From an uncultured delta proteobacterium (lineage in GTDB: Bacteria; Desulfobacterota; Binatia; Binatales; Binataceae), in assembly GCA_963711565.1 (NCBI GenBank), contig CAVQEQ010000004.1, positions 212,961 to 276,960 of the forward strand: a stretch of DNA of 64,000 nt, given 5' to 3'. Numbering within the stretch: position 1 is the stretch's first letter; each line of letters begins with the position of its first letter. Made by a program: the position numbers and the translations under genes. The notes beneath the pieces were generated by a model that searched no databases, was not told the DNA's origin, and worked only from the letters and a program-made list of their open reading frames with translations. Shown in pieces: positions 1-64,000 of the stretch.

Positions 1-1874
1 TCGGAAGATTGAGAACGATCGACAGCGCGATACGGCTGCGCACCGCTCCGCGCTCGACCACTCGCGCCGCGATCGATGCGGGCTTCGAGATCGGCGCCGA
101 ATCGGCGACCGGATCAAAGTTGTATTCATCGCCGCGATCGCCGTCGTCTTCGAAATAAATCTCAACCGGCTTGCCGTTCTTCAGATCGTCGATTTTCAAA
201 CCGCGCGGCGTCGGGCTCAGCCTGAAATATTCGTTCTCGATCGATTCATTATCGCCAGGCGGACTCTCGACGGCTTCGTCCGCGCGAACGAGGCGATAGT
301 GGCTGAATCCCGCCTGCGCGATCCCGTCGCCGACGAACGTGATTTGCGCCCGCGCCGCTGCCGTCGCTCGTATCCGAAGGATCGCGTCGTCAGGCACTTC
401 GAGCATTCGCCGCCGAAAGCTGTGCGGATCAACGTCGCCCGAGGGAGCGCGGCTGACGAACATGCGCAGCTCGAATCGATTGTTACCGGCGCGTTCGAGC
501 TCGAACCGGTTCACATACTGGCCCATCACCTGCGCCCCGGTGATCAAGCCCTTGAAGTCCGCGCCCTTGAGCTCGATTTCGAATGGGCGCGCCAAGCGTG
601 CAACGTCGATCGCGACGGGAATCCTGCGCCCGTCGCTATCCACCGCGACGTAACTCGCGTGCGGATCCTCGACTTCGGTCTCACCGGTGACGAGCGCGCG
701 GCGCGCGAACGTCGGATTGAACACCGCAGTCGCGGCCTCGCCGCCGTTTCGCGTCGATAGCACCGTGCTCGACGCCCGCCGCGCCACGATCTCGCCGATC
801 ATCGCCGCCTGGTCGAAGCGATAGCGCATGTCCTGATGGACCTGGTCGATCGAGCATCCGCAGATCGAGTCGTGCGGATGGTTCTGAATCTCGGTGCGCC
901 ACGCAACTTCGAGCAGCGCGGTCAGGTCATCGGCTTGATTCAATCGAGAGGCGAGCGCGGTGAGCGGATCGGCAATCCGCTCGAGCAGGTACGAGTTCTG
1001 AAAATCGCGCTGCTTTATCCATGCGCGCGACGAGCTGACGCCGGGCGTGAGATTCGAACGCGCCGGCGATCGCAATTCTCCGCGGACGCGCGGCGTGCCG
1101 TCGAGCGGAAGCTCGCACAGCCGCTTCGCGTATTCGTCAAGCGTGCCGACTTCGGCGCTGAACGGCGCGCGTCCGTCCGCCTCCTTCAGCCGCGCGAAGA
1201 CTGCCGCGTCGGGTTCCGCGTGATCGTTGCCGTTCATCACCAGCATCGGCGCGCCGGCCGCGAATTCGCGTTCCCGCGCCGCAATCTCGCTCACTCGCGC
1301 GATTGTCGCGTCGGCCGAATCTGTGGGCAGGCTGGCACCGTTCGAGTAACCGAACGGCAAAAAGACCATGAACATCGAACTGCCGTCGAGCGCCTCCCAG
1401 ATGAACCGATTGCGCTTCACTTCGCGGCCGACGCCGCGGAAGACTGCCCCGGCCTTCAGCCCGAAGCTCGACAGAATCTGCGGTAGCTGCGCCGCGTGAC
1501 CGAATTGATCCGGCAAATATCCGGTCTCCGCCGACTTGCCGAAGCGCCGCGCGATCCGCGTGCCGATTTCGAGATTCCGAATCAGCGCCTCGCCGCTCGC
1601 GAGGAAGCTGTCCGCGAGCAGGTACCACGGGCCGATTTGCAGCTTGCCGGCTTTGACCAGCTTCGCGATTCGGCGCGCGCTGTCGGGCCGCACTTCGAGG
1701 TAATCCTCAAGCACGATCGTCTGGCCGTCGAAATGAAAGCAGGGGAGGGCGCCGCTCTCGAGCTGCGCGATCATCTTGTCCATCATCGTCAGCAGCCGCG
1801 CGCGCATCCGCTGAAACGGCTGATACCACTCGCGATCCCAATGCGTGTGAACGACGAAATAAAGATGCTCCATG
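1..1874 (-). CDS. Glycoside hydrolase family 38 (alpha-mannosidase / mannosylglycerate hydrolase-like), N-terminal part. The gene runs off the window edge.
   Basis: Reverse-strand translation from the ATG at 1872-1874 gives MEHLYFVVHTHWDREWYQPFQ...LDGQTIVLEDY...GPWY...GYLPDQFGH. These are the conserved GH38 N-terminal motifs and match MngB-type proteins. It is absent from the ORF track because it is truncated at the edge. It sits directly downstream of the ROK kinase on the same strand. Confidence 0.55.
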
Positions 1875-1890
1875 AACCGCGCCTCGCCGC

Positions 1891-2850
1891 TTACAATCCC
1901 ACCGCGACGCACAGCGCCGCAACATCGCCGATACGCTCGCCCAGCGCCGCCGCCACCACTTCGCACGACGCCGCCAACGTCGCCAACGCTTCGCGCATCA
2001 TCACCTCGCGCGCGGGTCCCAGGATCATCTCGCCGGTGCGCATCGCGATCCCGCCAATCACAATGCGCTGCGGATTCAGAACGTCCACGAGGATCGCCAG
2101 CACCTGCCCGAGCCGCTCGCCCGTGGTGCGGACGATTCGCATCGCGACGACGTCGCCATGCTTCGCCGCCGCGCAAACGTCGCGCGCCGTCAGCGTCCCG
2201 CGATGCGCCCTCAGCGTCGTGCTGCGCCCGCGCTTGCGCGCATCCGCGACCGCTCGCATCGCGACCTGCGCCATCCCGCCGCCGCTCGCCCATCCTTCGA
2301 CTGAACCGCGCTTGTGATATCCGATCGGGCCGCCGCGCGTGAGCCGCACGTGCCCGATCTCGCCCGCGAGATCGTCAGTGCCGTGATAGAGCCGCCCATC
2401 GACGATAATTCCCGCGCCGAGTCCCGTGCCCATCGTCAGGAAGATCATGTTGCCGACGCCGCGCCCGGCGCCGTACCGATGCTCCGCGACGGCCCCGGCG
2501 TTCGCGTCGTTCTCGACGTTGCATCGAACGCCGAATTGCCGCTCGAGAATTGCCTTGATTGGAATATCGATCCACGTCGCCAGATTCGGCGGCGCCTGGA
2601 TAGTCCCGCTGATTCGATCGAGCGGCCCGCCGCAACTGACGCCGATTCCGCGGATCGCCGATTTCGCAAGCCCGCGCTTCTTCAGCAGCGTGTCGATTCC
2701 TTTACCGATCAGATCGAGCGCGCGCTCGGGCCCTTTTGCGGGAAGCGTCGCGAACTGAAGCCGCTCGCTGACCTCGGGCAGCCGCCGCGAAACGACGATC
2801 GCCGTCTTCGTGCCGCCGATATCGACACCAATCCATACTTTTGCGGGCAC
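1891..2850 (-). CDS. ROK family sugar kinase (glucokinase / N-acetylglucosamine kinase-like)
   Basis: A 319-aa ORF. The N-terminal WIGVDIGGTKTAIV is the ROK/ASKHA phosphate-1 motif, and the later GIGVSCGGPLD and GLGAGIIVDGRLYHG are typical ROK segments. Confidence 0.75.
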   Translation of the reverse strand: MPAKVWIGVDIGGTKTAIVVSRRLPEVSERLQFATLPAKGPERALDLIGKGIDTLLKKRGLAKSAIRGIGVSCGGPLDRISGTIQAPPNLATWIDIPIKAILERQFGVRCNVENDANAGAVAEHRYGAGRGVGNMIFLTMGTGLGAGIIVDGRLYHGTDDLAGEIGHVRLTRGGPIGYHKRGSVEGWASGGGMAQVAMRAVADARKRGRSTTLRAHRGTLTARDVCAAAKHGDVVAMRIVRTTGERLGQVLAILVDVLNPQRIVIGGIAMRTGEMILGPAREVMMREALATLAASCEVVAAALGERIGDVAALCVAVGL

Positions 2851-2936
2851 GCGCGCTCGCCCTCGACGCTCTAGCAGCGCGCAAGCTGTATCAAACGCCC
2901 GGCTGTTTCACCAGCCGCCGCGGTAGGGTAATCAGC

Positions 2937-4457
2937 ATGGCACTGATGATGCGCGCTTCGCGAAAGATCTCTCGACAGATTGTCGCCGCCGCATCGGCGC
3001 TTTTCTTCAGCGCGCTCACTCCGGTCGCGCACGCGCAGATGACGCCGGCCTGTTCCGCCTCCGAATCGAGCGGCGAATACTGCGTTGGCGCGTCGCGGCG
3101 CGAAATCACTCCGACCTCGCCGGTCTATCTCGGCGGTTACGGCTTCGGTCCCGTCCGGCGCTCGACCGGGGTAATGAGCCCGATCTACGCGCGCGCAATC
3201 GCCATCTCGCGCGGTGACAAGACCGTGGTCTTCTGTGCGATCGATACGCAAGGCCATTTCCTCGCCTACCAGGGGGACGACGCGCCGTATGGCGCCGCGG
3301 ACATTCGCCGCCGCGTGTCGAAAGACACCGGCATTCCCGCAAGCGCGATCATCATCGCCAGCACTCATGATCATTCGGGGCCCGACGACATCGGAGTATG
3401 GGGCGGTCTGCCGCCGGCGTACTTGAACTTCGTCGCCGACCAGGCCGTCGCCGCAATCGAATCCAGTGTGCGTGGCGAACGGTCCGCATCGCTTTACTCA
3501 GGCGAGATTAATACCGCGCCGTCCCATCTCCTGCGGAGCCTGCTGCCGGGCTATCCGATCGACACGAAACTGCGCGTGATATTCGCGAGAGGTTCCGACG
3601 GCGCGCCGTTCGCGACGCTGATTAATTTCAGCGCCCACGTCACCGCGCTCGGCAAGGACAATGCGCAGATTTCGCCGGATTGGCCCGGAGCGGCTCTGGA
3701 AGCCATCGAGAAAGCTAACCCAGGCTCGACGGCGCTCGTGATGGTCGCCTCGGTCGGACGCACCTTGCCCGACCTCAAGGCGATCGGCGCCCGCGGTCCA
3801 TCGGCCGCCCAAACCTACGGCGCGACCGTCGCGAGGCTCGCACTCGTTGCCGAGGCCCTCGCGGTGAAAGTTGACGGCCCGATCGCGACCGCCGAAACCA
3901 TCCTCGAAGAGCCGGCCGAAAATTCCGTGCTCGTGAGCCTGATGACCTCCGGCAAAGTCGGCGTGGACCGCGTGATGCGCTCGAATCGCGAACCTTACAT
4001 GGCCGCCGACAGAAGCAAGGTCCGCACGGTCGTGGGCGCGATACGAATCGGCAATCTCTTCTTCGCCGCCGTGCCGGGCGAGTCCTTTCCCGAAACGCAA
4101 ATGGCGCTCGAGGCCCGCGTCGCCGCGGACGGACACTACCTCTTCTCCCTCGCCGACGATCAGCTCGGCTACGACCCGCCGCCCTACGAATTGGGCATGG
4201 TCGAGTTCGCCAGCCCGCTCGACGAGGGACTGTTCATCATCAATTCTCGTTTCGGTACCGACGTTACGCGCACGCTGCTGGTACAGGCGCGCGCACTCGG
4301 CTTTACAGTTTCCGATACAGGCTATACAGGTGACGAGGCCCGCGAAGCCCGCGGCTTGGTTGATTCAATTGACGGGACGATCGGAATGGTCGAGGAACCT
4401 ATCGCCCGCCGGCTCATCCCGCTGATGCTCTGGCTGGGATACGATCGCTTTCACTGA
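2937..4457 (+). CDS. Secreted neutral/alkaline ceramidase-like hydrolase (family assignment tentative)
   Basis: A 538-aa ORF. The internal Met at 2937 starts a signal peptide (MALMMRASRKISRQIVAAASALFFSALTPVAHAQ). IIIASTHDHSGP resembles the ceramidase SHTHSGP zinc-site motif, and GGYGFGP resembles the N-terminal substrate-loop region. Confidence 0.45.
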   Translation: MALMMRASRKISRQIVAAASALFFSALTPVAHAQMTPACSASESSGEYCVGASRREITPTSPVYLGGYGFGPVRRSTGVMSPIYARAIAISRGDKTVVFCAIDTQGHFLAYQGDDAPYGAADIRRRVSKDTGIPASAIIIASTHDHSGPDDIGVWGGLPPAYLNFVADQAVAAIESSVRGERSASLYSGEINTAPSHLLRSLLPGYPIDTKLRVIFARGSDGAPFATLINFSAHVTALGKDNAQISPDWPGAALEAIEKANPGSTALVMVASVGRTLPDLKAIGARGPSAAQTYGATVARLALVAEALAVKVDGPIATAETILEEPAENSVLVSLMTSGKVGVDRVMRSNREPYMAADRSKVRTVVGAIRIGNLFFAAVPGESFPETQMALEARVAADGHYLFSLADDQLGYDPPPYELGMVEFASPLDEGLFIINSRFGTDVTRTLLVQARALGFTVSDTGYTGDEAREARGLVDSIDGTIGMVEEPIARRLIPLMLWLGYDRFH

Positions 4458-4475
4458 ATTTCGGATTCACGGGGA

Positions 4476-5291
4476 CTATCGGCTCCACCGATGCTGGCGC
4501 TGAAGAGGCGCACTGCGCTGCCGGCTCGACGCCGCGAGCTGGATACTCGCCGGCGCGTGGCCATTCGCGACGTGTGCGACTTCGTTCACCGCCGCCTCGA
4601 TCGTTCCGCCGCGCAGCAGAATATATTTGCGCTCGCGCCGCCCGATCTCTCCGTCTTCGGCCAGTTCCGTCAGTACGCGCCCGACCACCGGCCGCGAGCT
4701 GCCGATCATTTCCGCCAAGTCGGAATGCGTCGGCTCGAACGTGAGCAAAACTCCGTCGCTATCGGCGATGCCGAATTTGCGCCCCAATTCCGCCAGCACC
4801 ATTTCAATTCGTTCGCGATATGAAAGTCCCAGAAACGTCGCGTAGTACTGCACCCATTCCGTCGCCGCCGAATTCATCCGCTCCGTCAGCGCCAGCAGTT
4901 CCTCCGCGTTCATCGCCTTCAGCAGATTGCGCACATGGTCGCGCGTCACGATCGCCAGCACACAGTTGCTAGCCGTCCACGCTTCGAAGCGCCGGACCCA
5001 TTGCCCCTTCTCGTTGAGCTTGTCCGCCAGCCCCAGCACGTCGCCGGCCGTCGCCAGCCTCACCAGCGTCTGCGTGCCCTTCGGATTCGGACAGACTTCA
5101 CGCACGACGCCCTTGACGACCCACATCACGATGTCGGCCGGCGAGCCTTGGCTGAAGATAAGCTTGCCCGATGTGTAGTTGATCTCCGTATGATGCGCGG
5201 TCAACTCCTTCGCGGTCTCCTCCGGAATCCCCCACGAAAAAAGCCCGGCCTCGAACACGTTCGCCCGGTTGAGAATAGAGACCTGATTCAT
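4476..5291 (-). CDS. Crp/Fnr family transcriptional regulator (cNMP-binding domain plus C-terminal HTH)
   Basis: LIFSQGSPADIVMWVVKGVV...AGDVLGL is the cNMP-binding beta-roll. RERIEMVLAELG...LTFEPTHSDLAEMIGSSRPVVGRVLTELAEDG is the Crp-type HTH. The likely start is the internal MNQ at 5291; the track ORF extends to 5480. Confidence 0.65.
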   Translation of the reverse strand: MNQVSILNRANVFEAGLFSWGIPEETAKELTAHHTEINYTSGKLIFSQGSPADIVMWVVKGVVREVCPNPKGTQTLVRLATAGDVLGLADKLNEKGQWVRRFEAWTASNCVLAIVTRDHVRNLLKAMNAEELLALTERMNSAATEWVQYYATFLGLSYRERIEMVLAELGRKFGIADSDGVLLTFEPTHSDLAEMIGSSRPVVGRVLTELAEDGEIGRRERKYILLRGGTIEAAVNEVAHVANGHAPASIQLAASSRQRSAPLQRQHRWSR

Positions 5292-5726
5292 CTTCGACTC
5301 CGCCAGGACAGTCTGCGCCGACTTCGTTTTCACCGTGTGATGCTCCGTGTTGCGAGCGTGAAAAATAAGGCGGCCCGGGGTCCCCCACACCAGCTTGACC
5401 GGCGCTATGTCCCCAGACATCGCGCAGCCAACTCCGCGGGCGGGCCGCCGCTGCACAACATCAGCAAAGGATGTGCCCAAATGAACGCTATCGCGCGCCG
5501 CCTCCGCTCAGAAGTTCCAAGCGCGCGTTATATCGGCGAAATCTCGGTTGGGCGATTTAGCGGTCGATTCGCCCGGCAATGATTCGCGCCAATTTGAATG
5601 GAGCCGGAAGAAGATGTTGGGTCAAAATTCCCCCGCGCACGACGGCATTTCTCCGAAGTAGGACGGAATTCATTCCGTCGCTCCGAGACGTCGCCCATCG
5701 ACAATTCTCAGGAAACTAAAAGATCC

Positions 5727-5897
5727 GGGATTCTTCGCTTCGCTCTAGAATGACACGAACAAAAAGCCCTTGAGAGCAAAATGGCGTCCTCGCCATTTTG
5801 CGATTAACACTGGGTGCAGGGGTCCGCGACGGTGTCGACACCCCCTGCCCAAGGAGGTGCGGAACCCACGGCGGGTTCCGCATTAGATAAAGTGATC
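5727..5897 (+). repeat. Structured intergenic repeat, family 1, copy A (long form, about 170 nt)
   Basis: It contains gggattcttcgcttcgctctagaatgacacgaa (shared with copy B) and an AAAATGGCG-tcct-CGCCATTTT hairpin. The core is ACTGGGTGCAGGGGG...CCCCCTGC with GCGGAACCC-ACGGC-GGGTTCCGC, homologous to the copies at 21393, 35353, 49594 and 54143. Confidence 0.8.
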
Positions 5898-5957
5898 CCC
5901 CAGACCGCCGCCTTAGCCGGAACGCACGCAATCGCATATAACTGACGCGATGACACC

Positions 5958-7463
5958 TTGCGCGCCGCGCTCCCCGATGGAGCACCGACTGTGAAAATCG
6001 GTACTCGCCTGACCCTCGTCCTGATGCTGTGCGTGATGCCGGTGATCGCCGCCTACACTTATTGGAGCGTCGCGCAGTCCAACGTCTATCTGAACGAGTT
6101 GAAGCAATCGGCGCGCGCCGTCAGCTCCGGCACGGCCCCTTCGGTTGACGAAGAAGTCATCGCCAATCAGTTCGACAAAATCGGTGACGCGTTCCGCAAG
6201 ATGGACGCGCAAGGAACGCGCAGCGCGATCCTCCGTAAGGACGGCACGCTATGGTACTCGCTGCCGGACTTCCCCAATGAACTCGTCGACGCGGCCCGGG
6301 TGCAACTCGCGCATTACCAGCCCGTTGAGTTCGGCCCGACCAGCGGCCCGATGAACTGGTTCTGTGAATTGGTCCCGCTGAAAGGAAACGGCGGCGACGT
6401 AATCGGCTATCTGCTCGAAGTCCAGGATTGGACCAAGGTGGCGCGTGATAGCCGCACGCAATCGATCGCGTCGATCGTCGTGGCGCTCTGTCTGCTCGCT
6501 ATCGTCGCGGCGGTCATCCCCGCGATGGTCTATCGGTACGTCTCGCGGCCGCTCGCCGATCTGTCGGCCAAGGTCACGAAATTTTCTTCGAGCGATTCCG
6601 ATCGGCCCGCGGGCAGCGAAGTGGAACTGCTCGGCGAAGAATTCGGCAAGCTCGATCAGCAGCTCAACAAGGCGCGCATCGATCTCGAGGATCGCCATCG
6701 GCGCGAATTGGAACTCGAACGCGAGCTGCAGCGCGCGGACCGGCTCGCCACCATCGGCGCGCTGGCCGCCGGACTCGCGCACGAAATCGGCACCCCGATG
6801 GGCGTGATCCGCGTGCGCGCCGAGTCTCTCCAACAGGACGAGACGATCGCGCCCGACTCGCGCGTCAAGCTCGGCATCATCGTCCGCCAGATCGATCGCA
6901 TCACGCGCATCGTCCGGATGCTGCTCGACTATGCGCGCAAGAGCGAATCGCACAAGGCCATCTGCGACTTGCGCACGATCGCCGAGCGCGCACTGACTCT
7001 GCTCGAGCCGGAAGCCGCGCATCGCAACGTCAGGACAATCGCTCGACTGGGAGACAATCCGCTGATGGTAAATTGCGACGCCGATCAGCTCGAACAGGTC
7101 TTCGTCAACATGATCATGAACGCCTTCGACGCGATGAATCGCAACGGCGGAACCCTGCGCGTCACCGCAAATTCTGAAAAAGGCAACGGCGGCTCGCGCG
7201 TGACAATCGCGTTCGAGGACACCGGCGTCGGCGTCGCCCCCGAGCACGAGAAAAGCCTCTTCGCCCCCTTCTTCACCACCAAGGAGCCGGGCAAGGGCAC
7301 CGGGATGGGCCTCGCCGTGAGCCAGTCTATAGTACGCGAGCACGACGGCGAGATAACCTTCAGCTCGGGCCCGACGGGTTCGCGCTTTGTCGTCGCGATT
7401 CCGATGGCGTCCGCCGAGATAGTCGAACATGAGCATGGACCCCGTGAGCAGCGGCACGCATAG
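5958..7463 (+). CDS. Sensor histidine kinase (NtrB/AtoS-like; TM, HAMP-like linker, HisKA and HATPase_c)
   Basis: The H-box is LATIGALAAGLAHEIGTPMGVI. The N, G1 and G2 boxes are FVNMIMNAFDAM...GTGMGLAVSQSIV. Two N-terminal TM segments are present. Confidence 0.8.
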   Translation: MRAALPDGAPTVKIGTRLTLVLMLCVMPVIAAYTYWSVAQSNVYLNELKQSARAVSSGTAPSVDEEVIANQFDKIGDAFRKMDAQGTRSAILRKDGTLWYSLPDFPNELVDAARVQLAHYQPVEFGPTSGPMNWFCELVPLKGNGGDVIGYLLEVQDWTKVARDSRTQSIASIVVALCLLAIVAAVIPAMVYRYVSRPLADLSAKVTKFSSSDSDRPAGSEVELLGEEFGKLDQQLNKARIDLEDRHRRELELERELQRADRLATIGALAAGLAHEIGTPMGVIRVRAESLQQDETIAPDSRVKLGIIVRQIDRITRIVRMLLDYARKSESHKAICDLRTIAERALTLLEPEAAHRNVRTIARLGDNPLMVNCDADQLEQVFVNMIMNAFDAMNRNGGTLRVTANSEKGNGGSRVTIAFEDTGVGVAPEHEKSLFAPFFTTKEPGKGTGMGLAVSQSIVREHDGEITFSSGPTGSRFVVAIPMASAEIVEHEHGPREQRHA

Positions 7464-8814
7464 CGATCAGGCAATCGTGCTGGTCGTCGACGACGACCAC
7501 GACATGGTCGCCGCGCTCAGCGACATCCTGCGCGAAGCCGGCTACCGTCCGCTGAGCGCGCATTCGGGCAATGAAGCGCTCGCGATCGTCGCGCGCGAAT
7601 CTCCCGACGTGCTGATCTCCGATCTCCGGATGGCCGGGATGAGCGGGCACGGACTGCAAGCCGAGCTGAAGCGAATCGCGCCCGATCTGCCCGTGATCAT
7701 CATCACCGCCTTCGGTTCGATTCAGACGGCGGTCGAGTCGATGAAGCTCGGCGCCTTCGATTACATCACCAAGCCCTTCAGCAACAGCGAGTTGCTGCTG
7801 CTCGTCGCGCGCGCGCTGGAAAATCGCGCCCTCCGAAGTGAAGTGAAGCGCCTGCGCATCGAGCTGGCGCGCAATCACGGCCTCGAAAATATTATCGCGT
7901 CGAGTCCGAAGATGACTGCGATGCTGAGCAAGCTCGCGCAGGTCGCCGACAGCAACGTCAGCGTGCTGATCACCGGCGAGAGCGGCACCGGCAAGGACCT
8001 GCTGGCGCGCGCGCTTCACTTCCAGAGCGCGCGCCACAGCGGCCCGTTCGTGCCCGTCAACTGCGCGGCGATTCCCGAGAGCCTCATCGAGAGCGAGCTG
8101 TTCGGACACGCGCGCGGCGCCTTCACCGACGCCAAGCAGAACAAGGTCGGCCTCTTCGTCGCCGCCAGCCACGGCACTCTCTTCCTCGACGAAATCGGCG
8201 AGATGCTCCCGACAGTCCAGGCCAAGCTGCTCCGAGTCATCGAGGACAAAAAAGTCCGCCCGCTCGGCGCGACCGGCGAGACGACCGTCGACGTCCGCGT
8301 CATCGCCGCCACCAACGCCGATTTGGAGAAAGCGGTCGCCGACGGCCGCTTCCGCTCCGATCTATTTTATCGCATCGCAACCGTCACGATGGCGGTGCCG
8401 CCGCTGCGCGACCGTCCCGAAGACATTCCGCTGCTGATCAAGCACTTCCTGATGCGCGCCGGCGCCGAGGCCGGCAAACCCCCGCCGAATCTCGACGCCG
8501 AAACGACGGATCTTCTCACGCACTATCGATGGCCCGGCAACATCCGCGAGCTGCAAAACGCGATTCAGCAGGCCGTCATCCTCTGCTCCGGCCCGCAGAT
8601 CACCCGCGCCGACCTGCCGAGCAGGATCACCGGCGACCACCACGCCCCGAATCACCTGGAAGAACTCGCGTCACGCCGAATGCCCCTGGAAGAAGTCGAA
8701 CGCCAATACGCCCGCGCCGTTCTGGCGTCGGTCAACAACCACCGCGGCGAAGCCGCCGCAATCCTGGGCGTCGACCGCAAAACCCTAACCCGCAAACTAG
8801 AAGACCCCGACTGA
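7429..8814 (+). CDS. Sigma-54-dependent response regulator (NtrC family: REC, AAA+ sigma54-activator and Fis-type HTH)
   Basis: REC domain: VLVVDDDHDMV...DLRMAGMSG. Walker A: GESGTGKDLLARALH. GAFTDA is present and ELFGHARGAF is the GAFTGA-like region. The C-terminal HTH is AAAILGVDRKTLTRKL. It overlaps the kinase gene by 35 nt. Confidence 0.85.
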   Translation: MSMDPVSSGTHSDQAIVLVVDDDHDMVAALSDILREAGYRPLSAHSGNEALAIVARESPDVLISDLRMAGMSGHGLQAELKRIAPDLPVIIITAFGSIQTAVESMKLGAFDYITKPFSNSELLLLVARALENRALRSEVKRLRIELARNHGLENIIASSPKMTAMLSKLAQVADSNVSVLITGESGTGKDLLARALHFQSARHSGPFVPVNCAAIPESLIESELFGHARGAFTDAKQNKVGLFVAASHGTLFLDEIGEMLPTVQAKLLRVIEDKKVRPLGATGETTVDVRVIAATNADLEKAVADGRFRSDLFYRIATVTMAVPPLRDRPEDIPLLIKHFLMRAGAEAGKPPPNLDAETTDLLTHYRWPGNIRELQNAIQQAVILCSGPQITRADLPSRITGDHHAPNHLEELASRRMPLEEVERQYARAVLASVNNHRGEAAAILGVDRKTLTRKLEDPD

Positions 8815-8883
8815 TTCGCGCTAGATTGGCGCCGCGCCCTCCTGAAGGTGCAGAAGACGCGAGGATGAAACCATTACTGGATC

Positions 8884-10263
8884 CTAAGCGTGTACAAAAT
8901 GCTCGATGACTTTCTTCGCGAACTGATCTACTAAGGGAGTAATTGTTACCGACGCTATCAACGACAAGGCAGCAACAGACGGGGCCCTGAATTTTTCAGC
9001 AGCTTTGATCTGCCGTCTTAGTTCCTCTCTCTGATGGCGGTAGAACTCGGCCCAATCTTTGGCTGTAGTGTTGGCCTTGTCAGGATTTACACTCGTCTCG
9101 AGCTCCCGCATGATATTTGAGGTCTGTCCACTAAACTCATTGAACCATTCTACATGCTGAAAGCGCGGGTCGTAGTCGCGGGTTCCCCTAAAAGCCTCTA
9201 CAGAACCTTCGGTAAACGGAGCTTGCTCGGGAAGCTGCGAAGCATTCTCTACAAGGGCGGTAGCGTCTAAATTCGGCTCGGCGACTGTTTTGCCAGAATC
9301 CTCCGTTTGGCTCATGGTGATGCCCCACAGAAGCATCTTGTCGCTATCCAGAAAATTCTTCCACTTCTCACCGAACCTAGCTATCAAATGTCCTAACTCT
9401 GCTGCATGACTTTTGCCGGTTGGTGCTTCCAGCGTCTTAACCAAATCGGTAAGCCAGCCTTCCTCTTTCTTTAGTAGATCCAACCGCTTGGTTCTGCCGC
9501 GTAGCCAGCCAATCAGATAGGGTATCAAAATGAATGAGGCCAGATAGGAAATGAGGATGATCGGTAATATCAACGGAAATTGAAGTGGAATGTTGGTATT
9601 TAGAAAGCTAGCACTTTCTCTATTCGGGTTAGGAAGAGTCCAGTAGAACAGTGCCAGGTATAAGGCAAAAGGAACCAACCCACCGAATTGCGCTACAAGA
9701 AAACGACTTCGGGTTCCTTCGTCCAAGTTCTCAGACGAAAGAGTTCCGACGATAACAGGCAAAGAAAGCGGCAAGCCCGCGACAGTGGACAAGAGCAGAG
9801 TGAGCTGGATAGTCCTAACCTCAAGCTCAGGCGATGAGATAGGATGTCTGAAGTATAGGATCGCGGCCACGATTGGATAGCCCAAGAAAGCCACGATCGA
9901 AAATAGCAAACCCAAAACCATGGTAATCGGATGCTTTAGTCCGAATTCGTTACCAGCCCACAGCGAGCGCAGTCCCCACTCGGTCTCACTCGAACCAAGA
10001 AATCCCCAGAGAATACCCGTGACGATCACACCCAGCTGAGCGCCGGCGAAAACTAGAGCCATTAGAGCCACACTGCCGAAGCCGCTCAGTAGGTAAATGA
10101 ACGAAAACATCCCGGCTGTCGAAAGCAAGATGGTTAACTCAGTAAAGGCGAAGGCATTGCTGGTCCGCAGGCCGTGTGTCGTGGCCTTCGATGTGAGCCG
10201 CGCGCTTGCGATCGCAAAAACGAAATACGCGAAGCAGAAGACGAGGAATCTAAGTAGATGCAT
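8884..10263 (-). CDS. Orphan integral membrane protein with about 8 TM segments and a ~190-aa soluble C-terminal domain; no family recognised
   Basis: A 459-aa ORF. Its GC content is visibly lower than the flanking DNA. Hydrophobic helices span residues 1-270, followed by a charged C-terminal domain. There is no motif I can assign. Confidence 0.5.
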   Translation of the reverse strand: MHLLRFLVFCFAYFVFAIASARLTSKATTHGLRTSNAFAFTELTILLSTAGMFSFIYLLSGFGSVALMALVFAGAQLGVIVTGILWGFLGSSETEWGLRSLWAGNEFGLKHPITMVLGLLFSIVAFLGYPIVAAILYFRHPISSPELEVRTIQLTLLLSTVAGLPLSLPVIVGTLSSENLDEGTRSRFLVAQFGGLVPFALYLALFYWTLPNPNRESASFLNTNIPLQFPLILPIILISYLASFILIPYLIGWLRGRTKRLDLLKKEEGWLTDLVKTLEAPTGKSHAAELGHLIARFGEKWKNFLDSDKMLLWGITMSQTEDSGKTVAEPNLDATALVENASQLPEQAPFTEGSVEAFRGTRDYDPRFQHVEWFNEFSGQTSNIMRELETSVNPDKANTTAKDWAEFYRHQREELRRQIKAAEKFRAPSVAALSLIASVTITPLVDQFAKKVIEHFVHA

Positions 10264-10441
10264 CTTTTTTTCCGAACAGGCCCCCTTGTTCGCAAAACTG
10301 TCGAGGCGGTAGATTCTACGTTTTATTGTTCAAGTTTGTAAACACCGGTCGCTGCTTCCGTTAACAACCCGATTGCATCTTCGCAACGAATTCTGTCGAC
10401 AGCAAAATCCTGTCCGCAAACTCGAAGACGCCGACACCTAT

Positions 10442-11692
10442 TCAATTATTGGAATAATTCTTACCAATATATAAAGTGAAAGTGCGCATTTTCGAATTTA
10501 GCTCTTTGCCGAGATCGCCGCGTCGCGTTACCTCGATTCGCTCGAGGCCCAGCCACGACGCCATTGTGACCAGCTCGCGCATCAGCGGTTCCGCCACCGC
10601 GCGCGGCCGCACGCCGGGCTCGCTATGCGCGCCCTGCACGAGCAGCGTCCGCGTTGCACGATCGGATTTCAGATCGACGCGCGCGACCAGCCGGTCCCCG
10701 AGCAGGAACGGCAGCACATAGTATCCGTACTTGCGCTTCGCCAACGGAGTGTAGATCTCGATTCGATAATGGAAGCCGAAAATTCTCTCCGTGCGCGCGC
10801 GCTCCCACACCAGCGAGTCGAACGGAGAGAGCAGGGCGCGCGCCTCCAGCCTGCGCGGCGACTTCGCCTCGCGATGGACGTACGCCGGCTCCCGCCATCC
10901 TTCGACCCTAACCGGAGTCAACTCTCCCGTCTCGACGAGTTCCCTGATGCGCTGCCTGCCGGGAGTCAGGCGGATGCGAAAATAATCGCAAAGATCTTTC
11001 TCCGTGCCGACGCCAAGCGCGCGCGCCGCGGTTCGCATCAGCTCGCGCTGGGCGTCTTCGCGCGCGGGAGTCGGCATCGCGAGCACTCGCGCCGGGATAA
11101 CTCGCTCCGGCAGATCGTACAGCCGCTCGAAGCCGCGACGTCCCGCCGCCGCGACTCGACCCGCGGCGAACAGCGCCTCGAGCGCGTGCTTGCCGTCACT
11201 CCATCCCCACCATCCGCCCTTGCTCGCACCCGCGCCGGTAATCTCGCGAGCCGCGAGCGGGCCGCGCTCGCGGATCTCATCGAGCGCCGCCTGCATGAAG
11301 CCGGGGCGGCTGCGATTGAGACGCCCAAAAATGTCCTCGTTCTTGTCAGCCGCCTGCGCCATCCGCCAGCGCAGCAAGGGATGCATTTCGAACGGCATCA
11401 ACGACGCCATGTGCCCCCAATATTCGAACAGCTCGCGCTTGGCCGGCGCGCCGAGCCACGACGAGTCGAGCAGTTCCGGTGCGTAGTTGCCGAGGCGCGA
11501 AAAAAGCGGCATGTAATGCGATCGCACCAGCACGTTGACCGAATCGATTTGCAACAGCCCGATCTGCGCGATGACGCGTCGCAAATGCCGGCGGTCGAGA
11601 CGCCCGGACGGCCGCGGCTCCGCAAACCCCTGCGCCGCAAGCGCAATCCGTCGCGCTTCATCCGCCGAGATTTTCTCGATTCTCCCGCTCAT
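10442..11692 (-). CDS. Winged-helix DNA glycosylase of the YcaQ/AlkZ family (DUF1006; interstrand-crosslink repair)
   Basis: RKYGYYVLPFLLGDRLVARVDLKSDR and WLGLERIEV resemble the C-terminal core of the YcaQ/AlkZ family. The likely start is MSGRIEK at 11692. Confidence 0.6.
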   Translation of the reverse strand: MSGRIEKISADEARRIALAAQGFAEPRPSGRLDRRHLRRVIAQIGLLQIDSVNVLVRSHYMPLFSRLGNYAPELLDSSWLGAPAKRELFEYWGHMASLMPFEMHPLLRWRMAQAADKNEDIFGRLNRSRPGFMQAALDEIRERGPLAAREITGAGASKGGWWGWSDGKHALEALFAAGRVAAAGRRGFERLYDLPERVIPARVLAMPTPAREDAQRELMRTAARALGVGTEKDLCDYFRIRLTPGRQRIRELVETGELTPVRVEGWREPAYVHREAKSPRRLEARALLSPFDSLVWERARTERIFGFHYRIEIYTPLAKRKYGYYVLPFLLGDRLVARVDLKSDRATRTLLVQGAHSEPGVRPRAVAEPLMRELVTMASWLGLERIEVTRRGDLGKELNSKMRTFTLYIGKNYSNN

Positions 11693-11923
11693 AGCGCGGC
11701 CCGTTTCCACGTTCTGTCGCTGACGCAAGCAAAAAGATTAGTCCTAAATGTCCATGGTATCCTTGAAATCCGACGACTTCCCCCGCGAAACTTCAGCCAA
11801 CAAATTCGCCGCAGAGCGTCGTCCCTGAGTGCAAATCAGCGGCGCTTCCAAAAATGTTTCAGTGGGTGGCTACGATCTGTTATGTTTGAGGCCTTCCAAA
11901 CGTAGCGTCACATTGAATGGGAG

Positions 11924-12982
11924 GTGGGTGTCGTGAAGGAATCGGCACGTTTCCAATTTCCAACATCCGGAAGCTTTTTGGGATCGCACTACGCGAGTTT
12001 TTCCCGGGCTGCCGAAATTGCGGCTAGTCTCCAATCGAATATCTCGATAGGCAATTCCATCTTAGCAGCTAAGTATCTTTCTCCCCCCGCGTACTTACGA
12101 AATCTTGATGTCTTCTCGACATTAGGTGCAATGACGGAGTCTTTCGAGGCGACGCGCCGGAGTATTGAGTCCTTTTCCCATGTAGCCGAGATCCCGGCCG
12201 GCCTCCGATCGACTATCTCGATAGGCAATTCCTTTTTAGCAGACAGGTATCTATCGGCCCCTGCATACTTTCAACATCTCGATGTTCTCTCGGCTTTCGA
12301 TGTGGTGACGAAGTCCTTTCATGCGACGCGCCAGATGATCGAGGCCTTTGACAGCTGCAGAAATCTGATGGACGAATTCCGTCAGTACGAAGAAACGATA
12401 GCGACAAATGCCGAAAAGCTGGGATCTCTTGGATGGACGATCCCAATGGACGCCACCATTCCAGATTGTATGCGTCTACTCGAAAGGAGCTCGAATTCCG
12501 AAACAGCGGACACGGCATTTACGGCATTTTATAACGCAGACGAGCGCGCTGCCTATTTGGCATTGAAGGAAAGGCTTCTTGCAGAAACCGAGCTAGCGAT
12601 GTGGCGAGAAGATCTGATCACAGCCCTCGCAAGGTTCGAACACGATGATTACCTCAGCTGCGTAAGCGTACTTCTTCCTAGAGTTGAAGGTTTCTTAGCG
12701 ACCAAAGGCAAGGAACCTAGATTCTACATGAAGGGAGCACGAGAGCGCTTCTTCGCGCAAAAACTGAACACCGCCGATAAGTCGCCGCTAAACGACGCTC
12801 TTTGGTGTTCCGTCAGGGCTTTTGTCGATCGTCTGTACGAGCCTGTAGACTTTACAGATCAGGTTCAGCTCACCAATCGATTGAATAGACATGCTTGTGT
12901 TCATGGACGCGGCAACTACAAACACACGCAAGCAGACTGCTTGCGCCTGTTACAAGCGCTAGACACTTTGTCATCCTTGTGA
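11924..12982 (+). CDS. Orphan protein containing an internal ~58-aa tandem duplication; low GC
   Basis: A 352-aa ORF. Residues ~28-85 and ~86-143 are about 60% identical (EIAASLQSNISIGNSILAAKYLSPPAYLRNLDV versus EIPAGLRSTISIGNSFLADRYLSAPAYFQHLDV). At the nucleotide level the duplication is 11990-12160 versus 12166-12340. No known domain was found. Confidence 0.45.
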   Translation: MGVVKESARFQFPTSGSFLGSHYASFSRAAEIAASLQSNISIGNSILAAKYLSPPAYLRNLDVFSTLGAMTESFEATRRSIESFSHVAEIPAGLRSTISIGNSFLADRYLSAPAYFQHLDVLSAFDVVTKSFHATRQMIEAFDSCRNLMDEFRQYEETIATNAEKLGSLGWTIPMDATIPDCMRLLERSSNSETADTAFTAFYNADERAAYLALKERLLAETELAMWREDLITALARFEHDDYLSCVSVLLPRVEGFLATKGKEPRFYMKGARERFFAQKLNTADKSPLNDALWCSVRAFVDRLYEPVDFTDQVQLTNRLNRHACVHGRGNYKHTQADCLRLLQALDTLSSL

Positions 12983-13023
12983 GCGAGCCGACGCATGACC
13001 TCCATGTACTTCGACGGTCGGTG

Positions 13024-14787
13024 ATGGCCAACGCCTCAAACGATCAGGCCGCCGCTGCGCTCGTTGCGCCCGATTGCCGCGGGATGAACTTTTATCGCAT
13101 CGACCGCGGATTGCGCGACCTGCTCGATCTCCATATGGAGCCGCGGTTGCGCGCCGCGATGGAGCCGCATCTCGATCGCCTCGGCCAGCTCGCGGGCGGC
13201 CGGCTCGACGAGCTTGCGGAAATCGCCGACAAGCATCCGCCGGTGCTCCATTCGCGCGATCGTTTCGGCCGCGACGAGGACTGGGTCGAGTTCCATCCGG
13301 CGTATCGCGAGATGGAGCGGATTGCTTTCGGCGAATTCGGGCTGCATGCGATGGCGCATCGGCCCGGCGTGCTCGGATGGCCCGAGCCGCTCCCGTACAT
13401 CGCGAAGTACGCGTTCCAGTATCTGTTCGTGCAGGCCGAGTTCGGCCTGATGTGCCCGATCAGCGTGACCGACACCGGCGCGGTGCTGGTCGAGAACTAC
13501 GGCAGCGCCGATCTCAAGTCGCGCTACCTCGGCCGCATGCTCTCGCAGAACATGGACGGGATTTTCAAGGGCGCGCAATACATGACCGAGCGCGCCGGCG
13601 GCTCCGATCTCGGCAACAGCGCCGTCGTCGCGAAGCGCGACGGCGATTTCTGGCGGCTCTACGGCGACAAGTGGTTTTGCTCGGCGGTTGACGGCGACGT
13701 CGTACTACTACTCGCTCGGCCCGACGGTGCGCCCAGCGGCTCGAAAGGGCTCGGGCTGTTCCTGATGCCGCGGCGATTGGAAAACGGCGAGCGCAACAGT
13801 TATCGAATCGCGCGGCTCAAGGATAAATTCGGCACGCGGTCGATGGCGAGCGGCGAGGTCGTGCTCGAGGGCGCAATCGCGTTCCAAATCGGCGCGCTCG
13901 ATCGCGGCCTGCGCCAGATGATGGACATGGTGAATCTCAGCCGCATGTCGCACGGCGCGCGCGCCGCCGGCATGATGCGCCGATGCCTCAACGAGTCGCT
14001 CGCGGTCGCGCGTCATCGCGCGGCGTTCGGCAAACCGATCATCGAGCATCCGCTGCTGCGGCGCCAGTTGATGAAACTGATGGTGCCGACCGAGCAGGCG
14101 CTGTCGGTTTTCACTTACGACGCGACGATGATGGACCGGGCGCGCGGCGGTGACGCGGAAGCCGAGCGTGTGCTGCGCATCCTGACCGCGGTGCTGAAGT
14201 TCCGGGCGTGCCGCGACAACATCCGCGTCGCGACGGGCGCGATGGAGGTGCGCGGCGGCAACGGCTACATCGAGGATTGGGTGAACTCGCGGCTCATCCG
14301 CGACGCGCATATCGGCGTGCTGTGGGAGGGCACCAGTAACATCAACGCGCTCGACGTGATCAATCGCGCAGTCGCCAAATCCGGCGGCCACGAGACGCTC
14401 GCGCGCGCGCTGAAAGCCAAGCTCCAGGCCGCAACCGCCGCTCCCGCTGCCTTCCGCGCAGAGATCGCGCAGCTAATCGATCGCGCCGTTACATTCGCGG
14501 GCGAAGTCGCATCCAAGCCGAAGAACGAACGACTGGCGCGCGTGGCGACCGACGCGCTCTACAATGTAGCGAGCGCGGCGCTGATGACGTGGGAAGGTGC
14601 GACGGCAGGCGCCAACGGCCACGACGCTCGCCGCATGATCCTCGCGCGCATGGTCGTCGAGCATCGCCTGCGCCCGGAAGATCCTTTGGCGATAGCAGAG
14701 TCAGACTGGGAAGAAGACGCGATCATCGCGCTACTCGACCCGAGCGCGGTATCCATCGAAAAAGCTGCGCGACTTGTGTCTGGCTGA
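13024..14787 (+). CDS. aidB: AidB-like acyl-CoA dehydrogenase family protein
   Basis: The length (about 590 aa) and the N-terminal extension fit AidB. The acyl-CoA dehydrogenase middle and C-terminal domains are present (YMTERAGGSDLG, GDKWFCS, EVRGGNGYIEDW). The likely start is MANASNDQ at 13024. Confidence 0.7.
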   Translation: MANASNDQAAAALVAPDCRGMNFYRIDRGLRDLLDLHMEPRLRAAMEPHLDRLGQLAGGRLDELAEIADKHPPVLHSRDRFGRDEDWVEFHPAYREMERIAFGEFGLHAMAHRPGVLGWPEPLPYIAKYAFQYLFVQAEFGLMCPISVTDTGAVLVENYGSADLKSRYLGRMLSQNMDGIFKGAQYMTERAGGSDLGNSAVVAKRDGDFWRLYGDKWFCSAVDGDVVLLLARPDGAPSGSKGLGLFLMPRRLENGERNSYRIARLKDKFGTRSMASGEVVLEGAIAFQIGALDRGLRQMMDMVNLSRMSHGARAAGMMRRCLNESLAVARHRAAFGKPIIEHPLLRRQLMKLMVPTEQALSVFTYDATMMDRARGGDAEAERVLRILTAVLKFRACRDNIRVATGAMEVRGGNGYIEDWVNSRLIRDAHIGVLWEGTSNINALDVINRAVAKSGGHETLARALKAKLQAATAAPAAFRAEIAQLIDRAVTFAGEVASKPKNERLARVATDALYNVASAALMTWEGATAGANGHDARRMILARMVVEHRLRPEDPLAIAESDWEEDAIIALLDPSAVSIEKAARLVSG

Positions 14788-14883
14788 TGCGTCCGCGTCG
14801 CTGTGCAAGCCGCGACTCGGCATCGCTCGATTGTGGAGATTGCCCGGGTTCGTTGCGGGTCTTTATAATATTTGTAGTGATTT

Positions 14884-17442
14884 GTGACTGTTAGACGAAC
14901 TGTGACGAGGCTATTGGTTGGCGCGACGGCGCTCGCAGCCTGCGGGTTCCTTTTGGGACAGGCCTCGTACGCCGGTGACGTCCCGCTTCGCGGTAATCAT
15001 CCGGCCGAAGCGGCTACTCTAACCGCGGCGGTGCGCGCGGAGAGCACGCTGCCGCTCCATCTGACGATAGTATTGGGCCTTCGCAATCAGGCTGCGCTCA
15101 CGCAACTGCTCGCCGATCAGCAAAATCCGTCGTCGCCACATTATCGTAAGTGGCTCACGCCCAGGGAGTTCGCCCGCCGCTTCGGGCCGAGCGACAAGCA
15201 GGTGGGACTGGTCACGGACTGGCTGAAAGGGGAGGGCTTCGCCGTCACCTCAATCAATCGCCTCGCGCGCACTATTCAAGCGAGCGGCGACGCCGCGACG
15301 GCAGAGCGCGCATTTTCGACGACGCTGATCACCGACGGCGTGTCGTTTGCCAACACCACCGATCCCGCGATTCCCGCGCGGTTCGACGGCCTCGTCGCTG
15401 CAATCATGGGCTTGGATAACATGCACGCCGCGATGCCCGCGGGATTGCATCGAGTTGCGCCGCCGTCGCACTCGAGTACGCAGCGCAAGCCGGAAATTCT
15501 CGCGCTCGCCGACATGACCGGCAGCCCCGAGAACGCTCCCCAGATGCCGGCCGCCAGAGAAGGTGGCTCGACTGCGTTCGGACCAATCAACGTCGAGACC
15601 TTTTACGACGAGCTGCCTCTTCTCAACGCGGGGAACACTGGTTCGCCCTCGCCGGATTGCGTAGCGGTCGACGAAGATTCCGATTATCTTCCGTCGGCGG
15701 TCACTCTGTACGACAGCACCTTCGGACTCACGCCCGCGCCGATCACGAACGTCTATCCGGACGGCACTTCGCCGGGCATCACCGGCGATGAGGTCGAGAC
15801 ACTGCTCGATATCGAGTATTCCCAGGCGACTGCTCCGGGCACGCCGATTCACCCGTACATCGGCACCAGTCTCTACGATGCGATGTCGCAAAGCGTGACG
15901 GATAATGTCTGCGGCGCGATCAGCGTCAGCTTCATCTTCTGCGGCGAGGAGTCGAGCTTCTACACGACGCTCGATATGCTCTTTCAAACCGCGGCGTCTC
16001 AGGGACAGTCGGTCTTCATCGCCACCGGCGATTGGGGTGCGGCAGGCTTACGGTACGCTGGCGGAACCTGCGTCGTCGGGACGACCAGGAATCCGAGCGA
16101 GATGGCGACCAGCCCGCACGTCACCGCGGTCGGTGGCACGACCTTCAGTCCCCAGTATAATTCGTCGGGCAACGACACCAGCGTGGTCGGCGTCGCGCCG
16201 GGCGGAATCGAGAGCGGATGGAATGCGAGCGGCGGCGGCGAGAGCGCGATCTTCGCGAAACCCATGTGGCAGACCGGACCGGGCGTGCCGGCCGACGGTT
16301 TCCGCGATATCCCCGACGTTGCGATGATGGCGTGGGCGCCTTACGTTTTCATCGGCGCCGACGACGACGGCACTGCGATAATCCAGTGCTGCTGGGGCGG
16401 CACGAGTCTCGCCTCGCCGCTCTGGGCCGGCTATTCGCGAGTCCTCGCACAGGCGTCGAGCAGCGCGCGTCTCGGTCTGCTCAACCCCACGATTTACAAT
16501 ATCGCCGACGCGGGCCTGGCTGCCGACGGCGGCATCGAAGATGTACTCAGCGGAAACAATAATTACAACGGAGTGACCGGCTATACGGCAGGCCCGGGGT
16601 TCGATCAGGTCACCGGATGGGGCAGCGTCGATATGACGCAATTCGCGAGCGCATTCACGAGCGCGCCGCATCCGACGCCTACGGCAACGACCTCGGCGAC
16701 GCCGACGCCGAGCGCCACGCCGACTGCAAGTGCTACATCGACAAGAACTTCAACTCCGACCGCGACCACATCCGCGACGGCGACAACCACCCCAACTCCA
16801 ACCGCCGCAGTCACGGCGACTCGAACAGCAACTGCCACTGCTACCGCGACTGGCACTCCGACTACGACCGCGACTGTCACTGCAACGGCAACTGTCACCG
16901 CAACCATGACTGTGACCGCAACTCCAACGCCCACCTCGATGCCAACCGCCACGGCAACGGCGACTCGAAGCGCAACCGCTACTGCAACTTCAACCACAAC
17001 TGCCACAACTACGCCGACCACGACCATGACCTCGACACCAATAGCCACGGCAACAGCAACTCGAACCGCAATCGCCACTGCAACGCCAACAGCTACGGCG
17101 ACGCCGGTTCCGACCTCGCTCAAATTCGAGCCCGCCAAGATCAAGTTTGGCAAGGTCGCCATGGGCGCGACCAGCGACGTTCAGACGGTCACGCTCTCAA
17201 ATCCGAACAAGAAGAAGGCGATGCCGATAACGCTCGAGGGATGGAATTCAACGGGCGATTTCTCGGTCTCCGAGAGTCAGACGACTTGCGCGACATTTGA
17301 GACCTTAAGCCGCGGACAGAAATGTACGATAGGCCTGACGTTCACGCCTACCGTGACGGGCGCGCGCTCGGGTACGCTCACGATTCAGGACAACGCGAGC
17401 AACAACCGGCAGGTGGTTGAGCTGAAGGGAACCGGGAAATAA
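14884..17442 (+). CDS. Secreted sedolisin (peptidase S53) with a pro-kumamolisin activation domain, a long Thr/Ala/Pro linker and a C-terminal beta-sandwich (choice-of-anchor-D/ASH-like) domain
   Basis: A signal peptide is present. GGTSLASPLWAG is the catalytic Ser motif of S53. Upstream are CGA..D/E and a GDWG-like acid pair. About 150 aa are TATAT low-complexity linker. The C-terminal ~100 aa are homologous to the C-terminus of the NHL protein at 42435. Confidence 0.8.
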   Translation: MTVRRTVTRLLVGATALAACGFLLGQASYAGDVPLRGNHPAEAATLTAAVRAESTLPLHLTIVLGLRNQAALTQLLADQQNPSSPHYRKWLTPREFARRFGPSDKQVGLVTDWLKGEGFAVTSINRLARTIQASGDAATAERAFSTTLITDGVSFANTTDPAIPARFDGLVAAIMGLDNMHAAMPAGLHRVAPPSHSSTQRKPEILALADMTGSPENAPQMPAAREGGSTAFGPINVETFYDELPLLNAGNTGSPSPDCVAVDEDSDYLPSAVTLYDSTFGLTPAPITNVYPDGTSPGITGDEVETLLDIEYSQATAPGTPIHPYIGTSLYDAMSQSVTDNVCGAISVSFIFCGEESSFYTTLDMLFQTAASQGQSVFIATGDWGAAGLRYAGGTCVVGTTRNPSEMATSPHVTAVGGTTFSPQYNSSGNDTSVVGVAPGGIESGWNASGGGESAIFAKPMWQTGPGVPADGFRDIPDVAMMAWAPYVFIGADDDGTAIIQCCWGGTSLASPLWAGYSRVLAQASSSARLGLLNPTIYNIADAGLAADGGIEDVLSGNNNYNGVTGYTAGPGFDQVTGWGSVDMTQFASAFTSAPHPTPTATTSATPTPSATPTASATSTRTSTPTATTSATATTTPTPTAAVTATRTATATATATGTPTTTATVTATATVTATMTVTATPTPTSMPTATATATRSATATATSTTTATTTPTTTMTSTPIATATATRTAIATATPTATATPVPTSLKFEPAKIKFGKVAMGATSDVQTVTLSNPNKKKAMPITLEGWNSTGDFSVSESQTTCATFETLSRGQKCTIGLTFTPTVTGARSGTLTIQDNASNNRQVVELKGTGK

Positions 17443-17457
17443 GGCAGCGCAGTGCGC

Positions 17458-18261
17458 TCAGTTCCGTAGCCAGCTGACGATCCTCTGATGAATCCCGACC
17501 GGGTCTGATGCCTGAAATGCATGGCCCGCGCCCGGGATGATGAACATCTCGGCCTGCGGGATTTTGCTCTTGATGAGATTCGCGTTCTCCGTCGGCACCA
17601 GCACGTCCTTGTCGCCGTGCACAATCAGCACCGGACATTTGATTTGCCCCAATCGATCGTACGCGTTGAACGTCTGGATTCCCGCAAACGCGCGGTCCGC
17701 GGTCTCCGGCGGCGTCGGCGGCGTCACCTTCGCTCCCGCGATCATCATTTGCTTGATCTCGGGATGCGCCGCGACGAACTCCGCGGGCATCAGCGCCGGC
17801 ATCAACAGGTCGAAAGCTTTCTCGGGATCGGTCGCCATGATCTTGTTCGCCGTCATCAGCCGCTCGACGATGTCCGGCGTCGCCATCTTCGCGGTCGTGC
17901 CCCCTGCCATCGTGCATCCGAGCACAACCTTCGTGACCTGCTCGGGATGCCGGAGCGTGAGCTCCTGCGCGATCATCCCGCCCATCGACACGCCAAACAC
18001 TTTCGCCTTTGCGATTCCGAGCGCCTTCAACAGGTTGCTCGCGTCATCGGCCATGCCCTCGACGGTATAGATGCTGTCGGGCTTGTCACTGAGTCCGGTG
18101 CCGCGATTGTCAAAGTAAATGGACTTGAAGCCGCCGAAAAACGGCAGCGACGGAATCCATCCCGCACCCGACATGCCGAATCCCATGATCAGCAGCAGCG
18201 GCTCGCCGTCGCCGAAGGTGTCGTAGCTAATATTGACGTTGCCGGCTTTGATTAGTGGCAT
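17458..18261 (-). CDS. Alpha/beta-fold hydrolase
   Basis: GVSMGGMIAQ is the nucleophile elbow (GxSxG), LLLIMGFG is the oxyanion-hole region, and a GHAF-type C-terminal His is present. A GGGAGGA Shine-Dalgarno lies 9 nt upstream of MPLIK, favouring a start at 18261. Confidence 0.75.
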   Translation of the reverse strand: MPLIKAGNVNISYDTFGDGEPLLLIMGFGMSGAGWIPSLPFFGGFKSIYFDNRGTGLSDKPDSIYTVEGMADDASNLLKALGIAKAKVFGVSMGGMIAQELTLRHPEQVTKVVLGCTMAGGTTAKMATPDIVERLMTANKIMATDPEKAFDLLMPALMPAEFVAAHPEIKQMMIAGAKVTPPTPPETADRAFAGIQTFNAYDRLGQIKCPVLIVHGDKDVLVPTENANLIKSKIPQAEMFIIPGAGHAFQASDPVGIHQRIVSWLRN

Positions 18262-18357
18262 CGCGGAAAGATCCTCCCGATTGAAACGTGACAAATTAAA
18301 ACGGACGCGGCTCCTTAGCGAGCTGCGTCCGCTGTTGCGCGCATTTACAGGTCTCTA

Positions 18358-18969
18358 TCAGGCGAGCTTCAGGATGCTCTCGGGATGCTGCTCGTTGGGA
18401 TCGACGCCGGGTTCCATCGTGTAGATGACCGACTTGTCGACCACCAATTGTCCGTCGTCGCCGACGTAGATCTTGAAGCGATCCATCGGACGCGGCGCCG
18501 GCCCCTCGAAATTCATCCCGCTGATGTAATAGCCGGAGCCATGGCACGGGCACTTGAACTTTTGCTCCGTCTTCAGCCATCGCGGCGTGCATCCGAGATG
18601 AGTGCACTTGGCGAAGATCGCGTAGAAGCCCGCCTTGGTGCGGATGATCCAGGTGCGAAAATCCTGTTTGTATTTTTCGCTGACCTCGCCAATGACGTAG
18701 TCATCGGGAAAGCCGGCCTTGAACTTCGATGGCGGCAAAAAGAGCACGCGCGGAAACGCCGAACGAACGGCGGCGAGCAATCCGATCAGCGAGAAGGCGC
18801 CGAAGCCCGCCCATCCGAGCACGCCCAGAAAGTCGCGACGGCTCCACAAGGTGCCGAGCTCGGATTTTTCCTTGTCGCGTTTCGCGCGTTCTTTTGCCTG
18901 CTCGTCTTCGCGCCACTTCTTGAGTTCGGCGGGATCGGTCGGGGCTTTCTCTTTGAGTGCAACAGCCAT
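18358..18969 (-). CDS. Rieske [2Fe-2S] iron-sulfur protein with a Tat signal
   Basis: CTHLGC...CPCHGS are the two Rieske boxes. RRDFLGVLG is a twin-arginine motif with a TM anchor. No cytochrome b gene is adjacent. Confidence 0.8.
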   Translation of the reverse strand: MAVALKEKAPTDPAELKKWREDEQAKERAKRDKEKSELGTLWSRRDFLGVLGWAGFGAFSLIGLLAAVRSAFPRVLFLPPSKFKAGFPDDYVIGEVSEKYKQDFRTWIIRTKAGFYAIFAKCTHLGCTPRWLKTEQKFKCPCHGSGYYISGMNFEGPAPRPMDRFKIYVGDDGQLVVDKSVIYTMEPGVDPNEQHPESILKLA

Positions 18970-19151
18970 CTAAGTGACGCAACCTCCCAGCTTGGGACGA
19001 GCCTGCATTAGCTCACCCACATCTCATTGGACGTAATCGATTAGTAAAAATTCTATTACTCAAAGATACGCAACATTCAAGGGCGAAGATAACCCTCGAA
19101 GGCTTGGCAATATTGCGACGATTGCGATGTTTCCCGGCGAGATGCGAAAAT

Positions 19152-19592
19152 TCAGTGAAGCGTCGGCTGGCCGCTCGACGGGGGCAGCGGCGCTGCCGGT
19201 GGTACGGCCTGTCTGACCACGGTCGCATTGGTCGTGAGGGGCTTGCGCGTCGGGGACCAATCCTGCGGTGTCGTCAACGTCGTGACCTCGTCCATCGTGT
19301 TGTCGGGGATTATCGGAACCGGCGGCGGTGGTGACATATCGTCGCCGCCCACGGGCCGGAAGATCGGCGCCGCGGAACTGTTGTGCGACAGGTAGTGCAT
19401 CGGACGCGCTATAGCCCACTCCAGCGCGTATCCAACCGGATAGAGGATGTCGGCGAAGAGCTCGAGCGGCTGCGAATCCTCGTCGGTATATTCTTTAGGG
19501 TTCTGTTGATCGTTGTCGTTGTACTGCGCGTGCGAAACCGTCGGCAGTCCAACAAACAGCGCGGCGCAGAAAATAATTGCAACTTTGCGCAT
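19152..19592 (-). CDS. Secreted hypothetical protein, Pro-rich at the C-terminus
   Basis: The signal peptide is MRKVAIIFCAALFVGLPTVSHA. No family was recognised. Confidence 0.4.
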   Translation of the reverse strand: MRKVAIIFCAALFVGLPTVSHAQYNDNDQQNPKEYTDEDSQPLELFADILYPVGYALEWAIARPMHYLSHNSSAAPIFRPVGGDDMSPPPPVPIIPDNTMDEVTTLTTPQDWSPTRKPLTTNATVVRQAVPPAAPLPPSSGQPTLH

Positions 19593-19682
19593 GCCGACAA
19601 CTTTGCGCGTTCGCCCGCCGCCGTGTCAACAGATCGCGGTCGTTCTTGCGCTGGCGTCTTTGCAGGCGCAATTCTAAACGCG

Positions 19683-21038
19683 ATGACCGTATCAGCCATG
19701 CGCTCCATCCGTGCATGCTTGCAAATTTCCACCGCCGCGGCGGTCCTCCTGATATTCGCATTCGGATCCATCGCACATGGCGCGCCGCCGCCCGGCGAGA
19801 TTGCTTTCGTCGGCACTGACTCCAACATCTACTACTGCGACACGAAGTGCGCGGAGCCAAAATGTATCACGTGCAAAGCGGCCGCGATTCACGTCCGCCG
19901 CGATGACGCGGTCATGCCGGTCGCGCTCGCCGACAATGCCCCCGACGCGGTCCCCTCAGCCGGCGGCGGCACCGATTACGGATGGCCGGTGTTCTCGCCC
20001 GACGGTAAGCGCATCGCTTATTTTGCCGAGACGCACAAGCAAGCCGAGGATTCGTTCGCCGTGTGGGTCTACGATCTCGCGCGCGGCCAGGCGATGCTGA
20101 TCTTTGAAAGCCGCTCCGAGCGCATCGTCTACCTGGTCTGGACGCCCGACGGGCAGCACCTTTCATTTCTGCTCGGCGAACCGCACGGACTCAGCCTGGT
20201 GCTCGCCGAGGTCAAGGAATCCACGCCCGTCAGAATCGTCACGACCGGGATGCCGCTGTACTTCGATTGGGGCGCGCGCGCCGACGAAGTTGCGTTGCAC
20301 ACGCTCGCGCTCGACTCCGATCGCACCGAGCAGGTCTCTCTGATGAGCCTGACGCCGACCAGCCAGAACGTCATCAAAGTGCTGTCGCACGGCCGCACGC
20401 CGTTCAAGACCCCAGCCTGGTCGGCCGACGGCAAGCATCTCGCGTACGTCGAGAACTACAACGCCGAATCGAACATCGTGGTTGCCGACGCCGACGCCAG
20501 TCATCCGCGCTCGGTCGTGAGCTTGCCGGTGGGAGAGACCAGCTTCATCTGGGCGCCCGACTCAGCGCATCTGGCATATTCGACAGCGATCGATCCCCAG
20601 GATCCGACCTATCACGGCATCAAGCTGGTCAACATCGCCACCGCGAATTCGAAGTGGCTGACCAAGGACGACGTCGCCGCATTTTTCTTCGCGCCCGACT
20701 CGCGCCATGTCGCGTTCATCGGCGTTCCCGCGGAGAAGCCGTACTACAGCTGGTCGGTCGTCAACGTTAAGAGCGGCGCCCAGAAAGCGCTCGGCAATTT
20801 TCTCGCGACTCCCGACGAATCGATCGCCTATCGTTACTTCGATCAGCTCGCCGTGTCGCACACGATCTGGTCGCCCGATTCGTCGTCATTTGTGTACGCG
20901 GGCGTACACCTGGAAGGGGCCCCGGACAAGGCGCTCGGCTATGCGCCGCCGCCGTCGGTCTGGATTGTGCCCATCGACGGCAAAGCGCCGCGCGCTCTCT
21001 CAAACGCAGTGCTCGCGTTCTTCTCCCCGGCGAAGTAG
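19683..21038 (+). CDS. Secreted TolB-like PD40 (WD40-like) beta-propeller repeat protein
   Basis: A signal peptide starts at the Met at 19683. Repeated PD40 motifs are present: FSPDGKRIAY, WTPDGQHLSF, WSADGKHLAY, WAPDSAHLAY, FAPDSRHVAF and WSPDSSSFVY. Confidence 0.7.
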   Translation: MTVSAMRSIRACLQISTAAAVLLIFAFGSIAHGAPPPGEIAFVGTDSNIYYCDTKCAEPKCITCKAAAIHVRRDDAVMPVALADNAPDAVPSAGGGTDYGWPVFSPDGKRIAYFAETHKQAEDSFAVWVYDLARGQAMLIFESRSERIVYLVWTPDGQHLSFLLGEPHGLSLVLAEVKESTPVRIVTTGMPLYFDWGARADEVALHTLALDSDRTEQVSLMSLTPTSQNVIKVLSHGRTPFKTPAWSADGKHLAYVENYNAESNIVVADADASHPRSVVSLPVGETSFIWAPDSAHLAYSTAIDPQDPTYHGIKLVNIATANSKWLTKDDVAAFFFAPDSRHVAFIGVPAEKPYYSWSVVNVKSGAQKALGNFLATPDESIAYRYFDQLAVSHTIWSPDSSSFVYAGVHLEGAPDKALGYAPPPSVWIVPIDGKAPRALSNAVLAFFSPAK

Positions 21039-21068
21039 GGCGGTCTCTCGTTAGCCGAAAGGGCGTGT

Positions 21069-21353
21069 ATGGACAAGCTCGAACGGATTGGCCATCTTAT
21101 AGTCGAGGCGCGATCGAAGGCCAGATTGTTAGCGACTTTCGCACTCAAGCCGGAACTCAGAGTAAAGGCAGCGGATCTAATGAAACGTGTAAACGGGAGC
21201 CATCAGAAGCTTCAGACTTTGAGCCGAGCCTCTCAGGGAAATGGAAAGGGGTTGGATCAGGCGAAGCTCGATCATGCCCTCGACGATTTGATCAAAACGT
21301 TTGAGGACGTCAACAGGAAGCTCGACGAGCTGATCGCCGAAGCCAAGGAATAA
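21069..21353 (+). CDS. Small hypothetical protein (94 aa, coiled-coil-like)
   Basis: Based on ORF integrity only. Local GC is lower than the surroundings. Confidence 0.3.
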   Translation: MDKLERIGHLIVEARSKARLLATFALKPELRVKAADLMKRVNGSHQKLQTLSRASQGNGKGLDQAKLDHALDDLIKTFEDVNRKLDELIAEAKE

Positions 21354-21392
21354 AGCCGGCGAGGGTTCGGCCCTTCGCCTGACAAGTTCCAA

Positions 21393-21514
21393 CAGGGACG
21401 AAGAGCCGGGATTCTTCGCTTCGCGCTGAATGACACGAAAATACTGGGTGCAGGGCTCAGCCCTGCCGAAGGAAGCGTGAAACCCACCGCGGGTTTCACA
21501 TTCGATAAAGCGAT
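21393..21514 (+). repeat. Structured intergenic repeat, family 1, copy B
   Basis: cagggacgaagagccgggattcttcgcttcgcgctgaatgacacgaaaatACTGGGTGCAGGGCTCAGCCCTGCCGAAGGAAGCGTGAAACCCACCGCGGGTTTCACATTCGATAAAGCGATT. The first hairpin carries a compensatory GGGG/CCCC to GGGC/GCCC change. Confidence 0.8.
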
Positions 21515-22680
21515 TATGCCTTGCTACAAACGTAAATCGCCGCCGGCTGGCCGAGTACCGATACGCGAATGATCTTGCTCGGCGCGATCTTGCGCGTGCG
21601 CTCGAGCTCGCGCATCAGCCGCCACTCCAACGTCAGCATCACCATCATGCCGCCGCTCCTGAGCACCCGCGCGAACTCTTTGAACCACAGTGGATACAGC
21701 TTTCGATTCTCGCCGTGCGAGCCGTAGCGCAGTCCCCACGGCAAGTTGGTGACGATTTTACTTACACTCGCGTCGCCGAGCGGCAGCGCCCCAGCGTCCC
21801 AGTTTTCGAGCTGGATTGGCTTGTAGCGCGTGCCGACGTTGACGCGCGCCGCCGCGAGCGCCGCATGATCGCGATCGCTGCCCAGCAGCATTGCGTACCG
21901 TCCCAGATGGGCCCGCTCGATCAATATCGTGCCCGCGCCGCAGAACGGATCGAGCGCCACGTCGTCCTCGCGCGGCCCGGACAGCCACGCGAGCGCCGCC
22001 GCACTCGACGCGCGGAGCGACGCCGGGCGATGGGCACTCTTGTACTCGCGATGCCGCATCTTGTCGTCGCTGAGCCGCACGGTAAGAAAAAACTCGGCGT
22101 CGATCATCGTCGCCCACAACTCAACGTCGGCGTCCTCTTCTTCCAGCCGCCAGGTGTGATCGCTGCGCTCGAGAATCCCGCGCTCGACCGCGCGCTGAAA
22201 ATCGACGCGCCGATATTCATGCTCACCGGCCATCCTGGCGATCACGCGGAACTTGAGCCTGCGGCCCGCGCGCGTCCCCGGCGAGACTTTGACGCGCGCC
22301 GCCAGCGCCGCCTCGACCAGCGGCGCCTCGCGCGACGCGCCGCGAATCTTGTCCAGTTCTTTGTTCTCCGGCCCGATAGCGGCGCGGTAGCCGGCCAGTC
22401 CGAACAGATCTTCAGCCGTGCGCAGTACGGCCAGCTTCTCGGCCGCCGGCGCGAAAAAAATCGTCATCCCGGCGCGATCGGGCACCACGCGCCGCGTGAT
22501 CTCTCTCGCGCCGCTGATTCGGCCCGCTATCTCGTCAGCCGCGATTCCCTCGAACCCCGGCTGCGTATGCGCGATGTAGAGATTAGGGCCAAAGCGTAGC
22601 GGATGCGGATGCGCGCGCTCGGGCGACGCCGCCTTGCGATCGCGCCCGGTATTTCGATACGTCTGGCGCGCGCTAATCAA
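21514..22680 (-). CDS. THUMP-domain class I SAM-dependent RNA methyltransferase (RlmL/Trm14-like)
   Basis: DPFCGAGTILIERA is the SAM-binding motif I. NLPWG is motif IV of N6-A/N2-G methyltransferases. The N-terminal region is THUMP-like. Confidence 0.65.
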   Translation of the reverse strand: MISARQTYRNTGRDRKAASPERAHPHPLRFGPNLYIAHTQPGFEGIAADEIAGRISGAREITRRVVPDRAGMTIFFAPAAEKLAVLRTAEDLFGLAGYRAAIGPENKELDKIRGASREAPLVEAALAARVKVSPGTRAGRRLKFRVIARMAGEHEYRRVDFQRAVERGILERSDHTWRLEEEDADVELWATMIDAEFFLTVRLSDDKMRHREYKSAHRPASLRASSAAALAWLSGPREDDVALDPFCGAGTILIERAHLGRYAMLLGSDRDHAALAAARVNVGTRYKPIQLENWDAGALPLGDASVSKIVTNLPWGLRYGSHGENRKLYPLWFKEFARVLRSGGMMVMLTLEWRLMRELERTRKIAPSKIIRVSVLGQPAAIYVCSKA

Positions 22681-22691
22681 TTCTCAACCCG

Positions 22692-23255
22692 CTACTTCGA
22701 GCGTGACAGGTACTCGTGCGTCTCGGTGTTGATCGTGATCATGTCGCCCTCGGCGACGAAATGCGGCACGTTGATTACCATCCCGGTCTCGAGCGTCGCG
22801 GGCTTCAGCGTGTTGTTCACCGCCGCCGTCTTCATCCCCGGGTCGGTCTGCACCACCTTGAGCGCGACCGTCTTGGGCAGAGTCACGTTGAGGGGAGTCG
22901 TCTCGTAGAACTCGACTTCGACTTCGAGGTTCGGCGTCAGGAATCCGACCACGTCCTCGATCAGTTCCTTGGGAATCGTAATCTGCTCGTAGTTCTCGGT
23001 GTTCATGAAATGGAAATCGTCGCCGTCCTGGTAGAGGAACTGCATCTTGCTCTGATTCAGGATGACCCGCTCGACGCGGTCTTCCGAGCGGAACCGGTTC
23101 TCGGTCTGCGAGCCCGTCTTGACGTTGCGCAGCTTGGTCTGCACCATCCCGCGCCAGTTACCGGGGGTGATATGCGTGATCGTCATTATCCGCCACAGGT
23201 CCTTGTTGTATTCGACAATCATACCAGGGCGCAGTTGCGTCGCTTGAATCAGCAT
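22692..23255 (-). CDS. efp: Translation elongation factor P
   Basis: A 187-aa ORF. GMIVEYNKDLWRI... KTGSQTE... has the conserved Lys in the KPG-loop region and the typical EF-P three-domain length. Confidence 0.95.
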   Translation of the reverse strand: MLIQATQLRPGMIVEYNKDLWRIMTITHITPGNWRGMVQTKLRNVKTGSQTENRFRSEDRVERVILNQSKMQFLYQDGDDFHFMNTENYEQITIPKELIEDVVGFLTPNLEVEVEFYETTPLNVTLPKTVALKVVQTDPGMKTAAVNNTLKPATLETGMVINVPHFVAEGDMITINTETHEYLSRSK

Positions 23256-23340
23256 CGTGTGAACACTCTCGATAAAGAACGAAGGTTAAGAAGCGAATAT
23301 TACGCAACCCCGCCGCGCGCGGCAAGTTCGCGCCGGCGCC

Positions 23341-23410
23341 GGGTACTGTCTAAATTTGAGGCTGAGTATCTGAATTTGAAAACGCGAGTGTCTTATTTTG
23401 ATTTGAGGCG
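23341..23410 (-). promoter_or_regulatory. R1: ~68-bp element made of three direct sub-repeats (YTCAAAT-N3-9-GAYACTC), upstream of efp
   Basis: The reverse complement reads cgcCTCAAATcaaaataaGACACTCgcgttTTCAAATtcaGATACTCagcCTCAAATttaGACAGTACCc. It is paralogous to R2 at 23958. Confidence 0.5.
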
Positions 23411-23749
23411 GGGATCGTCGGTCGAAATGCAGAGCGCTTCCGTCGCGTATTCGAATTGGTCAGCGACCAGAAACTCTGAATCCGAGAAGTTATCGGGCGA
23501 GAGGCCCTGACGTTGCTCCGCTAGATGATGCTGTTCATCCATATTCGTCGTCGCTGTATCCAGATTTTTCTTTTTGGCAGCTTCACACGCCTGCGCTGAA
23601 TCGTAAGAATTCCGAATTGTCCACTGATTGAGTGGCGCGTTGTCATTCGGTGGCGCGGTGCTGGCGCCGATCGAACGTGGCGGACCTGGTGGCGGCGCTA
23701 TCAGAACCCAGCCCACAAGCGCGAGCGCGGCAACGTGACAGGGTTTCAT
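23393..23749 (-). CDS. Small secreted hypothetical protein (118 aa)
   Basis: The N-terminal signal-like segment is MKPCHVAALALVGWVLIAPP. A Cys pair is present. Local GC is lower. Confidence 0.35.
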   Translation of the reverse strand: MKPCHVAALALVGWVLIAPPPGPPRSIGASTAPPNDNAPLNQWTIRNSYDSAQACEAAKKKNLDTATTNMDEQHHLAEQRQGLSPDNFSDSEFLVADQFEYATEALCISTDDPRLKSK

Positions 23750-23759
23750 AACCCATGAT

Positions 23760-24023
23760 TTAACCGTAATGCTCTGCGGTGTTCCATAGGCGCATCAGGC
23801 TTTTACGGTCATCATCATGGAATGCTGCACGCAGCTTGTCGAATAGTCCCGGCTCGAAGCGATAAAGCGCTTCCTTCCTGAAGCCGACTGAATCGCGGTC
23901 GCCCTCCCTACGTACCTCAACCGCACGACCCCAATCCGAAATGGAAACGAGCTTGATCGGTTGGTACTGTCTTAATTCGGGTCTGAGTGTCGGAATTTGA
24001 AATCGCGAGTGTCGTAATTTCAA
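23760..24023 (-). CDS. Hypothetical ORF (87 aa); its first ~22 codons, including a TTG start, lie inside repeat R2, so it may be spurious
   Basis: Based on ORF integrity only. Confidence 0.2.
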   Translation of the reverse strand: MKLRHSRFQIPTLRPELRQYQPIKLVSISDWGRAVEVRREGDRDSVGFRKEALYRFEPGLFDKLRAAFHDDDRKSLMRLWNTAEHYG

Positions 24024-24025
24024 GG
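23958..24025 (-). promoter_or_regulatory. R2: second copy of the three-sub-repeat element
   Basis: The reverse complement reads cgcCTTGAAATtacGACACTCgcgatTTCAAATtccGACACTCagacccgaaTTAAGACAGTACCaa. It also contains the palindrome TTGAAAT-N13-ATTTCAA. Confidence 0.5.
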
Positions 24026-24304
24026 CGCAGGGTAAATGCGATTCCTGCTACTGTCTTGCAGCAGAGGGTCGAGCAATGTCGGGTGAATAGTCAGCAATCC
24101 GCAGAGAATGCACACCGCACCTAAGAAATACGTGAATAGAACGACTGCCCTTTTGCCGAACATCTCTTTGAGACAGGCCTGTGAGTACCATAGGTCAAGC
24201 GGCCTCTTGATCGGGGGATCGACCAACCAGCGCCAGCGAAAGAACGCCCCACACCAAAGGAAGACGCCTACAGCGATGAGAAACATATTTTCACCAGACC
24301 ACAA
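24020..24304 (-). CDS. Small membrane protein (94 aa, 2 TM)
   Basis: Hydrophobic helices: FLIAVGVFLWCGAFF and VVLFTYFLGAVCILCGLL. Confidence 0.4.
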   Translation of the reverse strand: MWSGENMFLIAVGVFLWCGAFFRWRWLVDPPIKRPLDLWYSQACLKEMFGKRAVVLFTYFLGAVCILCGLLTIHPTLLDPLLQDSSRNRIYPAP

Positions 24305-24343
24305 GCGCGAGCGCGGTTGCGTGGCGGGGCCTCATCGCGCGCA

Positions 24344-25765
24344 CTAAGGAAGCAGCTTGCTGTACCACGGCCTCGACGGCGGAGTCGTGGCGTATGGCGG
24401 CGGGTATCCATACGGATTCGGCGCGTAGTAGGGCGAGTGCAGATACGCCGGGTCGGTTCCGTACGGCGCTGGGTACATCGGCGGATTGCGATACTCGGTC
24501 ATCCCGCTGCCGCCGCCGACCGTATCCACCGACGCCTCGACGAAATCAGTGCCGTTGCCGTATGCGCGAATCCTCGCGTCGCTGCCCGCCGGCATCGGGA
24601 ACGTCACGTCGAACGCGCTGTAGCCGGTGGGGCTGATCGCGATCGGCTCGGCCAGCCGCCCGTTGACGTAAACCCCCGCATGACGCACGCCGGGCCCCGC
24701 AACCTGCCCGACCACTTCGACGTTGCCTGGCGCCGCCATCGATTCTTCGGCGTCGATAATGTTGATCTGCACGTTCGTCAGCGGTCCGAGCGACGAGTTC
24801 GCGTCGATATGACGGCGCGACGGCGAATCTTCGTCATCCGCGCCTGGAATCTCGGCCGTGTTGTCGCCCCGCGAGGGACCCGCCGACGCGATCGGGCTGT
24901 CCGCCAACGGCCCCGCCTCGCCCGACGACGCGCTCGCGCCCGGCTCGACTTCAATCAGCTCCTCGCTCCCGCGCATCGCGCCGACCCCTTCCGGGTCGGG
25001 CGAGACCAGTGCCTGCGCCTCGCGGCCGTAAACGTCCTCGACGCGAATCGCCTGCGTCAGCGTCGGCTGGTCAATCGAAAAATCGAAATTGAGTCGCTGC
25101 TCGCCGGGCGTACTCGCGACGTCGATATCCTTGCTCTTCGTGTCGCCGTCGAAAATTCCCGCCGACTTGAGATCGGTGCCTTCCAGGTAGCCCTTCACCC
25201 GCACCATTGCGCCCACGAAGACCCGCGATTCGATTTTGACCTTCGGAGCAGCCGGCATCGCTTCTCCGGCCGGCGGCGAGACCGACGAGTGCGACGCGGG
25301 CATCTCGCTGCTCGCTACAGACCCCTTCGCTGCGGGCACCTGCTTTTCGAGCGCCGCAATCTTCTCGCGGATTGAGGTCCACTGCTCAGGATACTGGCCG
25401 CCCGCAATCTTCGCCGCCGCTTCTATCTTGTCGCGATCGCCGAGCACCGCCGCCATCGCATTTGCCGCCGCGGCGCTGTCATTTGCACCCAGCGCGGTGG
25501 ACAGCGTTTGCGCATCGCCCGCAAGGCTGGCGGCAGGAGCCAGGATTGGACCGGAGTTACCGGACGCGTTGATGGCATTGAGCATCGAGAAGGCATGATC
25601 GCTCAACTCGAGCGCCTGCGATTGTGCGTCCTGCGCGCAGGATTGCCGCGGTCCGATTCCCACCGCAAACAGCGCACAGACAAAAATCGTCGCCGCGATC
25701 CGTCCGCCGACGGACCCGATTCGCGCCACGAGCGCGCCGCTTCGATGCGCGACGAAATCGATCAC
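24344..25765 (-). CDS. Hypothetical exported protein with a Pro/Tyr-rich C-terminal tail
   Basis: A 473-aa ORF. The N-terminus is an anchor or signal. The C-terminus is ...PMYPAPYGTDPAYLHSPYYAPNPYGYPPPYATTPP. No family was recognised. Confidence 0.45.
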   Translation of the reverse strand: MIDFVAHRSGALVARIGSVGGRIAATIFVCALFAVGIGPRQSCAQDAQSQALELSDHAFSMLNAINASGNSGPILAPAASLAGDAQTLSTALGANDSAAAANAMAAVLGDRDKIEAAAKIAGGQYPEQWTSIREKIAALEKQVPAAKGSVASSEMPASHSSVSPPAGEAMPAAPKVKIESRVFVGAMVRVKGYLEGTDLKSAGIFDGDTKSKDIDVASTPGEQRLNFDFSIDQPTLTQAIRVEDVYGREAQALVSPDPEGVGAMRGSEELIEVEPGASASSGEAGPLADSPIASAGPSRGDNTAEIPGADDEDSPSRRHIDANSSLGPLTNVQINIIDAEESMAAPGNVEVVGQVAGPGVRHAGVYVNGRLAEPIAISPTGYSAFDVTFPMPAGSDARIRAYGNGTDFVEASVDTVGGGSGMTEYRNPPMYPAPYGTDPAYLHSPYYAPNPYGYPPPYATTPPSRPWYSKLLP

Positions 25766-25783
25766 CCCTCTCGACCTGCGGGG

Positions 25784-25921
25784 CTACGGCGATTGCCGGT
25801 AGCGTTCAGCCGTTTGCTTTATCTGGCGAGAGAGCTTCAGGAATATCTCTCCCTCGTCGTAGATGAAGAGTGCGAGAGCGCCGCCGGCGCCGACAATCAG
25901 ACCGAGGATAAACGCGCCCAT
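25784..25921 (-). CDS. Unannotated small single-TM protein (45 aa)
   Basis: MGAFILGLIVGAGGALALFIYDEGEIFLKLSRQIKQTAERYRQSP. A GGAGGAG Shine-Dalgarno lies 8 nt upstream of the ATG. It ends 18 nt before the start of the 473-aa gene on the same strand. Confidence 0.4.
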   Translation of the reverse strand: MGAFILGLIVGAGGALALFIYDEGEIFLKLSRQIKQTAERYRQSP

Positions 25922-25989
25922 AAGTTCGCTCCTCCGGTAGCCCGAATTATATTCAAATTCGCGCAGTTACGCCTACCGGAAAAAACCTC

Positions 25990-26045
25990 GTCCTAATCCT
26001 CCTAATCCGGTTCCCCTTGCAGGGGAAGCGATTAGGTTCCCTGGG
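25990..26045. repeat. Family-2 element, site 1: TTAGGG-like motif plus hairpin
   Basis: cctaatcctcctaatcc, then TTCCCCT-tgc-AGGGGAA, then gcgattaggttcc. Confidence 0.5.
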
Positions 26046-26199
26046 TACTGGCTGAATTCAGTTGATGGGCTTACTGTCGGCGTGAGGTGCGTCGCGCGCC
26101 GCTTGACGACGATCCGCAATGAAAAGTAGTTAATTGAATGACATCGCATCGAAAAATCCCCAGGACTACGGCAAGGAAATTGTGAAAGCAACCACGATC

Positions 26200-26553
26200 A
26201 TGTTCCTGGCGCTCGCGATTACGATTTCGGGGTGCAGCGACGCCGCGGAAGACAATCAAGCGATGCAGGCTGCTGCGGAAAATAATCAGGCGCGCAGCGA
26301 CATGATACAGGCGAAAGACGCTTACACTAAATGCCTACAAGAAAACAGCGCGGAGACGCAGAAGTGCGCTGGATTCAAGGAGGCGTACGAGGTCAACTTA
26401 CAGGCATATCGAGCGACTTCGGGGGAGGGGGGAGGCGCGAGCGTCATTTTTAACGGACCTACCGTGAACTCAAACCAACCTTCAAAACCTCAACAATTGG
26501 AAGAACAGCGTCAGCAGATCCAGCAATTGAAAGAACAACAGGAAACTGAATAG
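26200..26553 (+). CDS. Lipoprotein, Gln/Glu-rich, hypothetical
   Basis: MFLALAITISGCS is a signal with a lipobox (ITISGC). The C-terminus is a QQ-rich coiled-coil. Local GC is lower. Confidence 0.45.
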   Translation: MFLALAITISGCSDAAEDNQAMQAAAENNQARSDMIQAKDAYTKCLQENSAETQKCAGFKEAYEVNLQAYRATSGEGGGASVIFNGPTVNSNQPSKPQQLEEQRQQIQQLKEQQETE

Positions 26554-26623
26554 CTCAGACTGTCCTACCGTTCCTTGCCGCGCAGTACGCAACGCCGCCA
26601 CTTTCCAGTATCTTGATTCTATC

Positions 26624-27562
26624 GTGCCGCATTCCGAATCTACCGACATCCCGCCAGCTGGCGTTCTCGCCCTCGACGGCCGCATCGTCGTCCGCGTGAC
26701 CGGCGACGATCGCGCGTCGTTTTTCCACGGGATGTGCACTGCCGACGTGAAGGGCGCGCGCTTCGGTTCAATCCTGCCGGCGCTTTTTCTCACCGAGCAT
26801 GCGCACGTAATCGCCGATGCGTTCATCTGGGTGACGCCTGCCGCGCTCCTGCTCGACATCGACGCCGACGCATGGACGCGCACGCGCGCGCATCTCGAAA
26901 AATTACTCGTCGCCGACGATGTGGAATTCGAAGACGCCGCAGACCTCGCCGTCATCAACGTCGAAGGACCTGCCGCCCTCGATGCAACCGCCAAATCGCC
27001 GCGCACGCCCTGGAGCTTCATCAAGGCCGGCAGCTCGCTGGTCGGCAACCTGCCACGCTACGGCGGCTCCGCGGTATCTGTCATCGCTCCGCGCGATTCG
27101 ATTGATTCGACTATCGCCGCAATTCTCGCGAAGGTGCCGCATTCGCGCCGCAGCGATCTCGCGATGCTCGAGACCATTCGCATCGAAAACGGCATCGCCC
27201 GCGTCGGCGTCGATACCACCGACAAAACCATCGCGCTCGAAGCGCGCCTCAATCGCTCGATCTCGTTCAACAAGGGATGCTACCTCGGCCAGGAAACCAT
27301 CGAGCGCGCGACCGCCCGCGGCGGTTTGAAAAAACGGATGTTCGGACTTAAGTTCAATACTGCGGACGTGCCGAACGCCGGTGCGGTCCTCAGTCTGGAC
27401 GGCAAGGAAGTCGGCCGCGTGAGCAGCAGTGTGCGTTCGCCGCGCTTCGGCGCGATCGGGCTTGCGATCCTGCATCACAGTGCATGGACGCTCGGCATCG
27501 AGCTGAAAGTGGGCGAGGGCGGCGGTGCAATCGTAACCGAGTTGCCGTTCGCGCAGAGTTGA
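26624..27562 (+). CDS. ygfZ: YgfZ-like folate-binding protein (aminomethyltransferase/GcvT fold)
   Basis: KGCYLGQETIERATARG is the KGCYxGQE signature of the YgfZ/GcvT family. Confidence 0.65.
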   Translation: MPHSESTDIPPAGVLALDGRIVVRVTGDDRASFFHGMCTADVKGARFGSILPALFLTEHAHVIADAFIWVTPAALLLDIDADAWTRTRAHLEKLLVADDVEFEDAADLAVINVEGPAALDATAKSPRTPWSFIKAGSSLVGNLPRYGGSAVSVIAPRDSIDSTIAAILAKVPHSRRSDLAMLETIRIENGIARVGVDTTDKTIALEARLNRSISFNKGCYLGQETIERATARGGLKKRMFGLKFNTADVPNAGAVLSLDGKEVGRVSSSVRSPRFGAIGLAILHHSAWTLGIELKVGEGGGAIVTELPFAQS

Positions 27563-27600
27563 AGTGATACTTTGATTTTATTTTCAAGGGAGTTCAGAAG

Positions 27601-27744
27601 ATGGCTAACGTGCTCGGCAAGCGTTACATGTGCGAACACTGCGGCACCGAGGTGCTCTGCAACAAGGCCGGCACCGGCGGCCTCGAATGTTGCGACGTCG
27701 AGATGAAGATCAAGGAAGCCAAACCGCTTCCGAGTTCCGACTAG
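27601..27744 (+). CDS. Desulforedoxin-like Cys4 small metal-binding protein (47 aa, unannotated)
   Basis: MANVLGKRYMCEHCGTEVLCNKAGTGGLECCDVEM matches the desulforedoxin pattern M-A-N-x5-Y-x-C-x2-CG ... L-x-CC-x3-M. A GGGAG Shine-Dalgarno is upstream. It lies 9 nt upstream of the amidohydrolase gene. Confidence 0.6.
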   Translation: MANVLGKRYMCEHCGTEVLCNKAGTGGLECCDVEMKIKEAKPLPSSD

Positions 27745-27753
27745 GACGACTCG

Positions 27754-29313
27754 GTGGTAAGCGCGCCCGGGAAAGCAGACCTGGTTCTGCACGAGGGTCT
27801 CGTCCTCGGCCACCCCGGCAGCGACTCGGTTGCAATCTCGCGCGGCTCGATTGCCGCGCACGGTGCATTCGCTGATCTGAAACCGCTGGTCGGTCCGCGA
27901 ACTCATCTGATCAAGCTCGCCGGCCGCACCGTCGCCCCCGGCTTCATCGATTCGCATCTCCATTTTCGCGAGGCCGCCGCCGCTGCCACCGGAATTTCCG
28001 TGCAGCGATGCCGCACTGTCGGCGATCTGCTGGCCGACCTGCGGCTTGCCGCAGGCAAGACTCCGCCCGGCAACTGGATGCGCGCGTTCGGATGCGACGA
28101 AGCGTTGCTGCTGGACAGGCGCGGACCCACGCGCGCCGAGCTCGACGAATCGTTACCCAAGAATCCCCTGCGTCTCCGCCATCAGACCCTCCACGCCACG
28201 TGGCTGAATTCGCGCGCGATCGCACTGCTGGGCCTCGAGGCTCCCGGCTTCACTCCGCCGCTCGGCGCCAACATGGTCCGCGACGCTGCGGGTAAGCTCA
28301 CCGGCCTTCTGGTCGGGATGGAGACGTGGCTGTCGGATCATCTACCGCCCGTGACCGCGGCGGAAGCGGAATCGCGCGCGCGCATCATGAGCCGCGAGAT
28401 GGCTGCGGCCGGAGTCACCGCGTTTACCGATGCCACCACGCGCAACGGTCCCGTCGAAGTCGAACAGTTCGCCAAGCTCGCGCAATCGAACGCGATATGC
28501 CAGCGCGTCGGGGTGATGATTGGCGGCCAGCATCTCGACTCCGCCGATCGATGCGAGCAGCTTGCTCGCGCCGCCGGGATCGCTCTTGCCGGCGCCAAGT
28601 TCATGCCCGGTTATCAGTACGACCCCGCCGGCCTGTCGCGGCCCGTCCTCCGCGCGCTCGAGCGCGGATTCGATTGCGCGTTCCACGTCACGGAAATCGA
28701 AGAGCTGGAAGAGTCGATTGCCGCTATCGAAGCTGCCAAAGCGCAGTTTTCCGGCGCACACGAGATCCCGCGCTTTCGGATCGAGCACGGCGGGATCATC
28801 ACGCCCAACTACATCGACCGGCTGATGGCCGCCGGCGTGTGGGTCGTCACCAATCCCGGCTTCATCCACTTCCGCGGTCCCAAGTACGCCGCCGAGCCCG
28901 GCCTCGTCGCTCATCTGTATCGCGCGCGCAGTCTCAAAGATGCCAATGTCCACCTGGTCGGCGCGACCGACGCGCCGGTGACGCCCGCGAAGCCGCTCGC
29001 TGCGATTGCCGCCGCCGTTTCGCGCACCTCGATCGACGGCGTCGAGCTCGCACCCGCCGAGGCGCTCTCGATGCATGACGCCTTCGCGCTCTTCACATCC
29101 GAAGCGGCGCGCCTCGCCCGTCTCGAGGCCGGCGTTATCGAGCCCGATCACCTGGCCGATCTGATCGTGCTGCCGCGCGACCCGTTCTCGCTGAATGCCG
29201 CCGATCTGATGAACCTCGTCGTCAACATAACCATCGTCGGCGGCCGTGTCGTTTACGAGCGCGGCCGTCCCGCCATCGCCAGCAGCGACAGCGCCGACCT
29301 GCGCTCCACCTGA
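27754..29313 (+). CDS. Metal-dependent amidohydrolase (amidohydrolase-3 family)
   Basis: GFIDSHLHF is the HxH metal site. A C-terminal VGATDAP...D motif is present. The length is 519 aa. Confidence 0.8.
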   Translation: MVSAPGKADLVLHEGLVLGHPGSDSVAISRGSIAAHGAFADLKPLVGPRTHLIKLAGRTVAPGFIDSHLHFREAAAAATGISVQRCRTVGDLLADLRLAAGKTPPGNWMRAFGCDEALLLDRRGPTRAELDESLPKNPLRLRHQTLHATWLNSRAIALLGLEAPGFTPPLGANMVRDAAGKLTGLLVGMETWLSDHLPPVTAAEAESRARIMSREMAAAGVTAFTDATTRNGPVEVEQFAKLAQSNAICQRVGVMIGGQHLDSADRCEQLARAAGIALAGAKFMPGYQYDPAGLSRPVLRALERGFDCAFHVTEIEELEESIAAIEAAKAQFSGAHEIPRFRIEHGGIITPNYIDRLMAAGVWVVTNPGFIHFRGPKYAAEPGLVAHLYRARSLKDANVHLVGATDAPVTPAKPLAAIAAAVSRTSIDGVELAPAEALSMHDAFALFTSEAARLARLEAGVIEPDHLADLIVLPRDPFSLNAADLMNLVVNITIVGGRVVYERGRPAIASSDSADLRST

Positions 29314-29326
29314 TGGCTTCGTGCTG

Positions 29327-30073
29327 ATGCAATCGAAGGCGAACGCTTCCAGCGCAGTGCTCTACGCCAGGCGCGGTCCCGTCGCATGGGTCACGCTCAA
29401 TCGTCCCGCGCAATTCAACGCGTACAACGTGGCGATGCGCGACGACCTCTTTCAAATCCTCGCCGCCATCCACGACGACCGCGACGTGCGCGCGATGGTC
29501 CTGCGCGGCGCCGGCCAGGCCTTTTCGACCGGCGGCGATCTCGTCGAGTTCGGGATGGCGCCGTCGCCAATCGTCGCGCGATGGGTCCGCTTTCGCCGCG
29601 ATGTGTGGGGGATGCTCCGCGCGCTGCCGATTCCGACCATCGCCGCTATTCACGGTTACACAGTAGGCGGCGGACTCGAGATGGCGCTGTTGTGCGACCT
29701 CGCAATCGCCGCCGACGACACCCGCCTGTCCCTGCCCGAGACCGGCGCCGGCATGATTCCCGGCGTCGCCGGCACGCAGACCGCCGCGCGCCGCCTTGGC
29801 CTCGGTCGCGCGCTGGACCTTTGCCTCACGGGCCGTTGGATTGACGCCCAAGACGCGTTACTTGTAGGTATGGTCGCCGAAGTGGTCCCGCTGGCTGATC
29901 TGGATCGCCGCGCGCTGACGATCGCCCGCGCGTTTGCACGCGTCAGTCGCGAGCGTTCCGCGCTACTCAAGCTGGCGGTCTGGGGAGGCCTCGATTTGCC
30001 GCTGCGACAAGGACTCGAACTCGAACGCCGGCTCTGGAGGCGTTTACCCGCTGGGAGGAATCGCGCGCAGTGA
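29327..30073 (+). CDS. Enoyl-CoA hydratase/isomerase (crotonase) family protein
   Basis: VAWVTLNRPAQFNA...LRGAGQAFSTGGDL...GYTVGGGLEMALLCD is a canonical crotonase fold. Confidence 0.8.
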   Translation: MQSKANASSAVLYARRGPVAWVTLNRPAQFNAYNVAMRDDLFQILAAIHDDRDVRAMVLRGAGQAFSTGGDLVEFGMAPSPIVARWVRFRRDVWGMLRALPIPTIAAIHGYTVGGGLEMALLCDLAIAADDTRLSLPETGAGMIPGVAGTQTAARRLGLGRALDLCLTGRWIDAQDALLVGMVAEVVPLADLDRRALTIARAFARVSRERSALLKLAVWGGLDLPLRQGLELERRLWRRLPAGRNRAQ

Positions 30074-31617
30074 ACACGGTTAACTTCGTCACGATCCCTG
30101 CTTCGATCGTGCCCGACCAGGAAATCCTGGTCTTCGGCTCGCGACGCCTTACCTATGCGGATCTGAACGACCAGGTCGCCTGCCTGTGCGCGGTCTTCAA
30201 GCAGTTCGGCCTCGCGCATGGCGACGTCATCGCCGTCCTCGACACCAACTCCGACCTCTACATCGAATGCTACTACGCCGCCGCCAAGGCCGGTCTCACG
30301 TTCCTGCCGCTGAACTATCGCGCCAAGGATGCCGAGCTCGAATACATGATCAACACCGCCGACGCCAAGGTGTTGCTCGTCGGCGATCGCTATCTCGAAT
30401 TGATCGCGAAGATTCAGCCGCGGCTGCGCGCGAGCAAAGTCGTCGCGCTTGGCGACGGCGCCCGCGGATTGCCGCGCCTCGCCGATCTCATCGCCAAGGC
30501 CGAGCCCGACGAGGCCGAAGCTGAAGTCGAAGACGAGGACATTTCCATCCTCATGTACACCAGCGGCACCACCTCTCTACCGAAAGGCGTGCAGCTTCGC
30601 TTCCGCGATTTCGCCGCCTACGTCACCGCCAACGTCGAGATGGCCGACGGCACCGACCGCGGCGTCGCGCTGGTGTGCGTGCCGTTTTACCACATCGCCG
30701 GAACCACCGCGTACATGACCACCATCTGGACCGGCCGCAAACTGGTCATCATGCCGCAGTTCGACGCCAAGGCTTGGCTCGATCTCGTCGCGCGCGAGCA
30801 CGTAACCCACGCCTTCGTCGTACCCACGATGATGAAACAGATCATCGACGAGCCCGCATTCGCGAAAACCGATCTCTCCACGCTGACCAACCTCGCCTAC
30901 GGCGGCGCGGCGATGCCGGTGCAGGTGATTCGCCGCGCGATCGAGGTCTTCCCGAAAAAAGTCGGCTTCGTGAACGCCTACGGCCAGACCGAGACTACGT
31001 CATCGCTGACCGTGCTCGGTCCCGACGATCATCGAATCGAAGGCACGCCTGAGGAGGTCGAGCTAAAGCTCAAGCGCCTGAACTCGATCGGCAAGCCGCT
31101 GCCCAACGTCGAGATTCGCGTCCGCGACGAGGACGGCAAGTTCCTCCCGCACGGCCAGGTGGGCGAAATCATTATCCGCACCCCGCGCATCATGAAGGGC
31201 TACGCCGGCCGCGACGACGACGCGCGATTGCCCGATGGATGGCGCGCGACCGGCGACCTCGGATGGCTCGACGACGACGGCTACGTCTTCTTCGCCGGGC
31301 GCAAGGACGACATGATCATCCGCGGCGGCGAAAATATAGCGCCCGCCGAAATCGAAACGGTCCTCATGAGCCATCCGGCGGTCGACGAATGCGCCGTTAT
31401 CGGCGTGCCGTCCGTCGAATGGGGGCAAACCGTCAAGGCCTTCGTCGTCCCGCGCACGGGAATGAAGGTGGCCGAGTCCGAGCTCGAGGAATTCTGCCGC
31501 TCGCGTCTGGCGAGCTTCAAGCGTCCCGAGCGCATCGAGTTCATCGACGCGCTGCCGAAAAATCCGCTCGGCAAAATCCTGCGCAAAGATCTGCGCGCGC
31601 CCGCTGGAGGCGTCTGA
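30070..31617 (+). CDS. AMP-dependent acyl-CoA synthetase/ligase
   Basis: YTSGTTSLPKGV is the AMP-binding motif. YGQTETT and the C-terminal PKNPLGKILRKDL are present. Confidence 0.85.
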   Translation: MNTVNFVTIPASIVPDQEILVFGSRRLTYADLNDQVACLCAVFKQFGLAHGDVIAVLDTNSDLYIECYYAAAKAGLTFLPLNYRAKDAELEYMINTADAKVLLVGDRYLELIAKIQPRLRASKVVALGDGARGLPRLADLIAKAEPDEAEAEVEDEDISILMYTSGTTSLPKGVQLRFRDFAAYVTANVEMADGTDRGVALVCVPFYHIAGTTAYMTTIWTGRKLVIMPQFDAKAWLDLVAREHVTHAFVVPTMMKQIIDEPAFAKTDLSTLTNLAYGGAAMPVQVIRRAIEVFPKKVGFVNAYGQTETTSSLTVLGPDDHRIEGTPEEVELKLKRLNSIGKPLPNVEIRVRDEDGKFLPHGQVGEIIIRTPRIMKGYAGRDDDARLPDGWRATGDLGWLDDDGYVFFAGRKDDMIIRGGENIAPAEIETVLMSHPAVDECAVIGVPSVEWGQTVKAFVVPRTGMKVAESELEEFCRSRLASFKRPERIEFIDALPKNPLGKILRKDLRAPAGGV

Positions 31618-31649
31618 CGCCGCGGCCCGCTAAAAAATCCCGACCGCGC

Positions 31650-32402
31650 CGCGCCGCGCGCTCCACGCCCGCCGGCGTAATCGAAGTTTCCTTCGCCAGC
31701 GGATGCGTTAACGCTACCCTTCGATTCCCCGGCGCGCGCGCGATTGTCACGCCCGCGATGGCCGTCCGCTTGCTCGAGCTGTTCGAGCACGTTGAGGACG
31801 ACGACGCCGCCCACATGCTCGCGATCACGGGCGCCGGTTCCGCGTTCTGCATCGGCTTGGACGACGCCGTCGATCCGCGCCTCGTCGAATCGCTCGCCGT
31901 GCTCTCGAAGCCCACCGTCGCGATCATCAACGGCGACGCCTTCGATGAAGGATTGGAACTCGCGATGGCCGCCGACATTCGCGTCGCGATTTCATCCGCT
32001 CGTTTCGCGATCACGCAAATCAAACGCGGCACGATGCCCCATTTCGGCGCGACTCAGCGCCTCCCGCGCCTTATCGGCGCGGCCAACGCTATCCGCCTGA
32101 TGCTGACCGGGACGGCCCTGGGAGCCGACGACGCGATGCGCACGGGACTCGTCACTTATCTTGCTGACAGGCCCGCCGAACTCGCCGCTACCAGCGGCCG
32201 CGTCGCCGAGGCTATTCTGAGCCGCGCGCCGCTCGCCGCGCGCCTGGTCAAGGACGCGGTGCTCAAGGGTTACGACATGACTTTGGACCAGGGCATCAGG
32301 CTTGAGGAGGATCTATACGCCCTGCTACAAACGACTTCCGACCGCGCCGAAGGCGTCCGCGCTTTTCTCGAGAAGCGCAAACCGCTGTTCAGGGGCGCGT
32401 GA
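31650..32402 (+). CDS. Second enoyl-CoA hydratase/isomerase family protein; the 5' end is uncertain
   Basis: VIEVSFASGCVNATLRF...ITGAGSAFCIGLD...INGDAFDEGLELAMAADIRV. There is no ATG, GTG or TTG between the ligase stop and the conserved first beta-strand. Confidence 0.65.
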   Translation, partial: RAARSTPAGVIEVSFASGCVNATLRFPGARAIVTPAMAVRLLELFEHVEDDDAAHMLAITGAGSAFCIGLDDAVDPRLVESLAVLSKPTVAIINGDAFDEGLELAMAADIRVAISSARFAITQIKRGTMPHFGATQRLPRLIGAANAIRLMLTGTALGADDAMRTGLVTYLADRPAELAATSGRVAEAILSRAPLAARLVKDAVLKGYDMTLDQGIRLEEDLYALLQTTSDRAEGVRAFLEKRKPLFRGA

Positions 32403-32457
32403 ACTCTCGGCGCAAAATTTTAAGCGACAACGCGACTGAAAGGATCAGGATCCACGA

Positions 32458-32577
32458 ATGGCAAATCAGCTCGGCAAAGTTTATATCTGCGGCAACTGCA
32501 AATCGCAGGTCATCGTCACCAAGGCCGGCAACGGCCAGCTCAAGTGTTGCGGCGTTCCGATGGAACAAAAAAAGTAA
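32458..32577 (+). CDS. Second desulforedoxin-like Cys4 small protein (39 aa, unannotated)
   Basis: MANQLGKVYICGNCKSQVIVTKAGNGQLKCCGVPMEQKK is a paralogue of the ORF at 27601. Confidence 0.55.
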   Translation: MANQLGKVYICGNCKSQVIVTKAGNGQLKCCGVPMEQKK

Positions 32578-32631
32578 CGACCGCGCTCTTTCGTTCGGGC
32601 GCTGTCGCGACAACGCGATGAGGGGTCCACG

Positions 32632-32871
32632 ATGCTCTACTGGATTATAGTCGGAATAATCGCAGGCTGGTTGGCCGGGAAGCTGGTGCGCGGCGCGGGC
32701 TTCGGCTTGATCGGCGATCTCATCCTCGGCCTCGTCGGTGGCCTTGTCGGCGGATGGATCTTCGGCGCACTCGGTATTGCGGGACCCAACGGCCTGATCG
32801 GCGGCATCATCATCGCTACCGTCGGCGCCGTCATCCTGGTCTGGATCTCGCATATGATTCGCGAGGCCTGA
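32632..32871 (+). CDS. GlsB/YeaQ/YmgE family transglycosylase-associated stress membrane protein
   Basis: IVGIIAGWLAGKLVRGAGFGLIGDLILGLVGGLVGGWIFG is the family signature. Confidence 0.75.
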   Translation: MLYWIIVGIIAGWLAGKLVRGAGFGLIGDLILGLVGGLVGGWIFGALGIAGPNGLIGGIIIATVGAVILVWISHMIREA

Positions 32872-32890
32872 GCAACCCCGCGCGCCGCGC

Positions 32891-33280
32891 TCACCCGCTA
32901 GCGCGGATGCGCAGCTCTTCGGCCTGCTTGCGAATCGGCTCCGGCAGCCTCACTTCCTGCGCGTCGATCCAGTTGCTCACGAGCCGGTAGAACTCGCGCG
33001 CCGGTTCGTAGAACACGTGGATCACGACGTCGTCGTAGTCGAGCACCACCCAGTGCGCATGGTGCATCCCCTCGACCGACAGTGCCCGTTGCCCGGCCTT
33101 GCCCAGCGCCTCCTCGATTCCGCGCGCAATCGCCTGCACCTGCACGTCGGAGCGCCCGGTCGCCACCAGGAAATAATCCGCCACCGATTTCAGATGCTCG
33201 GCTTCGAGCACGACCAGGTCGTAGGCCTTTTTCTCCAGCGCCGCTTCGGCCGCGACGAATGCCTTCTTCAGCGCCGTCAA
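32891..33280 (-). CDS. rsfS: Ribosomal silencing factor RsfS (Iojap)
   Basis: A 129-aa ORF. DYFLVATGRSDVQVQAI...HAHWVVLDYDDVVIHVF is present. Confidence 0.85.
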   Translation of the reverse strand: MTALKKAFVAAEAALEKKAYDLVVLEAEHLKSVADYFLVATGRSDVQVQAIARGIEEALGKAGQRALSVEGMHHAHWVVLDYDDVVIHVFYEPAREFYRLVSNWIDAQEVRLPEPIRKQAEELRIRASG

Positions 33281-33371
33281 GAAATCTGACCGCGATTGGC
33301 CGGCGGGTTCGCCGTTTGTCGATGGTTCGATCGGGATTGAAATGAACGCGAGATTTTAAGCAGAGAAATCC

Positions 33372-34010
33372 TCAATACAGCGCGTGGCGCTGGATATAAT
33401 CGACGACATCGATCGGCATCAGGTACCGGACCGATTCACCGTGTTGCAGTTTGCCGCGAATTTCAGTCGCTGAAATGGGGAAGAACGTGGTGTCGACGAA
33501 AGATAGCGTTTGTCCGCTCGAATGCACGTAGTGATCGTCTGCCTGAGTGTAGCCAAACCGTTTGAGCGCGGCAACTGAAATTCGCGGCGGACCGTCTTGC
33601 CCTTCGGTTAACCTTGTATGAACGGCGAAATTGCACAGCCGCGCCAGTTCATCGGGCTCCTTCCACGATTCCAGCTCGGCAAACTGATCCGCGCCCATCA
33701 GCAGGTACAGCGTCGCCGGCTGCCTCAAGGTAGCCAGGAAGTAGCGCACCGTCTCTATCGTGTACGATCGCCCGGCGCGCTGAATCTCCACGTCGGAGGT
33801 CATGAAATGCCGGTTGCCCTTGGTCGCCAGCCGCACCATCGCCAGCCGATGCACCGCCGGGGCCAATTCGCCTTCCGCCTTATGCGGCGGCGATGCGGCC
33901 GGGATGAAATACACGAGGTCCAGTTGGAGCGCCTCGCGAACCTCCTCGGCCGCGCGCAAATGCCCGAGATGAATCGGATTGAAACTGCCGCCGAACAATC
34001 CTACCCGCAT
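33372..34010 (-). CDS. nadD: Nicotinate-nucleotide adenylyltransferase
   Basis: GLFGGSFNPIHLGHL is the (H/T)xGH motif, in the conserved position after proA. Confidence 0.85.
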   Translation of the reverse strand: MRVGLFGGSFNPIHLGHLRAAEEVREALQLDLVYFIPAASPPHKAEGELAPAVHRLAMVRLATKGNRHFMTSDVEIQRAGRSYTIETVRYFLATLRQPATLYLLMGADQFAELESWKEPDELARLCNFAVHTRLTEGQDGPPRISVAALKRFGYTQADDHYVHSSGQTLSFVDTTFFPISATEIRGKLQHGESVRYLMPIDVVDYIQRHALY

Positions 34011-34049
34011 TTTTCTTCACTGCGCCCCCGTCGCAACGGGTCGCCGCGT

Positions 34050-35336
34050 TCAGGCGCGGACTTGTCCAGTCCCGCGAAGGACGTACTTATAGGTGGTCAA
34101 CTCGTTGAGTCCCATCGGCCCGCGCGCGTGCAGCCGATTAGTCGAAATTCCCGTTTCCGCCCCGAATCCAAATTCGAAACCGTCGGTGAAACGCGTCGAC
34201 GCGTTGACGTAAACCGTAGCCGAATCGACTTCACGTTCAAAGCGCGCGGCAGTTTCCGCGTCATCGGTAACGATCGCGTCGGCAAGATGCGATCCATGAC
34301 GTGCGATAAACGCGATCGCCTCTTCAACCGAATCCACAACTTTCACCGCCAGGATCAGGTCGAGATATTCCGCGTCCCAGTCTTCGTCGGTCGCCGCGCG
34401 CACCGCCGGCACGATTTTTCGCGTCGCGTCGTCGCCGCGAAGCTCAACGCCGGCCGCGGTCAATCGCGCGGCCACCGCCGGGAGGAATTTCTCCGCGACC
34501 GCGTGATGTACCAATAATTTCTCCATCGAATTGCAGACCGACGGCCGCGAGCATTTCGCATTGACGCAGATCTCCTCGGCCATCTTCAGATTCGCCGCCC
34601 GATCGACGTAGGTGTGGCATTTGCCGTCGAAATGCGGCAACAGAGGCACCTCCGATCCGTCCAACGCGTCCTTCAACGACTTGCCCCCGCGCGGAATTAT
34701 CAGGTCGATCAACTCGCGGCTCAGCTTCATCACCTGGATCACTTCGCGATCCGGATCGCGAATGAATGTCGCCGCATCAGCCTCGAGCCCCGCATCCTTC
34801 AACGCGCGCGAGATCAATCCTGCCAGGAATCCATTGCTGCTGAGCGCCTCGCTGCCTCCGCGTAGTACCACGGCGTTGCCGGCTTTGAGCGTCAGCGCGG
34901 CCGCATCGACGGTGACGTTGGGCCGCGACTCGTAAATCATCGCGATCAGGCCGATCGGCACTCTGATCTTTTCGATCTTCAACCCGTTGGGCCGCGTCCA
35001 CTTCTCGATCGCAGTGCCGACCGGATCGTGGAGCGCCTCGACTTGAAGCACACCCGCAGCCATGGCCTCGATTCGCTTGTCATCGAGCGTCAGCCGCTCG
35101 ACGAACGCACCGCCGCGTCCGCTGTTGCGCGAGCGCTCGAGGTCGATCGCGTTGGCGCGAATAATTTCCGCGCGCGACTCGCGTATCGCGCTGGCCAGCC
35201 GCCGCAGAAAATCGTTTTTCTGCGCCGTAGTCACGATCGCCATCCCCGGCGCCGCCGCCCGCGCCCGCCGCAGCGCGGCAACAGTATCAGCTTCAACCGT
35301 CATCGAACTTCGAGAATATATCCCGAGGCCAGTCAA
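34050..35336 (-). CDS. proA: Glutamate-5-semialdehyde dehydrogenase (gamma-glutamyl phosphate reductase)
   Basis: A 428-aa ORF of the aldehyde dehydrogenase family with the typical ProA C-terminal HTD..V and the C..E catalytic pair. It is adjacent to proB. Confidence 0.9.
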   Translation of the reverse strand: MTGLGIYSRSSMTVEADTVAALRRARAAAPGMAIVTTAQKNDFLRRLASAIRESRAEIIRANAIDLERSRNSGRGGAFVERLTLDDKRIEAMAAGVLQVEALHDPVGTAIEKWTRPNGLKIEKIRVPIGLIAMIYESRPNVTVDAAALTLKAGNAVVLRGGSEALSSNGFLAGLISRALKDAGLEADAATFIRDPDREVIQVMKLSRELIDLIIPRGGKSLKDALDGSEVPLLPHFDGKCHTYVDRAANLKMAEEICVNAKCSRPSVCNSMEKLLVHHAVAEKFLPAVAARLTAAGVELRGDDATRKIVPAVRAATDEDWDAEYLDLILAVKVVDSVEEAIAFIARHGSHLADAIVTDDAETAARFEREVDSATVYVNASTRFTDGFEFGFGAETGISTNRLHARGPMGLNELTTYKYVLRGTGQVRA

Positions 35337-35352
35337 ATAAACCGCACGCCGA

Positions 35353-35430
35353 GAATACTGGGTGCAGGGGTCACCCCTGCCGAAGGAAGCGTGAAACCCA
35401 CCGCGGGGTTCACATTCAATAAAGTGGACG
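35353..35430 (+). repeat. Structured intergenic repeat, family 1, copy C (core only), in the proB-proA spacer
   Basis: aatACTGGGTGCAGGGGTCACCCCTGCCGAAGGAAGCGTGAAACCCACCGCGGGGTTCACATTCAATAAAGTGGAC. Confidence 0.8.
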
Positions 35431-36576
35431 CTACGCGATCTCTTTGATCAGCACGAAGTTGTCGCGATGGATAATCTCATCGGCAACTTTGTAACCAAGC
35501 AGAGCAGGAATCTCAGTCGAACGCCGCCCAGCCACCTTCAACACATCCGACGCCGGATAATTCACCAACCCGCGGCCGAACTCGACGCCGTCGGGATCGA
35601 GCAGGCTCACGCAGTCGCCGCCGCCGAAATCTCCGCGCACCTCGCGCACGCCCGAGGGCAGCAGCGACCGGCCGCGATTGCGGAGCGCGTCGGCCGCGCC
35701 CTTGTCGACGGCGAGCGATCCTGCCGGCCGCAGCGCGAACGCGATCCAATGCTTTCTGCTCTTGAGCCGCACTCCCGCCGGCACGATCAGCGTGCCCGCT
35801 TCGCGCGCCGGATCGAGCGCGGCGGTAACGATTCCCGCCTCGCGCCCGCGCGCGATAATCACGGCGATTCCCGCGCGTGCCGCCTGCCGCGCCGCTTTCA
35901 ACTTGGTCGCCATCCCGCCGACACCCAGCGGCCCCGCGTTCTCGGCGACCAGCCCGTGCATCTCGGCCTCCGGATCGCTGATCACAGGAATCAGCCGCGC
36001 GTCGGTACGCTCGCGCGGGTCGCCAGTCAGCACGCCGTCAACATCGCTCAAAATAATCAGAAGCTGCGCCTGCACGAGGCTCGCGACCAGCGACGACAGC
36101 ACGTCGTTGTCGCCGAGCCGGATTTCCTCGACCGCGACCGTGTCGTTCTCGTTGACGATCGGAATCACGCCCGCGCCGAGTAACTCGGTGACGGTTTGAT
36201 TCGCGTTCTGACGGCGACGGCGTTCCGCCAAATCCTGATGGGTCAGCAAGATTTGCGCGACGCTTCGATCGTGGCCGCCGAATGCATGCGCCCACGCCGA
36301 CATCAGCTCGATTTGCCCGGTGGCGGCGGCCGCCTGCCGCGCTGCGATCGTTGCGCCGTGAAGCTTCGAGAGTCGCGCACGTCCCGCGGCTACAGCGCCA
36401 GACGTGACGATCACGATTTCCTGGCCGGCCTGCACCGCCGACTCGATCTGTGACGTTAGCTGTTCGATCACATCGACGCGCAGGCCGTCGGCGTCGGACA
36501 GCACAGCGCTGCCGACCTTGATCACGATCCGCCGCGCGCGCGCGACGGTCGATTCCTTATAGTTCAGTTGGGACAT
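35431..36576 (-). CDS. proB: Glutamate 5-kinase with a C-terminal PUA domain
   Basis: The N-terminus RIVIKVGSAVL is amino-acid-kinase family. It lies between obg and proA. Confidence 0.9.
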   Translation of the reverse strand: MSQLNYKESTVARARRIVIKVGSAVLSDADGLRVDVIEQLTSQIESAVQAGQEIVIVTSGAVAAGRARLSKLHGATIAARQAAAATGQIELMSAWAHAFGGHDRSVAQILLTHQDLAERRRRQNANQTVTELLGAGVIPIVNENDTVAVEEIRLGDNDVLSSLVASLVQAQLLIILSDVDGVLTGDPRERTDARLIPVISDPEAEMHGLVAENAGPLGVGGMATKLKAARQAARAGIAVIIARGREAGIVTAALDPAREAGTLIVPAGVRLKSRKHWIAFALRPAGSLAVDKGAADALRNRGRSLLPSGVREVRGDFGGGDCVSLLDPDGVEFGRGLVNYPASDVLKVAGRRSTEIPALLGYKVADEIIHRDNFVLIKEIA

Positions 36577-37576
36577 GCGCCGGCTGATCCATCGTGTGAA
36601 GCATGCGCGCGATCGCCGCGACCAGCGGTGCGAGTTTCTCGCCCTTGTCAGCCGAAATCGGAAACACTTCGAGACCGGTGAGCTTGCGCAGCTTGCGCGC
36701 GGTCTTTGTCACTTCGGCCGCATCGAGCAGATCGATTTTGTTGAGCGCGACAATCGCGAGGCGCTCCGTCAGCACCGGATCGAACGCCGCGATCTCACCG
36801 CGCACAGTCGTAAACGCGGCCGCGGGATCGTCCGCAGCGTCGAGTACGTAAACGATCATCTGCGTGCGCATGATATGCCGCAGGAAACGAATCCCAAGCC
36901 CGTGTCCCTCGTGTGCTCCTTCGATCAGCCCGGGAATATCGGCGAGCGTGAAGCTCTCCTGATCGCCAATCGACACGCGGCCGATATTCGGCGCCAGCGT
37001 CGTGAACGGGTAGGGCGCGATCTTGGGCCGCGCCGCGCTGAGCGCGGTCAGCAGCGTCGATTTGCCCGCATTGGGAAGTCCCACGAGGCCCGCCTCCGCG
37101 ACCAGCCGCAACTCCATGCGGACCCATCGCTGCTCGCCCGCGGTTCCCGGCGTCGCGATTCGCGGCGAGCGCCGAGTCGACGACGCGAAATGCATGTTGC
37201 CGCGGCCGCCTTCGCCACCCTGCGCGATTACCGCCGTGTCACCCGGCATCACAAGGTCCGCGAGCGTCTTGCCGCTCTCGTCATCAAATACGATCGTGCC
37301 GGGCGGCACTCGCACGACAACGTCGTCGGAGCCGTGGCCGTACTGTTCCTTGCCGCGGCCGGACTCGCCGTCCTTCGCGATCAGACGCGGCTGATATTTG
37401 AAATCGAGCAGCGTCGACAAGCCTTCATCGACCTGGAAGATGACGCTGCCGCCGCGCCCGCCGTTGCCGCCCGCCGGTCCGCCGAACGGCCGATACTTCT
37501 CGCGCAGAAACGCGATTGCACCGTCGCCGCCCTTCCCGGCGTGCACGAATACCCTGGCTTCATCGATAAATCGCAT
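36557..37576 (-). CDS. obg: GTPase Obg/CgtA
   Basis: MRFIDEARVFVHAGKGGDGAIAFLREKYRPFGGPAGGNGGRGG is the Obg fold. GLPNAGKST is the G1 motif. Confidence 0.9.
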   Translation of the reverse strand: MRFIDEARVFVHAGKGGDGAIAFLREKYRPFGGPAGGNGGRGGSVIFQVDEGLSTLLDFKYQPRLIAKDGESGRGKEQYGHGSDDVVVRVPPGTIVFDDESGKTLADLVMPGDTAVIAQGGEGGRGNMHFASSTRRSPRIATPGTAGEQRWVRMELRLVAEAGLVGLPNAGKSTLLTALSAARPKIAPYPFTTLAPNIGRVSIGDQESFTLADIPGLIEGAHEGHGLGIRFLRHIMRTQMIVYVLDAADDPAAAFTTVRGEIAAFDPVLTERLAIVALNKIDLLDAAEVTKTARKLRKLTGLEVFPISADKGEKLAPLVAAIARMLHTMDQPAHVPTEL

Positions 37577-37618
37577 GGCGGCGTGATCACGTCAGTCTCT
37601 GCGCTGTGCTCGATTCGA

Positions 37619-37658
37619 GCAACCTAACCCCTAATCCCCTTCCCATAGTGGGAAGGGG
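37619..37658. repeat. Family-2 element, site 2: TTAGGG-like motif plus an 11-bp-stem hairpin
   Basis: caacctaacccctaatCCCCTTCCCAtagTGGGAAGGGG. Confidence 0.5.
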
Positions 37659-37684
37659 AACAATCGCGCTTGGATTTAGTCTTC

Positions 37685-38713
37685 TTACAGACAAATCTCC
37701 GCTAGCGCGCGGACCGTGTTGATGTCGCCGGTGCCGATCAGCATCGTCTTGACCGGTGACGCCTTCCACACCTTGAGCTGGTCCGCGATTCGCTCGCGAT
37801 TACCGACCAGCGCGACCTCATCGACCAGCTTGTCCGGCACCAGCGCCATCGCCTCGGCCTTCTTGCCGGCGAGGAACAGGTCCTGGATTTTCCCCGCAAC
37901 GTCTTCATAGCCGAGCCGCTTGGCGTAGTCGTTGTAGAAATTTTTCGCGCGCGCGCCCATCCCGCCGATGTACAGCGCGAGCATCCCCTTCACCGGCATC
38001 CGGCACTTCTCAACGTCCGGTCCCATGATGCAGGTGACGAACGGCGCGACGTCGAAATTGTCGAGGCTCTTTTTGCCGCCGGTCTTCGCGAAGCCTTCCT
38101 TCAGCGGCGCATCATAGATGTCCCAGCGCTCCGGATTCATCCAGACCGGAATCACGCCGTCCGCGATTTCCCCCGCGAGCGCGATTCCCTTGGGGCTGAT
38201 CGACGCGGTGTAGATTGGCATGTCCTTGCGCCCGTGCAGGATGCTCTTGAGCGGCTTGCCCAGGCCCGAGGCGCCGGGTCCGGTATACGGGATGTCGAAT
38301 TCCTTGCCGTGATGCTCGACGGGAACTTCGCGCGCGAGAATCGTGCGAACGATCTCGATGTACTCGCGCGTGCGCTGCAGCGGTTTGCCGTACGACACGC
38401 CGTGCCAGCCCTCGACCACCTGCGGACCCGACGGCCCGATACCGAGGATGAAGCGGCCGCCCGACAGCGCGTCGATCGTCATCGCGGTCATCGCAGTCAT
38501 GGCGGGAGTGCGTCCCGGCATCTGCATGATACCGGTGCCGAGCCGGATCTTTTTGGTCAGCGCGCCGATCCACGCCAGCGGCGCGATCGCGTCGGAGCCG
38601 TACGCCTCAGCCGTCCACACCGAGTCGAAGCCAACGCGCTCGGCCTCGAGGATCGTGTCCATCGGCAGGCCCATCTGCGCGCCCGAATAGCCTGAGAGTA
38701 AACCTAGTCGCAT
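37685..38713 (-). CDS. LLM-class F420-dependent oxidoreductase (luciferase-like monooxygenase family)
   Basis: A 342-aa [14 protein letters not shown]...[15 protein letters not shown]...[17 protein letters not shown] is a TIM-barrel LLM signature. It interrupts the canonical obg-rpmA linkage. Confidence 0.75.
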
Positions 38714-38768
38714 CGAAATTCCTCCCGTCGCGGAAGAGTCCGCGACACGTGTCGATTAAAGTCGCGTC

Positions 38769-38804
38769 AAAAAAAGAAGCCCCACGGCATTGCCGCAGGG
38801 CTTC
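38769..38804 (-). terminator. Rho-independent terminator downstream of rpmA
   Basis: On the minus strand the hairpin GAAGCCC-TGCGGCAaTGCCGtg-GGGCTTC is followed by TTTTTTT. Confidence 0.6.
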
Positions 38805-38827
38805 AGCTCAATTACGTTCCAAACGAT

Positions 38828-39115
38828 CTACGCAGACGCCCCTGCGGTGTTTTCGCTGCCGGCGGGGAGCGGCTCGACGCTCACTTGCCGCTTCTCACCC
38901 TTCGGCTCGTACTTAACCACACCGTCGATGAGCGCGTAAATCGTATAGTCGCGGCCAAGGCCGACGTTGCGTCCCGGATGCACGCGCGTGCCGCACTGGC
39001 GGACGAGGATATTGCCGGCCTTGACGGTCTGGCCCGCGTAAATTTTGATACCACGGCGCTGGCCCGGACTATCGCGGCCATTGCGCGTCGAACCCTGGCC
39101 TTTTTTGTGCGCCAC
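38828..39115 (-). CDS. rpmA: 50S ribosomal protein L27
   Basis: [16 protein letters not shown]...IYAGQ...GNILVRQ is L27. Confidence 0.95.
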
Positions 39116-39178
39116 GCAGTGTCTCCTGGGATGAGCGGCCTTCCGGGCCGCAGTTCAATTAGAAATCGCGCGACGCGA

Positions 39179-39493
39179 TTATGCGCCCGCGGAAATTTCC
39201 TCGATTTTGAGAACGGTCAGCTCCTGCCGATGCCCGCGTTTACGGCGGTAATTCTTGCGGCGCTTTTTCTTGAACACGATTATCTTCGTGCCGCGCGGCT
39301 GCTGAACGATCTTCGCCGTCACCGACGCGCCCGCGACGACCGGTGTGCCGACCTTGGGCGCGTCGCCGCCGACCGCCAGCACCTGGTCAAGTGATATAGC
39401 CGCGCCCACGTCGCCTTCGAGCCGCTCGACCGTAATCTGGTCGCCGACGCCGACGCGGTACTGTTTTCCGCCTGTCTTTACTATTGCAAACAT
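39179..39493 (-). CDS. rplU: 50S ribosomal protein L21
   Basis: [14 protein letters not shown]...[11 protein letters not shown] is L21. Confidence 0.95.
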
Positions 39494-39537
39494 CGCTTAT
39501 GTCGAACGAACACAATTATCGGACGCAGTCTGGCAAG

Positions 39538-39792
39538 TCAACGCGGCGCGTGTTCCTGATTCAAGGAACTAGCGACAGATCGACGAAGAGGAATTCCCAG
39601 CCACAAACAGGTTAGAAAGCCGACTCCGACAAAGATGAAGGCCTTTATGAATATTCGCTCAAACTCAGAAAAAGTGTTCCAAAATACAAAATCGAATAGA
39701 CAATCGAGACCAAAGGACACCGTAGCGACGACAAAAATCCAGTATAGACCCAGTCCAGTTCCAGTTCGCTTTATGGAGTGTTGATCAATCAA
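39538..39792 (-). CDS. AT-rich small membrane ORF (84 aa), questionable
   Basis: Two hydrophobic helices. GC is much lower than the neighbouring DNA. Based on ORF integrity only. Confidence 0.25.
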   Translation of the reverse strand: MIDQHSIKRTGTGLGLYWIFVVATVSFGLDCLFDFVFWNTFSEFERIFIKAFIFVGVGFLTCLWLGIPLRRSVASSLNQEHAPR

Positions 39793-40327
39793 TGCCGAGT
39801 CTCTCGCGCCCCTCTGGCGAGATCATCTGCGGCGTCCATGGCGGATCCCAGACCAGATCGACATCCGCCTCCGACACTCCCGGCAGGCTCATGATTTTGT
39901 AGCGCGCGTCGGTTGCGATCGACGCGCCCATCCCGCAGCCCTGCGCCGTCAGCGTCATCTTCACTTCGACTTTCTTGGTGCCGTCGTCGGCGTCCTTCAC
40001 TTCCATTCCATAGACGAGGCCGAGGTCCACGATGTTGACGGGAATCTCCGGATCGAAGCAGGTCTTGAGCTGCTCCCAAACCATCGCTTCGAGGTCGCCG
40101 CCGCCGGACGCCGACACTGCGCCCGCATCCGCAGGAGTTTTGCCGAGCGCGTCGGCGTCTTTGCCGGCGACGCGGAAGAGGCCGCCGTATGCGGGAATCT
40201 GCAACGTGAAGGTTCCGCCGAGCGATTGCGTGATAAAGGCTTCGAGCCCCTTTTCGAGCATCATCTTGTTCCCGGCCGGGACCTGCACGCCTTCGCATTC
40301 GCGGGCCAACTCAACGCGTTCCATCAT
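39785..40327 (-). CDS. DUF59 (MIP18/SufT-like) Fe-S cluster assembly protein with an N-terminal extension
   Basis: The C-terminus DPEIPVNIVDLGLVYGMEV...LTAQGCGMG...DPPWT matches the DUF59/SufT fold. Confidence 0.55.
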   Translation of the reverse strand: MMERVELARECEGVQVPAGNKMMLEKGLEAFITQSLGGTFTLQIPAYGGLFRVAGKDADALGKTPADAGAVSASGGGDLEAMVWEQLKTCFDPEIPVNIVDLGLVYGMEVKDADDGTKKVEVKMTLTAQGCGMGASIATDARYKIMSLPGVSEADVDLVWDPPWTPQMISPEGRERLGID

Positions 40328-40517
40328 CGGCTAATACCTTCCTTGTCAGAGCCACTATTCTAACCACCGAATCTCCTCGTGTCATCACGGCGAGAGCATG
40401 GCATGGCGCGCATGGAATGGCGGGCACGGCGGCCCGCCCCACTGCATTCAATTCGATGAGTTGCTCGCGCGCGTTGCGGTCGCGAGGTGCTCCTGCTAAA
40501 GCGAAGGAAGGACGAAG

Positions 40518-42407
40518 GTGCGGGTGGTGGAAGAGGCGGGAATACCGGGCGCGAATCAGCCTCATTTCGGCGTTTCGGCCAAGCAGAAGCTCTACGAGTT
40601 TCTGTGCTCGCGGCCGGCGGGCGCCGATGCGGGCGAGCTGATCGGTTTGCTGCTTAGCGGAGTCGGCTCGGATCCCGAACTCGGCGCGCGATTGGTTCGC
40701 CAACTCATCGGCGACGATCCGAATTTTATTTTCGATAACGACGCTGCGCAGTGGCGGCTCGCGCAAAGCGATCGGCTCCGCGTCGGGCTTGACGCGGCCG
40801 AGTTTACTGTCGTCGATCTCGAGACTACGGGCGGACGCGCCGGTCCGGGCACGATCATCGAGATCGGCGCTTACCGAATGGTTGGTAAGCGGCTCACCGA
40901 ATCATTCTCGCAGCTCGTTCGCCCGCATGGCGGCGTCGTGCCGCGCTTTATCACCGGGCTCACGTCGATCACGACCGAGATGGTTCGCGAGGCGCCACCG
41001 ATCGAGGACGTGCTGCCCGCGTTTCGCGAGTTTATGGGCGACCGCGTGATGGTCGCGCACAACGCGGCCTTCGATTTCGGATTTCTCGACTTCGAATATC
41101 GGCGCATCTTCGGCATCGGACTCGCCAATCCCGTCCTGTGCACGCTGCGGATGGCGCGCCGCTTCATGCCGTCGCTCAAGCGCCGCCGGCTCGACTTGCT
41201 CGCGACGCATTTCGGGCTCTCGCTCGAAGGACGGCATCGCGGCCTCGGCGACGCGCGGATGGCCGCGGAGATTCTTTCTATTTTTCTCGAGATGGCGCAC
41301 CGGATGGGCATCACGCGGCTCGACCGCCTGCTCGACGACCATCATCGCGGAATCGCCGGCAAACGAATCGAGCGTCACGTGCCGCCCGAGGAAATCGCGG
41401 CACTGCCGCATGCGCCGGGCGTTTACCTGATGCGCAATGAGCGCGGCGATTTGCTCTACATCGGCAAGGCGCGGCGGCTCCGGGAGCGGGTCAGCTCATA
41501 CTTCTCCGCGTCGGTGAAGGCGAAGACGGCGGAGCTCGTCTCGCACGTTTACAAAATCGAGACGCGGGTGACGCGCTCGCCGCTCGAGGCGGCGCTCGAC
41601 GAGGTGCGGCTCATCCGCGAACTGAAACCGCCGTACAACAGGATGCTCAAGTCGGCGGCGCCGGCGTATTTCATCAAGCTCGACCTGATGGACGAATTTC
41701 CGCGCGTGACGCTCTCCACCAGGATGAGCGCGCGGCGCGGCGTGATGCATCTCGGGCCGTTCATCGGCCGCCGCGGTATCGAGCATTCAGTTCGCGCGCT
41801 GTCGCGAATCCTCGGCCTGCGCACCTGCGGCGGGAAACTAGCGCCGAGCGAAGAAATCTCGCCATGCATCTACGGCCAGATGGGCCACTGCACCGCGCCA
41901 TGTAACGTCAGCATCGGCGAAGAAAAATACGCGGAGCGGGTTCGACGCGCGGTTGGTTTTTTACGCGGGCGCAGCGGCCCTATCCTCGGCGAGCTGGCGC
42001 GGGCGCGCGACCAGGCCGCGGCCGCGATGCGCTTTGAAGAGGCGGCGCGCTTTCGGCGTTATCTCGAAGAGCTGACCACGCTGGCGCATCGCGCGAGCCG
42101 TCTCAGCGAGGTCGTGACGGAAAACAATCTGGTGATCGTGACCGGCAACAATGGAGATCGCGCGGCGCACGTCGTGCTGTCGGGACGGCTTGCGATGACG
42201 ATCAAGCTCGAGGGTTGCGAGGCAGCGTGTGAGGTGGTTCAGTTCGTCGCGGACAATTACGAGCGGTACAAGTTGAAGGCCGTCGAGCGCGGAGAGTTGG
42301 AACAGATGACGATCGTCGCGCGATGGCTTCGGGAGCGCACGCCCGACGAGGGCCGGCTTTTCCATCTCGCCGGCCCACATCTGGATCCCCTCGCGCTGGC
42401 GCATTGA
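40518..42407 (+). CDS. Fusion protein: DnaQ-like 3'-5' exonuclease (DEDDh) plus a GIY-YIG/UvrC-homology (Cho-like) nuclease
   Basis: FTVVDLETTG..., HNAAFDFGFL and HRGLGDARMAAE are the Exo I-III motifs. GVYLMRNERGDLLYIGKARRLRERVSSYF is GIY-YIG. CIYGQMGHCTAPC resembles the UvrC Cys cluster. Confidence 0.75.
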   Translation: MRVVEEAGIPGANQPHFGVSAKQKLYEFLCSRPAGADAGELIGLLLSGVGSDPELGARLVRQLIGDDPNFIFDNDAAQWRLAQSDRLRVGLDAAEFTVVDLETTGGRAGPGTIIEIGAYRMVGKRLTESFSQLVRPHGGVVPRFITGLTSITTEMVREAPPIEDVLPAFREFMGDRVMVAHNAAFDFGFLDFEYRRIFGIGLANPVLCTLRMARRFMPSLKRRRLDLLATHFGLSLEGRHRGLGDARMAAEILSIFLEMAHRMGITRLDRLLDDHHRGIAGKRIERHVPPEEIAALPHAPGVYLMRNERGDLLYIGKARRLRERVSSYFSASVKAKTAELVSHVYKIETRVTRSPLEAALDEVRLIRELKPPYNRMLKSAAPAYFIKLDLMDEFPRVTLSTRMSARRGVMHLGPFIGRRGIEHSVRALSRILGLRTCGGKLAPSEEISPCIYGQMGHCTAPCNVSIGEEKYAERVRRAVGFLRGRSGPILGELARARDQAAAAMRFEEAARFRRYLEELTTLAHRASRLSEVVTENNLVIVTGNNGDRAAHVVLSGRLAMTIKLEGCEAACEVVQFVADNYERYKLKAVERGELEQMTIVARWLRERTPDEGRLFHLAGPHLDPLALAH

Positions 42408-42434
42408 TCGCCAACTGTCGCCGCCGCGCGCGCG

Positions 42435-44924
42435 CTATTTCTTCGGGTGCGTTCCCTCGCCGGTCAAGCCGACAGAACTCGGCGAGTTGCTCGCGTTGCT
42501 GTCGATCGTCAGGGTGCCGTCGCGCGCGCCGAGCGCGGTGGGCGAGAACCGGACCTTCACGGTGCATTTGGCCTTGGGCCTGATGCTCGCGCCGCAGCCG
42601 TTTACTATCGCGAAATCGCCGCCGGCAGCGATGCTCGAAAAGGTGACCGCCGTGGTCTTGCTCTTATTCTGAATCGTGACCTTGCGGGGCTTGCTGACGC
42701 CGTCATTTCCGAACACGACCTTGCCGAGCTTGAGAGCGTGCGGTGAGACCTTCAGCGTGGCGGGGACCGGCGTGACCGTGGGAGTCGCCGTAGGAGTCAA
42801 AGTCGCGGTGGCAGTCGCCGTGGGGGTTGCGGTCGCCGTCACGGTCGTAGTGGTAATCGGCGTGCCGGTAGCAGTCACGGTCGATGTCGGCGTGCCGGAT
42901 GGGGTCGCGGTCGGCGTCTGAGTCGCAGTGACAGTACTAGTCGGCGTCGCTGTTACAGTTGCAGTGTTTGTCGCGGTTGCGGTCGGGGTGCCGGTCGCCG
43001 TGACGGTCGGCGTGCCGGTTGCCGTTGCGGTTTGAGTTGCGGTCGCAGTCGGAGTTGGCGTCGCGGTGCCGGTTGCAGTTGTCGTCGCAGTGTCGGTCGC
43101 GGTCGGAGTAGCCGTTGGAGTCGCGCTGGCGGTGGCGGTCGATGTTGGCGTCTCTGTGGTAGTCGCGGTCGTCGTTGCGGTGCCGGTCGGCGTCGCCGTT
43201 GCGGTATCAGTCACCGTCGCAGTTGCGGTGCCGGTTGCCGTGACAGTTGATGTCGGAGTGTTGGTAGCCGTCACGGTCGCAGTCTGAGTCGCAGTTGGCG
43301 TATCGGTAGGTGTGGCCGTTGCGGTTGCGGTATCAGTTGTAGTCGCAGTTGCACTATCGGTAGCCGTGACAGTTGATGTCGGAGTGTCGGTAGCCGTTGC
43401 GGTCGCGGTCTGAGTCGCAGTTGGCGTTGCCGTGGCAGTATCCGTGGCAGTCGCGGCTGGCGTGCCGGTCGGCGTGGCCGTTGCGGTTGCGGTGTCAGTC
43501 GCTGTTGCGGTCGCAGTGACGGTTGGTGTCGGAGTATCGGTAAGTGTTGCAGTCGCGGTCTGAGTCGCAGTCGGGGTATCGGTCGCGGTTGTGGTTGCCG
43601 TGGCAGTATCCGTGGCAGTCGCGGCTGGCGTGCTGGTCGGCGTGGCCGTCGCGGTATCAGTCGCTGTCGCAGTGGCAGTATCGGTAGCCGTGGCAGTTGA
43701 TGTCGGAGTGTCGGTAGCCGTTGGGGTCGCGGTCTGAGTCGCGGTGGGGGTATCGGTAGACACCGCGGTATCGGTTGCGGTCGCGGTTGCGGTCGCCTTG
43801 GCCGTCGGCGTTGGACTCGAGGACGGTATCATGGGGTTGTCGAAAACTAGCACGCGATTGTTCGCCTGGTCGGCGGTGTACAGGTTGCCCGCCGGATCCA
43901 TCGCTACGCCGGCCGGATGGCACATCGCGCTGGCGCTGGGCGCGGGATCGCCGGGTGCGGAGTCGGCGCAGAAGCTGTCGGCGAAATCGGTGCCGCTCGC
44001 ACCTTGTCCAAGGACCAGGTCGGCCGTGACGTTGCCTGTCGCCACGGGCTGGTTGTATTCGAGCACGCGATTGTTGGCTTGGTCGGCGACGATCAGGTCC
44101 CCGAAACTGTCGAGGCTGACACCGACGGGATTGCAAATTCCGGTGGCACTCGGCGGCGGCCCCGCCGAGCTCGAGCATACGTCGGTCGTTAAGCTCGCAG
44201 CGGTGCCGGCGGCGCCCTGGCCGAAAACCAGGTCCGCGGTCGTGTCACCCGCGCCAGTGATTGGATTGAACAAAGCCAGCGGTTGATTGAACTCGAGCAC
44301 GCGTGAGTTGCCCGAGTCGGCGACAAACAGGTCGCCCGACGGATCGGTAAGCAGCCCGCGCGGAGTGCATAGCGTGTTCGCGGTCGGACCGCTGCCACCG
44401 TTGCATTGGCCGGTGGTGAAAATTCCGCTCTGTCCGAACACGTTGTCGGCGATCGTGTCGCCGGCGTTGAATTCGAGGACGCGATTATTGTTCGTATCGG
44501 ATACGTACAGATTTCCCAGCCCATCTACCGTCAGACCTTCCGGCATGCACATCGTCGAGGCGTTGATAGTGCCCGGGTCCGTGCCGAGGTCGCATACGTT
44601 GGTCGTGAAACTGCCGCCTTGTCCGAACACCCGAATTGCGCTCAATCCGACGGGCGGCGAACCGCCGGCAAACGGAGCGGCGTATTCGAGCACGCGATTG
44701 TTGTCGGCGTCGGCCACATACAGATCGCCCGAAGCGTCCACCGCCACGTCGATCGGATCGCATAGGCTGGCCGCGCCGATTCCGCCGTCGTTGCATCCGA
44801 TCGAGAGGGCATCTGGCTGCCCGATGACGAGAGTGGCGGGCTCGTCGTTGGCGAATGCGCCGACGTCGGCCCATCCGAGCACGCGATTGTTGAGCGAGTC
44901 GGCGACGTAGAGGCGGTACGGCAA
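42435..44924 (-). CDS. NHL-repeat surface protein, C-terminal part: NHL repeats, a Thr/Ala/Pro linker and a choice-of-anchor-D/ASH-like beta-sandwich. It is probably continuous with the ORF at 44950-46423 via a frameshift.
   Basis: Repeated ...[13 protein letters not shown]... units are followed by ~300 aa of TATAT linker. The C-terminal domain is homologous to the S53 protease C-terminus. Confidence 0.65.
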
Positions 44925-44949
44925 GCCGCCGCTGGGATCGATCGCGAGT

Positions 44950-46423
44950 CCGGCCTGCCCTGCAGCGCGGACGCCGTCGGGTTGTTGACGCCGTTATGAG
45001 ACAAGTCCGCTTCGCCGAGCACCAGGCTCGCCACCGGCGGAGACGCTTGCGGAGCCGTGTACTCGAGCACCCGGTTGTTCGATGCGTCCGCGACAAACAC
45101 GTCGCCCAGACTGTCCAGCGCAACTCCGTCCGGCTGACAGAGAACTGATCCGCTCGGCGCGATCTCGGTGGTGCCGCCGCAGACGCCGGTGGTGAAGCTG
45201 CCGCTCTGGCCGAAGACAACGTCCGCCGTCACGTCGCCGCTACCGCCGGGCGTGCCGGGCGTTCCGCCGCCGGCGGCGAGCGGGGTCAGATATTCGAGCA
45301 CGCGGCTGTTACTGATATCGGTCACGAACAAGTCGCCCGCAGCGTCGAGCGCGATTCCGCTCAAGTTGCAGAGGCCGTCCGCGCTCGTCGGATCGCCGTT
45401 GCCGTCGTAGCAGATGGAGTCGGTGAAATCGGTTCCACTCGAGCCCTGGCCGAAGACCAGGTCGGCGGTGACGTTGCCGTCGCTGCTGGTGACAGGATTG
45501 AAGGTTGTGAGCGGCTGATTGAACTCGAGCACGCGATGATCGCCATCGTCCCCGACGTAAACATTCGCCGCGCCGTCGACGGCAACTGACAAGGGGTTGC
45601 ACATCCCGACGTTGGTCGCGCTGCCGTTGTCCAGCACGCAACTATTGTCGGTAAAGTCGATGCCGCTCGCGCCTTGTCCAAAGACGAGGTCCGCGATGGT
45701 GTCGCCCGCGCCCGTGACGGGATTGAACACTCCCAACGGCTGATTGTATTCGAGCACGCGGCTATTGCCCGCGTCGGCGACGTAAAGATTGTTGTTCGAA
45801 TCGGATGCGACGCCCTGCGGAGAACACAGGCCCGCCGCCGTCTGCGCACATACGGTCTGGGTGAAGCTGCCGCCTTGACCGAACACGACATTGGCCGCAA
45901 AGCCGGCGCTGATCGCCTGCGTGAACGGCAGATTGTATTCGAGCACGCGATTGTTGCTCGTGTCCGCAACGTAGAGATTGCCCGCGCTATCGACCGCAAC
46001 TCCGCCGGGCAGGCACAGACTGTCCGCGCCAAGGCCCGCGACGTCGGCGAGCGCGGTGCCGCTATTGCACCGCGTGGTCTGAAAATCGGGTTGGCCGATC
46101 TCGATGTCCGCATTCTGGCCGTTGGTGAAGCTGTTGGCGTCATTCCAGCCCAGCACGCGGTTGTTGCTGCCGTCTACGACATACAGATGCTCGGGCGAGC
46201 TGTTCAGATCGACCGCCATCTGGCTCGGCGAATTGAGACTCGCCGCGCCGGGGTTGTTGATTCCGTTGTGCGCGAAGTCGATTTGTCCGAGCACCGCATC
46301 CGCGATGTAATCGCCGGTCGCCGCCGGCAACGCCGTCACCATGAACAGGGCGACGATTGATACGACCGCGATAGTGCCGAGACGGATGCTGGAAAATGTG
46401 CGCGACGGTTTTCGTGCGGGCAT
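44950..46423 (-). CDS. NHL-repeat surface protein, N-terminal part (signal peptide plus NHL repeats), interrupted by an apparent -1 frameshift near 44950
   Basis: The signal peptide is [35 protein letters not shown]. Units [14 protein letters not shown] and [14 protein letters not shown] are present. The frame switches inside a repeat unit (ALQGRPD | [18 protein letters not shown]). Confidence 0.6.
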
Positions 46424-46665
46424 GCTGTTCTCCATCAGTCGCCGCACGATCGATTCGACCTGCCGCAGCGAGACGACATTCAAGCAGTGTCGTGCCCGCG
46501 CAATAGCGAGGTAAGTGGGATGACAATTTGTGCCTAAACATACTGCCGCGCGAACGCCGCGGCGCGTCGCGGAGCGGAGCCACCTTCGTTAGCGTGGAGT
46601 AGGGCGAGGAGATTCGGCGGGCGCATCTTGATGGGTCGAAAAGCGCCCGTCACCGCGACATTCTG

Positions 46666-48183
46666 CTACCCGCCGGTGGGAAGGGGAGATGCTCGCACCG
46701 CACGTTCGAACGCCCAGCCGCGAATGTGGTTGATCTGTTCCTTCATGGTTTGCGCCAGCGGAACCACCTCGCCGGCGGCCTGGAAAAGATCCTGCTCCGT
46801 AACCTCGAGGTCCTTCAGGCGTGCCTTGGTCAGTGCCGATACTACAGCCTGCTCGATCTCGGCGCCGGTCCAGCCCTTCATAAAGGCCGCCAACCGTTCG
46901 AGATTAAACTTGGACGCGTCGATTTCACGGCGGCCCAGGTGAATCTTCAGGATATCGACCCGTTCAGGAACCAGCGGCAGGTCGACGAAGAAAACCTCGT
47001 CGAAGCGTCCTTTGCGAATCATCTCGGCCGGCAGCAGGTCGATTCGGTTTGCGGTGGCGGCGACAAACAGCCCGCGCGCCTTCTCCTGCATCCAGGTCAG
47101 AAAGAAAGCGAAGATACGGCCCTGCTCGCCGCCCGGGTCTCCCGAAGTAATCCCCATCTCGATCTCGTCGAACCAGACCACGGCGGGCGTCATGTCCTCG
47201 AGCGTCTTGCAGGCCTGGACGAATGCGCCCTCGGGCTGCCCATGCCTGCCGGAGAAGACCTCGATCATGTCGATTCGATAGAGCGGCAGCTCGAAGCTCG
47301 AGGCGATAGCTTTGACGCACAGGCTCTTGCCACAGCCCGGGATGCCCATGATGAGCACGCCCTTGGGCACGATGTCGGTGCTCAGGCTCTCGCGCAGCTG
47401 AAATAGTTTGCGCCGTTCGAGCAGCCACTGCTTGAGGCGATCGAGGCCGCCGACCTCCCCGATATTCGTGCCGTCGGCAAAGTATTCGATGACGCCGCCG
47501 CGATTGACCAGCAGGCGCTTCTCCTCGAGCAAGGCGGGCAACGACTCGCGGCCGAGGCTTCGGTTCACTGCAAGAGCGCGGCGTATCGCATGTCGCGCCT
47601 CCTGCAGCGTTACTCCCTGCAGGGCTCGCGCGAGCGTGTGCAAGGTTTCGTCGCCCACCTCGGGCGCCGAGAGTTGCTGAGCCTCGCTCCGCAGAAGCTC
47701 GACCAGTTCGATCAGATCAGGCGGCCGGAGTTCGAGATATAAAATGTCCCGCTCGATTTCCTCGGGAACGAATCGCACCGGCGAGCTGATGACGACGAAC
47801 TTCCGTTGATAGAGACAGCTTTCGTACAGGTCTCGAAGACGGCGCCTGACCTCCGGCGATTCGCGCAACGGCTCGTGAAAGTCCTTGAGATGGAAGATGG
47901 CGGCGTCCGTGTGGGCGGCGATGAAGTCCAGAGCCTCGCGAGGCTCCAGCGTGCCGGCCTGCGCCACGCCGTCATCGCGAAGCAATCCTTGGGTGAGGCT
48001 CCAGGTCCAAACCGGCACCGGTGCGGATTCTTGCAACGTCCGGCCGACCTCGCGCAGCACCCTTGCGATTCGCTGCTCTTCGGCGGATCGGATGTAAATA
48101 AGCGGCCGTCCGGATTGGAAGACCTCGCGCAGCAACTTTACCGTGCGGCTCTCAACCGGCTGAGACTTTATAGAATCATTCAT
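46666..48183 (-). CDS. Stand-alone AAA+ family ATPase (single AAA domain with an N-terminal domain of unknown function)
   Basis: Walker A: GIPGCGKS. Walker B: VVWFDEIE. Sensor/arginine-finger region: ATANRIDLLPAEMIRKGRFD. Confidence 0.8.
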   Translation of the reverse strand: MNDSIKSQPVESRTVKLLREVFQSGRPLIYIRSAEEQRIARVLREVGRTLQESAPVPVWTWSLTQGLLRDDGVAQAGTLEPREALDFIAAHTDAAIFHLKDFHEPLRESPEVRRRLRDLYESCLYQRKFVVISSPVRFVPEEIERDILYLELRPPDLIELVELLRSEAQQLSAPEVGDETLHTLARALQGVTLQEARHAIRRALAVNRSLGRESLPALLEEKRLLVNRGGVIEYFADGTNIGEVGGLDRLKQWLLERRKLFQLRESLSTDIVPKGVLIMGIPGCGKSLCVKAIASSFELPLYRIDMIEVFSGRHGQPEGAFVQACKTLEDMTPAVVWFDEIEMGITSGDPGGEQGRIFAFFLTWMQEKARGLFVAATANRIDLLPAEMIRKGRFDEVFFVDLPLVPERVDILKIHLGRREIDASKFNLERLAAFMKGWTGAEIEQAVVSALTKARLKDLEVTEQDLFQAAGEVVPLAQTMKEQINHIRGWAFERAVRASPLPTGG

Positions 48184-48282
48184 ATGACAATAGCGGAGAG
48201 TGGCGAACCTGCGAGCGACCCTTCGGCAATCCTCAGATTATATATGTAACTCGCGCCGATTACTCCGCGGCCGCCACCTGCG

Positions 48283-48561
48283 TCACGCCGGCGGCGGATG
48301 AGCTGGTGGATGCCCTTCTTGCGGAGGGGCGCCGCCCCAGATCAAAACGTCGGGGCAGAGGTCGGCACCGTTTGGCCATACCACCGTTCCTCCCTCTACT
48401 CGGACTTTCGCGAAGTCCGCCTGCTCCTTTCGGATAGGCTCAAATACTGGGCCGACCAGCAACTGCGACACATCGCGCTCGATGACAGAGCCATCGGTCA
48501 GCGTCAGCCTTAATTTGAAGTCTCCAGGAACTTCCACCTCGCGAATACGCAAAAGCGCCAT
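48283..48561 (-). CDS. DUF2442 family small protein
   Basis: MALLRIREVEVPGDFKLRLTLTDGSVIERDVSQLL...VRVEGGTVVWPNGADLCPDVL matches the DUF2442 pattern. It is flanked by the 18-bp direct repeat tactccgcggccgccacc at 48261-48278 and 48624-48641. Confidence 0.5.
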   Translation of the reverse strand: MALLRIREVEVPGDFKLRLTLTDGSVIERDVSQLLVGPVFEPIRKEQADFAKVRVEGGTVVWPNGADLCPDVLIWGGAPPQEGHPPAHPPPA

Positions 48562-48622
48562 ATACTTCCACCTTAAGCTGAATCGCGCGCTTGAATAATG
48601 TGTCACCAAGTTCGCCTCGCAT

Positions 48623-49516
48623 CTACTCCGCGGCCGCCACCGGGATGAAGCCGATCGTGCCATTCTTGAGTTTGATCTGCAGATAGTCGCCCGCGATGCC
48701 CGTCACGTGGACGTATTTCTTGCGGCGCACCTGGCCGACGGTTGAGCTGGTCGTGTCGGGATTCTGATACACCGGCGAATTTTTGGTCAGCAGGAAAAGC
48801 TTGTTGAGCGGCTTGACCTGCGGCGCTGCCGCTCCGGCTGCCGACGCCGTTGTCGTCGCGGGCGCCTCCGCCGGCAGTGTGGCAGCGGTGGTCGCGACGG
48901 GCGCGGGCAGCAGCTTGACGTTGAGTGCTCGCACCTCGTCGAATTCAGCGTTGGCTTCGGCCGCGCGATCCGGCTCCGTCGCCAGCAGATTCGCCAAGGC
49001 CAGATGGGCCTTCGCGTTTTTGGGACTTAGCCCGATTGCGGTGCGAATTTGATCCTCGGCCTCTGCCGTCTTGCCTTCCTGTCTTAGCACCTCACCTAAA
49101 TCGAGATGGTAGCTGTCGCGGTCCGGCTCGAGCGCGACTGCGGCGCGGTATTGATTCTCCGCGAGTCCGCGCTGGCTCTGATCGTTGTACAGGTTGCCGA
49201 GCGCGACATGGGTCGCCGCGTTTTTGGGATCGATCTCGAGCACCTTCATGAACTCGACTTGCGCGTCGCCCGGCTTGTGCTCGAAGATGTAGAGGTTTCC
49301 GAGCGCAATATGGACTCGCGGGTCGTTCGGCGCGATTTTCACCGCCTGTTGGTAAGCTGTCTCCGCGTCGGCCAGCTTGGTCGCCTGCATATCAGCGTCG
49401 CCCTCGGCCAGAAGATCGTCGGGGGACGTGTGATGGCATCCCGCAACTATCAGGATCATCGCTCCGGCCACGATCATGGCGCCGCTCTGGTTGATTAGGC
49501 TTCGCTTCCCCATCAT
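48623..49516 (-). CDS. Secreted tetratricopeptide-repeat protein
   Basis: A signal peptide is followed by at least six TPR units (AYQQAVKIAPNDPRVHIALGNLY and related). Confidence 0.7.
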   Translation of the reverse strand: MMGKRSLINQSGAMIVAGAMILIVAGCHHTSPDDLLAEGDADMQATKLADAETAYQQAVKIAPNDPRVHIALGNLYIFEHKPGDAQVEFMKVLEIDPKNAATHVALGNLYNDQSQRGLAENQYRAAVALEPDRDSYHLDLGEVLRQEGKTAEAEDQIRTAIGLSPKNAKAHLALANLLATEPDRAAEANAEFDEVRALNVKLLPAPVATTAATLPAEAPATTTASAAGAAAPQVKPLNKLFLLTKNSPVYQNPDTTSSTVGQVRRKKYVHVTGIAGDYLQIKLKNGTIGFIPVAAAE

Positions 49517-49593
49517 CGTTGAGATTCCTCCAGGAAACAGTCCAACTATTCTACCGCGTACTGAGATTCAGCGCCTCTTCCCCAAAACTTCCT

Positions 49594-49697
49594 AACAGGG
49601 ACGAAGTCCCGCATCTTAGTACTGAGTGCAGGGGTCACCCCGGCCCAGGGAAGCGTGAAACACACGGTGGGTTTCACAATAAATCAAGTGATTTCAC
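49594..49697 (+). repeat. Structured intergenic repeat, family 1, copy D
   Basis: acagggacgaagtcccgcatcttagtACTGAGTGCAGGGGTCACCCCGGCCCAGGGAAGCGTGAAACACACGGTGGGTTTCACAATAAATCAAGTGATTTCAC. Confidence 0.8.
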
Positions 49698-49750
49698 TTG
49701 CCGAGATGCCCTTTGGATTGCTCGCGCTCGTTGGGCTATAAAGAAACGCC

Positions 49751-50395
49751 GTGCGCTTTATCCTGATTGCCGCCAAGCAGCTCGAATTTGCCAAGACCCG
49801 GCTCGCGCCGCTCCTGCCTCCCGGCGAGCGCCGCGCTCTGGCCGAGGCGATGTTTCGCGACGTGCTGGCCGCCGCGCTCGGCGCCACCGCTCCAGACCAC
49901 GTCGCCGTAGTGACTTCCGACGCCGGGATGCTTGCGATGGCGCGCTCGGCCGGCGCTCTGCTGATCGACGAGGAATTTCCACGCGGCCTCAACGTTGCCG
50001 TCGCGCTCGGCACCTCCGCCTTGATTGCCCAGGGCGCGCAGACCGTCTGCACCCTGCTGTCCGACATCCCGCTCGTTGTCGCCGAAGATATCGACGCGGT
50101 CTTTGCCGCGATGCCCGCCGGACGCGGCGCGGTGCTGGTTCCCTCGCGCGACTTCTCCGGCACCAACATTATATGCCGCTCACCCGCCGACGCCGTGCCA
50201 ACTCGCTTCGGCCGCATGAGCCTGGTGCGCCATCTGGACGATTGCCGCACTGCCGACGTTCCAGCTAGAGTGCTGCGACTTACGCGGCCCGCGCTGGATC
50301 TCGACGTGATCGCCGATCTCGCCGAGTTCGAGCGTGCAGCGTCCGGCACCCATACTCAAAACCAGTTGGCCCGGCTCGGGATTGCTCACCACTAA
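49751..50395 (+). CDS. cofC: 2-phospho-L-lactate / PEP guanylyltransferase (CofC/FbiD-like, F420 biosynthesis)
   Basis: MRFILIAAKQLEFAKTRL...DVLAAAL...VAVVTSD...GLNVAV...LSDIPLV...AVLVPSRDFSGTNI follows the CofC pattern. It is consistent with the LLM F420 oxidoreductase in this window. Confidence 0.55.
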   Translation: MRFILIAAKQLEFAKTRLAPLLPPGERRALAEAMFRDVLAAALGATAPDHVAVVTSDAGMLAMARSAGALLIDEEFPRGLNVAVALGTSALIAQGAQTVCTLLSDIPLVVAEDIDAVFAAMPAGRGAVLVPSRDFSGTNIICRSPADAVPTRFGRMSLVRHLDDCRTADVPARVLRLTRPALDLDVIADLAEFERAASGTHTQNQLARLGIAHH

Positions 50396-50398
50396 AAA

Positions 50399-51190
50399 TT
50401 GAAAAACGGACTGATGTCGATCGTTGGAATGATTGAGCGGCTCGGCGCGCTTGTGCTCGACGGCATCGTCCGCCTCGGCGCGTTCGTGCTCTTTCTGCTC
50501 AACGCGGTGTTCTACGTGTTCCTGCCGCCCTTCAAGCCGCGCCTGTGGATCAGGCAGATACGGATCATCGGTGCCGATTCGCTTTTTCTGATCATCTTGA
50601 TCGGCGGATTCACCGGCATGGTGCTCGGCCTGCAGGGCTACAACACGCTGCGCCGCTTCGGCTCGGACGGCGCGCTCGGCACGGTCGTCGCCCTCGTGCT
50701 GGTGCGCGAGCTTGGTCCCGTGCTGGCCGCCATCATGATCACGGCGCGCGCCGGTTCCGCGATGGCCGCCGAGCTCGGCTCGATGCAGTCCACGGAACAA
50801 ATCGACGCGCTCACCGTCATGGCCATCAACCCCGTGCAGTACCTGGTCTCGCCGCGGATGCTGGCGGGGGTGATCAGTTTCCCGCTGCTGACCTCGATCT
50901 TCGACGTGGTCGGAATCTTCGGTGGTTACATGGTCGGCGTCGGCCTGATGGGCGCGCCGTCGGGGGCCTACTTCAACGGTATCGCCGCCAACATGAGCGG
51001 CCACGACATCATGACCGGCCTCTACAAAGCGCTGCTGTTCGGCGTGATCGTAATGTGGGTCTGTTGCTACAAGGGATATCACGCCGAGCGGATGGCGACC
51101 GGGGTCAGCCGCGCCACCACTGAAGCGGTCGTACTGTCGAGCGTGCTGATTCTTGCTTTCGACTATTTTCTCACGTCGATACTTTTGTGA
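50399..51190 (+). CDS. mlaE: Phospholipid ABC transporter permease MlaE
   Basis: A 263-aa ORF of the MlaE/YrbE family (multiple TM segments; ...LVRELGPVLAAIMITARAGSAMAAELGSM...). Confidence 0.85.
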   Translation: MKNGLMSIVGMIERLGALVLDGIVRLGAFVLFLLNAVFYVFLPPFKPRLWIRQIRIIGADSLFLIILIGGFTGMVLGLQGYNTLRRFGSDGALGTVVALVLVRELGPVLAAIMITARAGSAMAAELGSMQSTEQIDALTVMAINPVQYLVSPRMLAGVISFPLLTSIFDVVGIFGGYMVGVGLMGAPSGAYFNGIAANMSGHDIMTGLYKALLFGVIVMWVCCYKGYHAERMATGVSRATTEAVVLSSVLILAFDYFLTSILL

Positions 51191-51219
51191 TAACGCGTAT
51201 CGATTCGATTTGATGAATC

Positions 51220-52014
51220 ATGAGCCAACCTGAGACCAACCATACTGACGGCAACGCGATCGAAGTGCGCGATCTTCGCCGCCGCTTCGGCCACCAGCAG
51301 GTGCTCGAAGGCGTCACCCTCGATTTTCCCGCCGGCAAGATTACGACCATCGTCGGCCCCAGCGGCTCCGGCAAGACCGTCCTGCTCAAGCATCTTAACC
51401 TGCTGCTGCGGCCCGATTCCGGCACAATCGTGTTCGACGGCATCGACGTAACGAAGCTGGGCTCGACCGGCCTGGACGCGGTGCGCGAGAAGTTCGGGAT
51501 GCTCTTTCAGGCCGGCGCGCTGTTCGACTCGATGTCGGTATTCGACAACGTCTCGTTCCCGCTGGTCGAGAAAACAAAACTCTCACGCGTCGAGATCGCC
51601 GAGCGCGTGCATGAAACGCTCAAGGCGGTCGGGCTCGAAGGCATGGAAGCCAAGTTCCCGTCCGAAATGAGTGGCGGGATGCAGAAACGCGCGGCTCTCG
51701 CGCGCGCATTGGTGCGCCGTCCGAAGATTCTCATGCTCGACGAGCCGACCACCGGCCTCGATCCCTCGCGGACCGGCGCGATTCACGACCTCATCCGCCG
51801 CACGCAGGAGAATTTTCATCTGACCGCTGTCATGGTCAGTCACGACGTGCCCGCCGTCTTCCAGGTTTCCGACCGGGTCGCGTTTCTCCATAATGGCCGC
51901 ACTCATCTCAATGGCACCGTGGCTGAGGTGATGGCGTCCGGCGACAACGTCTTCAAGCGCTTTCTGGCTGGCAAAGCATCCGGCGAGGAGAATGAATTAG
52001 CCTCCGCGGGCTGA
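51220..52014 (+). CDS. mlaF: Phospholipid ABC transporter ATP-binding protein MlaF
   Basis: Walker A: GPSGSGKT. ABC signature: LSGGMQKRAALARAL. Walker B: ILMLDEPTTGLD. Confidence 0.9.
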   Translation: MSQPETNHTDGNAIEVRDLRRRFGHQQVLEGVTLDFPAGKITTIVGPSGSGKTVLLKHLNLLLRPDSGTIVFDGIDVTKLGSTGLDAVREKFGMLFQAGALFDSMSVFDNVSFPLVEKTKLSRVEIAERVHETLKAVGLEGMEAKFPSEMSGGMQKRAALARALVRRPKILMLDEPTTGLDPSRTGAIHDLIRRTQENFHLTAVMVSHDVPAVFQVSDRVAFLHNGRTHLNGTVAEVMASGDNVFKRFLAGKASGEENELASAG

Positions 52015-52025
52015 AACGAACACTT

Positions 52026-52535
52026 ATGTACGCAAGTCGAACCACGCAGTTTATCGTCGGGATCTTCGCCATTCTCGGGATTGCCGCGCTCGCGGTTTTG
52101 TCTCTGTCGCTGGGCAAGATCTCAATCTTCCCCGCGCCCGGCTACACCCTCTACGCAAGTTTCGATAATATTTCAGGCTTGAAGACCGGTGATCAGGTTC
52201 AGCTCGACGGCGTGCAGATCGGCAAAGTGGTGCATATAGGTCTCAAGGACATGCGCGCGCGGGTTGCCCTGCGGGTGGACCAGGGCGTGCAGATCGACAC
52301 GGACGCGATCGCTTCCGTCAAGACCAGCGGAATAATCGGCGACAAGTACATCTCCATCGCGCTCGGCCCCAGCGAACACATCCTCGGCAACGGTGATACG
52401 ATTCGGCAAACCCAGTCGGCATTCGTGCTCGAGGACGCCATCGGCCAGCTAATCAACAATTCCGGCAGTAGCGGAGACAAGGATAAATCCTCAGATTCAG
52501 ACAAGGACCAGAAGCCCGCAAAATCGGAGAAGTAA
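52026..52535 (+). CDS. mlaD: MCE-domain protein MlaD
   Basis: An N-terminal TM anchor is followed by an MCE domain (GLKTGDQVQLDGVQIGKV...). Confidence 0.8.
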   Translation: MYASRTTQFIVGIFAILGIAALAVLSLSLGKISIFPAPGYTLYASFDNISGLKTGDQVQLDGVQIGKVVHIGLKDMRARVALRVDQGVQIDTDAIASVKTSGIIGDKYISIALGPSEHILGNGDTIRQTQSAFVLEDAIGQLINNSGSSGDKDKSSDSDKDQKPAKSEK

Positions 52536-52541
52536 CCGCGA

Positions 52542-53210
52542 ATGAAACTTATGATGACGCCACGTTCCATCCCTCGAATTCCGCAACGACGCTCGCTCGC
52601 GATACTCACGTTGACCGCCGCGCTGCTCGTCAGCCTCGCCCCGTCCCGCTTCATCGCACCCGCGTGGGCCGACGATCCAATGAGCGTCGTGCAGGGCACC
52701 GTCAATGAGGCCCTCGCCGTGCTCCGCGACACTCAAACGCCGCTGGCCCAGCGCCAGGACAAGCTCCGGCAGATCGTCTCCGGCACCTTCGATTTCACCG
52801 AGATGGCCAAGTCGGCACTCGGCTATCATTGGAAGCAGATCACCCCCGCTCAGCAGCAGGAGTTCACCGCCGCTTTCGTCGCCTTCATCGAGGATTCCTA
52901 CCTGAGCAAAATTAACGAGTACAACGGCCAGCAGGTGAACTTCCTGCGAGCCACCAACGACGGCGCGCAATATTCCGAGGTCAATACCGACATCACGCAG
53001 CCCAAGGGCGAACCGATCCACGTGAACTACCGCCTGCTGCAGGAGGGCGGCACCTGGAAGATCTACAACGTCACCGTTGACGCCATCAGTATCATCGCGA
53101 ACTACCGCAACCAGTTTAATCGCGTCATGAACAACAGCGGCTACGAGACTCTTATCAGTGATTTGAAGAGTAAGCAGGCCGCCCTTGCCGCAAGTCTGGC
53201 GAATCACTAA
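52542..53210 (+). CDS. mlaC: Phospholipid-binding periplasmic protein MlaC (Ttg2D)
   Basis: A signal peptide is present. The family call rests on the position after mlaD and on Tgt2/MlaC-like length and composition. Confidence 0.7.
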   Translation: MKLMMTPRSIPRIPQRRSLAILTLTAALLVSLAPSRFIAPAWADDPMSVVQGTVNEALAVLRDTQTPLAQRQDKLRQIVSGTFDFTEMAKSALGYHWKQITPAQQQEFTAAFVAFIEDSYLSKINEYNGQQVNFLRATNDGAQYSEVNTDITQPKGEPIHVNYRLLQEGGTWKIYNVTVDAISIIANYRNQFNRVMNNSGYETLISDLKSKQAALAASLANH

Positions 53211-53275
53211 CAGGTATGGATTCCTCGCGGACGGACAGCTACCCTTCTACCGAAGATTCTAGAGGCGACCACGCC

Positions 53276-54064
53276 ATGGAGAGGCAAATGAGATCTGGTT
53301 CGAAACAAATCGAAAGGACAGGCGCGCGCTGGATGATGCTCGCATCGTCTCTGCTTGCGGTCATTTCGTTTGCTACCCCGGCGTTGAGCCAGGCCGGCAA
53401 TCCGCAGACCCCTCCGGGCGAAAACCAGGCCGTCACCGCCGATCCCTTGTCGGGATTCAACGAGCCGATGTTCACCTTCAACCTCAAGCTCGACGACTGG
53501 GTGCTACGCCCCGTCGCCAGCGGCTACTCGTTCATCGCGCCGCAGCCCGTGCGCGAAGGCGTCGGCCGATTCTTTGACAACGCCCGCGTCATCCCGCGTT
53601 TCGCCAACAACCTGTTCCAGCTCAAGCTGGCCGAGGCCGGCACTGAAGTCGCGCGCTTCGGCATCAACACGACGATTGGGTTGGCGGGCTTTTTCGATCC
53701 GGCCGATGAGTTGTTCGGACTCGAAGAGCATCCCAACGATTTCGGCCTCACCATTCGCTATTACAACATCCCCACAGGTCCGTACCTGATGCTGCCGTTC
53801 TTCGGACCTTCGACGATTGGCGACACTGTCGGCCTGGTGGCGGACGGTGCGATGGACCCGATCAGCTACTTCGTTCCGTGGTGGGTATCGATCACAGTCG
53901 CTACCGGCCAGCGCGCGGTTGAAGCCGTAAACTATCGCTCGCTCCACATGAACCAGTTCGAGGAAGCCGACCGCTACGCGATCGATCTCTATGGCGCCGT
54001 GCAGGACGCGTACCTGCAAACGCGCGACCACGAGGTCAAGAAGCTCCACGAGGAAGAGTGGTAA
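53276..54064 (+). CDS. mlaA: VacJ-like outer-membrane lipoprotein MlaA
   Basis: GFNEPMFTFNLKLDDWVLRPVA...FFDNARVIPRFANNLFQ is the MlaA/VacJ signature. The start is at the internal Met at 53276, giving a signal peptide. Confidence 0.75.
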   Translation: MERQMRSGSKQIERTGARWMMLASSLLAVISFATPALSQAGNPQTPPGENQAVTADPLSGFNEPMFTFNLKLDDWVLRPVASGYSFIAPQPVREGVGRFFDNARVIPRFANNLFQLKLAEAGTEVARFGINTTIGLAGFFDPADELFGLEEHPNDFGLTIRYYNIPTGPYLMLPFFGPSTIGDTVGLVADGAMDPISYFVPWWVSITVATGQRAVEAVNYRSLHMNQFEEADRYAIDLYGAVQDAYLQTRDHEVKKLHEEEW

Positions 54065-54098
54065 GCCGAACGTAGTACCAGTGTAATTTGCCGACCAA

Positions 54099-54140
54099 GC
54101 GCGCCGCGGAACCAAAATTCCGCGGCGCGTTTCTTTTTCT
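54099..54140 (+). terminator. Rho-independent terminator of the mla operon
   Basis: CGCGCCGCGGAAccaaaaTTCCGCGGCGCG is followed by TTTCTTTTTCT. Confidence 0.7.
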
Positions 54141-54142
54141 GA

Positions 54143-54220
54143 ACACTGGGTGCAGGGGTCACCCCTGCCGAAGGAAGCGTGAAACCCACCGCGGGTTTCA
54201 CATTCAATCAAGTGATTTCA
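54143..54220 (+). repeat. Structured intergenic repeat, family 1, copy E
   Basis: ACACTGGGTGCAGGGGTCACCCCTGCCGAAGGAAGCGTGAAACCCACCGCGGGTTTCACATTCAATCAAGTGATTTCAC. Confidence 0.8.
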
Positions 54221-55081
54221 CTGCACATGCTCCCACGCATGATACGAACTCCTCACCAGCGGCCCCGATTCCACATGATGGAACCCCATCGCGAGCGCGA
54301 CCGTCTTGATCTCCGCGAACTCCGCCGGCGGCACGTATCGCGCCACTGGAATATGCTCCGCTGACGGCCGCAGATACTGCCCGAGAGTCAGGATGTCACA
54401 CTCGACAGTGCGCAAATCGCGGATCACGTCGAGGATTTCGGCGTTGGTCTCGCCCAGCCCAAGCATCACGCCTGCCTTGGTGAACATCGGCTTGCCGATC
54501 TCGCGCGCAACGTCCTTCGCATGACGGATCACGTCGAGCGAGCGCTGGTAGTTTCCGCCCGGCCGCACCGCGCGATAAAGACTCGGCACCGTTTCTATAT
54601 TGTGGTTGTAAATGTCGATTGGCGATTCCACCACCGTCCTGACGCTGGCGAACGCTCCCTGAAAATCCGGCACCAGCACCTCGACCCGCGCCGGCGACGG
54701 ATTCGCTTTGATCGCATGCGCCGTGGCCGCGAAATGCGCCGCGCCGCCGTCCGGCAAATCGTCGCGATCGACAGACGTGACGACTACATGCTGCAATCCC
54801 AGCCGCGCTACCGCCTCCGCGATCCGGCGCGGCTCGTCGGCATCCAGCGGCCGCACCTTGCCGTGCGCGACCGCGCAGTACGGGCAATTGCGCGTGCACA
54901 CGTCGCCCATCAGCATGAAAGTGGCCGTGCGATGAGAAAAGCATTCGCCGATATTCGGGCAGCACGCCTCCTGGCAAACCGAATGCAGTTTCAGCTCGCC
55001 GAGGATCGCCTTGGTGCGAAAGTATTCGGGCGACACCGGCGCACGCACCTTAATCCAATCAGGATGCTTCCGTTCAGCCAT
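54218..55081 (-). CDS. lipA: Lipoyl synthase
   Basis: CQEACCPNIGEC is the auxiliary cluster. CTRNCPYC is the radical-SAM CxxxCxxC motif. Confidence 0.9.
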   Translation of the reverse strand: MAERKHPDWIKVRAPVSPEYFRTKAILGELKLHSVCQEACCPNIGECFSHRTATFMLMGDVCTRNCPYCAVAHGKVRPLDADEPRRIAEAVARLGLQHVVVTSVDRDDLPDGGAAHFAATAHAIKANPSPARVEVLVPDFQGAFASVRTVVESPIDIYNHNIETVPSLYRAVRPGGNYQRSLDVIRHAKDVAREIGKPMFTKAGVMLGLGETNAEILDVIRDLRTVECDILTLGQYLRPSAEHIPVARYVPPAEFAEIKTVALAMGFHHVESGPLVRSSYHAWEHVQ

Positions 55082-55760
55082 CGCTTGCCATCAACTCAGG
55101 CGTCGAAGCGCCGGCTAAAATTATCTCATCGTAGTTGAACACGCGCGCGAAACTCTCGCGCATCGTTTCGGCAAACTCGCGCACCGACACCGCGCGATTC
55201 GTGATTTCGCACACCAACGTCATCCGGCATCCCTCGATCCCGCACGGCACGATCGAATCGAAGTAGCTGAGGTCGGTGGATACGTTCAGCGCGAACCCAT
55301 GCCACGTCGTCCAGCGCCGAATCCCGATGCCGATCGACGCGATCTTCCGCCCGCCGACCCACACGCCAGTCATCTTCTCGCGCCGCCCCGCGTCGATTCC
55401 AAATTTTGCGAGCGCGTCGATCATCGCCGTCTCGAGACACCGCAGATACTTCGTAACGTCGCGGTCGCGCCCTTCAAGCTTGAGAATCGGATAACCGATC
55501 AGTTGCCCGGGCCCGTGATACGTCACCTGCCCGCCGCGCGACACGCGCCGAACCGGCACAGTTTTCGTGTTACTAACTATGAAGCCCTCATCCGCCCCGC
55601 GCCCAAGTGTAAACACATGTGGATGCTCCATCATCAGCATCGTATCGCCGACCCTCCCGTCGATCCGCGCCGCAAGCATCTCGCTCTGCATCGCGAGCGC
55701 CGCGTCATAATCCAAGACGCCCAAATTCGCTACGGTAAGTGCGCCGCGCGCATCCAACTG
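55074..55760 (-). CDS. lipB: Octanoyltransferase LipB; the track ORF extends to 55838 but the true start is probably near 55760
   Basis: EHPHVFTLGRGA...RGGQVTYHGPGQL...HGFALNV are LipB motifs. The first ~25 codons of the track ORF are encoded by the family-2 repeat and are unlikely to be real. Confidence 0.8.
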   Translation of the reverse strand, partial: QLDARGALTVANLGVLDYDAALAMQSEMLAARIDGRVGDTMLMMEHPHVFTLGRGADEGFIVSNTKTVPVRRVSRGGQVTYHGPGQLIGYPILKLEGRDRDVTKYLRCLETAMIDALAKFGIDAGRREKMTGVWVGGRKIASIGIGIRRWTTWHGFALNVSTDLSYFDSIVPCGIEGCRMTLVCEITNRAVSVREFAETMRESFARVFNYDEIILAGASTPELMASDG

Positions 55761-55775
55761 ACTCTCGCGATTGTT

Positions 55776-55822
55776 CCCCTTTCCCGCGAGGGCCCGAAAA
55801 AAGGGGTTAGGGGTTAGGTTCC
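55776..55822. repeat. Family-2 element, site 3: hairpin plus TTAGGG-like motif
   Basis: CCCCTTTcccgcgagggcccgaAAAAGGGGttaggggttaggttcc. Confidence 0.45.
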
Positions 55823-55842
55823 GCTCATCCACGAGCATCGCA

Positions 55843-57255
55843 CTAGAAGTCTATCGCTTCCCCATCCGCCGCCAAAGCCGCCTGCATGATCGCCTCCGAC
55901 ATCGTCGGATGCGGATGCGCGGTCTTCCCAATTTCCGTCACCGTCGTCTCGAGCGCCTTCCCAAGCACGACCTCCGAAATGATATCGGTCGCCGCGTGTC
56001 CGATTATCTGGCATCCGATCACTTCGCCGTATTGCTTGGTCGCGACGATCTTCACAAATCCCGCCGTCTCGCCAATCGCCACCGCCTTGCCCATAGCACG
56101 AAACGGAATCTTGCCGACCTTTACCTCGATTCCGCGCGCCTTCGCCTCCGCCTCGCTCAGTCCCACCGTCGCCACTTCCGGCTCGCAGTAGATACACGCC
56201 GGAATCGCGAGCAGGTCGAAGCTCGGCTCGCGTACGCCCGCCATTATTTCCACCGCCGCGATTCCCTCCGAGCTCGCCTTATGCGCCAGCAGCGGCGGCC
56301 GGATCACGTCGCCGATCGAGTAGATACTCGGCACTTTGGTCTGGAACGAATCGTTCACCTTGATAAACCCGCCGCGCTCCAGCTCGATCCCAAGTTTCTC
56401 CAGCCCGACGTTCATGCTGAGCGGCGTCCGCCCAACGGCGACCAGCACCACCTCTGCCTCGACCGATTTTTCCCCGCCGTCGGCCGAGACCGTGACCGAC
56501 CACAACTCGCCCTTGCGCGCCATCGACTTGTATCCATGCCCAAGCATTACGGTGATTCCGCGTTTGACGAACGCGCGCCGCAACTCCTCGGCGACCTCCA
56601 CGTCCATGCCCGGCAGCATCTGCTTTTCCAGCTCGACGATCGTGACCTTGGCCCCGAACGCGCTGTAGAAATATCCGAACTCGGCCCCTATCGCGCCCGC
56701 CCCGATCACGACGACGCTCGCCGGCATCTTGTCGAGCACCAGCGCCTCGTGGCTGGTAACGACGCCGTCGCCGACTTTCATCCCGGGAAACAGTTTCTCC
56801 CCAGACCCGGCCGCAATCAGAATCCTCTCGCCCTCGAGCACGCCCACGGATGGCGCCGCCTTGCCCTCGACCTGTTTGAGGGTGACGGAATGCGGCCCGG
56901 TGATCGTCGCATCAGCCTCGAAGTAATCGATCTTGTTTTTCCGAAAAAGATAAAGCACGCCCTTGGACAGCTTCTCCGCCGCCGCCCGCGAGCGCGCAAT
57001 CACTTTCGCAAAATCAAACCGAACCTCGCCAACTTCGATCCCATGCTCCTTGGAAGCCCCGCGAATCGTATCCATCGCGCCGGCGGAGCTAAGCAGCGCC
57101 TTCGACGGGATGCATCCCCAGTTGAGGCATACGCCCCCAGGCCGATCCCGCTCAATCACCGCGACGCGCATCTTCAACTGCGCCGCCCGAATCGCCGCAA
57201 CATACCCGCCAGGCCCGGAACCAATCACAACAAGGTCATACCGAGAATTTTCCAA
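55843..57255 (-). CDS. lpdA: Dihydrolipoyl dehydrogenase (E3)
   Basis: GSGPGGYVAAIRAAQLG is the FAD motif. The redox-active disulfide GVCLNWGCIPSKAL and the C-terminal HAHPTMSEA are present. Confidence 0.9.
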   Translation of the reverse strand: MENSRYDLVVIGSGPGGYVAAIRAAQLKMRVAVIERDRPGGVCLNWGCIPSKALLSSAGAMDTIRGASKEHGIEVGEVRFDFAKVIARSRAAAEKLSKGVLYLFRKNKIDYFEADATITGPHSVTLKQVEGKAAPSVGVLEGERILIAAGSGEKLFPGMKVGDGVVTSHEALVLDKMPASVVVIGAGAIGAEFGYFYSAFGAKVTIVELEKQMLPGMDVEVAEELRRAFVKRGITVMLGHGYKSMARKGELWSVTVSADGGEKSVEAEVVLVAVGRTPLSMNVGLEKLGIELERGGFIKVNDSFQTKVPSIYSIGDVIRPPLLAHKASSEGIAAVEIMAGVREPSFDLLAIPACIYCEPEVATVGLSEAEAKARGIEVKVGKIPFRAMGKAVAIGETAGFVKIVATKQYGEVIGCQIIGHAATDIISEVVLGKALETTVTEIGKTAHPHPTMSEAIMQAALAADGEAIDF

Positions 57256-57371
57256 GATGAAGTCCTTCCAAATAATTTACTCATTATTGTCCGAATGTGG
57301 GTACCGAGTAAGGGCGGGCCACTATGGACCAACCGGCAAAGTTCGGTGAAGATACCACTTGAGGTTAGGTA

Positions 57372-58244
57372 ATGACCGACTTCGTAATTCGTTCCATCGA
57401 GGACGTACAAAGACTGTGGCTCAAGGTTCGGGAAGTGCCAAGTCGAACCGAGGGACGCAAGCATCACCATGAAGAGGAGTACTGCCTGGGAGTTTATCTG
57501 TCGGCCCTTGGCCGGAATGGGTTTTTGAATTACCCGTTCACACTGAAGCGGGGTGAGTCGTCGAACCACTTCGTTCTGAAAGCGAAATCTGGCGAGGTCG
57601 TCGGGCTGCAGGTAACAAGTGCCTCCGAACCGTGGCTTCAGGGCGAAATGTCCAGCGCCATTAGAAAGTATCTGCGTGCGGAATTCACCACTCGCACTTT
57701 CGGATGGGTTGGCGACGAAGCGGAAAAGCAGTGGTGCGGTCTTATCCGCGGCGCGATTGAACTAGCGAAATTACGCCGGTTCGCGCCGGCTGCGCGTCAC
57801 GATCTGCTCGTCTATGACGATACGCCGCTAGCCGCAGTCGATCGTCGCAAGGTCATTGCCGCCCTCGATCCCTGGGTCAGAGAACTAAAATCCGATACTC
57901 CCACGCTGGGTCGAATCTCGATCATAGTTTCGCTCGACGTGCTTTTCGACGTTGGCGGACTATCCCGGATTCTGCCCTATGTTCATTGGTCCGCTCCTGA
58001 TCTTGACGAGACTCCGATGCAGAGTTTTTCTGAACGAGTCGAGTTGGCGGGTAGGGTGGAAGTAGAGCGAGCCATCAGAGAGCCATCGGAAGATCGCATT
58101 CCCGCAGCGAAAAATTCAGCGCCCGCCTACTACGTCAGCAGCAACGGCCGCATCGTAAAACGAACCGCTGAAGGTCGCCGCTTTGAGGTGCGAATCAAGG
58201 AGAACGGGGGCGAAATCATAGTTCGAGAACTGCACTCCGCATGA
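57372..58244 (+). CDS. Orphan 290-aa protein, possible partner or antitoxin of the downstream zeta-like kinase
   Basis: Based on ORF integrity only. GC is lower. Its stop directly abuts the zeta-like ORF in the same frame. Confidence 0.4.
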   Translation: MTDFVIRSIEDVQRLWLKVREVPSRTEGRKHHHEEEYCLGVYLSALGRNGFLNYPFTLKRGESSNHFVLKAKSGEVVGLQVTSASEPWLQGEMSSAIRKYLRAEFTTRTFGWVGDEAEKQWCGLIRGAIELAKLRRFAPAARHDLLVYDDTPLAAVDRRKVIAALDPWVRELKSDTPTLGRISIIVSLDVLFDVGGLSRILPYVHWSAPDLDETPMQSFSERVELAGRVEVERAIREPSEDRIPAAKNSAPAYYVSSNGRIVKRTAEGRRFEVRIKENGGEIIVRELHSA

Positions 58245-58841
58245 CGCAAAGCCCCCTGGCTGTGGCTGATAGCAGGCCCGAACGGAAGCGGGAAAAGCAC
58301 CTACGCTCCGAACCTAACGTCAGTAGTCGAAGAAATCGTAAGGCCGGACGAACTCGCCTACGAACTGTCCCCGGATAAGCCTGAAAGTGTCGCGCTGAAA
58401 GCTGGACGGCTGGCGATCAACCGTATCGAGAGCCTGCTCGAACAGAAGCGGAGTTCCGCCGTTGAAACGACTCTTTCCGGTCGATTCCATCTCGACGCTG
58501 CACAGCGGGCCAAATCCGGAGGCTGGAACGTCGGGATTGTCTATATCGGACTCAGCAGCCCAACGGTGGCGATGAAACGCGTGCTCCTGCGGAAGCTCAG
58601 AGGCGGTCATTACGTGCCACCGGAGGACGTTCGACGCCGCTATCGGAGGAGCCTCGCGAACTTGGCGGTCATTTCCAAGATCGCTGACAGGCTTGTGGTC
58701 CTGGATAACTCTTCTTCGCGAACGCCAATGAAACGACTGTTTGAGACAGACCGCGGACAGATCGTCTTCCGGCATCGGTCTCTGCCGAAGTGGCTGATCG
58801 GCGCCTTGAATCCAATTCTGACAAGTCAACCAAAGAGGTAG
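58245..58841 (+). CDS. Zeta-toxin-like P-loop kinase (COG4185 'predicted ABC-type ATPase' family); start codon unresolved
   Basis: The frame continuing after the upstream stop encodes WLWLIAGPNGSGKSTYAPNL (P-loop), then ...ETTLSG... and ...IVYIGLSSPTVAMKRVLLRKLRGGHYVPPEDVRRRYRRSLANL, the zeta-toxin C-terminal region. The 58320-58829 minus-strand track ORF is the antisense artefact of this gene. Confidence 0.55.
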   Translation, partial: RKAPWLWLIAGPNGSGKSTYAPNLTSVVEEIVRPDELAYELSPDKPESVALKAGRLAINRIESLLEQKRSSAVETTLSGRFHLDAAQRAKSGGWNVGIVYIGLSSPTVAMKRVLLRKLRGGHYVPPEDVRRRYRRSLANLAVISKIADRLVVLDNSSSRTPMKRLFETDRGQIVFRHRSLPKWLIGALNPILTSQPKR

Positions 58842-59036
58842 AACTCGAGCTTTATTTCAAAAGGCTCAGGGATGGACTGTTTAGCGTGAAGCTTTCGCGC
58901 CCGCCGTACTAACAATCCGGTACGGTTACCCAGGACACTCCTCAATCGCCGGCCGCGCCCGCAACTCAACTGGCGACAACCAGACCTATAGTCGCGGTAC
59001 AAGCATGCCAGCTAAACTCGCCGCGAGGTTTGCAAA

Positions 59037-59519
59037 ATGAATCCTAACGGCTTGGGCAGCTGGATCGGCGACTGGGTGTGGAGCCTGCCGTTGATCGTGC
59101 TAACCGTCGTCATCCACGTATGCGGCCTGGCGGTCATCGGCGAAAGAGTTGTCGTTGCTGTGGGCGAGTCCGTCGATCGCCGCCGCTTCATGCTCAAATT
59201 CGCCGTCGTGATGGGCGCGACCTCGTTGCTTGCCACCCTCCTGCATGCAATTGAGGGAGGCATTTGGGCGGCCGCGTACCGTTTCCTTGGCGCCCTGCCG
59301 GACAACAGGACGGCGATGCTCTATTCGATCAGTGCGATGACGACCTATGGCCACGCGAACCTGTACCTGGAAAATCGCTGGCAATTGATGGGCGCGTTGG
59401 AGGCGCTGAACGGGGTGCTGCTCTTCGGCCTGACCACGGCGTTTCTGTTCTCGATGATCCAAACGATATGGCCGCTTCGCAGTAGAGAACTACACCGGGA
59501 TAGGAGCACGATTCAATGA
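59037..59519 (+). CDS. Small membrane protein with a pore-loop-like segment; possible minimal 2-TM ion-channel-like protein
   Basis: TM1 is WVWSLPLIVLTVVIHVCGLAVIG. A re-entrant-like segment SISAMTTYGHANL is loosely similar to the K-channel TxGYG filter. TM2 is GVLLFGLTTAFLFSMIQTIW. Confidence 0.4.
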   Translation: MNPNGLGSWIGDWVWSLPLIVLTVVIHVCGLAVIGERVVVAVGESVDRRRFMLKFAVVMGATSLLATLLHAIEGGIWAAAYRFLGALPDNRTAMLYSISAMTTYGHANLYLENRWQLMGALEALNGVLLFGLTTAFLFSMIQTIWPLRSRELHRDRSTIQ

Positions 59520-60550
59520 GTAAGCCGATCGTCAACCTTTGTCGAATCGTGGCCGCGGCAGTATTGATGCTTTGCGTGCTGAGTCTAACCGCTCATGCGC
59601 AAGCCGCGGCTGACCCGTTGCCGTCATGGAACGAAGGACCCGCCAAAAATGCAATCATCAAATTGGTTACTGCCACTACTACAGCGGGCAGCGCAGACTT
59701 CGTCGCTCCTGGCGATCGATTTGCCACATTCGATCAGGACGGCACCCTGTGGGTCGAGCAACCTGTCTATACGCAAGTCGTATTTTCGCTGGATCGAGTC
59801 GTCGCGCTGGCGCCGGATCATCCGGGATGGAAGACGGTTGAGCCGTTCAAGTCGGTGATCGCCGGCGATCGCGCGGCGATGGCGAAGTTCACTACCAGGG
59901 ACCTCGAGAAAATCGTCTTCGCCACTCATACCGGGATGACTACTGGCGATTACACGGCACTCGTAAAGGACTGGATCGCGAAAGCGCGCGACCCGCGCTG
60001 GCATCGACCGTTCACCGACCTGGTTTACCAACCGATGCTCGAACTGATGCGCTATCTGCGCGCCAATGGTTACAATACCTACATCGTCACCGGCGGCGGT
60101 CAGGACTTTGTCCGCGCCTACGCCGATCATACCTACGGAATCCCGCCCGAACAAATCATAGGATCGGCGCTCGACACCGACTTCACTTACAATGATGCCG
60201 GCAAGGCGATACTCATGCGCCCGCCGAAGCTTCTGCTCAACAACAACTTCTCTGGCAAGCCCGAAGACATCTACCTGTTTATAGGACGCCATCCCCAAGC
60301 GGCGTTCGGCAACTCAACGGGTGACCGCGAGATGCTCGAATACACTCAGGCAGGCGGCAAAGGCGCACTCATGATGCTGGTGTTACACGACGATCCGGCG
60401 CGTGAGTACGCTTACGGCCCGGCTGAAGGATTGCCCGCGAGCAAGGTCGGCACCTTTACTCAAGCGCTCTACGACGAAGCTATGAGCAAAGGCTGGAACG
60501 TGATCAGTATGAAGAAGGACTGGAAGCGGATTTTCAGCTTCGAGAAGTAG
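59516..60550 (+). CDS. Secreted HAD-superfamily hydrolase
   Basis: A signal peptide is present. FDQDGTLW is HAD motif I (DxDGT). A motif II Thr follows and the C-terminal GNSTGDREML is motif IV. Confidence 0.7.
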   Translation: MSKPIVNLCRIVAAAVLMLCVLSLTAHAQAAADPLPSWNEGPAKNAIIKLVTATTTAGSADFVAPGDRFATFDQDGTLWVEQPVYTQVVFSLDRVVALAPDHPGWKTVEPFKSVIAGDRAAMAKFTTRDLEKIVFATHTGMTTGDYTALVKDWIAKARDPRWHRPFTDLVYQPMLELMRYLRANGYNTYIVTGGGQDFVRAYADHTYGIPPEQIIGSALDTDFTYNDAGKAILMRPPKLLLNNNFSGKPEDIYLFIGRHPQAAFGNSTGDREMLEYTQAGGKGALMMLVLHDDPAREYAYGPAEGLPASKVGTFTQALYDEAMSKGWNVISMKKDWKRIFSFEK

Positions 60551-60559
60551 GGTGCTGCT

Positions 60560-61948
60560 TCAAAGCAGCAGGCTCGAGGGGTTCTCAAGGAAGCGCTTCA
60601 GTTCTTGCAGGAATCTTCCCGCTACTACGCCATCGACTATGCGATGGTCGAACGATCCCGTCATCATCATCGTCTTGCCGACGGCTAGCTGGCCATTGCG
60701 AACTACCGGGCGATCCTTGATAGCACTTACAGCCAGAATCGCGGCTTGCGGCGGAACGATCACGGCGGCGAAGTGCTCGATGCCCAGCATTCCCATGTTA
60801 GAGATTGAAAACGTCGCGCCCGACAGCTCATCCGACGTGAAACCGCCGCGGCTCGACTTCGCGACCAGTCGATGCGCCGTGCGTGAGATCTCCAGCAGCG
60901 ACAACCGCTCGCATTCGCGAATCACCGGCAGGATCAACCCCTCCTCGACCGCGACTGCCACTCCTATGTTGACGTTGGGATGAATGACGATGCCTTCGTC
61001 CTCGTAGCTCGCGTTGATCCGCGGATAGCGGCCGAGGGCGAGCGCGCACGCCTTCACGATGACATCGTTGTAGGTGATCGCCTCTTCGAACATCTCGGTC
61101 GCTTCGAGCGAGTCCTTCAAGCGCACCGCATCTTCCATCGCCACTTCGACGGTGACATAGAAATGCGGAATCTCGCGCTTCGACTGGGCCATCCGCTTGG
61201 CAATCGTCTTGCGCATCGCCGACAGTTCTTCGCGCGAACCGGGCGCGCCCTCGCGCGGCGACACCAGCCGGCGGAACTTGAAGAGTTGCTGCTCGCGGAT
61301 AAAGTTGTCGATGTCGCGCTTGGTCACTCGCCCTTCGGGTCCGCTGCCGCGCACGTGAGCGATATCGACTCCCGCCTCCTCGGCCGCGCGGCGCGCAAGC
61401 GGAGACGCGCGCAGCTTGTGCCCGTCGCCCGCTTCGGAGTCAGCCGCGGGGGCCGGCGGCTCAGGCTCCGGCGGCGCGGCGATCGCGGTCGGTGCGGCAC
61501 TCGGATTCGCGGACATCGCCGGATGCACGTGTAAATCGCGGGCGGAGCCGTCGGTCACGACGGCGGCCGGCGCGATCGACTTCTTCGGCGCGGCTTTCGG
61601 TTTTATCGCGATCGGCTTTGGAGGCTGCTCGGTTGCTGCGGCTTCAGCGCCCGGATCTTCCATCGCCGCGGCCGAAACCGGCTTGGCCTCGCCCTTGGCT
61701 TCCTTCGCGCCCGCCGATTTCATCAGTGCGATTACGGCGCCGACCGGCGCGCTCTCGCCCTCGTTCAGTTTGATCTGGTCGAGCACGCCTTCTTCGAACG
61801 ACTCGAGCACCATGTCGGCCTTGTCGGTCTCGACTTCGGCGATCGCTTCGCCGCGCGCGATCTTGTCGCCGGGATGCTTGAGCCAGCGGAGGATCTTGCC
61901 TTCCTCCATCGTGTCCGAGAGCTTGGGCATCGTTATTTCGTTGCTCAT
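60560..61948 (-). CDS. pdhC: Dihydrolipoamide acetyltransferase (PDH E2)
   Basis: The lipoyl domain is EVETDKADMVLES. A PSBD (PLARRAAEEAGVDIAHVRGSGPEGRV) and the catalytic C-terminus DHRIVDG follow. Confidence 0.9.
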   Translation of the reverse strand: MSNEITMPKLSDTMEEGKILRWLKHPGDKIARGEAIAEVETDKADMVLESFEEGVLDQIKLNEGESAPVGAVIALMKSAGAKEAKGEAKPVSAAAMEDPGAEAAATEQPPKPIAIKPKAAPKKSIAPAAVVTDGSARDLHVHPAMSANPSAAPTAIAAPPEPEPPAPAADSEAGDGHKLRASPLARRAAEEAGVDIAHVRGSGPEGRVTKRDIDNFIREQQLFKFRRLVSPREGAPGSREELSAMRKTIAKRMAQSKREIPHFYVTVEVAMEDAVRLKDSLEATEMFEEAITYNDVIVKACALALGRYPRINASYEDEGIVIHPNVNIGVAVAVEEGLILPVIRECERLSLLEISRTAHRLVAKSSRGGFTSDELSGATFSISNMGMLGIEHFAAVIVPPQAAILAVSAIKDRPVVRNGQLAVGKTMMMTGSFDHRIVDGVVAGRFLQELKRFLENPSSLLL

Positions 61949-61968
61949 GATTTCCCGCCCGATGACAT

Positions 61969-62943
61969 TCAGGTCAACTCTTCCGCCGCTTTGACGATAT
62001 CACCCGCGCTCGGCAGCGACGCGTGCTCGAGATGCTTGTTATATGGCATCGGTGAATCGAGCGCGGCGACGCGGACGACGGGCGCGTCCAGCGAATCGAA
62101 GGCGGCCTCGTGAATCTGCGCGGCAATCTCGGCAACGGCGCCGCCCGTGCGCCATCCTTCGTAAGCGACGATCGCCCGTCCGGTCTTTTTCACCGACGCG
62201 ATCACCGTCGCCATGTCGAGCGGGTTCAGCGTTCTGAGATCAACTATCTCGGCGTCGATGCCCGAGTTCTCGAGCACTTCCGCCGCGGCGATCGCGTCGT
62301 ACACGCACTTCGAGTAAGTGACTATAGTCACATCCTTACCTTCGCGGATTACATTCGCCTTGCCGAACGGCACCATGAACTCTGGATCCTCAGGCACTTC
62401 GCCCTTCACGCCGTACAGCGACTCGTGTTCGAGGAACATCACTGGATCGACCTGTCGAATCGCGGTTTTCAGCAATCCCTTGGCATCGGCGGGTGTGGCC
62501 GGGATGACCACGCGCAGCCCGGGGCAGTGCAGAAAGTACGCTTCGAGGCTCTGGCTGTGCTGCGCGCCAAGCTGATGGCCTCCGCCCTGCGGCGCGCGGA
62601 TAACCAAAGGCACATTAGCCTTGCCACCGAACATGAAGTGTATTTTGGCCGCGCTATTGACTATTTGGTCTATAGCCAGAAGCGCAAAGTTGATAGTCAT
62701 CAATTCGACTATTGGCTTGAGCCCGCCCATCGCAGCGCCGATGCCCGCGCCGACTATCGTCAGTTCCGAGATTGGAGTGTCGCGCACGCGCTTCTCGCCA
62801 TACACCGCCAGCAGTCCGTCGGTGACCTTGAACGCGCCGCCGAAGTAGCCGACCTCCTCGCCCATGATGAAGACGCGCTCGTCGCGATCGAGTTCCTCGC
62901 GCAAGGCCTGGTTCAACGCTTCGCGGTAAGTGATCTGCGCCAC
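61969..62943 (-). CDS. pdhB: Pyruvate dehydrogenase E1 beta subunit
   Basis: Transketolase-like pyrimidine-binding and C-terminal domains (FMGEEVGYFGGAFKVT...). Confidence 0.9.
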   Translation of the reverse strand: MAQITYREALNQALREELDRDERVFIMGEEVGYFGGAFKVTDGLLAVYGEKRVRDTPISELTIVGAGIGAAMGGLKPIVELMTINFALLAIDQIVNSAAKIHFMFGGKANVPLVIRAPQGGGHQLGAQHSQSLEAYFLHCPGLRVVIPATPADAKGLLKTAIRQVDPVMFLEHESLYGVKGEVPEDPEFMVPFGKANVIREGKDVTIVTYSKCVYDAIAAAEVLENSGIDAEIVDLRTLNPLDMATVIASVKKTGRAIVAYEGWRTGGAVAEIAAQIHEAAFDSLDAPVVRVAALDSPMPYNKHLEHASLPSAGDIVKAAEELT

Positions 62944-63993
62944 TCACTTTTCCTCGGAAGCGTAAACGCCCTTGCCGAGTTCATCCATCGACGGCTCGGG
63001 GCTCTCGTCGGCGAACTTGATCGCATCATCGACAGTCGCGGCGACTTCACGCTCGATTTCGTCGAGCTTCGCGTCGGTCGCGCGCTTCTCGGCGATCAGG
63101 CGACGGTGCAGATTCTTAATCGGGTCGCGTTCCTGCCAGATTCTTTCCTCGCGCTTGGACCGGTACTCCGCCGGATCGGACATCGAATGGCCGCGGAAGC
63201 GGTAGGTGACGGCCTCGATCAACGACGGCCCGTCTCCCGCGCGCGCGCGGGCGACCGCTTCCATCGTGGCGCCGTAAACGTCGAGCACGTCCATCCCGTC
63301 CACGCGCACGCCCGGCATCTTGTACGGCTCGGCGAAGCGGTAGAGTTCCTCCTGGCTGATCGCATTCTGGACGAGCGTGCCCATCCCGTAAAAGTTGTTC
63401 TCGCAAATGAAAACCAGCGGCAGCTTCCACAGCGACGCCATGTTGAGCGTCTCGTGAAAGGCGCCCTGCGGCAGCGCGCCGTCGCCGAAGAAGCAGCAGA
63501 CGACTTCCGGGCCTTCGTTGTAACTGACCGCGAGCGCGAGGCCGCATGCGATCGGCAAGCCGCCGCCGACGATCGCGTAGCCGCCCATGAAGCGCAAATC
63601 CTGGTCGAACAGATGCATCGAGCCGCCGCGCCCGTGCGAGATGCCCGTCGCCTTGCCGAACAACTCGGCCATCACGACGCGCGGGTCGGCGCCCTTGGCG
63701 AGGCAATGGCCGTGCTCGCGATAGGTCGAGACGACGTAGTCCTTGTCGTACAGCGCATAGATAGCCCCGACCGCCACGGCCTCCTCGCCGGCATAGAGAT
63801 GGCAGAAGCCAGTGATCTTGCCGCGGCTGTACATCTCGGCGGTCTTCTCTTCGAAGCGGCGGATGAGCGTCATGCGGCGATAGAGGTCGAGGAGCTGGCT
63901 CTCGTGGAGCGTCAGCAGCGCGTGCTGAGCGGTATGCTTGTCGCGTTCGAGCGCCATGAACTTAATTGTAGTGCAACCCGTCGTTTGTTTCAC
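62944..63993 (-). CDS. pdhA: Pyruvate dehydrogenase E1 alpha subunit (the start may be the ATG at 63957 or the upstream GTG at 63993)
   Basis: The TPP-binding motif is GDGALPQGAFHETLNMA. YRFRGHSMSDP is the phosphorylation-loop equivalent. Confidence 0.85.
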   Translation of the reverse strand: MKQTTGCTTIKFMALERDKHTAQHALLTLHESQLLDLYRRMTLIRRFEEKTAEMYSRGKITGFCHLYAGEEAVAVGAIYALYDKDYVVSTYREHGHCLAKGADPRVVMAELFGKATGISHGRGGSMHLFDQDLRFMGGYAIVGGGLPIACGLALAVSYNEGPEVVCCFFGDGALPQGAFHETLNMASLWKLPLVFICENNFYGMGTLVQNAISQEELYRFAEPYKMPGVRVDGMDVLDVYGATMEAVARARAGDGPSLIEAVTYRFRGHSMSDPAEYRSKREERIWQERDPIKNLHRRLIAEKRATDAKLDEIEREVAATVDDAIKFADESPEPSMDELGKGVYASEEK

Positions 63994-64000
63994 GCTGCGG

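Follow-up and report, generated by a model that had tools for sequence, protein, structure and literature searches.

A zeta/PezT-like kinase module, most likely recently disabled, in a cargo hotspot between lpdA and pdhC of a soil Binatus bacterium

Here we have analysed a 64,000-nt stretch of DNA (the window) from a soil Binatus bacterium in which lpdA and pdhC, both on the minus strand, are separated by ~3.3 kb carrying four plus-strand ORFs (Table 1). The flanking genes are identified by Pyr_redox_2 and Pyr_redox_dim matches on lpdA and by Biotin_lipoyl, E3_binding and 2-oxoacid_dh matches on pdhC, in each case on the identical gene of assembly L007. The original prediction, which described a lower-GC stretch of four ORFs at this junction, agrees with the composition: 3.3-kb windows across the whole stretch average 0.616 GC (sd 0.0225) and 57256-60555 has 0.568, which places it in the 2nd percentile; one other part of the window, at about 8700-12900, is lower still. 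The first ORF, hereafter the partner gene, is preceded by a sigma-70-like promoter match, and such sites are no more numerous in the region than in shuffles. The antisense ORF over the second gene, correctly read before as an artefact, is present as described, and the Logan annotation of this sequence in L008 and L009 lists it as a gene and omits the kinase.

Table 1. Features of the lpdA-pdhC junction, in window positions.
Feature	Position	Strand	Remarks
lpdA, dihydrolipoyl dehydrogenase	55843..57255	-	left flank; 80-94% identical, same synteny in relatives
Sigma-70-like promoter match upstream of partner gene	57249..57276	+	weak, consensus only, 9/12
Partner gene	57372-58244	+	290 aa
Partner N-terminal domain, aa 1-201	57372..57974	+	widespread family without Pfam, NCBIfam or PADLOC model
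Partner C-terminal domain, aa 202-290 + TGA	57975..58244	+	putative kinase-neutralising (antitoxin) domain
Ancestral kinase ATG	58241..58243	+	ATGA overlap; aligned to L001, L003, L005
Zeta/PezT-like P-loop kinase frame	58245..58841	+	198 codons + stop; P-loop from 58272
C5 run with 1-nt insertion shifting kinase frame	58252..58256	+	alignment to relatives
Antisense 169-aa ORF over kinase, annotation artefact	58320..58829	-	sense strand encodes a conserved protein family
Two-TM protein, 160 aa	59037..59519	+	conserved next to pdhC in relatives; outside kinase module
HAD-family hydrolase, 344 aa	59516..60550	+	N-terminal signal-like segment
pdhC (E2)	60560..61948	-	right flank of variable site

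The open frame of the second gene encodes ...WLWLIAGPNGSGKST... and follows directly on the partner TGA, sharing the frame of that gene. Its proposed zeta-like identity holds up in both sequence and fold, as it passes the Pfam Zeta_toxin cut-off (32.4 bits, cut-off 22.3) and its AF2 model (pLDDT 92) has PezT (2p5t), zeta (3q8x, 1gvn) and AvrRxo1 (4z8q) as its top Foldseek matches (E 1e-7 to 1e-6). The bacterial polynucleotide kinase 4gp7 (E 9e-7) is structurally almost as close as PezT, and sequence matching to solved kinases is confined to the P-loop region. The family conserves a Walker A motif and an invariant Asp after strand 2, and the window copy, its ORF fully intact, keeps all of the invariant family residues (25/25). 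Since the GTXR motif for UNAG binding is absent from the family, with ETTLSG(R) in its stead, the substrate is probably not UNAG.

The partner had been described as an orphan, and searches with its 290 aa in Pfam, NCBIfam, PADLOC and PHROG all came back empty. It consists of two domains, aa 1-200 and about 202-290. The latter is homologous to proteins of 79-98 aa encoded just upstream of distant kinase homologues: against the partner profile, hhalign gives 95% (E 3.9e-8) for the 79-aa protein of L027 and 97.9% (E 5.9e-13) for the 89-aa protein of L030, and the C-domain motif is also present in the upstream proteins of L035 and L036. Thus all four distant homologues examined have an upstream protein with this motif (three complete, of 79, 89 and 98 aa, and one cut by a contig end), and the conserved C-domain residues are all intact in the window. 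The suggestion of an undescribed large partner family therefore stands in part: the family is indeed unannotated, but it resolves into a small cognate domain (79-89 aa in the hhalign matches) and a separate, widespread N-domain. The pairing itself, proposed to form a module with the kinase, is conserved, the kinase following immediately after the partner at 14 of the 16 genome loci.

The N-domain forms an independent family of 998 clusters in a profile search, many of which contain proteins of about 220-250 aa that match only partner positions about 7-220. Elsewhere it occurs stand-alone or fused to NTP_transf_2/MntA-like, HEPN_AbiU2, AbiEii, TIR or Mrr_cat domains, and it also turns up within a defence island and, as a cassette of two genes, in the dcw cluster. 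An alpha-beta-beta-beta-alpha-beta order in the AF2 model and a conserved set of E/PD/E/K type suggest that it is possibly restriction-endonuclease-like; structural matches of that kind are not significant (best Foldseek E 2.5e-3 in PDB and 1e-2 in BFVD), and hhalign against Mrr_cat gives no signal. The near-invariant P64, D65 and E80 and a helix Lys, the four best-conserved and putative active-site residues of the domain, are lost in the window copy only; judged by these substitutions, the partner N-domain is degenerating in the window species.

These properties bear on whether the pair is a toxin-antitoxin (TA) system at all, or instead serves nucleic-acid processing or repair, with a restriction-endonuclease-like nuclease in the N-domain and an enzyme of the polynucleotide kinase type working alongside it. 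Such a role would fit the E/PD/E/K-type set and strand order, the ETTLSG(R) motif in place of GTXR, and the lowest-rmsd Foldseek matches of the kinase, which are to Clostridium thermocellum polynucleotide kinase (3.2-3.6 A, TM by target 0.66-0.69). We nevertheless regard it as improbable: the small proteins paired with distant kinase homologues have no N-domain at all, and that domain turns up in free combination with toxin, antitoxin and effector domains that are unrelated. In Pfam and fold searches the kinase has toxins as its top matches, and the pair is patchily distributed, frequently decayed and found in hotspot or prophage-like settings.

At the junction of the two genes, no ATG, GTG or TTG stands between the partner TGA and the kinase P-loop, as had been observed before; this absence, earlier attributed to fusion or special coupling, traces instead to a single inserted nucleotide. 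In relatives the kinase has 199 aa (MTQSPWLWLIAGPNG...) and starts at an ATG that overlaps the partner TGA as ATGA, a 4-nt ATGA or GTGA overlap being found in 10 of 14 loci in a junction census. The window has one extra C relative to L001, L003, L005 and L012, inserted in codon 5, and translation from the ATG at 58241 now runs out of the kinase frame through a nonsense ORF of 45 codons. The arrangement of partner and kinase in one frame arises because the ATGA overlap is combined with one inserted base. None of the relatives examined has a C5 run; they carry in-frame CTCCC, GTCCC or GCCCT there. NCBI annotates a 193-aa kinase product from the CTG at 58260.

Four more assemblies, of 99.5-100% identity and drawn from different samples, carry the identical run (one NCBI MAG and three short-read Logan assemblies of separate runs, 0-0.55% different elsewhere), and the allele is thus fixed in five assemblies including the window. 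Because four independent assemblies share the insertion, it is a real mutation, neither a fusion nor a sequencing error. That the start-less kinase reflects a homopolymer indel introduced by sequencing or assembly, or that partner and kinase are one conventional fused protein, is accordingly very hard to credit. Granted, the lesion lies inside a homopolymer run, and several of the related long-read assemblies carry indel errors (genes broken up in L002 and L011, a deletion in an A run of the L006 kinase); the recurrence of the same C5 run in the MAG and in short-read data argues against such an error here, and in relatives the two genes, which overlap at ATGA, are read in different frames and hence encode separate proteins.

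In the window species, then, the kinase is probably switched off, and the loss of its start together with the loss of the putative active-site residues of the N-domain makes a recently disabled remnant the most likely state of the module. Decay has also occurred in other lineages: the kinase is reduced to a stub in L013, both genes are eroded in L020, and in L026 the partner is truncated and an invariant His of the kinase is replaced by Gln.

It is conceivable, if rather unlikely, that the module is still active and that the shifted-frame kinase is made at a low, possibly regulated level, whether by a +1 slip on CCC-C after the coupled ATG, by re-initiation at CTG 58260, or by read-through of UGA-C to give a 489-aa single chain of partner and kinase. 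At CCC-N sites +1 frameshifting tends to occur, and UGA-C terminates translation poorly in E. coli; here AGC-CCC-C lies exactly where a +1 shift would restore MTQSP-WLWL, and one TGA, with C as the next base, is all that separates the partner from the kinase in their shared frame. Continued function would also agree with the fixed allele, with the 198 intact codons and with a dN/dS of 0.10-0.15 against relatives, which is no higher than between intact pairs, the window branch displaying neither rate acceleration nor relaxed dN/dS. However, with dS between lineages close to saturation (about 1), dN/dS would not reveal an inactivation of recent date, and within-species polymorphism is sparse (1 synonymous and 1 non-synonymous change). 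Furthermore, a programmed slip site should be conserved, and this one is absent from the relatives examined; the CTG has no preceding Shine-Dalgarno-like sequence; the in-frame layout follows automatically from the overlap and one base; and the partner N-domain is degenerating at the same time.

On balance we favour, with somewhat better than even confidence, a chromosomal type II TA-like module of the zeta/PezT superfamily, most likely recently disabled here, in a cargo hotspot. In the intact form that relatives display, translation would begin with the partner (about 300 aa), and the 199-aa kinase would be coupled to it through the ATGA stop/start overlap. Epsilon and PezA bind and neutralise zeta and PezT, and the partner C-domain (about 85 aa), as the family-wide cognate, may do the same to this kinase. 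The N-domain (about 200 aa) would be an accessory module that recurs on other antitoxins and conflict-system effectors, perhaps a nucleic-acid-binding sensor, regulator or nuclease. In the window, the fixed +1 insertion parts the kinase from its start codon, probably leaving no kinase or the trace amounts that re-initiation, slippage or read-through might supply.

This organisation resembles that of PezAT and epsilon-zeta, in which the antitoxin gene comes first, the P-loop kinase toxin second, and the two are tightly coupled; the S. pneumoniae PezT and pSM19035 zeta structures are the relevant matches, alongside Zeta_toxin. Yet the kinase here is shorter (about 199 aa against about 250-290 aa for PezT/zeta), lacks the GTXR motif of those kinases and has lost its start codon, while its partner has no detectable similarity to epsilon or PezA and, in place of the PezA HTH, has an N-terminal domain of 200 aa. 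Another similar system is the non-canonical PezAT pair Rv0366c-Rv0367c of Mycobacterium tuberculosis, likened here by its published description: Rv0366c is a short zeta-like toxin whose expression inhibits growth and which the protein encoded upstream of it neutralises (PMC6362051), it has Asp36 and Arg116 without the GTXR UNAG motif (PMC6362051), and its antitoxin is a composite of an N-terminal DNA-binding and a C-terminal toxin-binding part (PMC6362051). D36 and R117, both invariant in our family (P0069 numbering), lie at the positions of Asp36 and Arg116, and the short P-loop kinase, missing GTXR motif and composite antitoxin are shared; Rv0367c, in contrast, begins with a ribbon-helix-helix a few dozen residues long and not with a 200-aa enzyme-like domain.

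AvrRxo1, with the highest query-normalised TM-scores (0.66-0.68, at 17-20% identity), offers a zeta-fold NAD kinase with a non-UNAG substrate that is neutralised by a small adjacent protein (AvrRxo1-ORF1:ORF2), but this secreted effector is larger, its crystallised core measuring about 330 aa, and its partner is unrelated. In EzeT, an antitoxin domain is reportedly followed by the kinase in one polypeptide, the layout that UGA read-through, if it occurs, would produce here; relatives keep the two genes apart and in different frames, and the in-frame placement seen in the window is a by-product of the insertion. EzeT is described as a single-chain zeta TA system of E. coli (PMC4826407). As for the N-domain, its motif VPxRTEGR...ERY...ESPDF...GLEVTEA...K...LLIYD is shared by MntA-type antitoxins and further proteins of conflict systems (P0243, P0267, P0234, P0244, P0256 and P0278), in which it lies N-terminal to an antitoxin or effector domain. 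The C-terminal partner domains differ among these proteins (MntA-like NTase, HEPN_AbiU2, AbiEii-like or Mrr_cat, or a TIR upstream), and none of the fusions was seen next to a zeta-like kinase.

At least four more Binatus lineages have the pair at this site (beside lpdA in L001, L005, L012 and L025), so it is not recent. In out-groups the pdh and lpd-lip clusters are contiguous, as had been supposed (a gap of 134 nt in L043, and of 727 nt with a different small gene in L038), the site being empty or differently filled in L038, L043 and L037. The idea of a single four-gene insert does not survive the comparison: the pair and the two-TM gene are common to relatives with lpdA 80-94% identical, the HAD gene is present at this site only in the window species (L007-L009, and not L001, L005 or L012), and bestrophin-like, TetR and beta-lactamase genes are further cargo of relatives at this site. 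The pair is low-GC in relatives too, and is thus old accessory DNA rather than a recent arrival. The pdhC-lpdA junction is a long-standing cargo hotspot, and the two-TM and HAD genes, which overlap by 4 nt, are unrelated neighbours of the module. Copies of the two-TM protein, 77-80% identical, adjoin pdhC in L005 and L012; the 160-aa ORF is as predicted, while its pore-loop label is weak (Ion_trans_2 17.8 bits, below the cut-off of 22.5). The HAD hydrolase matches Pfam HAD at 37.1 bits (cut-off 27), Hydrolase at 33.3 bits and phrog_36311 at 2.4e-28.

Between lpdA and pdhC, a block of four plus-strand genes (positions 57256-60555) carries what is probably a toxin-antitoxin-like pair of the zeta/PezT superfamily, made up of a composite 290-aa partner and a P-loop kinase, and disabled or nearly so in the window species because of a fixed frameshift at kinase codon 5 and the loss of conserved polar residues from the N-terminal domain of the partner. 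The source is an uncultured Candidatus Binatus species represented by MAGs only, the name being that which NCBI gives to an identical 290-aa protein; public runs in which the species occurs include SRR28002844, SRR14085585 and ERR10755945. As originally predicted, the block consists of four plus-strand ORFs of lower GC content (0.568 against a mean of 0.616, the 2nd percentile among 3.3-kb segments of the window). The HAD part of the proposed secreted HAD phosphatase is also supported (Pfam HAD, 37.1 bits versus a cut-off of 27); the label of pore-loop membrane protein given to the two-TM gene is not, Ion_trans_2 reaching only 17.8 bits, under the Pfam cut-off of 22.5. We additionally observed a full-length match of the HAD hydrolase to PHROG family 36311 (2.4e-28), whose function is unknown, and, at ~8700-12900, the lowest GC in the window (0.556 over 3.3 kb), below that of the block.

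Features of the pdhC-lpdA site and copies of a repeated element, in window coordinates
Feature	Position	Strand	Remark
lpdA, lipB, lipA	lpdA 55843-57255	-	left of the block
Partner, 290 aa	57372-58244	+	ORF
Stop/start overlap ATGA	58241-58244	+	kept in the window
P-loop protein (kinase), open frame	58245-58841	+	straight after the partner TGA, in the partner's frame
Run of five C	58252-58256	+	one base more than in relatives
Antisense ORF over the kinase	58320-58829	-	Logan gene call
Two-TM protein, 160 aa	59037-59519	+	ORF
HAD hydrolase, 344 aa	59516-60550	+	ORF
pdhA, pdhB, pdhC	pdhC 60560-61948	-	right of the block
Two-hairpin element	21440-21515	+	copy
Two-hairpin element	35353-35426	+	copy
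Two-hairpin element	54141-54214	+	copy

The identification of the second gene product as a zeta-toxin-like kinase is borne out by both profile and structure comparison. The protein scores 32.4 bits on Pfam Zeta_toxin (PF06414), whose cut-off is 22.3, over profile positions 14-189 of 199, and the best Foldseek matches of its AF2 model (pLDDT 92) are PezT (2p5t), zeta (3q8x and 1gvn) and AvrRxo1 (4z8q), with E-values from 9e-8 to 6e-7; the bacterial polynucleotide kinase 4gp7 is close behind (E 9e-7). Sequence searches against the PDB gave P-loop-level matches only and did not recover zeta or PezT, and PADLOC 2.0 likewise returned only P-loop-level matches, with E above 0.01. Conserved across the kinase family are GPNGxGK(S/T), an Asp located 18 residues past its Lys, the motifs ETT, GGH and DN, and an RRRYxRS segment; the Walker A motif GPNGSGKS(T) and the Asp are invariant in 26 sequences and present in the window copy. 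By position and by published description (PMC6362051), this Asp may be the counterpart of the catalytic Asp of these toxins (zeta D67, PezT D66 and Rv0366c D36). The GTXR motif (zeta G117-T121), which binds UNAG in zeta and PezT (PMC6362051), is absent from the family, the matching segment being E-T-T-L-S-G-R/N/K, in which the Arg is not invariant. In its short size and lack of GTXR, the kinase is alike to Rv0366c of M. tuberculosis, a short non-canonical toxin with Asp36 and Arg116 that inhibits growth on expression and is neutralised by a protein encoded upstream (PMC6362051); this likeness is drawn from the published description. The kinase is itself a putative toxin. A search of one literature library found no paper joining zeta toxin with COG4185.

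It had been noted, accurately, that the kinase frame holds no ATG, GTG or TTG ahead of its P-loop, and this was taken to suggest tight coupling to, or fusion with, the partner. The cause is instead a 1-nt insertion. In four relatives whose partner is ~70% identical (L001, L003, L005 and L012), the partner is followed by the gene for a 199-aa kinase starting MTQSPWLWLIAGPNG, the ATG of which overlaps the partner TGA as ATGA; of 14 junctions, 10 are ATGA or GTGA overlaps, one is TGATG and two have a gap of 4-5 nt. The window keeps the ATGA and, compared with the relatives, carries an additional base within a stretch of five C; the ATG of its ATGA opens a 45-codon nonsense frame. An ATGA overlap together with one inserted base automatically puts the kinase in the partner's frame. 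A single fused partner-kinase protein is rejected, as the relatives' genes are separate, in different frames and ATGA-overlapped. An assembly or sequencing error is rejected as well: the C5 run recurs in four further assemblies, one an NCBI MAG and the others three Logan assemblies of short reads, each from a different run, whose divergence from the window outside it is 0-0.55%. The frameshift sought at 58240-58270 is therefore real, identical in five assemblies, and the insertion is a fixed mutation of the window species at kinase codon 5. Compared with a type II toxin-antitoxin operon, the family shows the antitoxin-first, co-oriented, stop/start-overlapped layout, and it is the translatability of both genes that fails in the window genome, where the kinase start is shifted off.

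A single-nucleotide indel has also been enough to make annotations diverge at this locus. NCBI lists a protein of 193 aa, labelled 'zeta toxin family protein', that starts at CTG 58260, whereas the Logan gene calls on two short-read assemblies of the species (L008, 4142-4597; L009, 1707-2162) place the antisense ORF there instead of the kinase; neither annotation is reliable. Long-read MAG contigs of relatives (L002/L011, L006, L012 and L025) contain many fragmented genes and homopolymer indels, for example in lpdA, lipA and the Mla genes of L002 and, as a deletion within an A run, in the kinase of L006. Frameshifts in these records, unlike that of the window, are untrustworthy at face value.

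The kinase frame is unbroken over 198 codons, and none of the 25 residues invariant across 26 family members has been lost. Its dN/dS against relatives (0.10-0.15) is not above that of intact pairs, and the window branch is not accelerated (relative rates are equal); relaxed selection was not detected by dN/dS, a measure with low power here as dS is near saturation. With dS near saturation and within-species variation amounting to only two substitutions in the gene, these measures would miss an inactivation that happened recently. Some low-level kinase synthesis is possible, by a +1 slip on AGC-CCC-C, by re-initiation at the CTG or by UGA-C read-through. A programmed frameshift is, however, contradicted by the relatives, none of which has the C5 run and whose kinases are in frame; with neither the slippery site nor the shifted frame conserved among them, we reject a recoding device at the junction. 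Otherwise, the kinase of the window species would probably go unexpressed.

The 290-aa partner had been proposed to represent an undescribed partner family. This stands in that it has no Pfam, NCBIfam or PADLOC model, and needs amending in that the protein is a composite of two separate domains, an accessory N-domain (residues 1-201) and a conserved cognate C-domain (residues ~202-290). Its 66 homologues all come from Binatia MAGs or soil metagenomes, and in 14 of 16 loci the kinase lies directly downstream. Distant kinase homologues are also coupled to an upstream gene: in all four loci examined, the upstream protein overlaps the kinase start, by 4-25 nt. These proteins are small (79 aa in L027 from Chroococcidiopsis, 89 aa in L030 and 98 aa in L036, that of L035 being cut by the contig end), and all four carry the motif AGxPIY...G.LVK..PDGRRFEV...G.E..V..L. 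In hhalign, the 79-aa and 89-aa proteins align to partner residues ~202-290 with probabilities of 95% (E 3.9e-8) and 97.9% (E 5.9e-13), respectively. Since the small stand-alone partners align to this region, the C-domain is the universal cognate of the kinase family. It would be the kinase-neutralising part of the partner, and it is intact in the window copy. Neither the partner nor the small stand-alone cognates gave any match in Pfam or NCBIfam, no epsilon or PezA chain is among the partner's Foldseek PDB matches, and sequence searches of Pfam, NCBIfam, PADLOC, PHROGs and PDB profiles returned nothing for the partner family.

The surroundings of these distant pairs are worth noting. In L035 (768-2749), the small partner and kinase are followed by a TumE and HVO_A0114 pair and a serine recombinase, suggesting a mobile cluster of toxin-antitoxin-type modules. 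The cyanobacterial pairs of L027 (1509-3594) and L036 (502-2624) may belong to prophage-like regions, each having a Sipho_Gp157 gene a few genes upstream.

The N-domain has a distribution of its own. A profile search of 1.84 billion representatives returned 998 clusters (~1000 at 50% identity), and many of the proteins are 220-250 aa long and match only the first 220 profile positions; a word-indexed search with the same profile gave only five stand-alone members. Among the best 150 of the 998 profile matches, the N-domain is fused to NTP_transf_2/MntA-like antitoxin domains (two cases), HEPN_AbiU2, an AbiEii-like region and Mrr_cat, and it forms the C-terminus of a TIR-containing 922-aa protein. 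Pfam, NCBIfam and PADLOC hold no model for it, and neither the partner nor the stand-alone proteins matched PADLOC 2.0. One 224-aa stand-alone N-domain protein lies in a defence-rich island (L031, 1181-6366) with SLATT_4 and SMODS, SIR2_2-like, DUF488 and DUF4007 genes. In two unrelated contigs (L033, 1589-3073; L034, 3312-4777), one of them from Candidatus Ratteibacteria, a small two-gene cassette is lodged in a core operon, the dcw cluster, between murG and murB/murC-ddl-ftsQ; its first gene encodes an unannotated protein of ~200-220 aa and its second a stand-alone N-domain protein of ~255 aa.

As for its fold, the order of elements in the AF2 model (H31-48, E56-60, E66-71, E76-83, helices, E142-149) fits a restriction-endonuclease-like alpha-beta-beta-beta-alpha-beta arrangement, and E35, P64-D65, E80 and one Lys of a later helix are conserved across the family, with Thr at the would-be ExK Lys position. 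Together, the modelled element order and these conserved residues suggest that the N-domain may be restriction-endonuclease-like. The Foldseek and profile comparisons that had been recommended for the 290-aa protein yielded no significant fold match: the best PDB match was an RPB5-like chain (E 2.5e-3), with SfsA at E 0.12, a Foldseek search of BFVD reached an Mrr-domain protein at a non-significant E of 0.013, hhalign of the N-domain profile against an Mrr_cat domain gave a probability of 0.2%, and PDB sequence searches gave no match.

Positions P64, D65, E80 and the Lys are each 96-98% conserved in 49 diverse homologues, and it is at exactly these positions that the window partner departs, with S64, N65, Q80 and a 2-residue deletion that removes the Lys; all other conserved positions of the 49-member alignment are kept. 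The putative active site of the window N-domain is therefore degenerate. In P0004, the partner protein of L001 and the closest relative with an intact kinase, only the Asp is lost. It is conceivable, though we think it rather unlikely, that the N-domain detects or cleaves the nucleic acid of invaders, thereby tying kinase release to infection. Were this true, what looks like a plain addiction module would become a defence system, and the N-domain would be an undescribed and widespread conflict-system module grafted on antitoxins and effectors.

The genomic setting speaks to how the pair came to lie between pdhC and lpdA. The original prediction saw a single four-gene insert here. Relatives, however, share much of the block: the pair adjoins lpdA-lipB-lipA-Mla in L001, L005, L012 and L025, the two-TM gene adjoins pdhC in L005 and L012, and only the HAD gene is specific to the window species at this site. 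A recent insertion of all four genes is therefore rejected. The genes that intervene in relatives are bestrophin-like, TetR, beta-lactamase, DUF3313 and GST genes. The pair is missing from the site only in L038, L043 and L037. In L038 (lpdA 86% identical), pdhC and lpdA are separated by 727 nt that contain a small DUF559-like ORF; in the out-group L043 (53% identical), the gap is 134 nt; and in L037, a PLP enzyme lies upstream of lpdA. The proposed insertion into a contiguous pdh/lip operon thus holds in that the site is empty or otherwise filled in L043 and L038, and fails in that it is not recent. The same mixed outcome attends the suggestion that relatives with these genes at normal GC would speak against an insert: they do carry the pair at the site, but at a GC of 0.54-0.57, as low as in the window. 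No integrase or transposase ORF was found in 57256-60555, direct repeats flanking the block are short and at chance level, and no Rfam family matches anywhere in the window. The site is thus a cargo hotspot of long standing within an operon that was originally contiguous, with the kinase module as old cargo common to several species, and the four genes do not form one unit; pdhC-lpdA illustrates cleanly how a core metabolic operon can host such a hotspot. The 121-aa ORF that stands in the module's place in L038 (8404-8769) has, by eye, the look of a DUF559/Vsr-like endonuclease (...FIADFACPEARLVIELDGGHH...).

Decay of the module is patchy among lineages. L013 has an intact partner but only 12 residues of the kinase; in L020, the partner has lost its C-terminal end, the kinase is gone and an RHS toxin gene lies close by; in L026, the partner is reduced to ~100 aa and the invariant GGH of the kinase has become GGQ. 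Although each is a single case, this pattern, in which toxin loss is tolerated and toxin mutation accompanies partner loss, fits chromosomal toxin-antitoxin modules. Beyond this crippled locus, it is the two model-less domain families that merit follow-up. The conserved cognate domain of the short, COG4185-type zeta-like kinases, ~80-90 aa long, lacks a Pfam or NCBIfam model, and in Binatia this is fused to a second domain lacking a Pfam, NCBIfam or PADLOC model, one that also decorates MntA-type antitoxins as well as Abi, TIR and Mrr proteins. With both domains defined, toxin-antitoxin and defence genes of metagenomes would be better annotated, and there would be a handle on how antitoxins gain sensor or effector modules.

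Lastly, the window contains a repeated two-hairpin element of ~72 nt (AATACTGGGTGCAGGGGTCACCCCTGCC...GTGAAACCCACCGCGGGTTTCAC...), which has no Rfam family. Its three copies share an identical 31-nt core, one of them lying between the convergent mlaA and lipA genes. Folded as RNA, the element has a free energy of -32.1 kcal/mol (z -3.6); candidates for its nature are a REP-like element, a terminator and a small RNA.
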